From an uncultured virus (IMG/VR IMGVR_UViG_2061766007_000920) (Duplodnaviria; Heunggongvirae; Uroviricota; Caudoviricetes), in the IMG/VR virus record IMGVR_UViG_2061766007_000920: 59,769 nucleotides of DNA. One strand, given 5' to 3'. Both the position numbers and the translations under genes were made by a program. Shown one piece after another: positions 1-59,769 of this stretch. Numbering within the stretch: the stretch's first letter is position 1; the number at the start of each line of letters is the position of its first letter. The notes beneath the pieces were generated by a model. It saw only the letters and a program-made list of their open reading frames with translations, was not told where the DNA came from and ran no database searches.

Positions 1-566
1 TAATAGCTTCATCAATTGTCATTCCCATCTTCTATAACTCCTTATCTGCAATACCTACAGTGAATTGTCCATATCCTATCTGTATTGTTAAATGGACAAC
101 TCCGCAACAAGCAACATCTGCACGGTCTCTACCAATTCTTATATTTAATCCGCAAAAATCTTCATTTATTATCCATGCTATAAAGAATCTCCCAAAGGTT
201 CTGCTCCAATCAAAGTCATTCATGTTTATACTCCTTTAGCTTTCCATATTATCAAAAATGTCTGCAACTAATTGAATTGCATCTTCCTGTGCCTTATCAT
301 CTTGATAAATATATTCACTTCCACATTCTTCTGCCAATGGGTGTTTTTCTACATATCCTGCTATAAGTGCTTTAATTTCTTCCATATCGTAAATCATTCC
401 TTGTCCTCACTTTCTCTCTTTAACTCTCTGCATTGAACTTTATCCCACTCTTGGCAAAATGAACTATCATTTGAATTATCAAACTCAAATTTAGCTCCTT
501 CAATAGCTTCTTCTTTATTATTTGCCATTTCTGTATACTCTTTTATCAACTTGACTTTATATGTTT

Positions 567-911
567 TCATGCGTTCTCGCTTTCTGCTTTGTATTTGTCG
601 ATAATCTGCATAGCTACTTCCAATCCACTTGCAAGCGCATTTTTGACAATTCTAGTATCTTTATCTATAAATCTTGCCTTATCTATCTCTGCTCTTATCT
701 TGTCCAACACTTCCCGTTCAATGTATTTCTGCTTAATAACGGAATATAGGTCTATTTCTACCATTGGTTTGTCCTGCTCTTGCTCTAATGCTTTGATGAT
801 TTTCTCGCAATTATCAGCGTCTATAACATCCATTACGCCATGGATGTTATATGCTAGTCTGCGCAACATTTCTATTGTTCCGACACAACTTTTAATTTCT
901 TTATTTGTCAT
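567..911 (-). CDS. small modular phage protein (MT..E / IKALEQE / LDKIRAEI / YKAESE modules)
   Basis: 114-aa ORF on the coding strand of this arm, RBS GGAGGTG, peptide modules shared with paralogous ORFs in both arms. Confidence 0.75.
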   Translation of the reverse strand: MTNKEIKSCVGTIEMLRRLAYNIHGVMDVIDADNCEKIIKALEQEQDKPMVEIDLYSVIKQKYIEREVLDKIRAEIDKARFIDKDTRIVKNALASGLEVAMQIIDKYKAESENA

Positions 912-1061
912 TCTTTCACCTCCGTTGGTTTGTAGCTTTTCGGCACATCATGATTATCAAAAACATATCCATCACATTTATCTGCATCAATAGGTGTCAT
1001 AGTTTTCCTATAGTAGCACCCATGTCCATACCCTTCAAAATATTCCCACTCTGTACATTCT

Positions 1062-1511
1062 TCACATTTTTTTGCCATCTTCCCGCCGTCTCCTATTAAT
1101 TACTGCGTACTTTCTTATTTCCTCTATACATTCTTTATTTAGTCGAATTTCTCTTTCACAATCGGGGAACAAAGCCTTTATCAAATTCTCCATAAGGTTA
1201 AGACTTTTCCTCTTGCCCTGTGCCGTGTTCCGCAAGAAGTCAATATATCCAATAAGATTTCCGATTTTCTCCTCTAAGTCCTCTTTTGCCTGTATCTCTC
1301 GCTCTTGGCTATCTCTTTCTTCCTCTAACATATCGCCTATAAGTGCTTTAGCATAATAAAAGCCTTCAATAAAGCTAGAATTTATATCAATTTTGTCAAC
1401 GTCCTCATATTTGTACTTTTCTAAATAGTCTAAGATTATCCTTTTTGACCGTTTCGGAAGTTGAGGCGAAACTAACCGTAAATCTCCTAAATCAAAAAGC
1501 GCTAATTTCAT
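1062..1511 (-). CDS. hypothetical phage protein
   Basis: 149-aa ORF overlapping its upstream neighbour by ATGA. Confidence 0.7.
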   Translation of the reverse strand: MKLALFDLGDLRLVSPQLPKRSKRIILDYLEKYKYEDVDKIDINSSFIEGFYYAKALIGDMLEEERDSQEREIQAKEDLEEKIGNLIGYIDFLRNTAQGKRKSLNLMENLIKALFPDCEREIRLNKECIEEIRKYAVINRRRREDGKKM

Positions 1512-1864
1512 TCCTTACCCTCACTTTCTGCCTTGTATGGCTGTGGTAACGGCATCCAAGCGACTACATCCTGCCGAGCAAACCAATTCTTATCACTATA
1601 CCAACAAGTTTTTGAGTATCTTCTATTATGCTCGTTTTTTACGCTAACAAGATATAACCCTTCTTTCTTGGGCAATCTCTTAGTAACAGGAATCCAAGTC
1701 GAACTCTCTAGCCCTTTGATTGCAAGGCTTAGAATTTCGTCAAAATCTCTCCCAAATTCAGCCTTATCCTGTTCGCCCATTCCCTCGAAGTTCTCTTCGA
1801 GTAGTTTTTTTTGTACAAATGGTTTTACAATTTTAGTAAAATCCTCAATTAGCTCTCTTGTCAT
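1508..1864 (-). CDS. DUF551-like protein
   Basis: WIPVTKRLP...YLV...VVAWMPLPQPY signature; start moved to MTRELI, which follows an RBS and overlaps the upstream stop. Confidence 0.75.
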   Translation of the reverse strand: MTRELIEDFTKIVKPFVQKKLLEENFEGMGEQDKAEFGRDFDEILSLAIKGLESSTWIPVTKRLPKKEGLYLVSVKNEHNRRYSKTCWYSDKNWFARQDVVAWMPLPQPYKAESEGKE

Positions 1865-2322
1865 TCCTCGCCCTCCCTCATATCTGCACCGCAATTCGGG
1901 CAAAAATCACTTTTTATTGCGTGTTTCGGAGAATTGCCGCATCTTGAACACCTAGCCGCAATCACAGTTCCGTTTTTATTTTTTATATCTATCCAATGCC
2001 CTTCCCTTGGCGGTTTCCTTAATAATCGGCTATTTATTTCGGTCATTACTTTGTTATACATCTTTGCATCAACTATGCACCCGCCGTCACAGCCCGTATC
2101 GCTCTTGATTGTATTGGTGCACATGGCACATCTTATGCCCTCTTCTAAGGCTTCTGTGTATATAGCTTGTATTCCTGCTGTTCCTTGCTCTTGCTCTAAT
2201 GCTTTGATGTTTTCATTAAGCCAATTCACATCATTTTGAGTGAGATATGATACGGCATCATCTCCGTTATCTAGTTCAGATAGGAGACAATTAATTTCAT
2301 TGATAATCTCTTTTCTTGTCAT
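1861..2322 (-). CDS. small modular protein with C-terminal Zn ribbon
   Basis: GHWI...CSRCG...FCPNCGADM motif. Confidence 0.75.
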   Translation of the reverse strand: MTRKEIINEINCLLSELDNGDDAVSYLTQNDVNWLNENIKALEQEQGTAGIQAIYTEALEEGIRCAMCTNTIKSDTGCDGGCIVDAKMYNKVMTEINSRLLRKPPREGHWIDIKNKNGTVIAARCSRCGNSPKHAIKSDFCPNCGADMREGEE

Positions 2323-2347
2323 CCCTCATTATCCTTTCCTGCGGCTT

Positions 2348-2581
2348 TCAGTCTTGATAAAATAGGCTTCCGTATGTACCATATTGTACAAGCACTCTGC
2401 CGACATTATAGTAATGCTCGGTAGTTACAATAAGTGTTCCGTCCTTTTCAAGTACAGGCTCTTGCTTTAGTGCTTTAATTGCCGCGTTTAACGTGTCAAG
2501 CCACTCTTGCGTGTGTAAACCATCGCGCGCACAATCTTCGTATTCATCCATTAGCATTTCTATCTGTTCTCTTCTTGTCAT
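2348..2581 (-). CDS. small modular phage protein
   Basis: MTRREQI...AIKALKQEP modules. Confidence 0.7.
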   Translation of the reverse strand: MTRREQIEMLMDEYEDCARDGLHTQEWLDTLNAAIKALKQEPVLEKDGTLIVTTEHYYNVGRVLVQYGTYGSLFYQD

Positions 2582-2970
2582 TTCTTATCTCCACCCTTCA
2601 TCCTATATCTATCAATAGTCGTTAATACATCAGATAATACTTCGCAAACTATATGTTCTTTTTCATATCCTTCATCATACATCCACTTTCCCGATAGCGG
2701 GAACATGGCTTTTATTTTTACTATTATCTTGTCAAGAACCTCAATATCATATGGATTTGACAACTCGTTTAGCCCTAGAAGCCAATTTGCCGAAACATCA
2801 AAATTTTTACAAATTTTCACTATTTCATCAGACCTAAGAGGGCGTTTATTATTAATAATTTTCCAAGCAGTGTATTTCGTAACACACAACATATCCGCAA
2901 AGGACTGTTGTGTTACATTGTATTTATTAAGCAATTGTTTCAATCTGGTATCATTTCTCATTCTCATCAC
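2578..2970 (-). CDS. XRE-family HTH protein with C-terminal module
   Basis: RLKQLL...VTQQSFADMLCVT...IVKICKNFDVSANWLLG is a typical HTH_3 pattern. Confidence 0.8.
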   Translation of the reverse strand: MMRMRNDTRLKQLLNKYNVTQQSFADMLCVTKYTAWKIINNKRPLRSDEIVKICKNFDVSANWLLGLNELSNPYDIEVLDKIIVKIKAMFPLSGKWMYDEGYEKEHIVCEVLSDVLTTIDRYRMKGGDKK

Positions 2971-2983
2971 TTATCCACACCTT

Positions 2984-3190
2984 TTAACCGTAAAGCCATG
3001 TTAATAGACTAAACATAAATAATCCTGCTAAATGAAATTTTATGAAAGATTTTGTTGTCTCATCAAAATCATCCCACCCAGTTTCTTTTCCAAACGTACT
3101 TACCGTTGCATATATATCGACGATTACTAATAAAATCCACGCAATCTCAATTAATGCCAACATCACAATCCATATATACTTCATTCTCAA
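2984..3190 (-). CDS. small membrane protein (two hydrophobic segments)
   Basis: 68-aa ORF with N- and C-terminal hydrophobic stretches. Confidence 0.6.
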   Translation of the reverse strand: MRMKYIWIVMLALIEIAWILLVIVDIYATVSTFGKETGWDDFDETTKSFIKFHLAGLFMFSLLTWLYG

Positions 3191-3444
3191 ACCTCCCTAC
3201 ACATTTTATCGAAAGCCTCATTTACAGTTTTTACAAACTTTTTAGCTATCTGATAAGTGTCCTCACAAAAAAGGAATCCTCTCATACTTACTTCTTTTTT
3301 ATCATGCACTACTCCAAGTTCCTCGTCATACAAATAATTATCTCCTATTTTTATTTTAAACTCACCCGCACCGCCGTTTTTCAAAACAGTCAGATAATCA
3401 ACTAATTCGTTTACTGTCATAGGTTCACACTTTTCTAATACCAT
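3187..3444 (-). CDS. hypothetical phage protein
   Basis: 85-aa ORF with RBS AAAGGAG, downstream of promoter 3480-3508. Confidence 0.7.
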   Translation of the reverse strand: MVLEKCEPMTVNELVDYLTVLKNGGAGEFKIKIGDNYLYDEELGVVHDKKEVSMRGFLFCEDTYQIAKKFVKTVNEAFDKMCREV

Positions 3445-3479
3445 ATTTCGCTCCTTTCAAAGTCCTTTATACAAAAATA

Positions 3480-3508
3480 ATGTTACCCTAAAAGGGTAAC
3501 ATTGTCAA
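3480..3508 (-). promoter_or_regulatory. sigma-A promoter overlapped by a palindromic operator
   Basis: TTGACA-17 bp-TAACAT on - strand; inverted repeat AATGTTACCCT-AAA-AGGGTAACATT at 3479-3503. Confidence 0.7.
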
Positions 3509-3517
3509 TATTATTAT

Positions 3518-3730
3518 TTACTTTTTTCCTATAAATTCATCTACAATTATTAAAGGTTTGGATTTTTCCGCTTTATGTCTAGTTTTCACTTTCGTCTTTT
3601 TTGATTTATTTAGTTTTGCCATTTCACACATGTTCTGACTGACACTCGCGCATGGCATAACGTTGAGACCACATACAGGTATGCCACACAGCTTTACCAT
3701 ATACGGGCATCCGTCTACACTTTCTGCCAT
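3518..3730 (-). CDS. small Cys-rich hypothetical protein
   Basis: 70-aa ORF, RBS GGAGG. Confidence 0.6.
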   Translation of the reverse strand: MAESVDGCPYMVKLCGIPVCGLNVMPCASVSQNMCEMAKLNKSKKTKVKTRHKAEKSKPLIIVDEFIGKK

Positions 3731-4144
3731 AACAATACCTCCCTAATACCATACTATATCTTTACACAAAGCGTCTCTACTTCCCCTTCAATACATTCAG
3801 TAAATCTTCAAACGGAACTCTGTAAATCTTTTTCTTACCGCATTTACAGCACACCTTAATCATATAAAAAATATTATTTTTATCTATATAAACTTTCGTA
3901 TCCTCATCTCTGAATCGACAACCACCACTCAACAAACATCTTATTTTGTCCATTAATGCCTCCTGCAAAGTTCGCTTTAATATGTCTCTACTCCATTTAT
4001 AGTTACTCCGTACTCTGACGGCTTCACATACCCAAGCTGTGAAAATCTAAGGCGTGTTATATTTCATTTCTATACATGAGCATTCATGTAACACTCACGC
4101 TAATTGGGCGTTTGCTGTTTACTCTGCCCACGAGAACAGCTAAT

Positions 4145-4243
4145 CAGTGGGTAAGGATTTGCACCTTACATGTAGGGGCGCGTTCAAAGCTCGTTGCCCT
4201 ACCCTAGCATTTATCAGCGTGTCTACCTATTCCACCACCACTG
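4145..4243 (-). ncRNA. tRNA-Leu-like RNA without canonical anticodon arm (copy 1)
   Basis: CAGTGG-TG-GTGGAATAGGTAGACAC...long hairpin...AT-GTAAGG TGCAAAT CCTTAC-CCACTG; 6-bp acceptor, 6-bp T-stem. Confidence 0.75.
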
Positions 4244-4338
4244 CAACCTCTGCGCATAGCATCGGTGTTACTGTTTATACCTACTCATGGTATATCAGCT
4301 AATAAATCTTGGTTCTCAAAATAGCACTTGATAAATGA

Positions 4339-4893
4339 TTATGGAATATATTCACCATCATAATCTGTTAATACGGGATAACCCTGTTGACATACTTTAT
4401 GAAATTCATCAAGACCTTTATCTCTTATTATTTCAAGAAAATAGACAATTAACTTTTCTGTCTCTGGATGAAAATGTCTGCCTTTTCTTACTTTGTTGAA
4501 ATAATTAAGCGGTTCATCTTGTGTCCATTTTTCATTGTTATATACTTTACCTGCACCAATCCAATCACAGACCATTTCTATAACATATTTTGATGGCATT
4601 TTATTTGCAATAATACTGCCATTATCATCAAAATCTGTCCACCATTCCCAATGATGTTTATTTACACCTTTGTGATGCAACCATGCCATAGAATAACCAC
4701 AATCCTCTTTTTCTGCCTCAATAGGGCTTCTGTTTCCTTGAAAATGTTTTGCAGATGCAAAAAATTCTATAGCACTAAACTTTGATAAATCATGCATAAT
4801 ACCCTGCCATATTATGCCGCAAGATTTGCATTCTTGATATACAACCATTTTATGTTTACATATTGTTTTTAAATGTTTCCATTTTGCTCCTAT
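4339..4893 (-). CDS. DUF5662-like HD-type protein, probable ATA start
   Basis: HDLSK, RSP, AWLHHKGVNKHHWEWW and EMVCDWIGAGKVY motifs; frame open 15 codons upstream of the ATG to an ATA placed 8 nt after GGAGG. Confidence 0.7.
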   Translation of the reverse strand: MGAKWKHLKTICKHKMVVYQECKSCGIIWQGIMHDLSKFSAIEFFASAKHFQGNRSPIEAEKEDCGYSMAWLHHKGVNKHHWEWWTDFDDNGSIIANKMPSKYVIEMVCDWIGAGKVYNNEKWTQDEPLNYFNKVRKGRHFHPETEKLIVYFLEIIRDKGLDEFHKVCQQGYPVLTDYDGEYIP

Positions 4894-4925
4894 AATTACT
4901 CCCTCCTTTAAATAAGTTCGTAATA

Positions 4926-5040
4926 TGCGGGATAAGGACTTTCACCTTATCATGTACTCAGAGAACCAATAGCATCACGGAATCGAACCGTGTCTGAGTT
5001 CCTCGTATGCCCTTACTAGCGTCTATCTTCCGCCACCGCA
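4926..5040 (-). ncRNA. tRNA-like RNA (copy 2) with nested second T-arm
   Basis: TGCGG-TG-GCGGAAGATAGACGC...CACGG TTCGATT CCGTG...CAT-GATAAGG TGAAAGT CCTTATC-CCGCA. Confidence 0.75.
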
Positions 5041-5086
5041 ATACTATGAAAAGAACGATTTTATCATTCGCCTTATTAGGCTATTC

Positions 5087-5210
5087 TGCGGGAGGGATTT
5101 GAACCCTCATGTATTTTCTCTAGGACGTGTGGACTTAAAAATACTAAAGCCAATAGGACTTTCACCTATCCTTTGCTCCTACAAGTTTGCGTCTATCTTC
5201 CGCCACCGCA
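5087..5210 (-). ncRNA. tRNA-like RNA (copy 3) with nested T-loop hairpin
   Basis: TGCGG-TG-GCGGAAGATAGACGC...ATAGG TGAAAGT CCTAT...AT-GAGGG TTCAAAT CCCTC-CCGCA. Confidence 0.75.
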
Positions 5211-5215
5211 TAATT

Positions 5216-5301
5216 GCAGGTAAGGATTTACACCTTACATGATGCATTGTACCGCCATAGCGTTACCACATCTGATTAGCGTCTACTTATTCCGCCACTG
5301 C
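5216..5301 (-). ncRNA. tRNA-like RNA (copy 4), anticodon arm absent
   Basis: GCAG-TG-GCGGAATAAGTAGACGC-TAATCA-[GATG...CATC hairpin]-AT-GTAAGG TGTAAAT CCTTAC-CTGC. Confidence 0.7.
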
Positions 5302-5405
5302 TTAATTCATAATTTTGCTTCGTTTACTAAAGCAAGACCTCTCTAAAGCCGACTTTCGCTTTACAATTGTCGGGGTCTCTGTCTACACATGGTAGAAGAG
5401 TGATG

Positions 5406-5526
5406 CTGTGGATAAGGATTTGAACCCTACATGATATGATTTCCTTCTAAAACAACAGTTTCTTTTTACCACAAAGACTTGTATCATATCTTCTGTCAGA
5501 AGCGTCTACCCATTCCGCCACCACAG
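5406..5526 (-). ncRNA. tRNA-like RNA (copy 5) with large-loop variable arm
   Basis: CTGTGG-TG-GCGGAATGGGTAGACGC-TTCTGACAGAA-GATATGAT[42 nt]ATCATATC-AT-GTAGGG TTCAAAT CCTTAT-CCACAG. Confidence 0.75.
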
Positions 5527-5530
5527 AAAA

Positions 5531-5725
5531 TTATTTAATTCTCACCAATGTTCTTTTGGTATTATTGGTTACATTTTCTTTATTAAAAGCTACTATTGCT
5601 TCAATCACGTCCATAGGTTCACATCTACAGCTATGACAAACTAAATCTATTATTTTCTCTGGTTCTGACATTCCGTCGTCAAGCTTTTTATGTGTCTCTA
5701 CAATTTTTCTTTGAATCTCAGTCAT
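5531..5725 (-). CDS. hypothetical protein
   Basis: 64-aa ORF with RBS AGGAG. Confidence 0.6.
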   Translation of the reverse strand: MTEIQRKIVETHKKLDDGMSEPEKIIDLVCHSCRCEPMDVIEAIVAFNKENVTNNTKRTLVRIK

Positions 5726-5736
5726 TTTTTCTCCTA

Positions 5737-5961
5737 CTAGAAGTCACGCTTGCTCATGCCTAGCGTGTTCAAATACTCCTCAGACCAAAAGGGATAAGGC
5801 TCTAAATCACTTTCATCTCTCCTTAGTCCGTAACTTTTTATAAGCTCATCTAAATAATTCGCCACCAAATCACTCAACACTTCTGAAACATCTAGCGAAT
5901 AGATTTCACACGTCTCTTCAATTTGTCTTTTTACTGAATCTTCAACTTCTACATTACACAT
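5737..5961 (-). CDS. hypothetical protein
   Basis: 74-aa ORF with RBS AAAGGA. Confidence 0.6.
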   Translation of the reverse strand: MCNVEVEDSVKRQIEETCEIYSLDVSEVLSDLVANYLDELIKSYGLRRDESDLEPYPFWSEEYLNTLGMSKRDF

Positions 5962-5971
5962 GATGTTCCTT

Positions 5972-6160
5972 TCAGTCGATTTTTCCTTCGTATCTCAAGA
6001 CTTTTTCCATTAGCGTCAATAAATAATTCACTGGCTTTGTCGCGCCTTGCTCCCAATTTCTTATTGTCTTTCTAGGTATTCCAAGATACTCAGAAAATTC
6101 CTGTCTTGTCATTTTTGATTCTTCTCTCATTTTTCTAACATCCATAATACACTTCCTCAC
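5972..6160 (-). CDS. XRE/Cro-like HTH regulator
   Basis: MREESKMTRQEFSEYLGIPRKTIRNWEQG HTH pattern. Confidence 0.85.
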   Translation of the reverse strand: MRKCIMDVRKMREESKMTRQEFSEYLGIPRKTIRNWEQGATKPVNYLLTLMEKVLRYEGKID

Positions 6161-6170
6161 TTATAATACA

Positions 6171-6199
6171 ATATTACCCTTATTAGGCACTATTGTCAA
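6171..6199 (-). promoter_or_regulatory. sigma-A promoter with operator-like spacer
   Basis: TTGACA-ATAGTGCCTAATAAGGG(17)-TAATAT; spacer resembles that of the promoter at 3480-3508. Confidence 0.7.
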
Positions 6200-6205
6200 T
6201 TATAT

Positions 6206-8104
6206 TCACACCATTTCTACAAATTTTTTCTGCATCAAATCGTATGCTCTTGAAATTTCTCTTTCTATCACATCGTTTTTATTTATACGCTCATGCGTTA
6301 TCGCATCATCAAATGTAATGATTGCTCTAACTTTAATCTTAACGCCTTCTTTTTCCTTAATCTTTTTTACAGGATTTCCGCGCCCTAAAATTTTTTTCCA
6401 TTGTTTTATTATCTTGTCGTTATCATACTCATACTCAAACTTGCCTTTCAACTGATTGTTGAATATTTTTTCCACATCAAACTTGTCATTTATTTTCCAT
6501 GGAATTTTATATCCATTTTCGCCTTCTTTAAAGTTCAATTCGGGCAATACTTCCAAGTCAGTTACCAATACAGGTGTTCCAAGCTCAAGAGCCTCAACCA
6601 AAGAATAACAAAAACCTTCGTGGTCTGATAACTGTGCCAAATAATCAGCACTTTTTATATAAGGCGCAATATCAAGAGTAGGCTTTAAAAATGTTATATT
6701 GGTTGCTCCTTGAATTGGAGAATCACAAAAGCACAGCCAGACAAACGGAATATTGCGCTTTCTCAAAAGATTAGAGAGTGCTACCATCCTCTTTTGCCCT
6801 TTTTCATTAGTGCCAGTTCTCGTAGCAGAAACAATAACAATAGCCTTACTAACATCTTTGGGCGCAGTTAAATTGTGTATGGTTTTATAATCCTTTTTGA
6901 AATCTAAATAAGATTTTGCAACAGCCTCCGAAACAGGAACAAGGTAGTCATTGTCTTTTGGAATTACAAGAGCCTCATCCCACTTACATGAATGAACCAT
7001 CTGTACTTTCTGTTTATAAAAAACATTCTTCGGAGAATCGTCTGTTATTCTATTTACAATAAGCGTGTCACACTCGATATACGTAGATAAATCGTTTCTC
7101 TCTACCCTTGCAAACTCCTTTAATCTAGCTTTCTGCTTTTCATCTATAATTTTATACAAGACCGTTATATCATAGCTTGATGACATTTGCTTGCAAAAAT
7201 TATAAATAAATGTTTCTATTCCCCCTATTTCAAATGTTTTTTCCGTCCATATCACAATGTCTGTTTTTATCGGCATTACAACTCTTGTGAACAAGTTTGT
7301 CGGATAACCTCTTAATTCCGTTCCATGTATTTTTCTTGGCGGCATTACTAAGGCATACTCACTTAACTTCGGAATGTTGTTCTGGTTAGTCATAAGTATT
7401 ATTTCAGCCACTTTATTGAGTTCCCTAAATTCTGAAATAAGGAATGTCATGGCTTCGGTTACTATAGGGAAATAGTATATTACTCTTCGAGTTCTCAAAA
7501 GTCCGTTCTGAAATCTTTTTGTCAAAGAATCGGGTGTATTAGTCCTGTAAAAATACATAAATTCCGATATAAAAGCTTTCTTACCTTTGCTCTCGTCGAT
7601 TTTCTTGATAAATTCTGCATCTTCTCCAATTGATTTATTAGGATTAAACCTAACATTCCCTATAAAGCTCTTTTTGTAAACTCTATTCCACACACATTGA
7701 TTAGTCGCAGGAAACTTATCGTCAATAGTTTTTATTTCAACTACTGTTTGTCCTCCATCAGAAAACGTTTTCCACGACATGTAGCAATAATCAAAAGCTG
7801 TTTTTTCGATTTCATCCAAGATAAGTTTAATATAATTATCAGACACTAAATCATCTGAATCTATAAACGATATATATTCCCCGTGAGCTTTGCTTATGCC
7901 TGTATTTCTAGCCTCGCTAACCCCTTTATTACTTTGATAATAAAAATTCACCCATTCATAATTGCTTTTTAATTTAGGACAAGAGCCATCATCAACAACA
8001 ATTACCTCTACCTTGTCGTTTACTTGAGGAGCTAAACAATCAAGTAGTTCGCTTAAATAAGGTTCTGAATTATACGCAGGAATTATCACTGTTAATTTTT
8101 TCAT
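6206..8104 (-). CDS. bifunctional glycosyltransferase (GT2 N-terminal + GT-B/GT4-like C-terminal)
   Basis: LTVIIPAYN...VVDDGS...NKGVSEARNTG...FIDSDD (GT-A); GGIETF and SDHEGFCYSLVEALELGTPVLVTD (GT-B); start moved to MKKLTVII. Confidence 0.9.
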   Translation of the reverse strand: MKKLTVIIPAYNSEPYLSELLDCLAPQVNDKVEVIVVDDGSCPKLKSNYEWVNFYYQSNKGVSEARNTGISKAHGEYISFIDSDDLVSDNYIKLILDEIEKTAFDYCYMSWKTFSDGGQTVVEIKTIDDKFPATNQCVWNRVYKKSFIGNVRFNPNKSIGEDAEFIKKIDESKGKKAFISEFMYFYRTNTPDSLTKRFQNGLLRTRRVIYYFPIVTEAMTFLISEFRELNKVAEIILMTNQNNIPKLSEYALVMPPRKIHGTELRGYPTNLFTRVVMPIKTDIVIWTEKTFEIGGIETFIYNFCKQMSSSYDITVLYKIIDEKQKARLKEFARVERNDLSTYIECDTLIVNRITDDSPKNVFYKQKVQMVHSCKWDEALVIPKDNDYLVPVSEAVAKSYLDFKKDYKTIHNLTAPKDVSKAIVIVSATRTGTNEKGQKRMVALSNLLRKRNIPFVWLCFCDSPIQGATNITFLKPTLDIAPYIKSADYLAQLSDHEGFCYSLVEALELGTPVLVTDLEVLPELNFKEGENGYKIPWKINDKFDVEKIFNNQLKGKFEYEYDNDKIIKQWKKILGRGNPVKKIKEKEGVKIKVRAIITFDDAITHERINKNDVIEREISRAYDLMQKKFVEMV

Positions 8105-8897
8105 ACAACTCATCAAGTTCGTCTCCATATCTTCCGAAAAACCATTGTTCAAATTTATCAAACTCTTTTACACGTTCATAGTTATAATCTATTGCTTTGT
8201 TTCTCTTCCCATACTCCCAATGTGGATTAAACAAAATCTTATCTACAATCTTAGGAATGTCGTTTATATTATCAACTCTTATTATTCCTTCTTCATCGAA
8301 TAATCGTCCAATTTTTCTCGCTCCGTAATATATCGGCACACACTTATTCGCAAAAGCGTTCCCAATTTTTTCGGTAAACCACCAGTCATCAAGATAATTT
8401 TCTATACATATCGAAAACTTATATTCCTCGTATATTTGTGCAGTAGTCACATAACTACCGCCATCATAAGTTCCCATACAGTCTACTTTATCTTCCAACT
8501 GTTTGCAAAGCACTTTTCTTATTATGTGTTGCGCACACATCTCCTTGTCAGAAGAACAAAAAGATATGTTTTTCGGTTTGTTCCATCTGTCATCATTCCA
8601 GTTGCCAAGCCCTTCTTGACCGCCTCCCCACAGAATCAGTCTCGAATTAGGCAGTAATGATAACAACTGAGAATCATGGGTAAATACCATTGCAAACTCC
8701 TTGCCGTTATATTCCATCCACCTATACAGCTCTGGATTTAAAGACCTCGGTTCTATCAAAATAGCTATAGCCTTAGATTTATCTATGCCCTTTTCCCTCA
8801 TCGCAATATAATCCACTAGGCAAGTAATATACTTTTCACCTTTAACCATATTATGATTCGGAAAATGGTCATATGGGCTATACATCTTAAGCCTCAT
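8070..8897 (-). CDS. glycosyltransferase family 10 (alpha-1,3-fucosyltransferase-like)
   Basis: YKFSICIENYLDDWWFTEKIGNAFANKCVPIYYG matches the GT10 motif YKFxxxxEN...TEK...VPIYxG. Confidence 0.8.
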   Translation of the reverse strand: MRLKMYSPYDHFPNHNMVKGEKYITCLVDYIAMREKGIDKSKAIAILIEPRSLNPELYRWMEYNGKEFAMVFTHDSQLLSLLPNSRLILWGGGQEGLGNWNDDRWNKPKNISFCSSDKEMCAQHIIRKVLCKQLEDKVDCMGTYDGGSYVTTAQIYEEYKFSICIENYLDDWWFTEKIGNAFANKCVPIYYGARKIGRLFDEEGIIRVDNINDIPKIVDKILFNPHWEYGKRNKAIDYNYERVKEFDKFEQWFFGRYGDELDELYEKINSDNSCV

Positions 8898-9020
8898 TTT
8901 AATACCTCTCATTTTTGTAAATTTTGCCCATTTAAGACGTTTTTATGTCTTAATGATAATTTCCTTGTAGTTAATATAAAAACTCAAGGAAGATAGGAAA
9001 TTTTTATATTTGAGGGCATA

Positions 9021-9275
9021 TTATTTATTCAGCACGTATCTTGCAAACTTACAACAGTGTCCATACTTATCAACCTTCTCAATATCAAACGTTGTGATAT
9101 CATAGCCCTTTTTTCTTAACTGGAATATTATAGCTGAAAGTCTTGTAGCCCCAAACATGTTAATCGCTTCCATACTTGTAATGCTTCCGTTTGATTTTAA
9201 ATACTTAAGAACCTCACTGGTTTTATTTCTTTTAACTGGCGTTACAGCTTCATGTCTTTTTATAAATGCTTTCAT
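9021..9275 (-). CDS. winged-HTH protein (HTH_39-like)
   Basis: VLKYLKSNGSITSMEA...RLSAIIFQLRKKGYDI. Confidence 0.8.
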   Translation of the reverse strand: MKAFIKRHEAVTPVKRNKTSEVLKYLKSNGSITSMEAINMFGATRLSAIIFQLRKKGYDITTFDIEKVDKYGHCCKFARYVLNK

Positions 9276-9662
9276 TTATACCTCCTTCTTGGCACGCTTC
9301 GCATCCCTTAACTCTTTCCTTCTTGCATTTATCTCGTCTTTATGCAAGTTGTAATAATCTAACGCTTTCTTTCTACGCTCGATTATATTACTATTATACC
9401 TCATTTGATTCTTTTTATTTATATTTTCTTTGTTTTTCTCATAATACTTGGCGTGCCTTGCTTTATCTTTTTCTTTGTTTTCTTGGCGATACCTCGCAGA
9501 CTTTTCTTTTATCTCCTCTTTGTTTTCTTGATAATATTTAGCGTGTCTTATTTTATCCTTTTTCTTCAAAAACTCTTTGCCCGCGTCATTAATATCATCC
9601 AAAGCATATTTACAGTTTTTTAATTTGCAATTTAAACAATCATATCCACAGTTTAATCTCAC
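9276..9662 (-). CDS. basic repeat protein with N-terminal Cys cluster
   Basis: CGYDCLNCKLKNC followed by repeated KDKxRHAKYY..NKE.I. Confidence 0.65.
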   Translation of the reverse strand: MRLNCGYDCLNCKLKNCKYALDDINDAGKEFLKKKDKIRHAKYYQENKEEIKEKSARYRQENKEKDKARHAKYYEKNKENINKKNQMRYNSNIIERRKKALDYYNLHKDEINARRKELRDAKRAKKEV

Positions 9663-9898
9663 CCTTGTTTTTCAATCCTTCCGATTTCATCAAGTGCATC
9701 AATTATAATTCTTGCTATGCTTTGAGATATTTCACTGTTATTATATTTCTGCGGAAAAGCATTAATCTTAGTCATATACGTTTCATAAAAAGCATCGTCT
9801 TTTACTTCCGTATCTCTCATCTCTTTTATTAACTTCCATGCCTCAGTGTACGGTTCGTACACCGAGGCTTTAAATTTACCCATCTGCTGTTCTGTCAT
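9659..9898 (-). CDS. hypothetical protein
   Basis: 79-aa ORF within the operon. Confidence 0.65.
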   Translation of the reverse strand: MTEQQMGKFKASVYEPYTEAWKLIKEMRDTEVKDDAFYETYMTKINAFPQKYNNSEISQSIARIIIDALDEIGRIEKQG

Positions 9899-9901
9899 AT
9901 G

Positions 9902-11977
9902 TTACCCCCATGGAAGGTCATCGTCTTCCTCTGCATCTCTGAATCCCGAATCCTTTTCAAGTTTCATTTCTTCTTGCTGTGGCGCTTTTGCATTTGCCAT
10001 ATCAATCCATCCGTAGTTATGAACTTCATCCACGTCATTTTTTAATCTTTTCGTTTCCTTTTCGTAGAACAGTTCGTTGTACGAATCATCTACTGAGCCA
10101 AATCTTGCCTTTGCGCAGTGCCATATATTAGTTCCGCCAGTTCCCGTCCAGTTCACGCCAAAAAATTGATTATAGGAATTATCAAAGGTCTGATTCCTTC
10201 GATAGACAAAAATTATATTGTCCATCGCATTAACAATATCTGACGTTCCGCTTATGTCATACATTCCCAAAAGCCCCATAGGTTTCTTGGGATGGCAAAC
10301 AATAATAATGTGTATGTTTTTGCGCTGTGCAAATTCATGTAACTGCCAAGCAAATCTTGACTGCGCCTCATACTTTTCTTTTGACAATCTTGATATGTCA
10401 AGCGCCATCAGATTGTCTATGCAAAGCATGTCAAGCTTATGTCTGTCAACCATTTTATCGAACTGCTCAATAATAGCCTCGAAATCAAATCCGTATTGGT
10501 TATTGTATAACCAAAATTTTCCTTCAAGCCAATCAGCTATCTTCTCTTGGTACTTATAAGGTACATCGTAATAACCTTCCCACATAGTCGGTTCGACATA
10601 ACTTCTTCCTGCACCTTGCTGATACATCCATCTCATGTAATCATCTTCTGCAAGCTCTCCACTAAATACCGCCACATTATTTCCTGCATCAATAGCATTA
10701 AGTATTATCTGTGAGAGAATTGTAGATTTTGCACTTCCTGCTTGTCCGCTTAAAGCCGTAACGTCTTTCTTTCTAAGACCTCTATACTTTTTATCAAATT
10801 CATATATACCAGTCTTGATAATCTGTTCTGTCTGCTTAGGTCTAGCTAATATCTGCTTTGCGGTAAAGAAGATAGGCTCTCCTTCCTTTTGCTCGATATG
10901 TACTGGCTCTGGCTTAGCGTCTCTGTTATACGAGTTGAATATCTGCCTTTCTTCTTGCTGACGCTTACGTTCATAAGCGTCTGGCTCAAACAACATTCTT
11001 ACATCTTTCCACGTCTTATCAGCACATGAATTATGCAAACATTTGAAGGCAATTGCGCCATTACTACGCTTAAAGATTGCCGCATCCTTACCTGTATGGT
11101 TATGGTCGAACGGACAATGCGTTAAGCAATACTTCGTTCCACTCCCATAAGAATAGGCGGCATAGCTGATTCCATATTTCTGCATCCACGCTTCAATGTC
11201 AAAGCTCTCAGATGAATAATTATTGTATCGGCTAGGGTTTATCTGTTCCGCCTTCACAAGCCCGCATATCCTTTTGATATACATTGAATCAACAGGTGTT
11301 ATGACTTCTGGCATCTTGATAATCTTACTCATACGATGAGGTCTTTCCTCGGTGTTTAATCCCTTTTGAGCAAGTGTGCCATAAAGCTTACAGACTCTTG
11401 AAGCATTGAAGTTTACTTGGTCTATTTTCATTTCATCATCAGAGAACAACTCATCTAATGCTACTAAGAAGTTTTTTAGTAAGTCTGCGTTTTCTTTGTT
11501 GTTCTGCATCTTTAACTTGTATAACAAATGATATCCATTGCCAGAGAATCCTATTATCGGTCTTGGGAATCCCTGTTCTAACAAAAAGTTATGAACTTTC
11601 CCGCACTTTGCAAGAGCTTTATCTATCTGTTCCTGCGTTGATGAAGTGTCTTTAGGTCTCACAGGGTCTATATCAATCAATATCCATTCTCTCGCCTCAA
11701 TGTCATTGTCTGATGTTGAAGCAATCTTTCCCGAAATAAGCTTGTCTCTCTGCGCTCTGCTATAACAAGCCTCGTCAATCGCATTAAGAACAATATAAAC
11801 ATTTGAATCCTGTAAATCCTGCTTCTTTAAACACTCAACAGCCTTGTCTGCACTTTTGAAATAACCGCTGTAAGGGAATTTTGAACGCTGAGATATTATA
11901 CGAATTTCAAATACTCTGTCATCCCCTTTGATAGCATTAATTGCTTTTCTTACTTCAACTTCGTTGATAAACGTCAT
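9902..11977 (-). CDS. primase-helicase (AEP-type primase + SF4/DnaB-like helicase)
   Basis: LIDID and FSGNGYH (AEP motifs), Cys/His Zn cluster, Walker A GQAGSAKST, FSGEL, LCIDNL, DISGT. Confidence 0.85.
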   Translation of the reverse strand: MTFINEVEVRKAINAIKGDDRVFEIRIISQRSKFPYSGYFKSADKAVECLKKQDLQDSNVYIVLNAIDEACYSRAQRDKLISGKIASTSDNDIEAREWILIDIDPVRPKDTSSTQEQIDKALAKCGKVHNFLLEQGFPRPIIGFSGNGYHLLYKLKMQNNKENADLLKNFLVALDELFSDDEMKIDQVNFNASRVCKLYGTLAQKGLNTEERPHRMSKIIKMPEVITPVDSMYIKRICGLVKAEQINPSRYNNYSSESFDIEAWMQKYGISYAAYSYGSGTKYCLTHCPFDHNHTGKDAAIFKRSNGAIAFKCLHNSCADKTWKDVRMLFEPDAYERKRQQEERQIFNSYNRDAKPEPVHIEQKEGEPIFFTAKQILARPKQTEQIIKTGIYEFDKKYRGLRKKDVTALSGQAGSAKSTILSQIILNAIDAGNNVAVFSGELAEDDYMRWMYQQGAGRSYVEPTMWEGYYDVPYKYQEKIADWLEGKFWLYNNQYGFDFEAIIEQFDKMVDRHKLDMLCIDNLMALDISRLSKEKYEAQSRFAWQLHEFAQRKNIHIIIVCHPKKPMGLLGMYDISGTSDIVNAMDNIIFVYRRNQTFDNSYNQFFGVNWTGTGGTNIWHCAKARFGSVDDSYNELFYEKETKRLKNDVDEVHNYGWIDMANAKAPQQEEMKLEKDSGFRDAEEDDDLPWG

Positions 11978-11992
11978 ATGTATTCCTCTCCC

Positions 11993-12790
11993 TTACTGAT
12001 AATCAGCGTACCGATTATTCTGTACTTCTTTTGTCTTTTCTTTCCGTTCTCTCATTGATACAAAGTCTGGTCTGAGAGCATATATGTCTTGCCAAGTCTT
12101 AAACACTGACTGGTCTAATATATCAGCCTGTGTATATTCATCCTGTGACAATCCTTCAAGTTTCTTTTTGAGCTGTTGTATCGCTCTTTCAGTCATCGGC
12201 TTTTTAATTGCATTTCTCATGGCAAGAAAATCATTGAAAGCTGACTGCACAATCTCTGAATCTGAAAAATCATATTCCTTCAAAAAAACTTTTTCTTTTT
12301 TTACTTTTTCTTTTTTATTTATATTTATATTTATATCTTTATCTATATCTATATCTGTCTCGTTACCTTGCGTAACAGTATCGTTACATGTAACGTTACA
12401 CTCTAATTTCTTTTTCTCCCTATACTTCGCAACCCTAAGTCTGGTCTGCTCTCGTATCTTTTCCATGCCTTCAATATTTTGATATTTTTCCCAGTTTGAA
12501 ACATGAATTATGTCATCAAAAATATCAATCATTCCAAACTCAACAAATGTTCTAAGCGCAAGTTGTACGGTAGGAAGCGGTCTATTAAACATTGTCGCCA
12601 ACATCTGTTCCGTAAACGGTATATCTTTAGTAAAATAGACATTCCCACAATCATTTACATTTCCCGCAAGCATCAATATTTTGAACCAAATGACAATTAT
12701 CGAATCTCCTTCTGGCATTGATTCAATAATTCTAATTTTCTTATTATCAAATACATCTGTAGCAATTTTTATCCATTTTACGTCAGCCAT
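11993..12790 (-). CDS. phage replisome organiser / replication initiator
   Basis: WIKIATDVFDNKKIRIIESMPEGDSIIVIWFKILMLAG...NWEKYQN (Phage_rep_org_N) with low-complexity DIDIDKD linker. Confidence 0.9.
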   Translation of the reverse strand: MADVKWIKIATDVFDNKKIRIIESMPEGDSIIVIWFKILMLAGNVNDCGNVYFTKDIPFTEQMLATMFNRPLPTVQLALRTFVEFGMIDIFDDIIHVSNWEKYQNIEGMEKIREQTRLRVAKYREKKKLECNVTCNDTVTQGNETDIDIDKDINININKKEKVKKEKVFLKEYDFSDSEIVQSAFNDFLAMRNAIKKPMTERAIQQLKKKLEGLSQDEYTQADILDQSVFKTWQDIYALRPDFVSMRERKEKTKEVQNNRYADYQ

Positions 12791-12800
12791 TTTTACCCCC

Positions 12801-12850
12801 TGTAACGTTACATTTTACTTGTAACGTTACACTCATTTTGTAACGTTACA
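12801..12850. repeat. three perfect 12-bp palindromes TGTAACGTTACA, 19-bp period (iteron/operator); a fourth at 12389-12400 inside the rep gene
   Basis: copies start at 12801, 12820, 12839 and 12389. Confidence 0.85.
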
Positions 12851-13200
12851 TCTTTTTGTTCGTTCAAATACAGCTCATACTCTTTGTAAAGTTTCATAAA
12901 ATCATCAAAGCGCATACATACAAGAGTTTCGCAATGATTTTTTCTAAAAAAAACAGCAGGAATGTTACCCTTGCCTTCTTCGGAACTATCATTTATTGCT
13001 TGAGCCATCCAGTCGTATATCATAATCTTTTCTTGATGCTTGGCTTCGATATGTATTCCATCAAGCCCCACTACATCAGAAGCGTCACCAGTGTTTCCAC
13101 AATACTGCGCTGTGCGTCTTGCATCATAGCCATATTCTTTAAGTTTTGATGCAATCTCGCGTTCGTAACGTTTCCCTTTTTCTCTGCTCATTTTTCCCAT
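12808..13200 (-). CDS. PD-(D/E)xK Holliday junction resolvase (Hjc-like)
   Basis: REKGKRYEREIA...SDVVG...IEAK. Confidence 0.8.
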   Translation of the reverse strand: MGKMSREKGKRYEREIASKLKEYGYDARRTAQYCGNTGDASDVVGLDGIHIEAKHQEKIMIYDWMAQAINDSSEEGKGNIPAVFFRKNHCETLVCMRFDDFMKLYKEYELYLNEQKDVTLQNECNVTSKM

Positions 13201-13262
13201 TCATACCTCTTTTCTGCCACGGATTTTTATGACCGCCGTGGCTCGGTTCGGGTAACTCTATA

Positions 13263-13688
13263 TTATACGAATGGAAGTTCTTCGTCAATACCTTCTGGAA
13301 TATTCATAAAGCCATCGTTATCAGTAGCATTATTAGTGGTATCTCTAGGTGCGGCAGGTTCATTGCTCTGCTGAGACTGTCTTTCAACAAATTCAGAAGA
13401 ATCTACAATAACATCAGTTGTATATACTTTCTGTCCGTCTCTGTTGGTATATGAGCCTGTCTGAATATGTCCAGTTATGCCAATCTTCATGCCTTTTCTG
13501 AAATACTTTTCAATAAACTCTGCGTTTTTATCGAAAGCGACACAACTAATAAAATCAGCGTCATATCTTCCTTCTGCGTTCTTAAATTTTCTATTGACCG
13601 CCAATGTCATTCTTGTTACTGTCTTTCCGTTCGCGTTTCTTACGTCTGGGTCTGCTGTGAAATTTCCAATAAGATTTACTACGTTCAT
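13263..13688 (-). CDS. ssb: single-stranded DNA-binding protein
   Basis: OB-fold pattern and acidic C-terminal tail DEELPF. Confidence 0.95.
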   Translation of the reverse strand: MNVVNLIGNFTADPDVRNANGKTVTRMTLAVNRKFKNAEGRYDADFISCVAFDKNAEFIEKYFRKGMKIGITGHIQTGSYTNRDGQKVYTTDVIVDSSEFVERQSQQSNEPAAPRDTTNNATDNDGFMNIPEGIDEELPFV

Positions 13689-13690
13689 TA

Positions 13691-14092
13691 TTATTCTCCT
13701 TTTCCAAAAAATAGTTCAGTTACATCTACTGCTCTTAGTTTCGCTTTATATATTTTATTGTTTCTATCAATTTTATACCAATCATCACACTTAAACTCTC
13801 GACATATAAGTGGTCTGACTTCATAAATAGTACACTTATGAGTAGCTTTTGTGTCATCTAAAAAAGGACATGTGGCATCAAACAAAGCCTCTCTATGAAC
13901 AAATATAGCGTGTTTCTGTTGCTTTATATTGTGCTTCTTGATGTAATTGCGGATAGTATTGATTTCCTTATTATTCAAGGCTAAATAACGAGAACAACAG
14001 TTGCCACACTCACTACATTTTCCATTATGAGTAAAGTCATGTGTACCATTTTGATAATCATTTGCCATTTCTTCAACACTTCCAATTTTCAT
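13691..14092 (-). CDS. YkgJ-family CxxCxxCC protein
   Basis: CSECGNCC...CPFL...CTIYEVRPLICREF. Confidence 0.85.
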   Translation of the reverse strand: MKIGSVEEMANDYQNGTHDFTHNGKCSECGNCCSRYLALNNKEINTIRNYIKKHNIKQQKHAIFVHREALFDATCPFLDDTKATHKCTIYEVRPLICREFKCDDWYKIDRNNKIYKAKLRAVDVTELFFGKGE

Positions 14093-14511
14093 TCTAGTCC
14101 TCCAAAACCCCTGTTGAAAATTTTATTATCATCACTGGTATCTTCTTCCTCAAAAAGCCCACTTAAGCTCTTAGCGAGTTGCTTTATACGCTCAATTTTT
14201 TCTGTGTATTGCTTGGTGAGTTCCATAAGCCTTTCATTGGACAATGATGCAATCTCTAAAATGTCACGTATGTCATCTTTTTCAAACACTTCATTGTCCA
14301 TCAGTCCTTTAAAAAGTGATACGAGTTCTGCTTTGATTATTTCAACATCGCCAGTTATTTCAACTTTGCCATTTTCACTTTTAATCATTTCCCGCCCCCT
14401 TTTAGAGATAGTTTTTACCATAGCGTTTAATCCAATCTTCAATTTTTTTGTTGTAATGCTCAAGCCAAGTTTTTTCTGCAAGCTGTTGTAACTCTTCCTT
14501 GTAATCGCCAT
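14089..14511 (-). CDS. hypothetical protein (true start probably MIKSENG)
   Basis: ORF in operon; its 5' part overlaps the neighbouring gene. Confidence 0.55.
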   Translation of the reverse strand: MAITRKSYNSLQKKLGLSITTKKLKIGLNAMVKTISKRGREMIKSENGKVEITGDVEIIKAELVSLFKGLMDNEVFEKDDIRDILEIASLSNERLMELTKQYTEKIERIKQLAKSLSGLFEEEDTSDDNKIFNRGFGGLE

Positions 14512-14707
14512 GTTGATGAAGTCTCATATGATGAGAGTGACATAATTGGCAATGCAAGCCATCTTTTTCAGCGAGAACTCTTCTGGAAGTTCCGAACACC
14601 ATATGGTGTTTGTCAGTTCCCTTTATGCCGTCTATGCCTTGCATCTTGCAAATATAGCAATATTCGTCATTATCTGGGATTATGCTTTTGCTCATGCTGT
14701 AATTCAA
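14402..14707 (-). CDS. Zn-binding HNH/Ref-like nuclease
   Basis: CYIC...HHMVFG...LCHSHH...H. Confidence 0.6.
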   Translation of the reverse strand: MNYSMSKSIIPDNDEYCYICKMQGIDGIKGTDKHHMVFGTSRRVLAEKDGLHCQLCHSHHMRLHQHGDYKEELQQLAEKTWLEHYNKKIEDWIKRYGKNYL

Positions 14708-15197
14708 CCTCCCTCATTCTTTGCAACTCATTCGGTGTCAACACTTCAATATCGAGTGCTTTAGCATCTTGTACTGCAAAATCTACAAGAGCTTGCATTT
14801 CTGATACCGAAAACGAACTGCTACCCCTTAATAAAACATAATATCTGTATCTCACTCCGTCATTACCTTCAACAGTTGCGCTTCTTGGAGCAATATGGTA
14901 CGTAAGAGCATTTAAAGCCTCATTTTCGGCTTCTACTGTATCGGGTATTAAAGTATATACAGGTTTGTCTTCAACGCGCTGTACGAGACCGAGAGCACGT
15001 AAATTAAGGTTGTGTAGTTTGGCTTTTGGTTCATGTGTTTTCACGGCAATCTTTTCAAGTAATTGCCAATAATAAGCATTACTTGAAAGACTGCGCTTCT
15101 TTTTATGGATAGTTAAATCCCACATGGCATCTTGGTCTATGCTATTACTTGTTAAAAAAGCTATTATATCTTTTGCTCGACCTACAAATGAAGCCAT
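14670..15197 (-). CDS. NinB/Orf-like recombination accessory protein
   Basis: KRSLSSNAYYW...SSSFSVSEMQALVD pattern; adjacent to ERF. Confidence 0.65.
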   Translation of the reverse strand: MASFVGRAKDIIAFLTSNSIDQDAMWDLTIHKKKRSLSSNAYYWQLLEKIAVKTHEPKAKLHNLNLRALGLVQRVEDKPVYTLIPDTVEAENEALNALTYHIAPRSATVEGNDGVRYRYYVLLRGSSSFSVSEMQALVDFAVQDAKALDIEVLTPNELQRMREVELQHEQKHNPR

Positions 15198-15208
15198 ATT
15201 CTACTCCT

Positions 15209-15874
15209 CTACTTTTTTGCATCTGGTGTGTTTGAAAATTTATTAAGAATAGCAATAGCTTGGGTATCTGTTAAAGATTCAAGATTCTTAGTCTTGAACA
15301 TCGACAATATAGTAACTTCGTTGATGCCCGTTCTATTCATCTCACTCTTGATTCTTTCCAACTGTTCGGGTGTTACGTTTCCGCCAGACGGAAGAAGTGT
15401 TTTATCAACGCTTGATTTCAGCTTCTCATTCAACTTAGCATCAGAAGCACTTTCCTTTGAACCCTTCTTGTTCTGCTGATTCTGATATTCGTCAGTATCA
15501 GCATCTTTAGTATCATCAATCAAGAACATTCCGTTGAGTGCGTACTTTCTTGCATAAGAGGATGTTGCACCAGTTATCTGACTCCAATCCATTCCCTTTT
15601 TATCAAGTTCTTCTCTAGCGTAGGCAGTGTTTTCAACAGTCTCGCCAGTTTCAATATCAACTAGCCTAACAGCCGCTTTGACATAATACCTATCACCAAT
15701 AAGTTCAAGTGAATCAGAGATAAACAATGTTGCCTTGTATTTCTTGAGTACAGGCTTTAATCCTTCAAGAATATCCTCACATGAACGATAATTGTACTTT
15801 CCGAAAGAATTGTAAGCATTCTTTGGTGCTTTTAATTCTTCTTGAATTGATGATAATTTCTCATAAATCCCCAT
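15209..15874 (-). CDS. erf: ERF-family ssDNA annealing protein
   Basis: KAPKNAYNSFGKYNYRSCEDIL...QITGATSSYARKYALNGMFLIDDTKDAD. Confidence 0.9.
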   Translation of the reverse strand: MGIYEKLSSIQEELKAPKNAYNSFGKYNYRSCEDILEGLKPVLKKYKATLFISDSLELIGDRYYVKAAVRLVDIETGETVENTAYAREELDKKGMDWSQITGATSSYARKYALNGMFLIDDTKDADTDEYQNQQNKKGSKESASDAKLNEKLKSSVDKTLLPSGGNVTPEQLERIKSEMNRTGINEVTILSMFKTKNLESLTDTQAIAILNKFSNTPDAKK

Positions 15875-15875
15875 A

Positions 15876-16655
15876 TTATTCTCCTTTTATTAATTTGTAT
15901 TTGACTTCCATAAAGTCTAATGTTTGTAAGACTTTATCTAAATCCTTTAGGCTTATAATTATGCTTGCTGTGTTAGATTTTACCGTTGGTTTTTCTTCAT
16001 GTTTTGTCTCACACTGCTCATCTTTTTGTATAGCACTGATAACTTCTTTGTCTTTTAGATACTGTTGATTTCTGTTGATAACTTCCTTTAAATCTCTAGT
16101 CTTCTTGTAGACTTTGATAAGTTCATCGTTTATCTCGCTATTAAGCGATTCAATGATTTTTAAATCATTTCTTACGGCTACAACCTTTTCTCCAATATCA
16201 AAAGCAATATCTTTTTCAGAGTAAGAAACGTTTGTCCATTTGGGATTAAAAATTAAATCAAATGGCAAAAATTCCTCAAGTCCTTGAATATTGTTATCGT
16301 AAATCTCTTTTGCTACCTGTGCTTTTGCTTGAGCCTTTTCTTCCGCAAACATCTTGATTTGAGTGTCGATTTCTTTGATAGGTTTATCTATTTCTTCGAG
16401 AAGAGTTTTTACTTGTCCTTCAAACTCGTTGTAAGGAATCATAAAATCTTCTTTTAATTCCTTTCGCCTATCATCTACTGCCTTGTGAATCTTTCTTAGT
16501 GTTGCGAGTTCTTTCTTAAACTCTGGGATAGAGTCTTCTGTCACTGTCAAACCAGAATATGCACTCATTTGAATTGCAAGAGCTTCTTTGATTTTGCTGA
16601 AATCGCATTCAATTTTTCCTGCTGTTTGCGTGACGTTTAAATCAAATCCTATCAT
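15876..16655 (-). CDS. DUF1351-family protein
   Basis: coiled N-terminus, DDRRKELK...PYNEFE, NPKWTN; typical position next to ERF. Confidence 0.75.
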   Translation of the reverse strand: MIGFDLNVTQTAGKIECDFSKIKEALAIQMSAYSGLTVTEDSIPEFKKELATLRKIHKAVDDRRKELKEDFMIPYNEFEGQVKTLLEEIDKPIKEIDTQIKMFAEEKAQAKAQVAKEIYDNNIQGLEEFLPFDLIFNPKWTNVSYSEKDIAFDIGEKVVAVRNDLKIIESLNSEINDELIKVYKKTRDLKEVINRNQQYLKDKEVISAIQKDEQCETKHEEKPTVKSNTASIIISLKDLDKVLQTLDFMEVKYKLIKGE

Positions 16656-16669
16656 AATTCTCCTTTCTT

Positions 16670-17239
16670 TTACTTGTAAAATCTTTGTCCGTATTCTTCA
16701 AACAGAAAAGATTTATTTTTTCTATGCCAACTCTTTGAACTATTAGAAGATGATTCAAAGAATAAAGCGCCTTGTGATATGTCTTTACCGCCTTCCAATT
16801 CGGCTAATGCTATATGAGTTTCACTTGTGGGATTGGCTTTTTTAAAAACCCCATTTCCCATTACAGCAAATTGATACTGTCCATTGTATTTTTGATAAAT
16901 AACTTCTCTAACAGTGTTCGGGAAATTCTCGCTTTCTACGCGATTCATAATTACATTCATTACAACAAGTTGTCCTTCTACGCCTTGATTTCCCGCTTCA
17001 CTCCAAGCAAGTCTCATAATCATTTCCGCTTCTTCTTGAGTGAGTTCAACAATGCTTTCGTCTATACTATACTCTTCATTGCTAGAAGTTGTATAAATTG
17101 GAATTTCATCATGTTCATCTGTATTTTCATCTATTATATATGTTTCGATAGGTTCTATAACAACTTCTGTTTTTCGGGTTGATAATGTCATTAAAACAGT
17201 GATTAATATTGATAACATAATTGAAATAATCCGTTTCAT
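16670..17239 (-). CDS. SleB-like cell wall hydrolase (Hydrolase_2) with N-terminal signal/TM
   Basis: SEAGNQGVEGQLVVMNVIMNRV...FPNTVREVIYQ...QF...GALFF. Confidence 0.85.
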   Translation of the reverse strand: MKRIISIMLSILITVLMTLSTRKTEVVIEPIETYIIDENTDEHDEIPIYTTSSNEEYSIDESIVELTQEEAEMIMRLAWSEAGNQGVEGQLVVMNVIMNRVESENFPNTVREVIYQKYNGQYQFAVMGNGVFKKANPTSETHIALAELEGGKDISQGALFFESSSNSSKSWHRKNKSFLFEEYGQRFYK

Positions 17240-17254
17240 GCCTCCCTCTCCTGT

Positions 17255-17467
17255 TCACAATTTTGTGTTCGCCAAGAAAATTTTTCTTTTTAACGTATCA
17301 GATAAATTTAAAATCTTAGCAAGATTTTCAAACTCGGATATTTTAACCTCGCTACCTCTAATAATAGCATAAAGACGCTCCCGTGAAATTCCTGCTTTTT
17401 TAGCAATGTGGACTTTTGTTATTCCACTGTCTTTTATAACTTCTAGCAGTAATTTACCATCCGTCAT
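17255..17467 (-). CDS. Cro-like HTH regulator
   Basis: IKDSGITKVHIAKKAGISRERLY; first gene after promoter 17498-17526. Confidence 0.75.
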   Translation of the reverse strand: MTDGKLLLEVIKDSGITKVHIAKKAGISRERLYAIIRGSEVKISEFENLAKILNLSDTLKRKIFLANTKL

Positions 17468-17497
17468 TCTGTTACTCCTTTCTTGTGTGATACAACT

Positions 17498-17526
17498 ATC
17501 ATATCGCAAAGCGTTTTAAATGTCAA
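17498..17526 (-). promoter_or_regulatory. sigma-A promoter for the replication/recombination operon
   Basis: TTGACA-17 bp-TATGAT. Confidence 0.8.
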
Positions 17527-17569
17527 TACTTTTTACAAAAATGTATTTATTTTACACACACATAAAAAC

Positions 17570-17597
17570 AAAAAAGTCGAGCAACTGCCCGACTTTT
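17570..17597 (-). terminator. intrinsic terminator ending the structural operon
   Basis: AAAAGTCGGGCAGTTGCTCGACTTTTTT hairpin plus U-tract. Confidence 0.75.
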
Positions 17598-17604
17598 CCG
17601 CAAT

Positions 17605-17994
17605 TCAATCATCAATAATTCCACAATCAATAATATTCATTTTACATGAACGATAGTATTGGAAATCTCCGTTAGAATTAATGTAATAAGGTTCGCATGT
17701 TCTATCGCCGCAATAACACAGATGAGTGCAATAACCTCCGTTTACAACATCTGGAAAAGTAGCGTGAAACTTAAAGTCTTTGACTAAGTTCAGTATATTT
17801 TTCCATTGTTCTTTAGTAAGCCATCGCCATTCCATATTGTCGAGCTTGTAAATATCTCTTCCTACGCGCTCTCCAACCATTTCTCCTAACGCATTTCTTC
17901 CGCTATTTACGTTCGTTGAAACTGTTTCCGACAATCCTCTAATGGGAACTGGTAAAGAAGTTCCGTTAATCGTTAAAAGTGCCATATCAATCAC
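17605..17994 (-). CDS. tail protein following tape measure (DUF6711/distal-tail-like)
   Basis: position after TMP; SGRNALGEMVGERV...YCGDR pattern. Confidence 0.6.
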   Translation of the reverse strand: MIDMALLTINGTSLPVPIRGLSETVSTNVNSGRNALGEMVGERVGRDIYKLDNMEWRWLTKEQWKNILNLVKDFKFHATFPDVVNGGYCTHLCYCGDRTCEPYYINSNGDFQYYRSCKMNIIDCGIIDD

Positions 17995-18055
17995 CTCTTA
18001 TTTGGAGAGCCGACTTACGCCGACTCTCCTTGATAAATAGTATCGTGGTTCATAC

Positions 18056-21000
18056 TTAGTCTACAAATCTATTGCCAAGTCCTTTTTGTCCTCTATTATT
18101 AGCTTCTGCAATCTGCCTATCACCTATCTGCACATTAACATCTTTATTGTTAATTGTATCAGCTAAGATATTAGTCTGATTTTCAATAGCATTTTTAATA
18201 GATTCATTAGCCATAGACACACCATTCGCTACTGCGGTTACTATCTGTTCATTGTTTGCAACAGCCGCCTTATTTCCGAAGCTTCCAACAAATTCGGGCT
18301 TTCCGTTTTCTCGTGCGACAAATAACTCGCCCGTGTTGGGAATACCGCCCATTTGGAAACCTCTCACAAGGAATGAATTTGAATACCAGTTTTCAAAATC
18401 CGATTTTGTTCCTCGTGTTTGTCTACCTCCCACAGTAAACGAGAAGTCATTAAACTCCCATGCGGGGTCATTGTAAAACTTTGATATGTCATATCTCGTT
18501 CCGCCCTTGCCGCTTGCTACGCCATAAACATTAAACGATTGTTTTGCGCCTGTGTCTTTGTTGCGGAACTCAACTTCAGTTCCATATCCTGTTTGCAATG
18601 ATTCAAGAGCGCTGACCGCTTCTCTCGGTATGTTTCCAAGCTTAACGTTATACTTATTCAAAACCTCAATATATTTATTGAGTGCATCCGACACACTGCT
18701 TGGAGTGGTTGACGCTGAATAAAGGTTTTCACTAGGAGTAAGATTATATTTATCTTTAATGTATGCCTTGATAGCCTCAAGTTGAGTTCTATCAGTAATA
18801 GTGTTTCCATTAGCATCTAAGAAGCGAATCTGGTTAGAACCTGTGGTTAAGTATGAATCAGAGGAGTTAAGAGCCGAACTAAGCACGGATGGCTTTGATT
18901 TAGCCCAACTATCTATGCTGTCAATTACTGCGCTTCCGCTTCCAGAATATTTCTGACTTACAAACAATGATGTAGCGCCAAGTCCTGTAGTCTTATTTCT
19001 GTATTGAGCCTCAGTAACTTCTTGCCCTCCGAGATAGTATTTTCCTCCCCACTTACCATCGAGCTGTCTACTATGAATAATGTTTCCGTCGGAATCGTAA
19101 TAATTTACTTTTCCTGTTGATACATCAGAATGTCTGTCAGCCCATCCTTCATAGTAATCATCTTTATGAGGATTTTTTTCTTTTCTTTCTTTTGCTCTCT
19201 TCTTTTCCTCTTCTTTAAACTTATCGTTCGATACAGCGTATACACTTCCATCAGAGTTATATATCTTGCCGTCTTGTTCGTAGCCGCCGCTAGGGATTGT
19301 TGCACCCCATGAACTCTTTTTAGGTTCTTCCTTTTCTTTCTTGGTGTTATTCGATGAACCGCCGTCAGACGAACCTCCCGAACCGCCAGAACTTCCACCA
19401 GATGAGCTATCCGAACCGCCAGAGCTTCCACCAGACGAACCGCCCGAATGTTTATCTTCGTGGTCTTTTGTAGAGCCGCCCGAACTTCCGCCAGATGAAC
19501 CTCCCGAAGAACCACCACTGACAGTATTGTTTGTGCCGTTAGTAGAAGGATTCTTGCTTGTTCCGCCAGTAGAAGGAGTCTTAGCTGTTCCGCCAGTAGA
19601 GGATGAACTTGAGCCGCCATTAGAACCCCATCTGAACTTTAAGAAATCAAGTACAGTACGTCTATCTCCCGAATCAATCTTTTTTCCATTGCTATCAGTT
19701 ATAGGGAACTCTCCGTCAGCAATTCTTCTTCTAAGACCTATAGGCAAATCATCTGTAAGTCTTACAAGTTGACCGTCAACTAAGGCAAACAGACCAACTT
19801 TTCCGTAATTTGTATAAAGAAAAATATCTTTGCCATTATCCGCAGTAACAATTCCATTTCCGTCAGAAGCAGAGCCTCCCGTCTTTCCTCCTGTTGATGA
19901 AGAACCACCAGAAGAACCACTTGTCGAACCGCTTGAAGAACCGCTTGATTTTCCAGTTGACGAGCTATTTGAAGAACCGCCTGTCGAAGAATTTCCGCTA
20001 TCCCTCTTAGCTCCCGCTACCGCAGGAGTGTCCTTATTTCCACATCCGTTGCAATTGCAACAACATGTGCATTCGCACTTAATATTTCCAAGCTTATTTA
20101 TTAATGCGTTTATAGCATCTATAAGCCTTGATGTAGCATTGTTCCAAGAATCTGTCGTTGCATGTGCCTCAAAAGTAATAACTCCATCAAGTTTCTCGTT
20201 GAGCTTTGCAAAAATTTCATCAATCTTAGCTTTTGCTCTATCAGCCCAACGAACAAGATAATCATAAGCATTATCTAACTCGTTCTGGAATCCTACGGCA
20301 ACGCCTGTAAGTATATTAGGTGCTTTAAATGATTCAAGAGATTGCTTAATCCTGTCAAGCCAAGCCTTTACTAAATCAAGAACTTTTGCCATTTCTTGAT
20401 TAACATTATCCGAAATGCCCTTGAAGAGTTTTATATTATTCAGCTTGTCAAATTCTACTTGAATCCAAGCTACATAATATCTGACAACATCAAGAACTTT
20501 AGATAATTCCATGTCAGCTTTTTCGCTAAGTCCGTTAAGGAACTCATCAGCAATACCGTCAAATATTCCTTTTAAATTATCTCTGAATTTTCTTATTCCT
20601 TTTTCAACGCTCATAAAGAAGCCACTAATCATGTTGCCTAACTTATTCAAGCGTTTTCTGATATTTGATATTGAGCTGTTTCCAAGAAACATATCGGCAA
20701 AACCACCAGTAGTTTGAGAAGAAGTTGTATTTGTTGTGCTAGTAGTTGTTGTGCTGATAGATGAGTTTCCTGTTACGCCCTTTTTAGGATTGCCCCATTT
20801 CTTTTTTAGTTCCTCAATCAATTTTTCTTCGGCTGTACGGTCTAAAGCGCTATTTTTTACAATCGGTTTAAGATTTCTTGAAAGGATTTTCCATTTCAAA
20901 TCATCACTAAGACCATCGGTAATAGCATAATCTTTGCCATCTACTTTTATGTATACATCTTGTAAAGCGCCAGATATTGTCTTTGCCTTATAAGTATTTG

Positions 21001-24000
21001 TATCAGAGCCAGTATAAATAGGCGGTTCTACTTTTGTCGAACTAAGAGTTGTATTGGACAATGCGTTGTAATCACTTGCAAAATCGCTTTCCTTCAACGC
21101 TTCGTAATATTTTGCATCACCGTAATCACGTTCATCATAAGACTCTCCACCAAACATAAAAGGATTGAATATTGAAGAAGTCGATGATGTTGAAGCGTCA
21201 ATCTTGATATCTTTCAGCTCTTTAGCAATTGCGCGTCCAATAATTTCTCCGAAATGCGCCCAATCTATATCTTCGAGAACCTCTCTGAATGCACGAGCCA
21301 TTGTTCTTCCGAAGTTTTCCCAGTCGTAAGCACCACCAAAGCCAGTAGCTATAAGCCATCCTGCGTCTCTCCAATTGACATTTTTATTAAATGCCTTGGC
21401 AAGTTGCGCTCCTGCGTCTTCGTAGTTTGAATTAGACTTGAAATTCTCGGCAAACTTTTTCCAATCGTAAGCATCGTAAAAGATATTTAACGCTTCTACT
21501 ATTGTATCGCGCAATTTATCGTAATCTATGCCGAATTGAGTAAGAGTGCCACCACTTGCATTCATGCTATTGCCTGCGTAGGTCTCTCCCATTTTCTTTG
21601 AGCCTTCGACAACGCCATTAGAGTTAAAATCAACATCTTTTACATGAAGCCTATCTGCAAAGATATCTTCAACGATAAGGATTTTTGACGTGATTTCATC
21701 GGTGTTTATGTAAGATGCAGTAATTGTTCCGAGCTTGGGGTCTTTAAGCGTAATGGGAACTTTCTTGTCTTTATTGAAAAGGTCTTCCCAAGTTTTCGCA
21801 TAAGAATCATCCATCTCTGGTGTAACATCCACAGGAACAGAATACTTATCCTTTGACTTATTTCCACCAAAGAAATCTTTAATCTTCTTGACAAAATCCT
21901 CAATCTTCTTCTTAATCTTACCAAAGAACGACGTTAAGCCATTATCAAGACCTTTAGGCTCAACATCATCAAAAGTTTTTGAGAAATCAAACTTATCGGC
22001 AAAAGCTTTCTTGATAAGAGATGCCACTAAAGCTCCAAGCGCCATTGCAACGCCCGTAAATGGATTTGTTGCAAAAGTGATGACAGTTAGCATTGTGTAC
22101 ATGATTTTAGCAACTTGCTTTAATAGTAATGGTATATAATCCATCAATACTTTTGCAATTTCTTTTGCTAATTCATCAAGGTCATTTAATACGGCTTGTG
22201 ATATAGCGTCTTTTTGCTCTAATGACAATAAGAACATCCTTAACGCTACACTTATTAGCATTCCTTTCAGCTTACCAAGTTTAAGCTGTTTAACTATCTT
22301 CATCATCTGACGGTGAATATCGCTTGTTTCATCCCAGAAAGAATCGACAATCGCTACAATGCCGTCTATGATAGTATTCAGCGATTTAACTATTGTTTTC
22401 TCGTTGGTCTTTAAAAACTTAACAAACCTATCTGAAAACTGTTTCATCGCCTTGTCTGCTTCGTCAGCTACATCGTCAAAGAAATCAGCCGCTCCTGTTA
22501 CTATTCCGAGTAAAGTTTCTCCGATAATATCAGCAAGCTTTGAAAAAGAATTGCGGTCAATCATGCCTTTCAGCGTTTCTTCTATCGTGGTGCTGAAAGA
22601 GCCGAATGCATTCTGTATCATCTTTTTGATGTTGTTTTTATTAGCGAATATTTTATCTATCGCATCAGCAACACCCGTTGATATCTGCTTTGCTAAATCG
22701 CCCCATTTAATTCCCTTAAGAGCTATATCTACTGCCACAACAAGGTCTACTACAACTTGTCCTGCATTAGCAACGGTTCTTTCTAACGCTCCACTGTTTA
22801 TAGCGCTGTTCACAAGGTCTTTAACCCTTTTCGCAAGAGCGTTAAGGTCTATGTCTAATATTGGTTCAATAAACTTAATAACTACTTTAATTGCTTTGTC
22901 TAAAGTAACATTAGCGTTATTCCAGAACCTATCATTATTAAGGAAGCCGTTTATTGTATCAACTACATTCTTGGAGAAATCATTGACGTTTCGCTCTATT
23001 GCATTCCAATCAATGTGTTCCATGGTTATGCTTAAATGCTCAGCTAACCACTTTCCGAGATTAAAGTCGGCAGGAAGCGAATCGAAAATTCCCCTCAATG
23101 CACTTGATACTTTATTAACTACATCAGCGGGGAACTTGAAAACTTCATCCCAGTTGATTCCATTTAAGCCTTTTTGGATTGCGCCCTGTATTGCGCTTCC
23201 AATGTCATAAGCCTTTATGTCGTTAACAACTTTGTACAGTCCTTCAAAAATAGTGTTTCCGAATTTTGCAATGCTTGTGGTTACTTTTGATAAAAATGCT
23301 TCGTCAGCAAATACTCCGTTGATAACATCGGCAATATTTGAAGCCCATCCTTTTACGCCTTGCCTAAATGTAGACCAATCAATATCAAGCGCTCTCGTTA
23401 TCGCATTCTTGAGATTTTCAGTAAGACTACTAAAATCTATTCTGCTAAAATCAGAGAAAGCGTTTATAAATATGTCATTTATAATGTGCTTGATTGTATT
23501 GCCAATATCGTTCCAAAGGCGAGTATCTCTAGCCCACTGATTAACAGCATCGGTAATGCCTTTTGTCCATCCGTCTACCGCATGTCTTACTTGAGACCAG
23601 TTAATTCCTTCAAGGGCTGTCTTAATAGCAAGTGCTACTGAATCAGCCATATTCTTGAAATTAAAGTTCCATGCAAATGTATCAAGATAAGCTACAATAA
23701 CATCATTAATAACATGAGCTACTGTGCTTCCTATATCTTTCCAGAGTTGTTTATCTGCAAAGATTTCATTCCACATGTTTGCCAAACCTTTGGCAAGTGT
23801 AACAACCGTATCTCTTATGAGCGCCCAATCAATAGTTTCAAGCGCACCTTTTAAGAACGTTGTGATTGCTTGTCCAAGAGCTTTCCAGTCAAGGTCATGC
23901 ACTGCTTCGTTGATTATAGCAAAGAGATAATTTACTATTTCGCCTACTGTTTTTCCGAGTGTAGCCCAAAATTCTTTATCTCTAAGAACTGTATTAACTA

Positions 24001-27000
24001 TCTCGAATAATCTCTTTACGAAGTTTCTAGCTCTTTCCTGTAAAGCATCCCAGTCAATATCACGAAGCTTATCTTTCATCCAATCAAGAATATCTTGAAC
24101 TTGAACCTTTATACCGTCAAACGTACCATCAATAGGCACTTTTTCAAACATATCTTCTGGAAGAATGTTTTGCTTGTTGTCTTTTTTGTCGTTTAATATA
24201 TTAAGTTCATCAAGTCCATTAGTGAGATTCTTGACCTTCTTGTTAGCATCCTCTACGTTCTGTCCATAATCCTCAAAGAACTTCTTCGCCCTTAAGTAAT
24301 AAGGCTGTCCTGTAAGCATAGCCATGAATTTAGAGATGTTTTCTGCAACGCCAGTAAGCATTGTAAGGAAATTCTCTACAGGTGAAGCCATTGCGTTAAT
24401 CAAAGGTTCAAAGATAGCTATTGTTTGATTTGCAAGTCTTCTCAAAGCTGAGAAAATGATTGAAACATTATAGTTGAGTTGTAACATTTCATCATTTGCA
24501 TGTTTTTCAAACAAAACCATATCTTCAAATGCTTGCTTCATTGCATTTAAGAAAGCGGTAATCGACTTTCTCATTAGCATTCTTGTAAGCATTGAGAAGT
24601 ATCTTGTTATGGATTTAATAGCACCTTTTAAGATGTGAGTTTGCTTAATAACCTTAGATAACTGGAAATTACTCGAAGCAAGGGTTTTTACAAAGTTAGG
24701 AGAAACAGCTAAAAGAAGTGCCTTCAATCCCTTTATAGCGGGCGCAAAAGCGTTGCCAACCTTGCCAAAGATTGAAACAATAGTTTTTCCAAAATCGCCA
24801 ATCTTACGCAAGGCACTTACGATTATCTCCGCACCGCTACGTACAATAGACACAGCCTTATTCACTGCTCCTGCAACAGCATTAAACGCTCCCACTACAG
24901 ATGAAAGCATGTTCTTTGCGAACTGCATGAGGCTTTGTGTAAACTTTACAATCGAATCACGAAGCTCAGTTATGATTTTATAGTAAGTTTTGAAGATTGC
25001 TATAACAACACCCGCAACTGCGGCAACAGCACCCAAAGCAGACGCTACAGCGCCAAGCGTTCCTGCCAATTCTGACAGCCCCGCAAGTCTTTCTGCATCC
25101 ATAGCAATCTCTCCGCTTTGAACTCCTTTTCCAAACAGAGTCGAAAGCTTACCTACAGACTTACTTATATCACCCTTTCCGCCAGACAACATTTGTCCAA
25201 ACTGAGTGAATCCCTTACCTATGCTATTTCGAGTTTCCTGTTCGATTTTTTCACTTGCTTTGCTTGCTCTTTCAAGTTCATCAGCAAAAGCCGCGGCTCT
25301 AGCACTAGCGTCTTGAAGAGCCTCTGGCATTGCATCAAGGTCTTCTTGAGCTTTCTTTATCTCTTCTTCGATTTCAACCATTCTATCTTTAATGGCTTGG
25401 AATCCTCTTCCCATTCGAGATGAGCTATCTGCGTCCTCGCCATTATTAAACTGCTTCATAATCGAAGCATATCTTTCATATTCTTCTTTAAGATTACGGA
25501 TATACTTCAATCCTTCGTTTTCATTGTTGAAACGAGGTGCTTTCTCAATAGCTACATGCAACTGTTCGATTATGGTTCTTAATTGATTAGCTTCTGCGCT
25601 TGCTGTAGCCCACTTACTAACTTGAGTCTGGAATACAGAAGAATCTTTATAATTCTGCCTTGTAGCCACAGTTGTTTGCATTTTAGCGTATTCTTCTGTA
25701 ATGGTTTTTAAGCGCTGTTGCAACATGCGCTCAGCTTCCGCAAGGCTTCTTTCAAGTTGTCTAAGAGGCGCACTGGTATCAAACATTGAAGAAATATCAA
25801 TGTCTTTAATGTTTTGCTTTAAGTGATTGGCAAAATCATCCCATGTTCTGTTAGCTGATGTTACTACTTTCTGGAATGTTGCAACACCACTGCCGTCTAA
25901 TTTAATGCTAATCTTATTGTTGCTTCCCTGTATACTTCCAAGAGAATTTAAAATCTTCGCCAATGCGTCAGCTATAAGATTAAGCTTACTAGGGTCTGCT
26001 TCTTGCAATCTATCAAGCGCTCTTGTAACAGAACCGAGGTCTTTAAGAGCCTCAATCTTACCGTCTGGGATAACATTAAGAGTGTCAAACAATCTTTCTA
26101 GTACAAGTTCCAAGCCGTTAAGATTGCTTACATTCATCTTCATCAAGCCTTTAAGGTTATTAACCATAATCTTAAAGTTATTTAATCCTTGACCCATGCC
26201 GCTGAGCTTTGTAAGCGCTTCGCCTATAACAAGTATAGGTTCAACATTTACGCTATCATTGCCCATTATATGAAGCCATGATGATAATGATTTTAAGCCT
26301 TCTGCAAGATTTTGGATGTTCTGAATACCATCTAATCCCTTGAAAGATTCAAGAGATTTACCAAGCTGAGAAATTACATTGTTTTCGGGAAGAGAAACAC
26401 TTGTATCTTTCGCAAGGTTAATGATATCTCTTAATGCGTAGAACACATAAGAAAACTTATCCATATTAGTAGGAAGCGCATCGTAGAAAGCTTTTATTTG
26501 CGTTCCTAAAATAGTAAGCACATTGTTTTTCTCGTCAAAGTCTGTGTATTTAAGAGCATTAAGAATAGAAGCGACAGGCTGTGCAAGCGCTCCGATTTTT
26601 TCAAATTTCTGTAATGCACTTTCAATTGAACTATCGCTAGAAAGAGCCTTTAAATAATCAAGTAATTGAGTAAGACCTTTTGTCTGTAAGTCTCTTCCAT
26701 TAAGCATATCTAAGGCGCTTATTAAAGAGCCAAGACCTTGACCTAATCCTCCAACATTCTTGTAGGAATCATTCAAGTGCTTAAATTTTTCAAGCGTTTC
26801 AAAAAGATTACTATTCTTTATAGGTTTTAAAGAATCGTCTAAATCCGTTGTTATAGCTTCTATAGATTCACGAACATTATAGAACCCTCTATCTGCTTCT
26901 TGGAAGCCACTAACAAGCTTATCCATCGTGTCTTGCACGGTAGATGAGGTTGAACCAAGCGTCTGAAATGTTTTTGTGAGAGTTTGAAGTGTGGTGACTG

Positions 27001-27793
27001 TTCTTTCAGAACTGCCCGCAATATCCTTATCCCCAAATTTTTTCAGTTCGTTCGCTATTGTGCCAATAGCCCCTACATCAACGTTTTTAGTGTCTTTTAA
27101 GGCATCTGTGAGATTTGCAATGCCTTGTGTGGCTTGTCCTACAAATCCCCACTTGCGTCCATTCATTGTGTCTGTAAACGCATTTAGAGCCTGTCCAAGA
27201 CCTTTGATGTAAGAAAAATCTTTAACATCATTCTTCTTGAAAGACTCTGTTGCCTTGCTTAAATTAAGCAAGCCTAGTGCTACATCGTTTATACCTTTTA
27301 CATTATCATCAAGCCCGTTAAATGTATGAAGTGCCTCGCCAAGCTTTTTAATGTTTCTTATGCCAGTAGTGGCATCTTTTTCTACCTTAGAAAGCTTCTC
27401 AAGCACATCAACCATTTTGCTGATTCCGCCTGTTACTTCATTTATACCCTTAAGGTTTACACCTACATTGGTAAAAGATTGCAAGGCTTTACCAAGCGAA
27501 TCAAGCTGTTTGATGGTTTTATTTGCGTCTTTCGTAAACTCTGCAAGACCGCCTAACGCACCCTTAAGCTTTTCAATATCCTTGACGGTTTTATCAGTGT
27601 TCGACTTACCCTTCCCATAATTGTTGAGCTGAGTAAGCGCTGATGACATTTTGTCTAAAGAAATTGCGCCTTTTGATGCATTTGCTGAAAACTGCGAGAG
27701 TTTGCTTAGCGCAATTATGGCACTGTCAATACCATTTAGGTCGCCACATTCGGAGTCTACTTTAATGAGTAAATCTTCTAATTCTTGCGCCAT
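18056..27793 (-). CDS. tape measure protein, 3,245 aa, with large C-terminal insertion
   Basis: follows the chaperone pair; long helical region with periodic W/F (IDW/INW repeats); C-terminal GFQMGG...GELFVARENG.PEFVG motif. Confidence 0.9.
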   Translation of the reverse strand: MAQELEDLLIKVDSECGDLNGIDSAIIALSKLSQFSANASKGAISLDKMSSALTQLNNYGKGKSNTDKTVKDIEKLKGALGGLAEFTKDANKTIKQLDSLGKALQSFTNVGVNLKGINEVTGGISKMVDVLEKLSKVEKDATTGIRNIKKLGEALHTFNGLDDNVKGINDVALGLLNLSKATESFKKNDVKDFSYIKGLGQALNAFTDTMNGRKWGFVGQATQGIANLTDALKDTKNVDVGAIGTIANELKKFGDKDIAGSSERTVTTLQTLTKTFQTLGSTSSTVQDTMDKLVSGFQEADRGFYNVRESIEAITTDLDDSLKPIKNSNLFETLEKFKHLNDSYKNVGGLGQGLGSLISALDMLNGRDLQTKGLTQLLDYLKALSSDSSIESALQKFEKIGALAQPVASILNALKYTDFDEKNNVLTILGTQIKAFYDALPTNMDKFSYVFYALRDIINLAKDTSVSLPENNVISQLGKSLESFKGLDGIQNIQNLAEGLKSLSSWLHIMGNDSVNVEPILVIGEALTKLSGMGQGLNNFKIMVNNLKGLMKMNVSNLNGLELVLERLFDTLNVIPDGKIEALKDLGSVTRALDRLQEADPSKLNLIADALAKILNSLGSIQGSNNKISIKLDGSGVATFQKVVTSANRTWDDFANHLKQNIKDIDISSMFDTSAPLRQLERSLAEAERMLQQRLKTITEEYAKMQTTVATRQNYKDSSVFQTQVSKWATASAEANQLRTIIEQLHVAIEKAPRFNNENEGLKYIRNLKEEYERYASIMKQFNNGEDADSSSRMGRGFQAIKDRMVEIEEEIKKAQEDLDAMPEALQDASARAAAFADELERASKASEKIEQETRNSIGKGFTQFGQMLSGGKGDISKSVGKLSTLFGKGVQSGEIAMDAERLAGLSELAGTLGAVASALGAVAAVAGVVIAIFKTYYKIITELRDSIVKFTQSLMQFAKNMLSSVVGAFNAVAGAVNKAVSIVRSGAEIIVSALRKIGDFGKTIVSIFGKVGNAFAPAIKGLKALLLAVSPNFVKTLASSNFQLSKVIKQTHILKGAIKSITRYFSMLTRMLMRKSITAFLNAMKQAFEDMVLFEKHANDEMLQLNYNVSIIFSALRRLANQTIAIFEPLINAMASPVENFLTMLTGVAENISKFMAMLTGQPYYLRAKKFFEDYGQNVEDANKKVKNLTNGLDELNILNDKKDNKQNILPEDMFEKVPIDGTFDGIKVQVQDILDWMKDKLRDIDWDALQERARNFVKRLFEIVNTVLRDKEFWATLGKTVGEIVNYLFAIINEAVHDLDWKALGQAITTFLKGALETIDWALIRDTVVTLAKGLANMWNEIFADKQLWKDIGSTVAHVINDVIVAYLDTFAWNFNFKNMADSVALAIKTALEGINWSQVRHAVDGWTKGITDAVNQWARDTRLWNDIGNTIKHIINDIFINAFSDFSRIDFSSLTENLKNAITRALDIDWSTFRQGVKGWASNIADVINGVFADEAFLSKVTTSIAKFGNTIFEGLYKVVNDIKAYDIGSAIQGAIQKGLNGINWDEVFKFPADVVNKVSSALRGIFDSLPADFNLGKWLAEHLSITMEHIDWNAIERNVNDFSKNVVDTINGFLNNDRFWNNANVTLDKAIKVVIKFIEPILDIDLNALAKRVKDLVNSAINSGALERTVANAGQVVVDLVVAVDIALKGIKWGDLAKQISTGVADAIDKIFANKNNIKKMIQNAFGSFSTTIEETLKGMIDRNSFSKLADIIGETLLGIVTGAADFFDDVADEADKAMKQFSDRFVKFLKTNEKTIVKSLNTIIDGIVAIVDSFWDETSDIHRQMMKIVKQLKLGKLKGMLISVALRMFLLSLEQKDAISQAVLNDLDELAKEIAKVLMDYIPLLLKQVAKIMYTMLTVITFATNPFTGVAMALGALVASLIKKAFADKFDFSKTFDDVEPKGLDNGLTSFFGKIKKKIEDFVKKIKDFFGGNKSKDKYSVPVDVTPEMDDSYAKTWEDLFNKDKKVPITLKDPKLGTITASYINTDEITSKILIVEDIFADRLHVKDVDFNSNGVVEGSKKMGETYAGNSMNASGGTLTQFGIDYDKLRDTIVEALNIFYDAYDWKKFAENFKSNSNYEDAGAQLAKAFNKNVNWRDAGWLIATGFGGAYDWENFGRTMARAFREVLEDIDWAHFGEIIGRAIAKELKDIKIDASTSSTSSIFNPFMFGGESYDERDYGDAKYYEALKESDFASDYNALSNTTLSSTKVEPPIYTGSDTNTYKAKTISGALQDVYIKVDGKDYAITDGLSDDLKWKILSRNLKPIVKNSALDRTAEEKLIEELKKKWGNPKKGVTGNSSISTTTTSTTNTTSSQTTGGFADMFLGNSSISNIRKRLNKLGNMISGFFMSVEKGIRKFRDNLKGIFDGIADEFLNGLSEKADMELSKVLDVVRYYVAWIQVEFDKLNNIKLFKGISDNVNQEMAKVLDLVKAWLDRIKQSLESFKAPNILTGVAVGFQNELDNAYDYLVRWADRAKAKIDEIFAKLNEKLDGVITFEAHATTDSWNNATSRLIDAINALINKLGNIKCECTCCCNCNGCGNKDTPAVAGAKRDSGNSSTGGSSNSSSTGKSSGSSSGSTSGSSGGSSSTGGKTGGSASDGNGIVTADNGKDIFLYTNYGKVGLFALVDGQLVRLTDDLPIGLRRRIADGEFPITDSNGKKIDSGDRRTVLDFLKFRWGSNGGSSSSSTGGTAKTPSTGGTSKNPSTNGTNNTVSGGSSGGSSGGSSGGSTKDHEDKHSGGSSGGSSGGSDSSSGGSSGGSGGSSDGGSSNNTKKEKEEPKKSSWGATIPSGGYEQDGKIYNSDGSVYAVSNDKFKEEEKKRAKERKEKNPHKDDYYEGWADRHSDVSTGKVNYYDSDGNIIHSRQLDGKWGGKYYLGGQEVTEAQYRNKTTGLGATSLFVSQKYSGSGSAVIDSIDSWAKSKPSVLSSALNSSDSYLTTGSNQIRFLDANGNTITDRTQLEAIKAYIKDKYNLTPSENLYSASTTPSSVSDALNKYIEVLNKYNVKLGNIPREAVSALESLQTGYGTEVEFRNKDTGAKQSFNVYGVASGKGGTRYDISKFYNDPAWEFNDFSFTVGGRQTRGTKSDFENWYSNSFLVRGFQMGGIPNTGELFVARENGKPEFVGSFGNKAAVANNEQIVTAVANGVSMANESIKNAIENQTNILADTINNKDVNVQIGDRQIAEANNRGQKGLGNRFVD

Positions 27794-27867
27794 ACCATTC
27801 TCCTTTGTAACAAATTAAGGGATAGTGCTATAAGCACTATTTACTTATAGTCCACTATCCCTTGTTA

Positions 27868-28302
27868 TCAATGTGTTATGGGTTTGTTTTTTCTCATAGC
27901 ATTAAACTGTTGTACGTATTTCTCGAAATCTCTGCCTTCTTCAACCGCAGTTTTCTTTTGTTTGCCGCCAAATAAGTCAAACGGCTTTTGAGGGTATTTA
28001 GTGTTCTTTGCTAATACCGAAGCGACAGCATGTTGATTATAAAGACCATACAACCAAGCTTCAAGATTAGTTGCATTTTGTCTCGAATCCATATCCATTT
28101 CATACGCTTTTTCAAAAGGTTTTAACTTGCGAGGATTCAAATGCCAGAAAACATCATAAGGAACGTGCATCAATAATGCCGATGGAAGCCAACCCTCATT
28201 TACTGCCTCAGTAAAACTACTATACTTTTTTACTTCTTTGCTGTGGTCTTCCTTGTCTGAGGCTTCTTGTGGTCTTGAGGAGTCGGACGATTCCCAAAAC
28301 CC
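27868..28302 (-). CDS. tail assembly chaperone, -1 frameshift (GT) portion
   Basis: -1 frame is open from the slippery site GGGTTTT (28296-28302) into ORF 27868-28173. Confidence 0.75.
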   Translation of the reverse strand, partial: GFWESSDSSRPQEASDKEDHSKEVKKYSSFTEAVNEGWLPSALLMHVPYDVFWHLNPRKLKPFEKAYEMDMDSRQNATNLEAWLYGLYNQHAVASVLAKNTKYPQKPFDLFGGKQKKTAVEEGRDFEKYVQQFNAMRKNKPITH

Positions 28303-28595
28303 GCATCAGCCATAGCCTCCGTGAATACACCGAAGATATCCTCAAGTGAGCCACCATTGCCAAGATGCTGTGTAAGAAGTCTACCTGCTTCTCTAACAGG
28401 AATATTTGTCATTACAGCAAGAACACCTCTTGTAATAGTCATAAGTTTTGAACGGTCAAAACCTCCATCCATCATAGCCATTACATCAATTCCCTGTCCT
28501 TCAAGGTCACAAACAAGGTTTGTAAAATCAAGCTCTGCTACAGGAAGAAGCTGTGCGCCTTCTGCCGTCTGAATTGTAATTGTTCTTGTAATCAT
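28230..28595 (-). CDS. tail assembly chaperone (G)
   Basis: lies between tail tube and TMP; contains G GGT TTT slippery heptamer. Confidence 0.8.
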   Translation of the reverse strand: MITRTITIQTAEGAQLLPVAELDFTNLVCDLEGQGIDVMAMMDGGFDRSKLMTITRGVLAVMTNIPVREAGRLLTQHLGNGGSLEDIFGVFTEAMADAGFGNRPTPQDHKKPQTRKTTAKK

Positions 28596-28733
28596 AATTC
28601 TTTTTCTCCTTTTGTTCGCCTATAAACAAAATCGCCTAGTTTCTAATACATAGAAGGGGCAAGGCGTTAATCCTCGCCCCTTTCGTTTTTAGTATACCAT
28701 ATTAGATATCAATGTTAAAGGTTTACCTTTTTA

Positions 28734-29180
28734 TCAGCCACTAACTGACTCAACCTTCTTGATAGCCTGCTCACCCTCATCAGAGATAGTGATTGTCATA
28801 GGAATTGCCGCATTTGACTCGTAGCCTCCAACGTAAACTGAAAGCTTACCCTGCCACTCGAACTTTCCGCCTACACCATCATCTCCAATCCAAACTTGGT
28901 ATGTGTCAAGCTCCGAAGCAGAAGTCTTGTCATAGTCAGCTTCCATGATAGACTGCAAGGTATCATAAATCTCTGAATCGTACCATGCACTGAACTCGTG
29001 AGAAGAAACTGTCTGAATACCATTCATGTTCTTCTGTTTTCTATCAGAAAGCGTTGTAATATCTATCTGCTCGGGCGCTCCACCCAAGTCGGGTACAGAT
29101 GTAATATCACAAACTTTTGAGAATGTTGCTGTTCCATTAGGTTTTCTGTAAAGATATGAAACATTAGATAATACTGCCAT
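28734..29180 (-). CDS. major tail (tube) protein
   Basis: ITSVPDLGGAPEQIDITTLSD motif and synteny. Confidence 0.85.
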   Translation of the reverse strand: MAVLSNVSYLYRKPNGTATFSKVCDITSVPDLGGAPEQIDITTLSDRKQKNMNGIQTVSSHEFSAWYDSEIYDTLQSIMEADYDKTSASELDTYQVWIGDDGVGGKFEWQGKLSVYVGGYESNAAIPMTITISDEGEQAIKKVESVSG

Positions 29181-29289
29181 CTTTTTTCCTCCATAAATTC
29201 CCTAGCCATAAGGGAGAATTGCCTATGTTAAAGGTTGGAAACCGCTAGGCAACGGCTTGTCGGATGCGCTTTCCTATCCAACCAATGTT

Positions 29290-29652
29290 CTATACATCAA
29301 GCCTCTCGTATCTTGCCACGAAACGCTTTACGTTAGTAGGTGTCTCTATTGGTCTGAAGGTTCTACACCTAAATCCCAATGTTCTCATAAAGCTTCTAAT
29401 TTCAGAAGCCATATTTCTTGCTTGATTCATGTTTCCATCCGTGTATGTTTCTATCTGAAATGCCAGTTTAACTCCTACTTCATTGTTAGAAAGGTCATCC
29501 AATGCGGTAGGTGCATCAAGCAAATAAAAGTACATATACGGAATTTTTACATCATTTTCATTGTAATTTTGACCTGTCTTAAGGTTTGGGTACAGGCTTT
29601 TCATATATATACTTAAATCGTTATATATCTTATTTGTCTTATCTTCTACCAT
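29290..29652 (-). CDS. tail terminator/completion protein
   Basis: synteny and size; FQIETY...MRTLGF pattern. Confidence 0.65.
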   Translation of the reverse strand: MVEDKTNKIYNDLSIYMKSLYPNLKTGQNYNENDVKIPYMYFYLLDAPTALDDLSNNEVGVKLAFQIETYTDGNMNQARNMASEIRSFMRTLGFRCRTFRPIETPTNVKRFVARYERLDV

Positions 29653-30176
29653 TTAAGAACCTCATTCCTAATCTTTCTATGCTCTCCAATCAATCTTTCA
29701 ACCGCTCGATACATAAAAGGATTTGCGGGTATTCCGTTTGTTATATGCCATTTTCCGTCCTCGCCTTTGTACTTCCAGTAATCAAGACCTTCTTGATTAT
29801 GTACAATATACGAACCAGTGTTCCAATAAATATTATAAGGCGGAGGTAAGGCATTTAACCATTCGTCATTTATTCCTTCATGGAGATTAAGACCGATAAT
29901 ACCTGTTCCGAACTCTATAAACTGCACATGACCGTCAAAAACAACAACTCCTTCTGCACGTTCGCCATAATCATTGATATATACACTTTTCATTAATCCT
30001 AGCGCACTACTCGGAGCTTCTTCTAACAAGAGTTCTTTGAAAGTTTCCATCATAGCTTCTGTATACTTCATAGGAAACTCTTTTAAAATCTTTTTATAAG
30101 TTTCAAGTTTCTTTATTGCTTCTTGTATACTAGATACTCTTAATGGATTAACTTTGATTACCTTGTCCATAACCAT
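29646..30176 (-). CDS. HK97 gp10-like neck protein
   Basis: FIEFGTG...TNGIPANPFMY. Confidence 0.7.
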   Translation of the reverse strand: MVMDKVIKVNPLRVSSIQEAIKKLETYKKILKEFPMKYTEAMMETFKELLLEEAPSSALGLMKSVYINDYGERAEGVVVFDGHVQFIEFGTGIIGLNLHEGINDEWLNALPPPYNIYWNTGSYIVHNQEGLDYWKYKGEDGKWHITNGIPANPFMYRAVERLIGEHRKIRNEVLKW

Positions 30177-30543
30177 CTATCCTTTGGATAGCCCATACTC
30201 TTTGATATAAGCCTTTTGCAACTTTCTTGACTATATAATCTGGTTTTGTATCTGTTGAACCATCCTCTTTAAAGACAGGCGCTACATCTATAAAAAGCTT
30301 TGAATACTCATTAATCGGCAAATCCTGCACTGTTGAAATCATCTTGTCGTACACAAGGTCTCTTCCAAAAGGCGTGTCGTATATTTCTGAGGTATTCGCG
30401 CTTATCATCGCTTTTGCCTTGATAGGATTTGAATAGCTAGGTACAGTATCTCCCGTCAAATACCCGTCATCATCGACTTCCTCTACTTCACCGATATATG
30501 TTTGATAATAAAATTCTCTTTGATTACCGCTATAGTCAAACAT
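30148..30543 (-). CDS. head closure / head-tail adaptor
   Basis: synteny; DDDGYLTGD...Y..P pattern. Confidence 0.65.
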   Translation of the reverse strand: MFDYSGNQREFYYQTYIGEVEEVDDDGYLTGDTVPSYSNPIKAKAMISANTSEIYDTPFGRDLVYDKMISTVQDLPINEYSKLFIDVAPVFKEDGSTDTKPDYIVKKVAKGLYQRVWAIQRIDGYGQGNQS

Positions 30544-30555
30544 TCAATCACCTTC

Positions 30556-30885
30556 TTACCAAACATACGTTTTTACTGGTATCTGACTTAAACTGCTACC
30601 TATGCTTTCATCGCCACCAGACTGCCAAACTCTCCTAACGCCAAGCTCTGAAAATTCTTTCAAGCCATCGCGTTTAGCTACGTCTAAAGTTGTTTTAGCA
30701 AGGTCATAAATTTCATACTCATATCTGCTTATGAAATTCTCACGCTCCTCTGCGGTAGGTATATCACCCTCACCCCAAAAGTAATGATTTAATGCCATGC
30801 TTATTGCTCTATCAAGTAGCACTTCAAGCTGTGCGTCCGTAAAAGAAGTTTCTCCGATTATAGCTTTAAAAGTTTCTATACTCAT
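30556..30885 (-). CDS. head-tail connector (gp6-like)
   Basis: directly after capsid gene; helical; SELGVRR motif. Confidence 0.65.
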   Translation of the reverse strand: MSIETFKAIIGETSFTDAQLEVLLDRAISMALNHYFWGEGDIPTAEERENFISRYEYEIYDLAKTTLDVAKRDGLKEFSELGVRRVWQSGGDESIGSSLSQIPVKTYVW

Positions 30886-30940
30886 ATCAACCTCTTTTTA
30901 TCGGCTAGGACGTTTCATCCTAGCCGACTTATTTTTAATA

Positions 30941-31906
30941 TCAGCCCGATACTACTGAATCCTCGGGGAAGTCCTCAGAAAGACCAGTAATCTTAGCTGA
31001 GAGCCATTCTGCACCGTGGTCGAGACCAATCATACCGTAAATCTGGTAGTTGTCACCTGCACCAGTCTTTGCAAGAGGCTCAAGGAAGAAGTTACCCTTT
31101 TTAGGAGTAATCTGCTCCATAGGACGCATGATTGAAGGATTGAACACAAGTGCTGTTCCTACAGGAATTGTAGGCATAAGCTGTACTGCTACTGCTCCGA
31201 AAGGTGTAAGCACTGTCTGAATCTGCAAACCATTGATGTTACGCTCTCTAGGAACTGCTGACATGCCGTTCTTATTAGCGTCATAATCAAGCTGTGCAAG
31301 GTGTACTGCTGACATACCAACAACGATATTAGAAATATCGCCACCTGCATTAGCGATTGCCATAAGTGCCTTTGAGATAAGATTACGTGTGAGATAATCA
31401 CCACCTGCGTTAATCTCGTTGGTAGTAATTGCTGTAAGAATACCTCTTGACTTGTTTACCTCGTTGTCAGTTGTAGCCTTATTGAATACACCGTTGATAA
31501 ATGTATACTCAATATCCTGTGCAATCTTAGCCATCGCTCTCTCAATCTGGAATGTAAGTTCACTCTGAGGGTTAGGCTGTTGTCCTGCAACGTTAACGCC
31601 GCTCATTGTTCCCATATTAGCCTCTTTTGCGTAAGATACGCTTACAGACTCTTGGAAAATCTGAGTAACGTTTGTCAACTGACTTCTTGTTGAAACAAGA
31701 GCTTCGGGCGCTGTAAGTGAAGCGCTCTCTGAGATATTAGGCTGTGAACCCTGTACCGCATTGTAATACTGTCCTGTTACAAATTCCACATGATTAGTAG
31801 TTCCTCTATTAGCTCCGATAATTGTTGAAAAAGGAGTTGTCTCAACGCCCTTTCTGAACAACATTCCGCTAAAATTGGGAGTACCAAAACTCATAGCTGT
31901 TGCCAT
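30941..31906 (-). CDS. major capsid protein (DUF5309/SU10-type)
   Basis: TPFST...NVTQIFQESVSVS...DIEYTFING...LAKTGA; follows scaffold gene. Confidence 0.9.
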   Translation of the reverse strand: MATAMSFGTPNFSGMLFRKGVETTPFSTIIGANRGTTNHVEFVTGQYYNAVQGSQPNISESASLTAPEALVSTRSQLTNVTQIFQESVSVSYAKEANMGTMSGVNVAGQQPNPQSELTFQIERAMAKIAQDIEYTFINGVFNKATTDNEVNKSRGILTAITTNEINAGGDYLTRNLISKALMAIANAGGDISNIVVGMSAVHLAQLDYDANKNGMSAVPRERNINGLQIQTVLTPFGAVAVQLMPTIPVGTALVFNPSIMRPMEQITPKKGNFFLEPLAKTGAGDNYQIYGMIGLDHGAEWLSAKITGLSEDFPEDSVVSG

Positions 31907-31925
31907 TTCTTTTCCTCCTTAATGG

Positions 31926-32561
31926 TTATTGTGCGTTCTGTTGCGCCCCCATAAGCTGAGCTGTAATAGCTCCTTGAAGGTCGCCAGACGCAAGCTTTTC
32001 TTGATAAATTTTGTTATAATCAATCTGCCCGTTACCATTTCCAGAAGCGGGTTCTGGCATGTGTGCGTACAACTCTGCTGTAGTCTCTTCCTTGACTCTC
32101 TTTCTTTCGGATTCCAAAAATCCCTTGAGAAGAGTATTTACAGCCTCCTCTTCGCCTTCCATCTTCATCTGTGCAACTTTTGTTGCATAGTCTTTATCCA
32201 TTCCAAGCGCAAGGTAGCTGTCAACAGAATCCCTAAAAGCATTTTTCTTTTTCTCTTTTTCAAGCTCATCTCTCATAATAGCAATCTCTTCGGTTTGCTG
32301 TGTTGTCAGCGAACTCTCAGATGCAATCTTTTCGCTTAATTGTTTCTTTAAGCTACTAATCTGGCTTGAATAGTCGTCTATTATCTTCTTTTGCTTGCGA
32401 AGTTCAATCTGCATAGAAGCATTTGCCTTCAAAAGCTCAGAATCTTTAGGTTGTTCTACGTTCTGCCCTTCTTGTGTAGCAGTTGAATTAACATCCTGCT
32501 GTTCAAGGTTCTGCTCGTTCTGGTTAACAGTAGCGTTCTGATTGTTATTACTAAGTTCCAT
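31926..32561 (-). CDS. capsid scaffolding protein
   Basis: acidic/Gln-rich N-terminus, coiled coil, directly upstream of MCP. Confidence 0.75.
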   Translation of the reverse strand: MELSNNNQNATVNQNEQNLEQQDVNSTATQEGQNVEQPKDSELLKANASMQIELRKQKKIIDDYSSQISSLKKQLSEKIASESSLTTQQTEEIAIMRDELEKEKKKNAFRDSVDSYLALGMDKDYATKVAQMKMEGEEEAVNTLLKGFLESERKRVKEETTAELYAHMPEPASGNGNGQIDYNKIYQEKLASGDLQGAITAQLMGAQQNAQ

Positions 32562-32668
32562 GTTTAATTCTCCTTTGCGTTTAAATTTATTACACGCTTT
32601 TCTCTAAGCGAGTGCGTTTACAGTTCTCTCTGATTTATTTATATGTAAAAGGCTTATAGCCTCGAACA

Positions 32669-33361
32669 TCATTTATATTCTGTAGAACATCTACAGTTGT
32701 CAAGCTCACTTTCACTTGCTCCGAGTGAATCATCTCCCGCAAACATCATTTGAGAAGTACCAACATTAAAAGGTTCATCTATATCTACCGTAACGCCTTC
32801 CATAATTTCATGGGTAGGTCTTACTCTTTCATCTAATGATGTATGCCATATCTTTTTCTTGTTTTTCGCTTTTGCCTCGAAATATTCTTCATTGTTATAC
32901 TTCCAATTGGCTTCATTTAATGCGATTAAATTTGCTCTCGATTGACCGAGCCATGTTTCTATTTTGTCTGAGTTTGCGATTATAGCACTTACCGCAACTC
33001 CTTTTATTACTGAATCTACAAAATCATCAGCATCATTACGTTTGTTTTTAGCAGGAATAGCTGTTATATTGTTCCAAGTTACTTCTTGTATCTTTGAAGC
33101 TTTTCTAAAAGCCCTGTCTATAACCACCTTTGAATATGCGTCATTGGCGGTTATAGACGTTTTTGTTATCTCAAGATACTTGTCAACCATTTTATCTATA
33201 TAAGCCTCTTGATTACTCTTAAAACTGCCATTTAAGATATCTGCAAATTCCTCGTCAAACAAGTCCATAAACCAGTTTTCAAGTTCTTCCGCAAGAAGTA
33301 TTCTTCTTGCTTTTTGAGGCTCTGTTATTAACATTGATGCATAAAACAGTTCTGGCTTCAT
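32669..33361 (-). CDS. minor head protein (Mu F / SPP1 gp7-like)
   Basis: KIWHTSLDERVRPTH...NCRC. Confidence 0.85.
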   Translation of the reverse strand: MKPELFYASMLITEPQKARRILLAEELENWFMDLFDEEFADILNGSFKSNQEAYIDKMVDKYLEITKTSITANDAYSKVVIDRAFRKASKIQEVTWNNITAIPAKNKRNDADDFVDSVIKGVAVSAIIANSDKIETWLGQSRANLIALNEANWKYNNEEYFEAKAKNKKKIWHTSLDERVRPTHEIMEGVTVDIDEPFNVGTSQMMFAGDDSLGASESELDNCRCSTEYK

Positions 33362-34908
33362 ACATTTTCTACCTGTGCTACAGATGAGGGTTGAATCGAC
33401 TCAGCGACTTGTGATTTCTTTTCGTTATTTTCTCCACCCGCGCCATCTTCGCTCTTACTTGTAGCATCAACACCTTCGTTTGCAATCTTTTTCTGAGATT
33501 GTTCTATCACTTCTCTTGAATCGAGCCATGCCTGTTCTGAATCTGAGAACAAACCTACTGTCTGGAATGCCCAAAGACCATCTACTCCCGAATTGAGAAG
33601 CGTTGCCAGTGCGTTTGCCTTTGATATAAGGTCATAGTTCTTATTTCTTGGCATTGATATTTCTATATCAGATACATCTATTTTTGAGATGTTGTTGAAA
33701 TGTCTCTTATCAAGTTCGATGCTTTTAGCAACAAGTCTCAAGATTTCATTCTCTGGCTCTGTGAAATTCTGTTCCACTGCCTTTGCTGAAAGCTCTAGGC
33801 TCTGCCATCCATTTGAAAGTTGCATTGCTCCTGTGGTAGAACCACCGCTTGCTTCTTGCCAAGAAGGTGTTGCAGTTATTTCTTCAACTTGTCTGCTTAA
33901 GAAATCTGCGAACGATTGAATCTGTCCTTGGTCTAATACTTGAGAAAGATATGCTATTTTAGCTTCTTTTCCATCGCCATTCGACTTTGTGACAATCACT
34001 CCGTCTCCATCAATCAGCTTTTTCTTTTTTTCTTCATCAATCATGCAGTTGTGAAGCCAAAGCAATGACTGAACATGTTGTGCAACATCGTTTATTCTAT
34101 CTGAATTAAGAGTATTTATTCCATCAAGAATAGGTATTGCTTTTTCAAAAACACCCATCCTATCAGTGTTTTCAAACTCTACGATAGGAATTATGCCGTA
34201 CACATTAACTGTTTCATCAACAATAGTGTTTGCATTACCTACCACATAGTTCTTTATTGTGAAGCACTTATTAGGAGTGTATAACGTTGCAGTCATACTT
34301 CCATCTGCGTGTGTATTATAAGTTCCTCTTAATAGAGTTTCTCTAAACGCATCGTTTCTTACTACACTAAATGTCGTGAGAGGGTTAAGTGTAGTGATTT
34401 TAAATGGAGAATATTGATAGGATTTATCGTTTCTCCAAACCATTTGATAGCCAACACCGCATGTCATAAAATCTCTTGCAAGTTGTAGGTCTTTTTTTGC
34501 CTTGCTCTGCTCAGCCATCATTTTATTTATCATGGCTATGTTATCGCTATCCTCATTATATGAGGTCTGAGGTTTTCTCGAATCATCCTCGACTTTTCCT
34601 CTTTGAGCATAAGTAATAGGATTTCCAAAGCAATAACCTACATGAGTGTCAACAATCCTTGATGCTATATTAATTACCAACTTTTCATTTATATCTGGAC
34701 GAATATCTTTTTTTCTTTCTATAATAGGCTGTTTACCTCTTGTATAGCTAAAAAGAAATTCCTCTCGCATAGCATTTTTTTGATGTTCTGAATAGGCAGT
34801 TTCAAAGATTTCTAGTACATTATCTTTGGTGACTTCTTCAACATCTGTATATATAATTATTCTTCCATACGTGGAATCAGCGTTTACAATAACAGGCGTT
34901 GGATTCAT
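33358..34908 (-). CDS. portal protein, SPP1 gp6-like
   Basis: 516 aa; IVDTHVGYCFGNPITY, IPIVEFEN, ILDGINTLNSDRIND. Confidence 0.9.
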   Translation of the reverse strand: MNPTPVIVNADSTYGRIIIYTDVEEVTKDNVLEIFETAYSEHQKNAMREEFLFSYTRGKQPIIERKKDIRPDINEKLVINIASRIVDTHVGYCFGNPITYAQRGKVEDDSRKPQTSYNEDSDNIAMINKMMAEQSKAKKDLQLARDFMTCGVGYQMVWRNDKSYQYSPFKITTLNPLTTFSVVRNDAFRETLLRGTYNTHADGSMTATLYTPNKCFTIKNYVVGNANTIVDETVNVYGIIPIVEFENTDRMGVFEKAIPILDGINTLNSDRINDVAQHVQSLLWLHNCMIDEEKKKKLIDGDGVIVTKSNGDGKEAKIAYLSQVLDQGQIQSFADFLSRQVEEITATPSWQEASGGSTTGAMQLSNGWQSLELSAKAVEQNFTEPENEILRLVAKSIELDKRHFNNISKIDVSDIEISMPRNKNYDLISKANALATLLNSGVDGLWAFQTVGLFSDSEQAWLDSREVIEQSQKKIANEGVDATSKSEDGAGGENNEKKSQVAESIQPSSVAQVENV

Positions 34909-34920
34909 GCCTATCCTCCT

Positions 34921-34960
34921 AAAAAAAATAGAACCGAATTGGTTTCAATTCGGCTCTATT
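34921..34960 (-). terminator. terminator-like hairpin plus U8 in the portal leader
   Basis: AATAGAGCCGAATTG-AAAC-CAATTCGGTTCTATTTTTTTT directly before RBS AGGAGG. Confidence 0.65.
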
Positions 34961-34976
34961 GGCTCTCACTATAGTG

Positions 34977-35005
34977 ATTATAGCAAGGTTTACCAATCTC
35001 TACAA
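34977..35005 (-). promoter_or_regulatory. promoter for the head/tail operon
   Basis: TTGTAG-17 bp-TATAAT with extended -10 (TGc). Confidence 0.65.
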
Positions 35006-35042
35006 TACCTTTGTTTATTTTATGTAGCTTTTTTTAATATGT

Positions 35043-35534
35043 TTACTTCTCTTGGTCTGCGTTTTGTACTGCTTCTAACGCCAACTCTTTCCTATTTTTA
35101 TATTGTTTACGTTTTCTTTTTGCTCTTTTTACGATGTATCGCTTGCCCTCCTTCTGTCCAAAAGGAGTCCTTGCGCCATAATATTGCTTATACTCTGGAT
35201 AGAGCGGAAGTACCTTTGCTATGGTTAAATCCTCAAGAGGTCTCCTTCCACATATGATTTCTCTAAGCATTTTAGCGCATTTAAACTGTAAAACCCATCG
35301 GTAAACATGGTCTGCACCATTAGGGTTGATTTCGTTTTTAGGTATCTTAAAAAGCCTTCTGTGCAGATAAAAACGCCCGATTCCTTTAATATCAAGGTCT
35401 GCTTCCGCAGGATTAGACATTAACTCTTCAACACCAACCCTAAGTGCCGTCAGTAACACTTCCTTTACCAAAGCACGAGGTATATTACTTTTTGTTTCCC
35501 TCGTTGTCTGGTCGCACCATTCTCCAAAAGTCAT
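35043..35534 (-). CDS. HU/IHF-like DNA-binding protein
   Basis: LDIKGIGRF...INP...LQFKCAKMLRE resembles the HU fold; basic tail. Confidence 0.5.
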   Translation of the reverse strand: MTFGEWCDQTTRETKSNIPRALVKEVLLTALRVGVEELMSNPAEADLDIKGIGRFYLHRRLFKIPKNEINPNGADHVYRWVLQFKCAKMLREIICGRRPLEDLTIAKVLPLYPEYKQYYGARTPFGQKEGKRYIVKRAKRKRKQYKNRKELALEAVQNADQEK

Positions 35535-35543
35535 ATAATCACC

Positions 35544-37208
35544 TCAGAATCCTAAACTAGCTCTGCTAATTATCTCTACTTGAGAACTCTCAAAAGAATT
35601 TATATAAAGAGCTAACATAGCAAGAGCATCAACACCATCATCATGTTTATTCTTTCCCATTTGTACATAAGAAAGAACACCTTGCATGAATTTCTTGTAC
35701 ATATCCGTCCATTCGGAGGGGTCTTTAAATACTACATGCTTCTTTACCCAGTCCGAATTAACAATAATCTTTGTCTCTTTGTTTGTCGTGGTATACTTCT
35801 TTGTTATAGAGCATCTTCCGCCTTTTTCGTTTACCAGACGTTGAACCTCGTTTCCTGTCCTAGAACCCTCTTTATTTGATTCAAACTGGCACATCTGAAC
35901 CTTATTCCTAACCAGACAGTTCGCATTTAGTTCATCTAACGTATATGGAGAGCCATTATCATACACAACATCTTCAAGATAGAACTTCTTTCCGTAGCCA
36001 TAAACAACTAACAAACAGTTAAAGTCAGTTCCTACGTCCTTTGTATCACATACGCCTAATATAGAGTCAGCTTCTTTTGTCTTGCCTTCATCGTCACAAG
36101 GAAGCCCGCCAAGATAGAACTGTAATTCCTCTTTCTTATAAAGTAATCCTTCTCTTTCAATCGGGTCTGACATATATAAGCACTTAAAGGTGATTTCATC
36201 CATGACATTTTCCATTTCTTTGAAATAGAAAGTATCAAACCCCTTATCGTATTTATAATCAAACTGACTTTCCCCGTTTTCATCATAGCAACCATAAGCC
36301 AAGAATCGCGCTCTGTCATTACCTTCATTTTCCCTTATAAAGTGACCTATGGGGTCATGCACAGACCATCTGGTAGCTATTGATATTTCCTTACAGCCTT
36401 TTATTCGTCTTGATTTTGCATCGTTCACGTATTTCTGATAAAGATTTTCAAGTCTTTGTACGTTCATGGCTTCTTCTGTTCCCGAAACCAAGTCATCACT
36501 CAAGATAATGCCACTTGCTCTCGTTACACCCGTCATTGAAGCATCAATTGAACGACACGTAAGAGATTTAAAGGGCTTATAGCTATTAAGGTTTATATAT
36601 TTTTCTTTATCAGACCTTGATTCAAGTTTTACATTAGGGAATATCTCTTCCCATGCATATTCTCCGCTAAACATTATGTCACACATCGAACGATGAAACA
36701 TATCTGCGATTGTTCCTGTATAGGAGACATAAAGATTGAAACTATCTGGGAATAAACCCATATAGAAAGATAAAAAGAACTCGGCAAGAGTTGTTTTACC
36801 TGCCCCCGGAACTACTGAAACCGTCAATATATCAAGTTTATCGTCCAATATGTCTTGAAAGCCCTGTACAATGCCCAGTTTATTCTTTAATATTTCTCTT
36901 CTGGGCAAATAAAATTGAGCATCTGGTTCTCTTTTATGCTCAAGAAATATCATGTAAGAGTCAAAATCCTTAAAATACCTTGCAAGATATTTCAAGGATA
37001 GAAGGTATACTTCATAAAAGGCGGGGTTCTTTACGGTCTGAACCAATGCGATGTTCCTGCCTTTTTCGCATACCCTACGTCCTTCTTCTTCGTCATTATC
37101 TGCAAGGTAGATATTTTGCCCCATTTCTATAAAATCTTTTAGACGCTTCGGATTCGTCTTTAAATCTGGGGATAATTCTAATCGTTTGATAATCGTTTTA
37201 TTATTCAT
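35544..37208 (-). CDS. terL: terminase large subunit
   Basis: VPGAGKTT Walker A, ILSDDL Walker B, TRWSVHDP, CDTKDVGTDF, HDDGVDA nuclease motif. Confidence 0.92.
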   Translation of the reverse strand: MNNKTIIKRLELSPDLKTNPKRLKDFIEMGQNIYLADNDEEEGRRVCEKGRNIALVQTVKNPAFYEVYLLSLKYLARYFKDFDSYMIFLEHKREPDAQFYLPRREILKNKLGIVQGFQDILDDKLDILTVSVVPGAGKTTLAEFFLSFYMGLFPDSFNLYVSYTGTIADMFHRSMCDIMFSGEYAWEEIFPNVKLESRSDKEKYINLNSYKPFKSLTCRSIDASMTGVTRASGIILSDDLVSGTEEAMNVQRLENLYQKYVNDAKSRRIKGCKEISIATRWSVHDPIGHFIRENEGNDRARFLAYGCYDENGESQFDYKYDKGFDTFYFKEMENVMDEITFKCLYMSDPIEREGLLYKKEELQFYLGGLPCDDEGKTKEADSILGVCDTKDVGTDFNCLLVVYGYGKKFYLEDVVYDNGSPYTLDELNANCLVRNKVQMCQFESNKEGSRTGNEVQRLVNEKGGRCSITKKYTTTNKETKIIVNSDWVKKHVVFKDPSEWTDMYKKFMQGVLSYVQMGKNKHDDGVDALAMLALYINSFESSQVEIISRASLGF

Positions 37209-37450
37209 ATTATTGGCATAGCGTATTTTTCTTCGGACTCCATGGAATCATGCAATTCTGAAAGAATCTCTGTAGCTCTCGATTCTCTTTTGTATTGTCC
37301 TAGCAGATACGCAACCTCCCCGCCTAAATTTAGCAAGAAAAGTCCATAGGCGCTATTATCAGCGTCTACCAACTTACTCTCTTGAATATATACACCTAAA
37401 AATTTACTTGTATCGTAAATCGCTTTTCCATCTTGCGTCTTTATAAACAT
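37205..37450 (-). CDS. hypothetical protein
   Basis: 81-aa ORF overlapping the terL start. Confidence 0.6.
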   Translation of the reverse strand: MFIKTQDGKAIYDTSKFLGVYIQESKLVDADNSAYGLFLLNLGGEVAYLLGQYKRESRATEILSELHDSMESEEKYAMPII

Positions 37451-37505
37451 AAATCAACAGCAAAGCGCCACCCGCTTTTACACGAATGGCGCTTCGGCTC
37501 TCCTT

Positions 37506-37829
37506 TTATTTTATTTCAACGGGCAAATCTGCTAGCTTATACTGCTTCCATTCGCCACCAAAATAAATACTTGCATCTTCTCCATTGATAAGACCTTTAT
37601 ATGGTCTGCCCTTCCAGAAATAAGCAAAATCCTCTAAAAATACAAAAGTTACCTGCTTTAAGTCCGAAGGTATCTCGTAGCTTGTCTGAGTTTCGCCGCT
37701 AATACCTTGCATGACTAAATCATGGAATAGGGCGCTCCTAGTGGTATTATTTCGCTTAACGTACCAATCAATCTTATCAATCTCGTCCTCTGTGAATTTA
37801 CTTGCTACTGTTATAGACTTACCCATCAT
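37506..37829 (-). CDS. ribbon-helix-helix DNA-binding protein
   Basis: ITVASKFTEDEIDKIDWYVKRNNTTRSALFHDLV (CopG-like). Confidence 0.65.
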   Translation of the reverse strand: MMGKSITVASKFTEDEIDKIDWYVKRNNTTRSALFHDLVMQGISGETQTSYEIPSDLKQVTFVFLEDFAYFWKGRPYKGLINGEDASIYFGGEWKQYKLADLPVEIK

Positions 37830-37837
37830 ACTCCTCC

Positions 37838-38440
37838 TTAATCAACGTCAATGATATCGCCCTCTATCAAGGGTATATCATCCATAGGTATTCTGTTTGC
37901 AATATCTGCAATGTTTGTCTCGACTTGCTGTAATGAAATGTTTGAATTGATAGTTGTTTCTGTTCTTGCTTGAACGTAGTCATGGTTATTATTCATATCC
38001 TGCATGAATGCCAATGAATTAATAAGCCCCGCATAAGCATTTTGCTTTTTACATCCTGCAATCGCTGTAGCGATATTATTAGCAACTTCTGCAAGTTCTA
38101 CATCCTCAGACCTTCTATACTTCAAAAAAACAGGTCTTGAGATTTTTGCGAACGTACAGAAGTCCTCTATATCTGGAATGATAGTAACTTCATTTTCATT
38201 CGCTTCTATAATATTTTCAAAGTATTCTCTGGCTTTTTCATAAAGAGTCTCTGCGTTATATGTGACTCTTTTTCGTTTGTTCTGTATGGTAATCTCTTCA
38301 CCAGTTTCAATCACTCCGAACATGTTCTCAAGCTGTCTTTTTGCAAGGTCTACGTTCCATTGTCTACGTTTTTCGTCCTTATTAAGCGCCTTACCTCTAT
38401 TATAGTCTACGCCTCGCTTTTTACTGTAATTAGCCATCAT
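37838..38440 (-). CDS. putative terminase small subunit
   Basis: 200 aa upstream of terL; LYEKAREYF...PDIEDFCTFAKISR resembles DNA-packaging gp3-type proteins. Confidence 0.5.
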   Translation of the reverse strand: MMANYSKKRGVDYNRGKALNKDEKRRQWNVDLAKRQLENMFGVIETGEEITIQNKRKRVTYNAETLYEKAREYFENIIEANENEVTIIPDIEDFCTFAKISRPVFLKYRRSEDVELAEVANNIATAIAGCKKQNAYAGLINSLAFMQDMNNNHDYVQARTETTINSNISLQQVETNIADIANRIPMDDIPLIEGDIIDVD

Positions 38441-38446
38441 AGCCTC

Positions 38447-38611
38447 CTACACGTTCACTAAAAATACTTTTTTACAATTACTTCCCTTGCATTTAACAGG
38501 AAGGTTTTTTATTTTTGTGTCATCTCGCAGTAAAAGTGTTTTCTTACCGCAATATGGGCAACACACCCACTCTTGTCCGTTGTTATCTTCTCTAATAGTA
38601 CCCTCTTTCAT
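38447..38611 (-). CDS. small Zn-ribbon protein (54 aa, not in ORF track)
   Basis: translated by hand: MKEG...WVCCPYCGKK...VKCKGSNCKKVFLVNV. Confidence 0.65.
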   Translation of the reverse strand: MKEGTIREDNNGQEWVCCPYCGKKTLLLRDDTKIKNLPVKCKGSNCKKVFLVNV

Positions 38612-38841
38612 CTGTTAATCCTCTTCATGGCATCGTTAAGCTGTTTACATTCTACTACAAGTTCCTCTTCGGTCTCAAATAAATCGCTTTCCTTGAAATA
38701 TTCATTGCCATACTTCGTATGAACATAATATAATTTAGAGCTATCGGGCATTATTATTTCTTTCATCGTCACAAATCTTACTATCTCTGCGTTGTAGTCC
38801 TTTACTACTATTACATACCCTTCCCTCATAATTAATCCCCT

Positions 38842-39270
38842 TTATTTCGTTCCAGTAGAACCTATGCCGCCCCTATCTGAGTTTCCGAGCGTTTCAACCT
38901 CTTCAAATTCTATTGTAGGCTGATGCTCAAAAATTCTAAACTGACAGATTCGGGTATTTTTCTCTATGAATGTGTCCTCTGTTGCATATGCAGGAAAACA
39001 CCACTGGTCGTTATCACCGCAATAAGATTCATCAATGATACCTACGCTGTTTGAAAGAAGAATCTTATGCTTTTTGTAAGTAGAACTACGAGGATATACA
39101 TGAGCCTCATAGCCTTTAGGCAGTTCCATTGCGATTCCGAGAGGAATTAGCTTAAGTTCTCCCTTCTTAATCACGGTATCTTCGGCACACCTCAAATCAA
39201 TAAGGTCTCCTACTGAAATCTTCTCAATCTTATCAATGTCTTTGCTTAAATACTTAATTCTTATCTTCAT
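38842..39270 (-). CDS. dut: dUTPase (trimeric)
   Basis: [27 protein letters not shown] motifs. Confidence 0.92.
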
Positions 39271-39610
39271 TCTCTAACTCCTGTTCGCTAAGTTTTATTC
39301 GCACATCTTCGTAAGATGCAACTATTTTAGGTATAAGCCATGCAATCCACTCTACAAGGTTCTCATCGTCATCATAATGAGTACCTGTTTCTCTACTGTA
39401 AGCATGAACCAACTCGTGTAACAGAACTTCCTTTACCGCTACAAAGCGTTCCTCGTCTGTTACGTCGCCTTCAAGAATAATTTCTGGGTTTCTAACAATG
39501 ATTTCGTGCAGATAACACTTACATAACCCCGCTTTATCTAACAACAGCGGATTACGTAAGTCGTCAAATTTGACTTGGTACTCCGTACCTAAGATGTTTG
39601 TAGATACCAT
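39254..39610 (-). CDS. HExxH Zn-metallopeptidase-like protein
   Basis: [10 protein letters not shown]...DENLVEW; start moved to MVSTNILG. Confidence 0.65.
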
Positions 39611-39806
39611 ATGCCCCCTTTCCCTCCTTATAGGAGGTGACGCGCATAGCCCCTTACAATAAGTTACCATGCGCGTCCATACATACAACGTTATAAACAA
39701 AAGACCACTGATAGTGGTGAATTAGTTACTAGGCTTTGACACCTAGTAACCGTCACGAAAGGAAAGACAATCACGCCGCATCGGTTTCCCCAAACCTTTA
39801 CGGCGA

Positions 39807-39852
39807 AGATGCGGGTAGGAATCGAACCTACTTAAAGCCCAAGCCCGCATCT
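39807..39852 (-). ncRNA. minimal tRNA-like RNA (acceptor + T-arm, 13-nt linker)
   Basis: AGATGCGG-GCTTGGGCTTTAA-GTAGG TTCGATT CCTAC-CCGCATCT. Confidence 0.65.
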
Positions 39853-39910
39853 GCCTCAACAGAAAGGATAAAAAATATGAAAAAACCCACACCCATCCAA
39901 AAGACAGGAA

Positions 39911-39950
39911 GCCGTAGGCGAGAGTTGAACTCGCATAACCCATCTACAGC
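39911..39950 (-). ncRNA. 40-nt minimal tRNA-like RNA (7/5 acceptor/T stack, 9-nt linker)
   Basis: GCTGTAG-ATGGGTTAT-GCGAG TTCAACT CTCGC-CTACGGC. Confidence 0.65.
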
Positions 39951-40118
39951 ATCACATTTCAATAAACCTTTACTGCGCCAGACTTGCAGTGTTTTAAACT
40001 TATCAATGTGTCGTATAAAGTATGCGCCGTCGAAAAATCTTGATTGCTAGATTTTAAGTATACTTTACACATAAGTTTTTTGGCGTTGATGCAATCATTT
40101 AATACTACCAAGGAATAA

Positions 40119-40176
40119 TGCGACGGTAGGAGTCGAACCTACGTCATGTTTCGTTCTGCCGTTGAACTACGTCGCA
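40119..40176 (-). ncRNA. tRNA with the anticodon arm deleted
   Basis: TGCGACG-TA-GTTC AACGGCA GAAC-GAAACATGAC-GTAGG TTCGACT CCTAC-CGTCGCA; all three remaining stems are perfect. Confidence 0.8.
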
Positions 40177-40248
40177 CCTAATGCTCAGATATTTTGAGGG
40201 GGAATATCTGAAAAGGTAGAACCAAATGGCAAACTGGTTTCCCAGTGA

Positions 40249-40319
40249 CGGCGCTGATAGGAGTTGAACCTACGTCTAGGCAGTCAAAGTGCCATGCACT
40301 ACCGTTGTGCTACAGCGCT
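40249..40319 (-). tRNA. tRNA-Gln(TTG)
   Basis: cloverleaf AGCGCTG/GCAC-GTGC/TGGCA CT TTG AC TGCCT/GTAGG TTCAACT CCTAT/CAGCGCC; mismatches at 1:72 and 27:43; CCA not encoded. Confidence 0.8.
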
Positions 40320-40334
40320 ATCTCATCTATTAGT

Positions 40335-40363
40335 AGTATACCTCATATTTGATGATAAGTAAA
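40335..40363 (-). promoter_or_regulatory. promoter for the tRNA/tRNA-like cluster
   Basis: TTTACT-17 bp-TATACT, 15 nt upstream of tRNA-Gln. Confidence 0.6.
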
Positions 40364-40876
40364 CCTTTTCTTTTAAATTTTCTTCCCAATGTTTACAAGA
40401 CATTTTATCATCAGTAAGATTACCTAGCTCATCGCTATTCCTACAACAGCAAGCGCCGTTTACATGCCATCTACAAGTATTACATTCTTTCATTTACACA
40501 CCTCATCCTTTTCTGTTTAAACTGCTTAAACCAATTACAGATGCCGTCACTTTCTACTTCTTCGTTTTTCAACTTACAAAAATAATACGGGCGTTCTTCT
40601 TCGCCATTATAATTAAAGTCACAATAAGAGCAATCACTGCATTGCAGACGCATCTTCAATCAACCTCTCTACATCACTATACTTTGCGGCATATACGTCC
40701 AGTTTACTGCCCGCATTGACAGTTAAAAGCACTTCGTCATCCCCATTGGGCGTTATCTTTACAATATACCTCTCATTTACCCATCCACCGTTTAATATCT
40801 TAATCATAGTACCTGCCACTCAAAATGTATTCAAATATACTTAAACACATTTAATCACATTTGGCAATGCTTTTAA

Positions 40877-41107
40877 TTACTTAATATACCTCCTTATCTC
40901 GTTAGCGACATAATCCTTCACCCATTCTTTTGTCGCCAAATCGCCTACATCTGCCGTTGAGCGATGCTTTAATGAGTTTATCAAGTCTTCACACAAGCTA
41001 TCAAGAAGAGTAAACCAATATCCATCCTCATGTCCGTCTCTTCTAGCAAGCCTCTTTTTATCCGCAATCCTTTTCCTAATATCCTCTTTCTTAATCGAAG
41101 TAAACAT
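40877..41107 (-). CDS. hypothetical protein
   Basis: 76-aa ORF within the operon. Confidence 0.55.
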   Translation of the reverse strand: MFTSIKKEDIRKRIADKKRLARRDGHEDGYWFTLLDSLCEDLINSLKHRSTADVGDLATKEWVKDYVANEIRRYIK

Positions 41108-41309
41108 ACTTTACCCCCTTCACTCTATATCTTGACCTACCCTTAAGCTCTATATCGCCTCTTTTTACCAGATTAGAGAAATGTCTATGCACGGATGCTA
41201 TACTAGACAATCCTACACCCTCGCCTATGTCTCTCATGGTAGGTGTAACGCCCTCTCTTATCATATAGGCTTTAATAAACTCTAAGACTTCATCTCTTTT
41301 CACGCCCAA
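41091..41309 (-). CDS. LexA-type DNA-binding domain protein (no peptidase domain)
   Basis: VLEFIKAY...GVTPTMRDIGEGVGLSSIASVHRHFSNLVKRG. Confidence 0.85.
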   Translation of the reverse strand: MGVKRDEVLEFIKAYMIREGVTPTMRDIGEGVGLSSIASVHRHFSNLVKRGDIELKGRSRYRVKGVKYVYFD

Positions 41310-41710
41310 TCCTCCGTTCCTTTATCCATATCATACAGGCTCTCAATTACTCTTCGTTTCATCTCGTCCTTCTTCTTATCCGTAGTTTCTAAGGCATCAA
41401 TCACTTCATCAACCGATATATAATCCTCTTCAATGACTTTATTCTGATATCTGAACTTGCCTTCCTCATCACGATAGATTAACTCTTTATCAAGCAAAAA
41501 TCTGAATATCTTGGCTAAATGTCCTGCATCAGTGCCTATCTCTTCCGCTATCTCATCAAACAGCCCGACATTCCATCCCGTTAGTTTACCTCTTATTACC
41601 TCAGATAAGCTCAGACCAGTCATACTCGCTTCATCCCGTAGCATCTTCATCTGTTCACTGTTTACTCTCACTCTAAGAGTCTCACACAAATCTTCTGTTG
41701 GTCTGCTCAT
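41300..41710 (-). CDS. RHH/HTH DNA-binding protein
   Basis: TLRVRVNSEQMKML...TGLSLSEVIR. Confidence 0.6.
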   Translation of the reverse strand: MSRPTEDLCETLRVRVNSEQMKMLRDEASMTGLSLSEVIRGKLTGWNVGLFDEIAEEIGTDAGHLAKIFRFLLDKELIYRDEEGKFRYQNKVIEEDYISVDEVIDALETTDKKKDEMKRRVIESLYDMDKGTEDWA

Positions 41711-41911
41711 TCCTTATCTCCCTTAATGCTCTATAAATCTCTTTCTCATCGCACCCACCTTGCTCCGCCCTATCAATGGTCTCTACAAGGTATTTTAAGG
41801 CATCTATGCTCTTTATCGCCATGTTTACAGCCCATTCTTTCTCCGCGGGTGATACTGGCTCTCCATTTAGTATCTCTTTAGCCCTCTTTGTCCACATAAG
41901 TCCTCCTTATA

Positions 41912-42027
41912 TTTCATAAAAATTGCATGTTTTTTTCATGTTTATTTCATAAGAACTTCTGCTTTATTTCCTAAAAATTTCATGTTTATTTCATGTTTTT
42001 TTCATGTTTTTCTCATGGTTATTGCAT
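41912..42027. repeat. degenerate 11-bp tandem repeat (TTTCATGTTTW), about 11 units
   Basis: CAT cores start at 41915, 41926, 41937, 41948, 41981, 41992, 42003, 42014, 42025. Confidence 0.75.
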
Positions 42028-42283
42028 CAATTTTGCACTCTAGCAATGCTTCCAGTACATCATCTGCATCATCTACCAATATCCCGCCTACTGGCTTAAA
42101 CCATGGTGTCTTCCTAAACTCTTCAAGCGTTACTGGTGTCGGTATGTCTACGTCTTCTGCCATACGTATCACGTTCCTTTTCCTTTCCTCGTTGACAACC
42201 AAGATTCTCTTCCCTGTCTCGTGGCTCATAGCGATGAGTGCTTTCGTCTTTCCAAGTCCTTTTCCTCTTATTATCTTTCTCAT
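42002..42283 (-). CDS. small P-loop-like protein
   Basis: RGKGLGKT (Walker A-like) and ILVDDAD (Walker B-like); start moved to the ATG after RBS AGGAG. Confidence 0.6.
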   Translation of the reverse strand: MRKIIRGKGLGKTKALIAMSHETGKRILVVNEERKRNVIRMAEDVDIPTPVTLEEFRKTPWFKPVGGILVDDADDVLEALLECKIDAITMRKT

Positions 42284-42310
42284 AACTCTCCTTTCTATTT
42301 GCAAAATGAG

Positions 42311-42588
42311 TTTTGTGGTACAAAACATTACCCTGATTGAGTTTTGTGGTACAAAACCCTTACCTTGAAAAGTTTTGTGGTACAAAATGTTACCTTGATA
42401 GAGTTTTGTGGTACAAAACTATTTATTTTGTGGTACAAAACTCGAAACCCGCTCTGGTACTGAGTTATTTTGTGGTACAAAACTATTTTGAGGGGTTTTG
42501 TGGTACAAAATTCTGGGGTTTTGGGGTACAAAACTATTACCTTATCTGGGTTTTGTGGTACAAAACTATTGGGTTTTGGGGTACAAAA
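42311..42588. repeat. ten copies of palindromic TTTTG(T/G)GGTACAAAA
   Basis: starts 42311, 42342, 42373, 42404, 42426, 42468, 42496, 42519, 42551, 42574. Confidence 0.95.
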
Positions 42589-42590
42589 CT

Positions 42591-42620
42591 ATTTTATAAC
42601 CGAATAGGGTATGGTGTCAA
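42591..42620 (-). promoter_or_regulatory. leftward sigma-A promoter firing into the repeat array
   Basis: TTGACA-18 bp-TAAAAT (or 16 bp-TATAAA). Confidence 0.55.
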
Positions 42621-43102
42621 GTCTTTTTAGATTTGGGGGTGGGGAGAGGGGTTATTAGGCACGGAAGAGAGTTCAAAATAAACCCCCATACCACGGGTAC
42701 TAGCTGTTCTTAATAAAAGTTAACAAGAAAATCGTTCGTAATCAACAACCCCTACACTCCGCATAAATAGGCGGTTCTCAGCACCTTCGTTTAATGGTAA
42801 TTATACGAAAGTGTCTATATTTAACACAGGCGAATGTGCGGATTATTCAGTGTTTATGCGGGTTTGCGCGATTTCTTTTTTAGTGTCACCGCGATTTGTT
42901 TTAATTTGCCACCCCACCAATAATTTTTAAAGACATTCTATTTTCATTCTAAAAAGTCATTATTTAGAAACAGCTACATTCATAAAGGCTATATCTAAAT
43001 AATAACAAGAAAACATGACAGCTATTAATAAAGCATTACAGAGATATATAAGAATAAGAGTTATTTATATTGAGGTATATATAGTAATGGAGATGTGCAA
43101 AA

Positions 43103-43868
43103 GAGGGTGGCTCGGACACTTCGTTGTCCGATGCCTTCTCGCCTACGGCGATTTCAGGGGAGTATCAGAGGGTCATTGTGTCTCATCTTGAATAGAGCAG
43201 AGGAATAGCAAGAAGTGTAAACAGAGAAATAATCAAGTACCCAAACCCACAGGGCTTTATCTTGTGTGAGCGTCACGCTCGTCTCACGACTCACTGTTTA
43301 TAGTCCGCAATGCACACATCCGTGTGTGCAAAGCTCAGATGAGTAGGCAAACCAAGTTCCGACTAAGTGGCTAAGATTGTCTGTTACTTCAAGTAACAGC
43401 CAATTTTACCCACTAAGTCTCCACATTATAGTATGGGAAAGTTCTAAGGGTCTAAATAACAGCCCCTAAGAACTTTCGGCAGAACCCGCCAAGGGTGTGG
43501 GTTTGAGGTAAACGAATTGCTATCGTGCGATACTACGCATCACCGCGCCACGAACCACGTTAAATCCGCACGTTCCTACGAAACCGAGCCTTTTAAAAGC
43601 CAAAAATACTTGTAGGCTCGTTTTCTGGTTAACGACTCAAACCCCATAAAGTTTTAATAATATTTTTATACAATCTGTCAATAACAGCTATATCAAAATT
43701 AAAGACTGTGCTGACAGATTATACAAAAATATTCCTAAAACTTTACAAGCCCTTGTCTGAACCTGCCAATTCACTAACCTTTGCTAAAGCAAAGCTAAGT
43801 GAATCCATACACAGCAGAAGGTGTAATTATTGTCAGCTAAATAGCTAAAATCGAAAGGAGATTACACT
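43103..43868 (+). other. hairpin-rich non-coding region (candidate large structured RNA or DNA element)
   Basis: no ORF of 60 aa or more; at least nine inverted repeats, including long imperfect stems at 43361-43419, 43437-43477 and 43648-43744. Confidence 0.55.
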
Positions 43869-44780
43869 ATGAAAAACTTTAAGGAAATGATTTCAGAAAT
43901 CACAACAAACGCAATGGCAGAGATTGAGGTAAACGAAACAATCAATCTTGTAAATGACGAGCAGAACGCACTCGACAAAGCACTTGCACGTCTTGAATCA
44001 ATGGACACAGACGTTCTTGCAAGAGCTAAAGAGGATGCAAACGCAGTTGACGGTCACACACGTTACTACGATGTAATGAGTGGTTATGATTCACAGTACA
44101 TGAATCGAAATGATTGGAGAGTTGCAAGAAAGATACGCAACAATTCAGCTTACAACATTCGTAAAGAGAACTACGAAGCAGAACAGAAAGCTAAGTTTGA
44201 ATATGATTTGGTTCAAGCAGGAGTTAAGAAAGCTACAATAGCAAAGATAAAGAAACATAAGAGTTTGCCTAATGCAACATATGTAAAGATTGACAAAAAG
44301 GTTTACACTAAGGATTATAAGCCTAGTAACAGCTCATTTGAAACAGTAAGAGTTGTTGACTACAAGATATATCACAAAGCAATCGTTCTTGAGGTTGCAT
44401 CGGCAGACGCAGAACGAATCACAAGTTACTTCGACGATATGATTAACGAGTACAATGCAAAGCGTGATGTTTACTTCGATGTAGATAAACGTAACGAATC
44501 AACTTATCATGTCGTATTCAGATATGAGCCTTTTGATAGGTTCGGTAAGCCGAACAAATACGACGGAATCATGCAGTTACGTAACTTCTTAAATCAGCAG
44601 AAGTTCATAACACAGCAAAAGCCAGTTCGAGTTGGTGAGTATCTCGAAATCCTCAAAGGTAACAAGGTAAACCTTCCACTTTCGATGGTTTACAACTACA
44701 CAGAGAAATCCGATAAACTCACTGTTTATAAGGTTTACGGCAACTTTGAAGAGTTCGACAAGGAGCTTCGCGCTGAATAG
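43869..44780 (+). CDS. hypothetical protein, first gene of the right arm
   Basis: 303-aa ORF, RBS GAAAGGAG, followed by its own terminator. Confidence 0.85.
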   Translation: MKNFKEMISEITTNAMAEIEVNETINLVNDEQNALDKALARLESMDTDVLARAKEDANAVDGHTRYYDVMSGYDSQYMNRNDWRVARKIRNNSAYNIRKENYEAEQKAKFEYDLVQAGVKKATIAKIKKHKSLPNATYVKIDKKVYTKDYKPSNSSFETVRVVDYKIYHKAIVLEVASADAERITSYFDDMINEYNAKRDVYFDVDKRNESTYHVVFRYEPFDRFGKPNKYDGIMQLRNFLNQQKFITQQKPVRVGEYLEILKGNKVNLPLSMVYNYTEKSDKLTVYKVYGNFEEFDKELRAE

Positions 44781-44788
44781 TATAAATC

Positions 44789-44820
44789 GCCTAGAGGTTA
44801 ACAGCCTCTAGGCTTTTTTT
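44789..44820 (+). terminator. intrinsic terminator
   Basis: GCCTAGAGG-TTAACAG-CCTCTAGGC-TTTTTTT. Confidence 0.9.
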
Positions 44821-44864
44821 ATGCCAGTTTACCTAGTGTATCGAAATTTAATAATGCTCTTGTG

Positions 44865-44950
44865 CCACTCCACTCCATTTCAGTCAAGAGACGCTTCGCT
44901 TCTGCTCTTGACTTCCATTCCGCTACATGGCGAGTAAATGTTGTACTTAA
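44865..44950 (+). promoter_or_regulatory. repeated leader motif, copy A
   Basis: CACTCC-AGTCAAGAG...CTCTTGACT-CGCTACATGG...TGTACTTA; homologous to 46361 and 53052. Confidence 0.55.
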
Positions 44951-44971
44951 TAAAACGAAAGGAGCAAACGA

Positions 44972-45121
44972 ATGGCACAAATCGAAATTATATATAACGA
45001 AGAAAAGAATACATACAATCTCATAAAAGACGGTGAATGGTACGCCGAGGGGGATTATGAATACATCGAAAAGATGGTTGAGAATATACGCAAATGCGAA
45101 ATAGAAGAGGAGGAAAAATAA
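44972..45121 (+). CDS. small acidic protein (49 aa, not in ORF track)
   Basis: RBS GAAAGGAG; MAQIEIIYNEEKN...EEEEK. Confidence 0.6.
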   Translation: MAQIEIIYNEEKNTYNLIKDGEWYAEGDYEYIEKMVENIRKCEIEEEEK

Positions 45122-45498
45122 TGGCAAAAATATTAGTTGAAATACCAGACACACAATACAACAACATTATGAGCATTAGTTCGCTTAATCTTGGGCAGAT
45201 TCCATATAAGGGCATTGTTATGTATGCAATAAATGGAATTAAAAATGGAACAATACTTCCAGATAACGATACAGACGGAACAATCAAAGTACTAGAACAA
45301 GAGCCATTTATAAACAAGGCATGTGTATCGACAAAAATATGCAAACATGACAAAGCAGTTGCTCTTAAGAAACTGAAAGCAGAGATTGAGAAGAAGCACA
45401 CAAAGGCAAAACAGGCAACTTCAGTATTACAAATGAACGCATACACAGATTGTTTGCAGATGATAGACAATCTATTAGAGGAGGCAGAAAATGATTAA
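45121..45498 (+). CDS. small modular phage protein
   Basis: MAKILVEIPD / IKNGTILP / IKVLEQEP / KLKAEIEK modules. Confidence 0.7.
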   Translation: MAKILVEIPDTQYNNIMSISSLNLGQIPYKGIVMYAINGIKNGTILPDNDTDGTIKVLEQEPFINKACVSTKICKHDKAVALKKLKAEIEKKHTKAKQATSVLQMNAYTDCLQMIDNLLEEAEND

Positions 45499-45707
45499 GC
45501 GAAAGAAACCAGTGCGAATAGGAATCCTAAGAACAGATGATTTTATAGTAATCAAAATCACAATATTCAATAAGAGCAGATGGAAATGGATAAGGCGTGA
45601 TGCGATGGAATGCGCTATGTTCTGCGTGGCAATAACGCTAATAACAATTTTCTTGCTGAAATGTTTATTACAAATAAATCAATGGTAGAAAGATAGAAAG
45701 GAGAGCC

Positions 45708-45887
45708 ATGGCAACTATATACACACGTTCAATCAATGGAGTGAAAATCCGCTTCGGAAAGTATTCCGACAATGATTATGTAATCTATGTCGGAAACAGG
45801 TTATATGCAGAGATTGACAACTTGGCAGACGCAAACAGGGAATATAACAATGTGGATGAACGAGTTGTCAAGTATCTGGGTATGTAA
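45708..45887 (+). CDS. small hypothetical protein (59 aa, not in ORF track)
   Basis: RBS GAAAGGAG, open frame MATIYTRSING...YLGM. Confidence 0.55.
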   Translation: MATIYTRSINGVKIRFGKYSDNDYVIYVGNRLYAEIDNLADANREYNNVDERVVKYLGM

Positions 45888-46360
45888 CAGCTTCGCTGTG
45901 TTAAGGAATACAGGAAGAATAGTGTCTACGACGCAAAAATGAAAAATAAAAAATCGAAAAAGTGAAGGAGGTAAAAAATGAACATAGTTAACGTTCTAAA
46001 CTTGTATAAGAGATTATACAAGGAAACAGAAGTCAAGGTTGAGAATCACAACATGCGGATTATCGACGAAAAGACAGGATTAAATTACATAGTAGATAAA
46101 GAGAGCGATATTCCAAAGATATTCTCGACAATAGGCAGGATGAGGACGGATTTAATGATGACGTAGAAAGAAGGTAATATGGAGGAATTATTCACAACAA
46201 AAGGAAAAGGTGAAGAATTAAAAGCAATTTACCAAGACAATAAATTTAAAGTTGTGTTTGTATACCCAGACGGCTCAAGATATGAAGCAGACGAAACAAA
46301 TGATGTTTCAACTCTGGTTGAATCATACAACTTTTGGGGATTGCTTACAGGCTTATTTAA

Positions 46361-46436
46361 CACTCCAATCGAAAGTAGTCAAGTTGAAAAGCACTTGACA
46401 ACTTCCTCATTACGTGTTGATGAGAAGATGTAATTT
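46361..46436 (+). promoter_or_regulatory. repeated leader motif, copy B
   Basis: CACTCC...AGTAGTCAAGTTGAAAAGCACTTGACAACT...TACGTG...TGTAATTT. Confidence 0.6.
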
Positions 46437-46465
46437 AAAAAAGAATCAAAAAAGGAGAATAAAAA

Positions 46466-46840
46466 ATGAAAAACGAAGAAGCAATTATGCAGATGAGAGT
46501 AAACCTTATGAGAAATAGACAGATTGGAACGACAGGAAGAAAGATGATGTGGCAGGATGTGGATGGAAACGAGATTGAGATTGATGAACCCGCTGAAATC
46601 CATACATATGCAGGATGGAAGAAGCTCGGATATCAAGTGCCGACAGGAACAAAAGCAAGAATCTTTATTCCTATCTGGAACTCGATTACACTTGGAGACG
46701 GTTCAACATCAATGATGCAGTCAAACAGAGCATTCTTCACGCCAGAACAGGTACAAAGAATCGAAGAAGAAGTAAACAATGTGCTTGAAGTGCAGAATGC
46801 AGGAGCGATGGAAGAGTTGAAAGATATGGCAATCAATTAA
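46466..46840 (+). CDS. ArdC N-terminal-like ssDNA-binding protein
   Basis: HTYAGWKKLGYQVPTGTKA...IPIW...FFTPEQV. Confidence 0.65.
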   Translation: MKNEEAIMQMRVNLMRNRQIGTTGRKMMWQDVDGNEIEIDEPAEIHTYAGWKKLGYQVPTGTKARIFIPIWNSITLGDGSTSMMQSNRAFFTPEQVQRIEEEVNNVLEVQNAGAMEELKDMAIN

Positions 46841-46844
46841 GAAA

Positions 46845-46982
46845 ATATGCGGTGGCGGAATAGAAGTCTTCAAAAGAGAAGATGATACATGCATTATGCA
46901 TAGTGTAGACGCTTATACTCGTAAGAAGCTTGGTTCGAGAATATCATGGCTTCATGTAAGGTGCAAATCCTTACCCGCATAT
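46845..46982 (+). ncRNA. tRNA-like RNA (copy 6) with ~41-nt insert in the D-loop
   Basis: ATATGCGG-TG-GCGGAATAG[insert]GTAGACGC...CAT-GTAAGG TGCAAAT CCTTAC-CCGCATAT. Confidence 0.75.
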
Positions 46983-47074
46983 GGTGCTGTGGTGGCGGAA
47001 AGAGGTAGACGCAACGCTGACGAGCGTGACAGATGATTCATGTAAGGTTCAAATCCTTACCCACAGCATCACCA
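46983..47074 (+). ncRNA. tRNA-like RNA (copy 7), tetraloop instead of anticodon loop, ends in ACCA
   Basis: GGTGCTGTGG-TG-GCGGAAAGAGGTAGACGC-A-ACGCT GACG AGCGT...CAT-GTAAGG TTCAAAT CCTTAC-CCACAGCATC-ACCA. Confidence 0.8.
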
Positions 47075-47106
47075 GAAATGGTGAACATAGTAAATCTTCT
47101 TTCAAA

Positions 47107-47214
47107 AGACCGTGATGATGGAAAGGGTAGACAAAATTAAGCGGATTGCTTAATGGATAAGTGCAAAAGCGGAAAAAGCTTATCATGCAAGGTTCAAATC
47201 CTTGCTCACGGTTT
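47107..47214 (+). ncRNA. tRNA-like RNA (copy 8)
   Basis: AGACCGTGA-TG-ATGGAAAGGGTAGACAA-ATTAAGC GGATT GCTTAAT-GATAAG...CTTATC-AT-GCAAGG TTCAAAT CCTTGC-TCACGGTTT; compensatory change in the T-stem. Confidence 0.7.
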
Positions 47215-47607
47215 AAAAAAAATAAAAAGAGAGGAAGAAAAGATGAAAATAATAAGAAAAGATAAAAAAGAGAAGATTTTCGGAAACTTACTAATAGGAA
47301 CTGTATTTACAACAGAAAACAACGAGTTATGTTTGAAGGTGCAGGATAGCGACATAATAGATAACGCATACGATTTAGAAAAAAAGAAAATTATATATGT
47401 AGCGCCATTTGAGAAAGTAGTAGAGAAAAAAGCAAAGATAATAATAGGAGAATAAATATGAAATACAAAATAGAATACAAAGATAAAGAAAAAATAAAAA
47501 GAGCAGAAATAGAAGCGAAGGATATGAAAGAGGCAAAAGAAAAGGCATTGGTAAAATACGGACATGAAACAATGTCAATAGAAGAAAAATAAAAAAGAGG
47601 GAGAAAA

Positions 47608-48519
47608 ATGATAGGATATAAAGCATTTAATATGGATTTGACATGTAGAGATATGCAGTACGAAATAGGTAAGGAATATGTTTTTGAAGGCAAGCCAATA
47701 GCGTGCAAACAAGGGTTTCATTTTTGTGACACAATAGCTGAGTGTTATCAATTCTACCCAATGTCAAGCAGTACAAGGATATGCAAAATAGAAGCAAGCG
47801 GCGATATTGTAAAAGATGGACAGAAATATATAACAAATAAAATCAAGATTATTGAAGAAATAACCAAAGAGAATATTAAGAAAGGCAATAACGGCTATAA
47901 TAATAGCGGCTATAGGAATGAAGGTCATTATAACAGCGGAGAATGCAACAACGGCGCATATAACAGTGGCGATATGAATAGCGGAAACAACAACAGCGGA
48001 AATAGAAATGTTGGAAGTTTTAACAGTGGAGCAATTAATATAGGTCAAGGTAACAGTGGAGATAATAATATAGGAAATTTAAACAGCGGAAATGAAAATA
48101 TAGGATATAAAAATAGTGGCAATCATAATACTGGTGATTGTAACAGCGGCGAGTGGAATAGCGGGAATTATAACAGCGGGTTATTTAACACAGAAATGAA
48201 GCCAACAATGAAGATGTTTGATAAAGAATCTTCATGGACATATAGTGATTGGTATAAAAGCCAAGCAAAAAGAATAATGGATAGATGTCCAAATAGTTAC
48301 ACGCAATTTGTCTTTGTAGAAGATATGACAGAAGAAGAAAAAGAAAATCATCCAGAATATAAAACAATAGGCGGCTTTATAGAAACAGTCAAAATAACAA
48401 AAGAAGAGAGACAAGGGTGGTGGGATAACCTTGGTGAAAAAGATAAGAATGAAATAAAGGCTCTCCCGAATTTTGATGAAAAGAAGTTCTGTGAATGTGT
48501 CGGAATAGAACATATTTAA
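47608..48519 (+). CDS. phage protein with N-terminal YKAF..CR..QY domain and NSGxx pentapeptide repeats
   Basis: GYKAFNMDLTCRDMQYEIGK...CKQGFHFC; about 20 NxGxx repeats. Confidence 0.8.
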   Translation: MIGYKAFNMDLTCRDMQYEIGKEYVFEGKPIACKQGFHFCDTIAECYQFYPMSSSTRICKIEASGDIVKDGQKYITNKIKIIEEITKENIKKGNNGYNNSGYRNEGHYNSGECNNGAYNSGDMNSGNNNSGNRNVGSFNSGAINIGQGNSGDNNIGNLNSGNENIGYKNSGNHNTGDCNSGEWNSGNYNSGLFNTEMKPTMKMFDKESSWTYSDWYKSQAKRIMDRCPNSYTQFVFVEDMTEEEKENHPEYKTIGGFIETVKITKEERQGWWDNLGEKDKNEIKALPNFDEKKFCECVGIEHI

Positions 48520-48537
48520 AGAAAGTGAGGATGATAA

Positions 48538-48999
48538 ATGAAAAAATATATAGCTGTCTTAGAGCTTGAAGACGAAGATGAGATTTTTGATGCAAAAGTG
48601 TCATACATTTACAACAGCAATGGCATGAATTACACAGTAACAGAAAGCGTTGAACTTAAAGAAGAAAGCGAGAATGCAAAGAACAAAACATACGAGGATG
48701 GATTGAATGAAGCGTGGGAGCTTGCAAGAGATATCATCACATTACCCAATAGTGGAAATAAGAGCCTTACATGGGTAAGGCATAACGTGTTCGGAACTGA
48801 TGCATTATTTGACCTTATAATGAATTATTCAGCATCCGAAATAATTAAAAAGATTAAGGAATATGAAGAAATTGTAGTGGGTGATGAAATTATAGATAAA
48901 TACGGATGGAAAAGCGTCGTAACAAACAAGGACACATACAATGGAATTACGATTATGTTTTCTGATGGTACATCTAACGAATTATGCCAAAAAAAGTAA
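48538..48999 (+). CDS. YEDGLNEAW-module protein; C-terminus continues in -1 frame to 49070
   Basis: paralog of 49281-49664; A AAA AAG TAA at its end. Confidence 0.7.
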   Translation: MKKYIAVLELEDEDEIFDAKVSYIYNSNGMNYTVTESVELKEESENAKNKTYEDGLNEAWELARDIITLPNSGNKSLTWVRHNVFGTDALFDLIMNYSASEIIKKIKEYEEIVVGDEIIDKYGWKSVVTNKDTYNGITIMFSDGTSNELCQKK

Positions 49000-49280
49000 G
49001 TGATTTCAAGAAAACAGGAAGACACTTCCCAGAAATAGAAGAAATATTAAAGAGGATGAAGGAGGATTGAGCATGAAGAAGAGCGAAATAAAAAAGGTAA
49101 CAAACAATGAATTGATAACGGAGTATGTAAGAACATATTCCCTTCGTGATGTAAACTGGATATCGGGAAGAGGAACAGAACGTTTAAGCAGACAGTGCAA
49201 AGACTTAGAAAGGGAACTTATATCACGCGGAATATTAACGACGGAAGATGTTAATTATTTGAATAGATAAGGAGAAAAAA

Positions 49281-49664
49281 ATGAAATCATATGAAGACGG
49301 GCTAAATGAAGCTTGGAGAACCGCAAGAAAGATAGCATGTGCAATAAACGCCTACGGCGGCTCAAGAACGGAAGTAGAAAAAATATTTGACAGCATTTCA
49401 ATAAGCAATATTCTTTGCACAAACACGGCATCCGAAGCAATAGCAAAGATAAAGAAGTATGAAGAAATAAAAGTAGGCGACGAAGTTGTTAATGTTACAG
49501 GAAAGAAAAGCGTTGTAGTGCAAGTGGAAGGCTTGGTTATAACAATAGTAGAAAGTGACGGTATTGTAGGTAGATGGTCAAAAGAGGACTTCCAAAAGAC
49601 AGGACGGCATTACACGCAGATAGAAGAAGTATTAAAACAGATGAAGGAGGGCGAAGATGAGTAA
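49281..49664 (+). CDS. YEDGLNEAW-module protein
   Basis: KSYEDGLNEAW...ASEAIAKIKKYEEIKVGDEV...DFQKTGRH. Confidence 0.75.
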   Translation: MKSYEDGLNEAWRTARKIACAINAYGGSRTEVEKIFDSISISNILCTNTASEAIAKIKKYEEIKVGDEVVNVTGKKSVVVQVEGLVITIVESDGIVGRWSKEDFQKTGRHYTQIEEVLKQMKEGEDE

Positions 49665-51074
49665 AACACATTTAAGAGCAATAGCACGACATTTGATAGG
49701 CAAGGTGTTAGGACTTAAGGTGGCGGCGAAAAACATAGATATAGAAGAATACGAGGGAATTTTCGTAATACCAGAATACCTTGTTTTCTCAATCAAAGGT
49801 GTTGAAACAGTTAAATATACATTAAGAGAACAGCCAAACGGCAAATATAGATTTTACATCAATGGAGCATTTGTATGTAGGTTAGAATTTTCTGATTTTG
49901 AGGTTGAATAATCTATGAGCGAAGAACTTTTTGAGATATTTATAGAAATGTTAGAAGAGGCATTTATGATACAAGATAAGACAGAAGACGAGGGGTAGAA
50001 AATGGGAAGAAAAAGAAAAAAAATAAAAAAGAAGATGAAAATAAAAGAGATTCTATTTGAAGAATCATATTTTGTTTCACCAATAAAATATTTTTATTAT
50101 TATCAAAAGCTGGTTAAAAGATATGGTGATAAGTTTGATAAAAGCATTGTGAAATTATGGGGCATAAAGTGATGAAAAGGTGAAAATAATGGCAAATACA
50201 TTAATCAAAATAGTAGGCACATTAATGATTATAGATGCAATAGCATTCATAGCAGAAATAATAAGAACAATAATACGTGGAGAGAAAGAAATGAAAGAAG
50301 AAAAGCCATATATAATAGAAACGGTTACGATACAAAAGAAGAAATATAATCCAAATTACGGAGATAATAGAATGTGTGTATGTGGGCATACATATTACAG
50401 ACATTTTGACCCATGGAACGACATGGAAGCTGTAGGATGTAAGTATTGTGGGTGTCAAGAATTTGTAGAAGCAAAAAGTGAGAAATATATAAACTTTGCA
50501 GATGATTAAATCCCTATTATGAATGAGACAGAAAGTGAGGAACAAGATGATAATAGAAGAAATAATACACACTGAGCCAGAAGATATTCCAAAAGACTAT
50601 TGTTACGATGCAGAAACACCAGATTTTTACGTATACAGACACAAATACACAGGAAAGGAAATTCATATAGCAAAGAATCCAAAGACATACACATACATTA
50701 ACGTACAAAAAGTATAAACAAGGTTCTTGACAAGATAAGAGAAGAGATTAAACAAGAAGCATATGAATGTGGTCTGAATCTTGTATCAGTTAATCGGGTT
50801 GATAGAATTATTCGTAGATACAAAACAGAAAGCGAGGATAAGAAATGACAAGAGGAAAATACACAAGAGACATCTATTTCATCCCGACAATTCTATACCA
50901 TGACGGAGATGGAATATATGCAAGCATAGAATTTGCATGGTTGAAATGGTATATAGGTTTCAGTTGGTTTTGGATGACAAAAAATGAAGCTGAACAAATG
51001 TATGAACTAGGCAGATATAAAGGAATGAAAAAAGCTTTGAAAATTATTAAAAAATACAAGGAGAGAATAGAAAA

Positions 51075-51326
51075 ATGACAAGAGAAGAAGTAATAGATTT
51101 GCTAAAAAAAGATAAATCACAAAGAGGAAAATGTTTTGTATCTGATGCGCTTGATATAGCAATAAACGTACTGGAACAAGAGTATGATATTGACAAGATA
51201 AAAGCAGAGATAAAGCACCGTTCAGAGCATTTCATCAATGAAAATGGAGAAGATTGTTTAGCATTATATGAAGATGATGTTATTGAAATTCTTACAAAGT
51301 ATATAAAAAGAGAGGAAAAGGGATGA
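51075..51326 (+). CDS. small modular phage protein
   Basis: MTREEVI / ALDIAINVLEQE / DKIKAEI modules. Confidence 0.7.
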   Translation: MTREEVIDLLKKDKSQRGKCFVSDALDIAINVLEQEYDIDKIKAEIKHRSEHFINENGEDCLALYEDDVIEILTKYIKREEKG

Positions 51327-51508
51327 TAAAACATGTGGGATTTGTCGCATTAAAACAGAAACCAGAAAGAGAAGGACATTGGATTGATAATCATAACGGA
51401 ACAATTTCATGTAGTAGCTGTCAGACATGGTTTCACAAAGATGATAGATATTCATATATGCATTATTGTCCTAATTGCAATGCAAAAATGACAGAAAGAG
51501 AGGGCTAA
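51323..51508 (+). CDS. small Zn-ribbon modular protein
   Basis: GHWID...CSSCQ...YCPNCNAKM. Confidence 0.7.
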   Translation: MIKHVGFVALKQKPEREGHWIDNHNGTISCSSCQTWFHKDDRYSYMHYCPNCNAKMTEREG

Positions 51509-51890
51509 AATGAGAAATGAGTTAATCAAAACACTTGAAAATATGATGAATGGCGATGCTGTGAGCGATATTAAAGCATTTAATGATTTTACAGAGGACT
51601 TCATTGAATATATGAAAGATATGTATGACATGGAATCAAGCGAAGTAATGAGCGAATGCGGGTTAGTATGTTGGAGCGGCAGAAAGTGAGGAATAAATGA
51701 CAGTAAGAGAACTGATAAACAAACTCTTAGATAGACCAATGGACGATGAGGTAATGCTGTGCTACTACAAGGAACATATAGACAAATATGGAGAAAAATG
51801 CAGTGGATATTGTTTCGGAATTGATGATGTGAAAAAAAGTGAAATCATATTCACAGATTGGAGAGATGAAAAAGAAAGCGAGGACAAATA

Positions 51891-52205
51891 ATGGCAGAGA
51901 TAGTATTAAAGATACCAAAAGAATTTGAAGAGGATTTCAACAAAGATAAATTCAGAGAGTGCTTTATGCGTGTATTATTTGACTGTAAAGCATGGGATTA
52001 CGCAGGAATAAGCGGAAATTATGAACATGAAACACTTGATATGATAGTTAAAGCATTCAATAAAGCAGTCGTTCTACCAAAAGGACATGGAAGATTAATT
52101 GATGCTGATGCATTACCATTAAATGCTATTGATGATGCAAACTATGGAAGTAACTATATCAGAATAGCACCAACAATCATAGAGGCAGATAAGGAGGATG
52201 AGTAA
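51891..52205 (+). CDS. RLIDADAL-module protein
   Basis: LPKGHGRLIDADAL...APTIIEAD. Confidence 0.75.
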   Translation: MAEIVLKIPKEFEEDFNKDKFRECFMRVLFDCKAWDYAGISGNYEHETLDMIVKAFNKAVVLPKGHGRLIDADALPLNAIDDANYGSNYIRIAPTIIEADKEDE

Positions 52206-52510
52206 TGGCGGATATAGAACTGATAATTAAGATACCCGAAGAAGATTACAAAAGGCTTGTGTATATGGACATATTTAGATTACAAGGATACATAAAAAAC
52301 GGCGTTGCGCTTCCAAAAAGGCATGGAAGAATAGGTGATTTAGACCAACTTATCCAAACTATGAAAGAGCGCAACGATGATAATGGCGGTGAACCGTTAA
52401 ACGCTGTAGATAGAGGTTATGATTTAGCTTATCAACACATGGTTAAAGAAGTTAAAGAGTGTGTAATCATAGAAACAGATAAGGAGAAAGAAAATGAGAG
52501 TGATAGTTAG
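52205..52510 (+). CDS. RLIDADAL-module paralog
   Basis: IKIPEE...LPKRHGRIGDLD...IIETDKE. Confidence 0.75.
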   Translation: MADIELIIKIPEEDYKRLVYMDIFRLQGYIKNGVALPKRHGRIGDLDQLIQTMKERNDDNGGEPLNAVDRGYDLAYQHMVKEVKECVIIETDKEKENESDS

Positions 52511-52796
52511 GATTCCAGACACAAATGAAAACGAAGACCATTTTATGTTGGGAAAAATAAGAATGCCGAATGACGGTGATAAATTCGGTGAAATAGCAGT
52601 AAATGCATTTAAGTACGGAAAGCCGCTTCCAAAAACAGGAAGGTTAATTGATGCAGATGCACTGATAAAACACATCAAAAATCTACCTAAATGTCCTAAT
52701 GGGCATTCACAAGTATATGACGAAGCTATGATTATTAACATAATTGAAGATGAACCAGTAATCATAGAAGCAGATAAGGAGAAAAACAATGAATGA
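52494..52796 (+). CDS. RLIDADAL-module paralog
   Basis: VRIPD...LPKTGRLIDADAL...IIEADKE. Confidence 0.75.
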   Translation: MRVIVRIPDTNENEDHFMLGKIRMPNDGDKFGEIAVNAFKYGKPLPKTGRLIDADALIKHIKNLPKCPNGHSQVYDEAMIINIIEDEPVIIEADKEKNNE

Positions 52797-53051
52797 TTTA
52801 GGATTCGGAAGCTGTACAACAAGAGAACTTGAAGCGCTATGTGCAACTGTAGGTGTAAGTGAAAACATATCACAAGAAATGTTTAAAGAAATACAGACAA
52901 ATGCAGAAAAGATATGGAGAAAAGCAGTAGATGAGTTTGATAAATATTTAGAATCTAAAAATCTTGAATGTTGCATGGGATTGATTATCCAAAAATAAAA
53001 AGGGGTAGAAAAAATGAAAAGAGAAAAGATAGACGATACATAGAATAGTTA

Positions 53052-53120
53052 CCACTCCGCTCACGAGTTGTCAAGTTGAAAAGCACTTGACTACTCGTTC
53101 ACTACATGGTTTGTAATTAT
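53052..53120 (+). promoter_or_regulatory. repeated leader motif, copy C
   Basis: CCACTCC...AGTTGTCAAGTTGAAAAGCACTTGACTACT...CACTACATGG-TTTGTAATTAT. Confidence 0.6.
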
Positions 53121-53160
53121 CATCAATTTAAAATTATTAAATTTAAAGGAGATTTCAAAA

Positions 53161-55056
53161 ATGAATATAACAAATGAGATGTGCAATTGGCTAAGCGAAC
53201 ATGAGGTAGCATATGAAAAAAGCGCAGTTGTAAAAATTAAAAATGAATGGGAAAAGAATAAAGCTGATTTACTGGAAAAGTTCAGAAAGCATCCGAACTG
53301 GGATGAAGAGAACCTTGCAATAGTATTCAAGGAATCAGAATATGAAAGAGCGCTAAATACCTCGGCAATAGAAAATTTCAACGAATGGGTAGAAAGAATA
53401 ATTCGTCAAGAACTAAGCAAAGTAAGCAAAAGGGAGGAATTTAGTAAAGCACAAAGAGAGAAAGATAAGTTAGCAGACGTAGTTTATTATCTAGAAAATT
53501 CGTGTTTTAATGGAATGAATTTGATGATAAACGGAGAACCTGCAAGAACAGTATTAAGAGAAAAATATGATGAAGCATATACGAAATATGCTGAAATAGC
53601 AAACTCAACGTCAATATTATTAAGCGAACTCGTTGATAAAGAAACAGAAATGAAATACAGAAGAGTAATATACGCATTAAGAGAATTTAAAAACGTGGAA
53701 ACAAATTTTGCAACAGAGGAATTGGTAGAAAGAGTAAACCACTACATTCCAGAGGTTGAAGCCGTAGCAGGACAGAAGATTTCAAGAATTATCCAGAAAG
53801 TATGCAAAACAATTGATTTGGATAAGTACGTAGAAATCAATGATTATGGAACATACACAAGAGACGATGGATATAATCGCCAGTATGCAATTCTCTGTAA
53901 TGAAATTAATCCAATTAAGTATAAGAGGATTACAGTAATTTCACTGAATCCCATTGACTATTGGAGCATGTCACATGGGTATAATTGGAAGTCTTGTCAT
54001 TACGTAGGTGATGATGAGGACGGATGTTATTCAAGCGGAACAGAAAGTTACATGCTTGACAGCACATCATTAATTTATTACGTAATTGATGAGAGCTATG
54101 AAGGAACAGAGTATTACAAGCAGAAGAAAATAAATAGAGCAGTATTCTGCATAGGCGAAGAGGGAAATGCAATTCTCGAAGCAAGAGTATATCCAGATGA
54201 CAGAGATGGAGGTGATAATTCACTAGGAAAACAGTTTAGAGATGTAATGTCAAAAGTAATTTCAGATATCTACAATGTAAACAACTATTGGAGCATAGTA
54301 AAAGGCTCATCAGCATGTGGTGATAGAACAAGAAGCTACGGAACACATTACAGAGATTATGTTGAATACTCAAACGGAGTAATGATGATTAATAAATCAT
54401 ATGACGGTGAAGTATGCATCGAAATTGGACATGACCCAATCTGTCCTGTGTGCGGATATGAGCATTGTGAAACAGAAAATATCGTATGTTCAGATTGCTT
54501 GAACGATAGAAGATACGACAATCCACAGACATGCACAAGATGCGGAGATAGATTCGATGGCGATGGATATGAAGCAATATGTACAGAAGACGGAAATTGG
54601 TATTGCTGTGATGCTTGTGCAGAAGAAGATGGATATAGAAGAGATAGTCATGGATATTGGTATCCAAAGGATGAATTGTATTATTGCGACGACGATAACG
54701 AATATCATTACGAAGATGATTGCTTCAGGGATGATTACAATGAACTTTATTACAGTGGAGAACCATACATAACAACAGTAGACGGAATGAATTATTCATG
54801 TGAAGAAAACGCAGAAAATGATGGCTATGTGGAGGTAGATGGTGAATGGATAAGCAAAGATGATACAATCGAAATCGACGGAGAGTTATACAATAGAGAG
54901 GACGAAGATTTGGTATGGATTGACGATGATACAGCGTTTACAAGCGAGGAGGATGCAGAAAATGCAGGATATGTAAAATTAGAAGATGATAATTGGGTAA
55001 GTAGAACAGAAGCAACATATGACGAAGAAGATGGCGTATGGAGGACAATCGCATGA
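53161..55056 (+). CDS. 631-aa hypothetical protein with Cys-rich and acidic repeat C-terminus
   Basis: long ORF with RBS; CPVCG, CSDC, CTRCG and YCCDAC clusters. Confidence 0.85.
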   Translation: MNITNEMCNWLSEHEVAYEKSAVVKIKNEWEKNKADLLEKFRKHPNWDEENLAIVFKESEYERALNTSAIENFNEWVERIIRQELSKVSKREEFSKAQREKDKLADVVYYLENSCFNGMNLMINGEPARTVLREKYDEAYTKYAEIANSTSILLSELVDKETEMKYRRVIYALREFKNVETNFATEELVERVNHYIPEVEAVAGQKISRIIQKVCKTIDLDKYVEINDYGTYTRDDGYNRQYAILCNEINPIKYKRITVISLNPIDYWSMSHGYNWKSCHYVGDDEDGCYSSGTESYMLDSTSLIYYVIDESYEGTEYYKQKKINRAVFCIGEEGNAILEARVYPDDRDGGDNSLGKQFRDVMSKVISDIYNVNNYWSIVKGSSACGDRTRSYGTHYRDYVEYSNGVMMINKSYDGEVCIEIGHDPICPVCGYEHCETENIVCSDCLNDRRYDNPQTCTRCGDRFDGDGYEAICTEDGNWYCCDACAEEDGYRRDSHGYWYPKDELYYCDDDNEYHYEDDCFRDDYNELYYSGEPYITTVDGMNYSCEENAENDGYVEVDGEWISKDDTIEIDGELYNREDEDLVWIDDDTAFTSEEDAENAGYVKLEDDNWVSRTEATYDEEDGVWRTIA

Positions 55057-56108
55057 AGCATCATAAGGGAAAAAGAAGAGTAAGCAACAAGGAATTTGTC
55101 AAAATATGTAAATTAAGCCAAAAGGAATTAAGAAGCTATCTTATTAGCGAATTGGCAAAATATTACGACGAAGTTGTAAAAGAAGATGGATTCGTGTACG
55201 TAAAAGGTAATGACAAGATTGCATTAACAGCACACATGGACACAACACCAAGAGTAGAGTACGGAAAGAGAAAGAAAGTAAAAGAAGTATACGAATATGT
55301 AGAAAAAGGTAAGACAGTTGTACATTCGCCACAGGGAATAGGAGGTGATGATAGATGTGGCGTGTACATGATTATGGAAATCTTAAAAAGAACAGAGTTA
55401 AGACCAACAATCGTATTCTGTGAAGATGAAGAGATAGGATGCGTAGGCTCATCAAAGTTTACAAAGACAGACTACATAAAGGACTTAAGTGATATGTATT
55501 TCATCATAGAATTAGACAGAAGAGGAAATAACGATATAGTATTCTATGATGATACAAACGAAGATTTCCATAAGTATGTTGCAGAGGTAACAAAATATGT
55601 TGAGGAATGGGGAAGCTGTTCAGATATATCATATTTATGTCCAGACTGCGGCGTAGCAGGAGTAAATATAAGCTGTGGATATTATGACGAGCATCATGTA
55701 TACGAAAAAGTTGTATTGGAAGAGATGGAAAGAACATTGAATACAACGATAAAGCTAATTAAAGACGGCTTAGAGAAAGGAGTACAGTATGAATACATAG
55801 AAAAAGTATATGGAAGATGGGGAATATACGATTATAACGGAACATACAGATACGATTACGGAAACTCATATTGGGATGACGAGTATTGGAGCGGAAAGAA
55901 TACAAGTAGTCATATTTACGGAGATACATATTACTTGGAAGTAGAATTTGATAACGGATATGGCGACTGTGGTGACGATGTATTCCAAGGAGACTCAATA
56001 GCAGATGTATGGTATCAGTTCTTTTCAACACATCCAAACCTAAAAATGGAAAATGTAACAAATTACATGGAATGGACAGAAGACGAATTTAAAAAAGCGG
56101 AGGGATAA
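55053..56108 (+). CDS. M28/M20-clan zinc peptidase
   Basis: AHMDT, GGDDRCG, EDEEIG, ELDR, YYDEH metal-ligand motifs. Confidence 0.85.
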   Translation: MKHHKGKRRVSNKEFVKICKLSQKELRSYLISELAKYYDEVVKEDGFVYVKGNDKIALTAHMDTTPRVEYGKRKKVKEVYEYVEKGKTVVHSPQGIGGDDRCGVYMIMEILKRTELRPTIVFCEDEEIGCVGSSKFTKTDYIKDLSDMYFIIELDRRGNNDIVFYDDTNEDFHKYVAEVTKYVEEWGSCSDISYLCPDCGVAGVNISCGYYDEHHVYEKVVLEEMERTLNTTIKLIKDGLEKGVQYEYIEKVYGRWGIYDYNGTYRYDYGNSYWDDEYWSGKNTSSHIYGDTYYLEVEFDNGYGDCGDDVFQGDSIADVWYQFFSTHPNLKMENVTNYMEWTEDEFKKAEG

Positions 56109-56112
56109 AAAA

Positions 56113-56523
56113 ATGAGATACACAACAAATGAACAGAGAAAAAGAGGAGTGACAAAGGGCGTATATTGCAATATTGAAAAACTAATGAAATTAGCAGGCA
56201 AATTCGATACAGAACAGGAATTTGCAGAAACAATAGGAAGAAGTAATACATGGTTGTACAATGTCAGAAAAAGCGGAACAATGGGCATGACAGATGCACT
56301 AGCAATCAAATGTGTACATGGAGTAGATGTAATAATTGAAAAGGAAGAGGAAGTAAAGGAAGAGAAGAAAGAAAGCAATAATCAGCTAAAAGAAAAGTTA
56401 GATGAAATCAACGCAAATATCAAGGAATTAACAACAACAGTAAGCAGACTCGGTAATGTAAACATGCAAATTCTTGAGGAGTTTCACAAACTGAACAAAG
56501 AGCTAATAAACACAAAGAATTAA
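56113..56523 (+). CDS. HTH-like protein with coiled-coil C-terminus
   Basis: EQEFAETIGRSNTWLYNV. Confidence 0.6.
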   Translation: MRYTTNEQRKRGVTKGVYCNIEKLMKLAGKFDTEQEFAETIGRSNTWLYNVRKSGTMGMTDALAIKCVHGVDVIIEKEEEVKEEKKESNNQLKEKLDEINANIKELTTTVSRLGNVNMQILEEFHKLNKELINTKN

Positions 56524-56536
56524 TTAAGGAGAAAAA

Positions 56537-57022
56537 ATGAAACAAATAATAGAAGAAAGAAATGTAAGAGAAACAACAAAATTTATAGCATGTGATGGAA
56601 CACCATTCTATGTATATGGAGAAAAAACAGCAGAAAGAGTAAACGAAGTAAGAAAGCAGTGCGAAGAATATGAAAAAACAGCTCAAGCAGTAATTGGAAA
56701 AAGAGCAATGAAAATCAAAATTGGAGATGCAACATCATATGATTTAACAAATGGAGAAGGCTCAGACGAATACGAAGTAGAAATCTTTAAGCCAACGACA
56801 GCGGAAAATATCAAAGATTTGCAAATGTATCTTGAAAAAGCAACAGGGTACGGGAAAATGGAAGTTGATGACACATTGATTAATAAGGAAGTAATGGTTT
56901 GGTGGAATTACGATAAAGATGGCTATACAATATCAACACTAGAATCATATATGGGAACAATAAAAGAAGCATATTACAAGGCAATCGAAAGATATAAGGG
57001 GGAGAGCAGTGAACAGGGATAA
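56537..57022 (+). CDS. hypothetical protein
   Basis: 161-aa ORF with RBS. Confidence 0.7.
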   Translation: MKQIIEERNVRETTKFIACDGTPFYVYGEKTAERVNEVRKQCEEYEKTAQAVIGKRAMKIKIGDATSYDLTNGEGSDEYEVEIFKPTTAENIKDLQMYLEKATGYGKMEVDDTLINKEVMVWWNYDKDGYTISTLESYMGTIKEAYYKAIERYKGESSEQG

Positions 57023-57434
57023 AATGAAGAGATTGGCAATAAAAAGACTAAAAGAAATGAAATTGCTAGGAAGCGTAACAAGCCTATTCTCGAAAGAGGA
57101 TAGGCTTTATTACTCAGAAAGAATCAATAAACAGTACTCGGCAGTATTGAATATATTAGACGAAAATGAAGAGTTATACAAGAAAGTAAAAGAGTTTGAA
57201 GAAAGGACGGGGCATTTAGTATATCATTGCATTTTAACACAGACAACATTCGGAACAATTTTAGATATGTTATTCATATCAAAATACGAAGAAGATTGGG
57301 GATATGACTATGAAAAGATGGATGATTTTTACAGAGTAATGTCAATGGCGACAAATCTATCAGATGAAATGCTATCAGATATGGGTTCAATTCTGGTAAG
57401 ACCAAGCATGGGCGGATTAGAAAGGATTGGATAA
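57009..57434 (+). CDS. hypothetical protein
   Basis: 141-aa ORF in the operon. Confidence 0.7.
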   Translation: MNRDKMKRLAIKRLKEMKLLGSVTSLFSKEDRLYYSERINKQYSAVLNILDENEELYKKVKEFEERTGHLVYHCILTQTTFGTILDMLFISKYEEDWGYDYEKMDDFYRVMSMATNLSDEMLSDMGSILVRPSMGGLERIG

Positions 57435-57455
57435 ATAGAATAAAGGAGAAGAAAA

Positions 57456-57788
57456 ATGATTGAAGAAATAATATTTGAAACAACGCTAAAAGAAATAAGC
57501 GAAGGAATGTCAAAAGCATATGAAAATTGGGCAAAAAAAGCGGGATATAATGTAACAGATAAAACAGTTTTTGATTGCAGAATGGTTGAAGTATCAAAAG
57601 AAATTGATGAATATTTCTGGAAATATTACAGAGACCAAGCAAAAGAAAAGAACAAAAATATAGAAGAAGAGGAAATCACAAGAACATTAGCAATGACAAT
57701 GTTATGTTATGGAGCAAAAAGAAATGAGAATTTAAAGAGTTGGACAGTAAAGTTGTCAAAAGATTTTGCAAAAGAAAGTGAGGACTAA
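57456..57788 (+). CDS. hypothetical protein
   Basis: 110-aa ORF ending in the junction motif. Confidence 0.65.
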   Translation: MIEEIIFETTLKEISEGMSKAYENWAKKAGYNVTDKTVFDCRMVEVSKEIDEYFWKYYRDQAKEKNKNIEEEEITRTLAMTMLCYGAKRNENLKSWTVKLSKDFAKESED

Positions 57789-58015
57789 ATGTTTGTAAGA
57801 ACATCAAATGGATATCTAATAAATTTAGATAATGTAAAAACAATATATGCAAGAGTAGATGAAGAAAACATATGCAGTGTAAGAGCATTGCAAACAGACA
57901 ACACAGAAGTAGCATTATACAAAGATAAGAAAATACAATATTGTTTAGAATATCTAAATAGTTTGGCAGATAAAATAGCAATGAAAGTAATTTAGAGAAA
58001 GGAAAAAGAAACAAA

Positions 58016-58393
58016 ATGAATAAATTATATTGTTTCAAGTTGGAGGAAAATGGAGAAATAAAGAAAATAACAATAGAAAAATGGGTAGAAAGAAAACAAA
58101 GTGAATATACAAAAAGATATACAATAAGCTTTGACAACGAGAAATATCCCGTAAGCAAAACAGGAAGAAGATATTCTTTAAGCTCAGAGAAATTAGAGCG
58201 TTTCGTATCAAAAAAATTATTCACAAGTAATGGCGATGAATTAGAAGCATATAGAAAAATAAGAAAAGAAATAAGAGAAAGAGCAAATAAAGCAAAGAAA
58301 ATATACGATGAAGCAATAGGAGAATATGTAAAAATAACGTGTCGAAAAGCAGAGGGGAAAATAATAAATGAGAGAAATCACGATAAGAATTGA
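58016..58393 (+). CDS. hypothetical protein
   Basis: 125-aa ORF with RBS. Confidence 0.65.
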   Translation: MNKLYCFKLEENGEIKKITIEKWVERKQSEYTKRYTISFDNEKYPVSKTGRRYSLSSEKLERFVSKKLFTSNGDELEAYRKIRKEIRERANKAKKIYDEAIGEYVKITCRKAEGKIINERNHDKN

Positions 58394-58504
58394 GGTAGAC
58401 GATGAAACACTAACGTCAGATTTGGAACAAATCATAGAAGAAGCTTTAAATGAAAATGGAGTAGAAGCAATATACGAAATCATAGAATAAAGGAGGAAAA
58501 GAAA

Positions 58505-59443
58505 ATGCCCGCATTGGTTGAATCAATGTTCTACACAGGACGTAACGTGCCATGGCACGGACTTGGAACGCAGGTAGAAAGCGCACCATCAAGCGCAGAT
58601 GCAATAAGGCTAGGAGGATTAGACTGGAAAGTTGTTCAGAAAAAAATCTATACAGAGGATGGAATAAGAATCAATGGATATAGTGCGAATGTAAGGGATA
58701 AAGACGGCAAAAGCTTGGGAGTAGTAGGAAGTCGATACTCAATTGTACAAAACGAAGATGCATTCAAGTTTACAGACGCAATGCTTGGAGAAGGCGTAAA
58801 GTACGAGACAGCAGGAAGCCTAAAGGACGGAAGAATAATCTGGTTGTTAGCAAAGTTGCCAAACAAATATGAAATATTAGGCGATGCAGTAGACCCATAC
58901 ATTGTATTTACAAACACACATGATGGTTCGGGAGCAGTAAGAGTAGCAATGACACCAATAAGAGTTGTATGTAATAATACACTGAATTTTGCATTGAAAA
59001 CAGCAAAGAGAACATGGTCTGCTAGGCATACAGGAAGCATTGGAACAAAATTAGATGACGCATTAGAAACATTGGCATTCGCAGACGAGTACATGAAAGC
59101 GACACAGAAGACATTTGAGGATTTGCATAAAATCAAACTGAATGAGTTTGAAGTAAGGTCAATCATTAATAATATTGTACCTATAAATGACCTAGTAATG
59201 AAAAAGCAACAGATTGAAAATCAAGAGACAATAAGAAATGATATTCTGTATAGATTTAAAGAAGCACCAGACTTGAAAGGAACAGAATCAACAGGAGCAA
59301 GATTAATACAAGCAGTAGCAGATACAGTAAGTCATATTGAACCATTTAGAAGAACAGCAAACTACGAAGAGAACAGATTGAAGAAAGCAATAGAAGGAAA
59401 CACATTGTTAGATAAGGCAATGCAAATATTAAATGTTTCATAA
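58505..59443 (+). CDS. DUF932/DUF945-family phage/plasmid protein
   Basis: PWHGLG...GLDWKV...YSIVQNEDAF...YETAGSLKDGR...HDGSGA...TPIRVVCNNTL...RHTG. Confidence 0.9.
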   Translation: MPALVESMFYTGRNVPWHGLGTQVESAPSSADAIRLGGLDWKVVQKKIYTEDGIRINGYSANVRDKDGKSLGVVGSRYSIVQNEDAFKFTDAMLGEGVKYETAGSLKDGRIIWLLAKLPNKYEILGDAVDPYIVFTNTHDGSGAVRVAMTPIRVVCNNTLNFALKTAKRTWSARHTGSIGTKLDDALETLAFADEYMKATQKTFEDLHKIKLNEFEVRSIINNIVPINDLVMKKQQIENQETIRNDILYRFKEAPDLKGTESTGARLIQAVADTVSHIEPFRRTANYEENRLKKAIEGNTLLDKAMQILNVS

Positions 59444-59455
59444 AGGAAAAATAAG

Positions 59456-59769
59456 ATGACAAGAGAAGAAGCAATAGAATTTGGCAAAATGTGGCTTGAA
59501 TTACAGGAAGATTGTAAAGATAGTAATACATATGAATTTTTCAAGATGGCAATTGAAGCACTACAGCAAGAACCTACATATACAAGTAAAGTAGCTCAAA
59601 AGGCTTATGAAGATGGAAAGAAAGATGGCTATATACAAAGAAAGATAGAAACAATTGCTGATAATTTGACTTCAAGTAAAATTAAGAAAGCAATTGAGAA
59701 TTTACCAAAAGTAAAACCACAAGAGCCTTGTGAGGATGCGGTAAGTAGAGCAGAAGTAAAAAAGATTGC
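59456..59769 (+). CDS. small modular protein, truncated by the window end
   Basis: MTREEAI...MAIEALQQEP...YEDG...QEPCEDAVSR. Confidence 0.7.
   Translation, partial: MTREEAIEFGKMWLELQEDCKDSNTYEFFKMAIEALQQEPTYTSKVAQKAYEDGKKDGYIQRKIETIADNLTSSKIKKAIENLPKVKPQEPCEDAVSRAEVKKI

Follow-up and report, generated by a model that had tools for sequence, protein, structure and literature searches.

Structurally maintained tRNA top halves without an anticodon arm downstream of tRNA-Gln in a rumen phage

A tailed phage of the rumen carries, directly downstream of its tRNA-Gln gene, three short elements that are genuine, structurally maintained tRNA top halves. Counted after tRNA-Gln, these are elements 2, 3 and 4: a tRNA body without an anticodon arm, and two minihelices made of an acceptor stem and a T arm. 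The anticodon stem-loop is missing from all three, with 9 and 13 nt left between acceptor and T stem in elements 3 and 4, respectively; these RNAs cannot decode. The window, that is, the whole stretch of 59,769 nucleotides analysed here, supplies all coordinates given below unless a relative is named. An earlier note on this DNA had described the four elements from the letters alone, and ARAGORN, Rfam and a structural descriptor locate them where it had placed them, on the minus strand. As it had also stated, the four acceptor stems differ from one another and the reduced elements are fully paired, as judged by sequence reading and the descriptor.

The phage is recognized by a large terminase gene (35544-37208), a portal gene and an ORF of 3245 codons, at a G+C content of about 37%, and DNA near-identical to the window is contained in bovine, goat and sheep gut runs. 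The nearest record, G001, is 91,323 bp long with direct terminal repeats and is 98% identical over the region of the elements. In the window and in G001 alike, the only decoding tRNA found by ARAGORN is tRNA-Gln(UUG). It lies at 40247..40320 on the minus strand by ARAGORN and at 40319-40249 by Rfam (61.6 bits to the tRNA family), with an A1.C72 mismatch and no encoded CCA. This gene opens a minus-strand noncoding leader of about 640 nt, which precedes the SprT-like, dUTPase and small-terminase genes. The order within the leader is tRNA-Gln, two hairpins, element 2, a 167-nt spacer, element 3, a terminator-like hairpin, element 4, further hairpins and a terminator (39718-39704).

The signals around these genes were read by consensus scan and folding. 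Upstream of tRNA-Gln, a scan finds a promoter-like site, TTTACT-17-TATACT (40335..40363, minus strand; 9/12 matches), which is unchanged in G001. The earlier note had placed all four genes behind this one promoter. A single promoter and transcript is not established: matches at the 9/12 level number 7 in the region and 6.5 in the shuffled expectation, a count no higher than chance predicts. Element 3 is directly followed by a hairpin and T-run resembling a terminator (39880..39908, minus strand; consensus scan), so that element 4 need not share the transcript of the others. The gap between tRNA-Gln and element 2 (40185..40246, minus strand) holds two hairpins, seen by sequence reading and in the fold of the 636-nt region, namely ACTGG-GAAA-CCAGT at 40246-40233 and a 9-bp hairpin at 40211-40185. 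The spacer between elements 2 and 3 (39951..40117, minus strand) is unstructured, with a fold z-score of +0.57, and is the most variable part of the leader. Downstream of element 4 stands a hairpin with a conserved apical motif, TAGG-TGTCAAAG-CCTA (39725..39751, minus strand). Of 60 IMG/VR matches, 33 carry this apical motif on stems that vary in sequence but stay complementary; the hairpin has no match in Rfam, and no downstream gene is common to its occurrences. The noncoding region ends at an intrinsic-terminator-like hairpin with a T-run (39695..39718, minus strand; consensus scan), which precedes the SprT-like, dUTPase and small-terminase genes.

Element 2 (40118..40176, minus strand) consists of 58 nt (40176-40119) followed by a discriminator U, the T at 40118. 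It has an acceptor stem of 7 bp, a D stem of 4 bp, a stretch of 10 nt, GAAACATGAC, and a T stem of 5 bp. Its D loop bears GG (the D arm reads GTTC-AACGGCA-GAAC), its T loop is TTCGACT, and the sequence shows U8, A14, G18, G19 and A21. With the Rfam tRNA model (RF00005; gathering score 29) element 2 reaches 45.2 bits, and in the alignment 5 nt replace the 17 model positions of the anticodon arm. The last four bases of the 10-nt stretch, UGAC, resemble AGAC, the end of the variable loop of tRNA-Gln.

Elements 3 and 4 are reduced further: the D stem is absent from both, and a GGG is present in the linker. Element 3 (39910..39950, minus strand) is a minihelix of 40 nt (39950-39911) plus a discriminator U, with a 7-bp acceptor stem that includes one U.G pair, a 9-nt linker, ATGGGTTAT, and a 5-bp T arm with the loop TTCAACT; it has no Rfam tRNA match. 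Element 4 (39806..39852, minus strand) is a minihelix of 46 nt (39852-39807) followed by U, with an 8-bp acceptor stem, a 13-nt linker and a 5-bp T arm with the loop TTCGATT, and it passes the descriptor when drawn with a 7-bp acceptor. Its Rfam match is a weak one to tRNA-Sec (22.6 bits, E 0.87; gathering score 47). The proposed tRNA-like shape is the minimum-energy fold of elements 2 and 3, whereas in the window's version of element 4 a competing GU-rich fold, at -19.0 kcal/mol, lies below the tRNA-like fold at -15.7 kcal/mol. None of elements 2-4 is called as a tRNA by ARAGORN. In its intron mode, the program reports a 'tRNA-Ala with intron' across elements 3 and 4, which is spurious. By sequence reading, all four genes lack an encoded CCA and have a T next to the discriminator on its 3' side. 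RNase Z favours this arrangement.

Structures of this kind are not expected by chance. The strict descriptor asks for a 5-bp T stem, a TTCRANN loop and 7/7 acceptor pairs, and in the window it picks out exactly the three reduced elements. The whole window was then simulated 200 times with a first-order Markov model and searched on both strands; short-core matches (30 nt or less) averaged 0.15 with a maximum of 2, 28 simulations had any such match and none had three. Three such helices in the window are thus far beyond chance. The T-arm motif GGTTCRAYTCC, with at most one mismatch allowed, occurs 9 times against 2.3 expected, a count reached in none of 100 shuffles. Eight of these nine sites belong to structures closed by a helix and the remaining one falls within a coding frame, which leaves no orphan T arms in the window.

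Natural variants show which parts of the leader are maintained. Three were compared with the window over 40330-39700 (631 nt): G001, the genome-bin contig L169 and a contig of RNA library X16. They belong to one narrow lineage, at least 97% alike in the region, and the 27 variable sites that they yield together were pooled. Positions paired in the four elements (124 nt) contain one change against 5.3 expected (P 0.02), and the D, T and anticodon loops with the other unpaired tRNA positions (59 nt) contain none against 2.5 expected. The three linkers (32 nt) contain six against 1.4 expected (P 0.002); they are the fastest-changing part, with their GGG runs unchanged. This pattern of conserved stems and T loops beside variable linkers supports the suggestion that selection acts on the tRNA top half.

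The sole change at a paired position, in element 4 of the X16 variant, is compensated. An acceptor G is deleted and the last linker base is changed from A to G; the acceptor shortens from 8 to 7 bp, the T stem lengthens from 5 to 6 bp, and the 13-bp stack is retained. In this variant the tRNA-like fold of element 4 is the minimum-energy structure. The lone variant site of element 2 (40148) falls within the 10-nt stretch and that of element 3 (39935) within the linker, and tRNA-Gln has no variable site. The hairpins outside the elements behave similarly: the L169 change at 40193 turns a U-A into a U.G pair and keeps the pairing of the 40211-40185 hairpin, and the stem changes of G001 and L169 in the terminator-like hairpin preserve its pairing. 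The spacer, on the other hand, has 9 variable sites, including two 1-nt insertions that break a 50-codon frame.

Contigs from RNA libraries also contain parts of the leader. Four runs were compared as assembled contigs; one of these, the DNA run X4, matched nothing. The RNA libraries, which come from three studies, have contigs over 40202-40330 (tRNA-Gln plus 45 nt), 39939-40104, 39617-39961 and 39600-39886; none covers element 2 or 39962-40201 as a stretch. The second of these segments, mostly spacer, comes from a size-fractionated RNA library. Such contigs attest presence in RNA libraries only and not transcription; they may contain DNA, and they carry no information on strand, ends or level. 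The adapter-flanked contig ends at 39886 and 40104, for which no strand can be assigned, were not counted as RNA ends.

Other identities for the region were considered. Protein coding is rejected: the five overlapping ORFs have no PHROG match, and in the variants they are interrupted by a 2-nt deletion and two 1-nt insertions. Over the whole window, Rfam at E up to 1 gives the two tRNA matches as the only RNA families. A Pfam scan, run outside the structural-gene block 11993-37208, covered 64 of the 92 window ORFs and 53 of the 59 G001 ORFs outside the window; families of RNA ligase, CCA enzyme, RNase and Ro60 are absent from its list. The locus was also compared with tRNAs of a possible host. 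A genome bin (MAG) of ruminal Bacilli contains an 88.9-kb contig with a terminase 99% identical to that of the phage, and L169 is 97% identical to the region; the 88.9-kb contig probably represents this phage, placed in the bin along with bacterial DNA. No acceptor stem is common to elements 2-4 and the tRNAs of this bin, which may not be the host (32 distinct tRNAs; 30 of 45 matched loci). At their 3' ends the best likenesses reach 16-19 of 25 bases and are confined to the generic T arm; in the 5' strand no more than 5 of 7 bases agree.

The elements could be viewed as integration-site remnants, copies of host tRNA 3' ends of the attP/attB type closed by a chance upstream complement, a reading to which the 198-aa tyrosine recombinase of G001 lends some colour but which is highly improbable, since each element has a complete 5' strand of its own, three in a row are beyond chance, an attP copy finds no acceptor match among the 32 MAG tRNAs, and the recombinase, the only one found, is more than 20 kb away from the elements.

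Relatives were used to follow the locus beyond the narrow lineage. Blastn of the region against GenBank phages gives no match, and large-terminase searches gave 8 viral and 78 metagenome loci. Three of the relatives, L007, L008 and L009, have large terminases 80, 79 and 68% identical and the same gene order as the window. In all three, the slot upstream of the packaging block contains one to four tRNA-shaped genes of about 76-130 nt, which score 37-46 bits with the Rfam tRNA model; for most of them ARAGORN names no anticodon. tRNA-Gln is present in L007 and L008 and was not found by ARAGORN in L009. One slot gene of L007 has a GGTT-TGAA-AACC stub in place of the anticodon arm, and its counterpart in L008 has a 12-bp hairpin. 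At the DNA level, tRNA-Gln alone aligns in comparison with phages whose large terminase is 68-82% identical, and when the spacer is aligned by MAFFT to the segments that follow the tRNA-like genes of L007 and L008, the likeness is only patchy and no argument is based on it. It had been argued in the earlier note that full-length normal tRNAs with near-identical stems at the same positions in close relatives would indicate recent deletions; L007-L009 have none. Their slots hold only non-decoding tRNA-like genes beside any tRNA-Gln, and elements 2-4 are therefore not freshly broken normal tRNAs.

The most reduced forms have a narrow distribution. A descriptor search for minimal forms (core below 35 nt) in 88 loci (793 kb) and the window returned 17, of which 12 are those of the window and its G001 copies; the other five are AT-rich, fall within a coding region or form part of a larger gene. 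Minimal forms thus proved almost confined to the lineage of the window. Less extreme reductions are wider spread. At least four unrelated IMG/VR phages have a stub capped by a tri- or tetraloop where the anticodon arm would be, and in three of these phages ordinary tRNA genes are adjacent; a sister contig has a 65-nt gene with an AGC-GAAA-GCT stub in this place. The tRNA-like cassettes differ between genomes about 97% alike, and in this phage at least 10 tRNA-like genes stand against one decoding tRNA.

The elements were further compared with other tRNA-like genes as a guide to their ancestry. The acceptor stem and D arm of element 2 are close to those of long-insert tRNA-like genes in phages with a 50%-identical terminase (L029:4842 and L016:11238); with L029, 20 of the first 24 bases are the same by eye. 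In these long-insert genes, about 35 nt with a conserved hairpin and a CAGCAA motif replace the anticodon loop. The anticodons that ARAGORN's intron mode assigns to long-insert genes are mutually inconsistent and were discarded. The minihelices have their nearest likenesses in the window itself, which contains leucine-type scaffold RNAs at 4922-5528 and 46848-47214. The acceptor of element 4 matches the scaffold at 5212-5085 in 11 of 14 positions, and that of element 3 matches the GCTGTGG/CCACAGC scaffolds at 46985-47070, also in 11 of 14 positions, by eye. The probability of each likeness by chance was estimated at roughly 0.03. These likenesses are suggestive, and by them elements 2-4 look like reductions of existing phage tRNA-like genes. 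They also tell against the view that the set is a second, independent one, given the resemblance of element 2 to the L029/L016 family and of elements 3 and 4 to the window's own scaffolds.

On this basis we tentatively favour, at something short of even confidence, the reading that the elements descend by reduction from tRNA-like genes of this lineage and that their top halves are retained as handles by which RNase P and RNase Z cut up the leader. They would have arisen by internal deletion in the lineage's own non-decoding tRNA-like genes, which occupy the same slot in relatives. The part left by the deletion, an acceptor stem stacked on a T arm (together with the D arm in element 2), would be recognized by the end-processing enzymes of the host. 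RNase P would cleave at the 5' side of each element, and RNase Z would cut after the discriminator, as is proposed because no CCA is encoded, with CCA added thereafter. Acting both as cutting sites and as end-protecting handles, the elements could convert the leader of about 640 nt into tRNA-Gln and a number of discrete small RNAs with defined ends. That the elements descend by deletion, are cleaved by RNase P and RNase Z, and punctuate the leader are steps that we infer from the features described above.

Several of these features support the handle reading: structures beyond chance, a conservation pattern typical of structural RNA, related slot genes in relatives, recurrent stubs, the missing CCA, the precedent of RNase P substrates, and presence in RNA libraries. 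It is weakened by others. Minimal forms are known from one narrow lineage (the window, G001, L169 and one RNA-library contig), and the minimum-energy fold of element 4 in the window is not tRNA-like. Element 3 is already followed by a terminator-like hairpin, which makes the need for processing at that point less than obvious, and the spacer that would be released is unstructured and variable. Finally, turnover of cassettes between genomes about 97% alike is more what would be expected of an arms-race locus than of housekeeping punctuation.

Accessory anti-defence loci often vary between close genomes, and the same turnover speaks for another reading, possible if rather doubtful, in which processed, CCA-tailed minihelices are themselves the active product and serve as decoys or sponges by binding whatever reads the acceptor and T arm. 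Defence toxins that modify or cut tRNA 3' ends, EF-Tu, the CCA enzyme and a minihelix-charging synthetase are candidate targets. tRNA-end toxins and enzymes accept minihelices, and a decoy would account for selection that falls exactly on the helices and the T loop, for the retention of four different acceptor stems, and for the excess of tRNA-like genes over the single decoding tRNA. However, the ORFs covered (64/92 in the window; 53/59 in G001 outside it) include no defence or counter-defence gene with a link to the locus, and a literature search found no precedent for a phage minihelix decoy.

The concentration of minimal forms in one lineage (12 of 17 in the window and G001 copies), with longer forms in relatives, would suit relics as well. 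According to this explanation the middles were lost by deletion and the remainders are drifting towards loss, their stems being intact because the deletions are recent. Phage tRNA clusters commonly contain pseudogenes, one T5 record annotating two, and the fast change of linkers and spacer agrees with decay. The stems themselves do not: they are flawless in all three reduced elements, from which whole arms are cleanly deleted, the paired positions are depleted of changes with the lone change compensated, and none of the nine T-arm motif sites in the window is an orphan. We therefore regard relics as unlikely.

A broader form of the decoy proposal is quite unlikely as a whole. It holds that minihelices with different acceptors, once RNase P, RNase Z and the CCA enzyme have matured them, act as acceptor/T-arm decoys, and that the anticodon-less family to which they belong, including RNA1-3 of phage T5, shares this function.

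Whatever their role, acceptor and T-arm minihelices have been laboratory models for decades, in work on RNase P, the CCA enzyme, some synthetases and ideas about the origin of tRNA. Natural stand-alone minihelix genes are apparently undescribed, and as far as could be found the literature has none for phages. Here there are three tRNA top halves in a row, with different stems and conserved helices, next to the only decoding tRNA of the phage. The region of about 640 nt is also a compact test system that offers four substrates of graded completeness for studies of processing, charging and anti-defence. Genes of the minihelix type escape tRNA finders or are labelled as tRNA pseudogenes.

One known system for comparison is mascRNA, from the 3' end of MALAT1. 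It is cut by RNase P and RNase Z, and CCA is added. Like the elements, mascRNA is a non-decoding tRNA-like RNA; it is about 58 nt long and is cut from a longer transcript, as is proposed for the elements. It differs in being eukaryotic, in keeping a reduced anticodon-like arm and in occurring as a single copy at an RNA 3' end. Closer at hand, the leucine-type scaffold RNAs of the window share with elements 2-4 the top-half architecture and similar acceptor stems. They have a class-II D arm and inserts of 40-90 nt in place of the anticodon arm, whereas elements 2-4 are insert-free.

The enzymatic precedent comes from RNase P. According to a review (PMC11143913), hairpins of acceptor stem, T stem and T loop are efficient substrates of this enzyme, and the model substrates of McClain, Guerrier-Takada and Altman, which like elements 3 and 4 have a coaxial helix of 12-13 bp and a T loop, are cut efficiently at the canonical site. 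These were laboratory constructs without a linker bulge, whereas elements 3 and 4 are natural genes with a bulge of 9-13 nt at the acceptor/T junction.

Other tRNA-like RNAs match the elements in part. The tRNAs of Lak megaphages, which are gut phages, carry 'enigmatic introns', unexplained sequence in the anticodon region (Devoto et al. 2019, PMC6784885). They are read as interrupted decoding tRNAs, and a likeness to them is seen in the long-insert genes found where the terminase is 50% identical; elements 2-4, in contrast, have no anticodon region. YrlA (RF02553; Chen et al. 2014, PMC4201824), a tRNA-like Y RNA of bacteria and phages, is like the elements in having a tRNA-like acceptor/T/D module in a non-decoding RNA. 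An identity with YrlA or Y RNA is rejected: a search of the window at E up to 1 does not detect RF02553, the elements lack the long Ro-binding stem, and the TROVE/Ro60 family is not listed among the 64 of 92 window ORFs and 53 of 59 outside ORFs of G001. Further tRNA mimics catalogued in a preprint are skipping-rope, DUF2693-FD and salivarius-1.

The closest described objects to elements 2-4 are RNA1, RNA2 and RNA3 of phage T5. In GenBank AY543070 they are entered as misc_RNA at 30501-30644, 32959-33083 and 33877-33949, annotated as 'tRNA-like stable RNA with unknown functions' or 'putative tRNA-like RNA'. They too are non-decoding tRNA-shaped genes with an acceptor stem and a T arm, located among phage tRNA genes, just as elements 2-4 lie directly downstream of tRNA-Gln. 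The T5 RNAs are longer, at 73-144 nt, and have a D arm and a large middle domain where elements 3 and 4 have only a linker of 9-13 nt. The likeness is one of annotation and folds, and the host of T5 is E. coli whereas the phage of the window is from the rumen. The three adjacent elements, with their different but conserved helices, suggest that non-decoding tRNA-like RNAs of phages form a large, uncatalogued family in which selection acts on the top half as the shared part.

Two clusters of RNAs shaped like leucine tRNAs lie elsewhere in the window, four copies on the minus strand at 4922-5528 and three on the plus strand at 46848-47214. Every copy in both clusters is built of an acceptor stem, a T arm and a D arm of class II (GGCGGAA...TAGACGC); the anticodon arm is replaced by an insert of 40-90 nt, and CATG stands immediately 5' of the T arm. 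None of these copies was matched by the Rfam tRNA model at E values up to 1. In G001, the nearest record, the 4922-5528 cluster holds a different set of copies in a different order, and one copy has an acceptor pair that is C-G in the window and T-A in G001, both strands being altered. Close to its contig ends, G001 (91 kb) also carries genes for an IS200-type transposase (L164, 603-1097) and an IS605 OrfB, or TnpB-like, protein (L168, 10473-11309). It encodes a tyrosine recombinase of 198 aa as well, whose gene adjoins that of an FtsK/SpoIIIE-type ATPase (L167, 13711-15620).

Runs of tRNA-shaped genes of ~100-130 nt each occur in gut phages whose terminase is 50% identical (L016, 11238-11783; L019, 11140-11678; L024, 5656-6179; L029, 4842-5629). 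These genes score 40-48 bits with the Rfam tRNA model. Within their anticodon region lies a conserved hairpin (..ATCATG..TGAT..), after which comes CAGCAA; the anticodons assigned by ARAGORN in intron mode disagree. In L013, another relative found via the large terminase, the terminase match falls in two pieces (2194-2607 and 3520-4908) that are ~900 nt apart and overlap on the query (residues 1-138 and 97-554), a split that may reflect an inserted element or a duplication.

Downstream of element 4, the last of the reduced tRNA-like elements of the main locus, there is a minus-strand hairpin at 39725-39751 with the apex TAGG-TGTCAAAG-CCTA. It has no match among Rfam families. IMG/VR contains 60 exact matches to the motif TAGGTGTCA[A/C]AGCCTA; 33 of these copies cap an additional complementary stem of 5-8 bp that varies in sequence and is often followed 3' by a T-run. 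The genes downstream of the IMG/VR copies are of varied kinds. The element appears to be a phage hairpin that is widespread and uncatalogued.

Short tRNA-like genes with a missing or stubbed anticodon arm are found beyond the window as well. The sister contig has an additional 65-nt gene without a counterpart in the window (L200, G002:C21:27077-27141, minus strand; Rfam tRNA, 31.2 bits), in which a 3-bp stem with a GAAA cap forms the anticodon arm. In unrelated IMG/VR phages, short tRNA-like genes with cores of 27-34 nt (L092, 1643-1700; L091, 1551-1487; L095, 1550-1487) have the anticodon arm absent or cut to a 2-4-bp stub, and they adjoin, or sit amid, ordinary tRNA genes.
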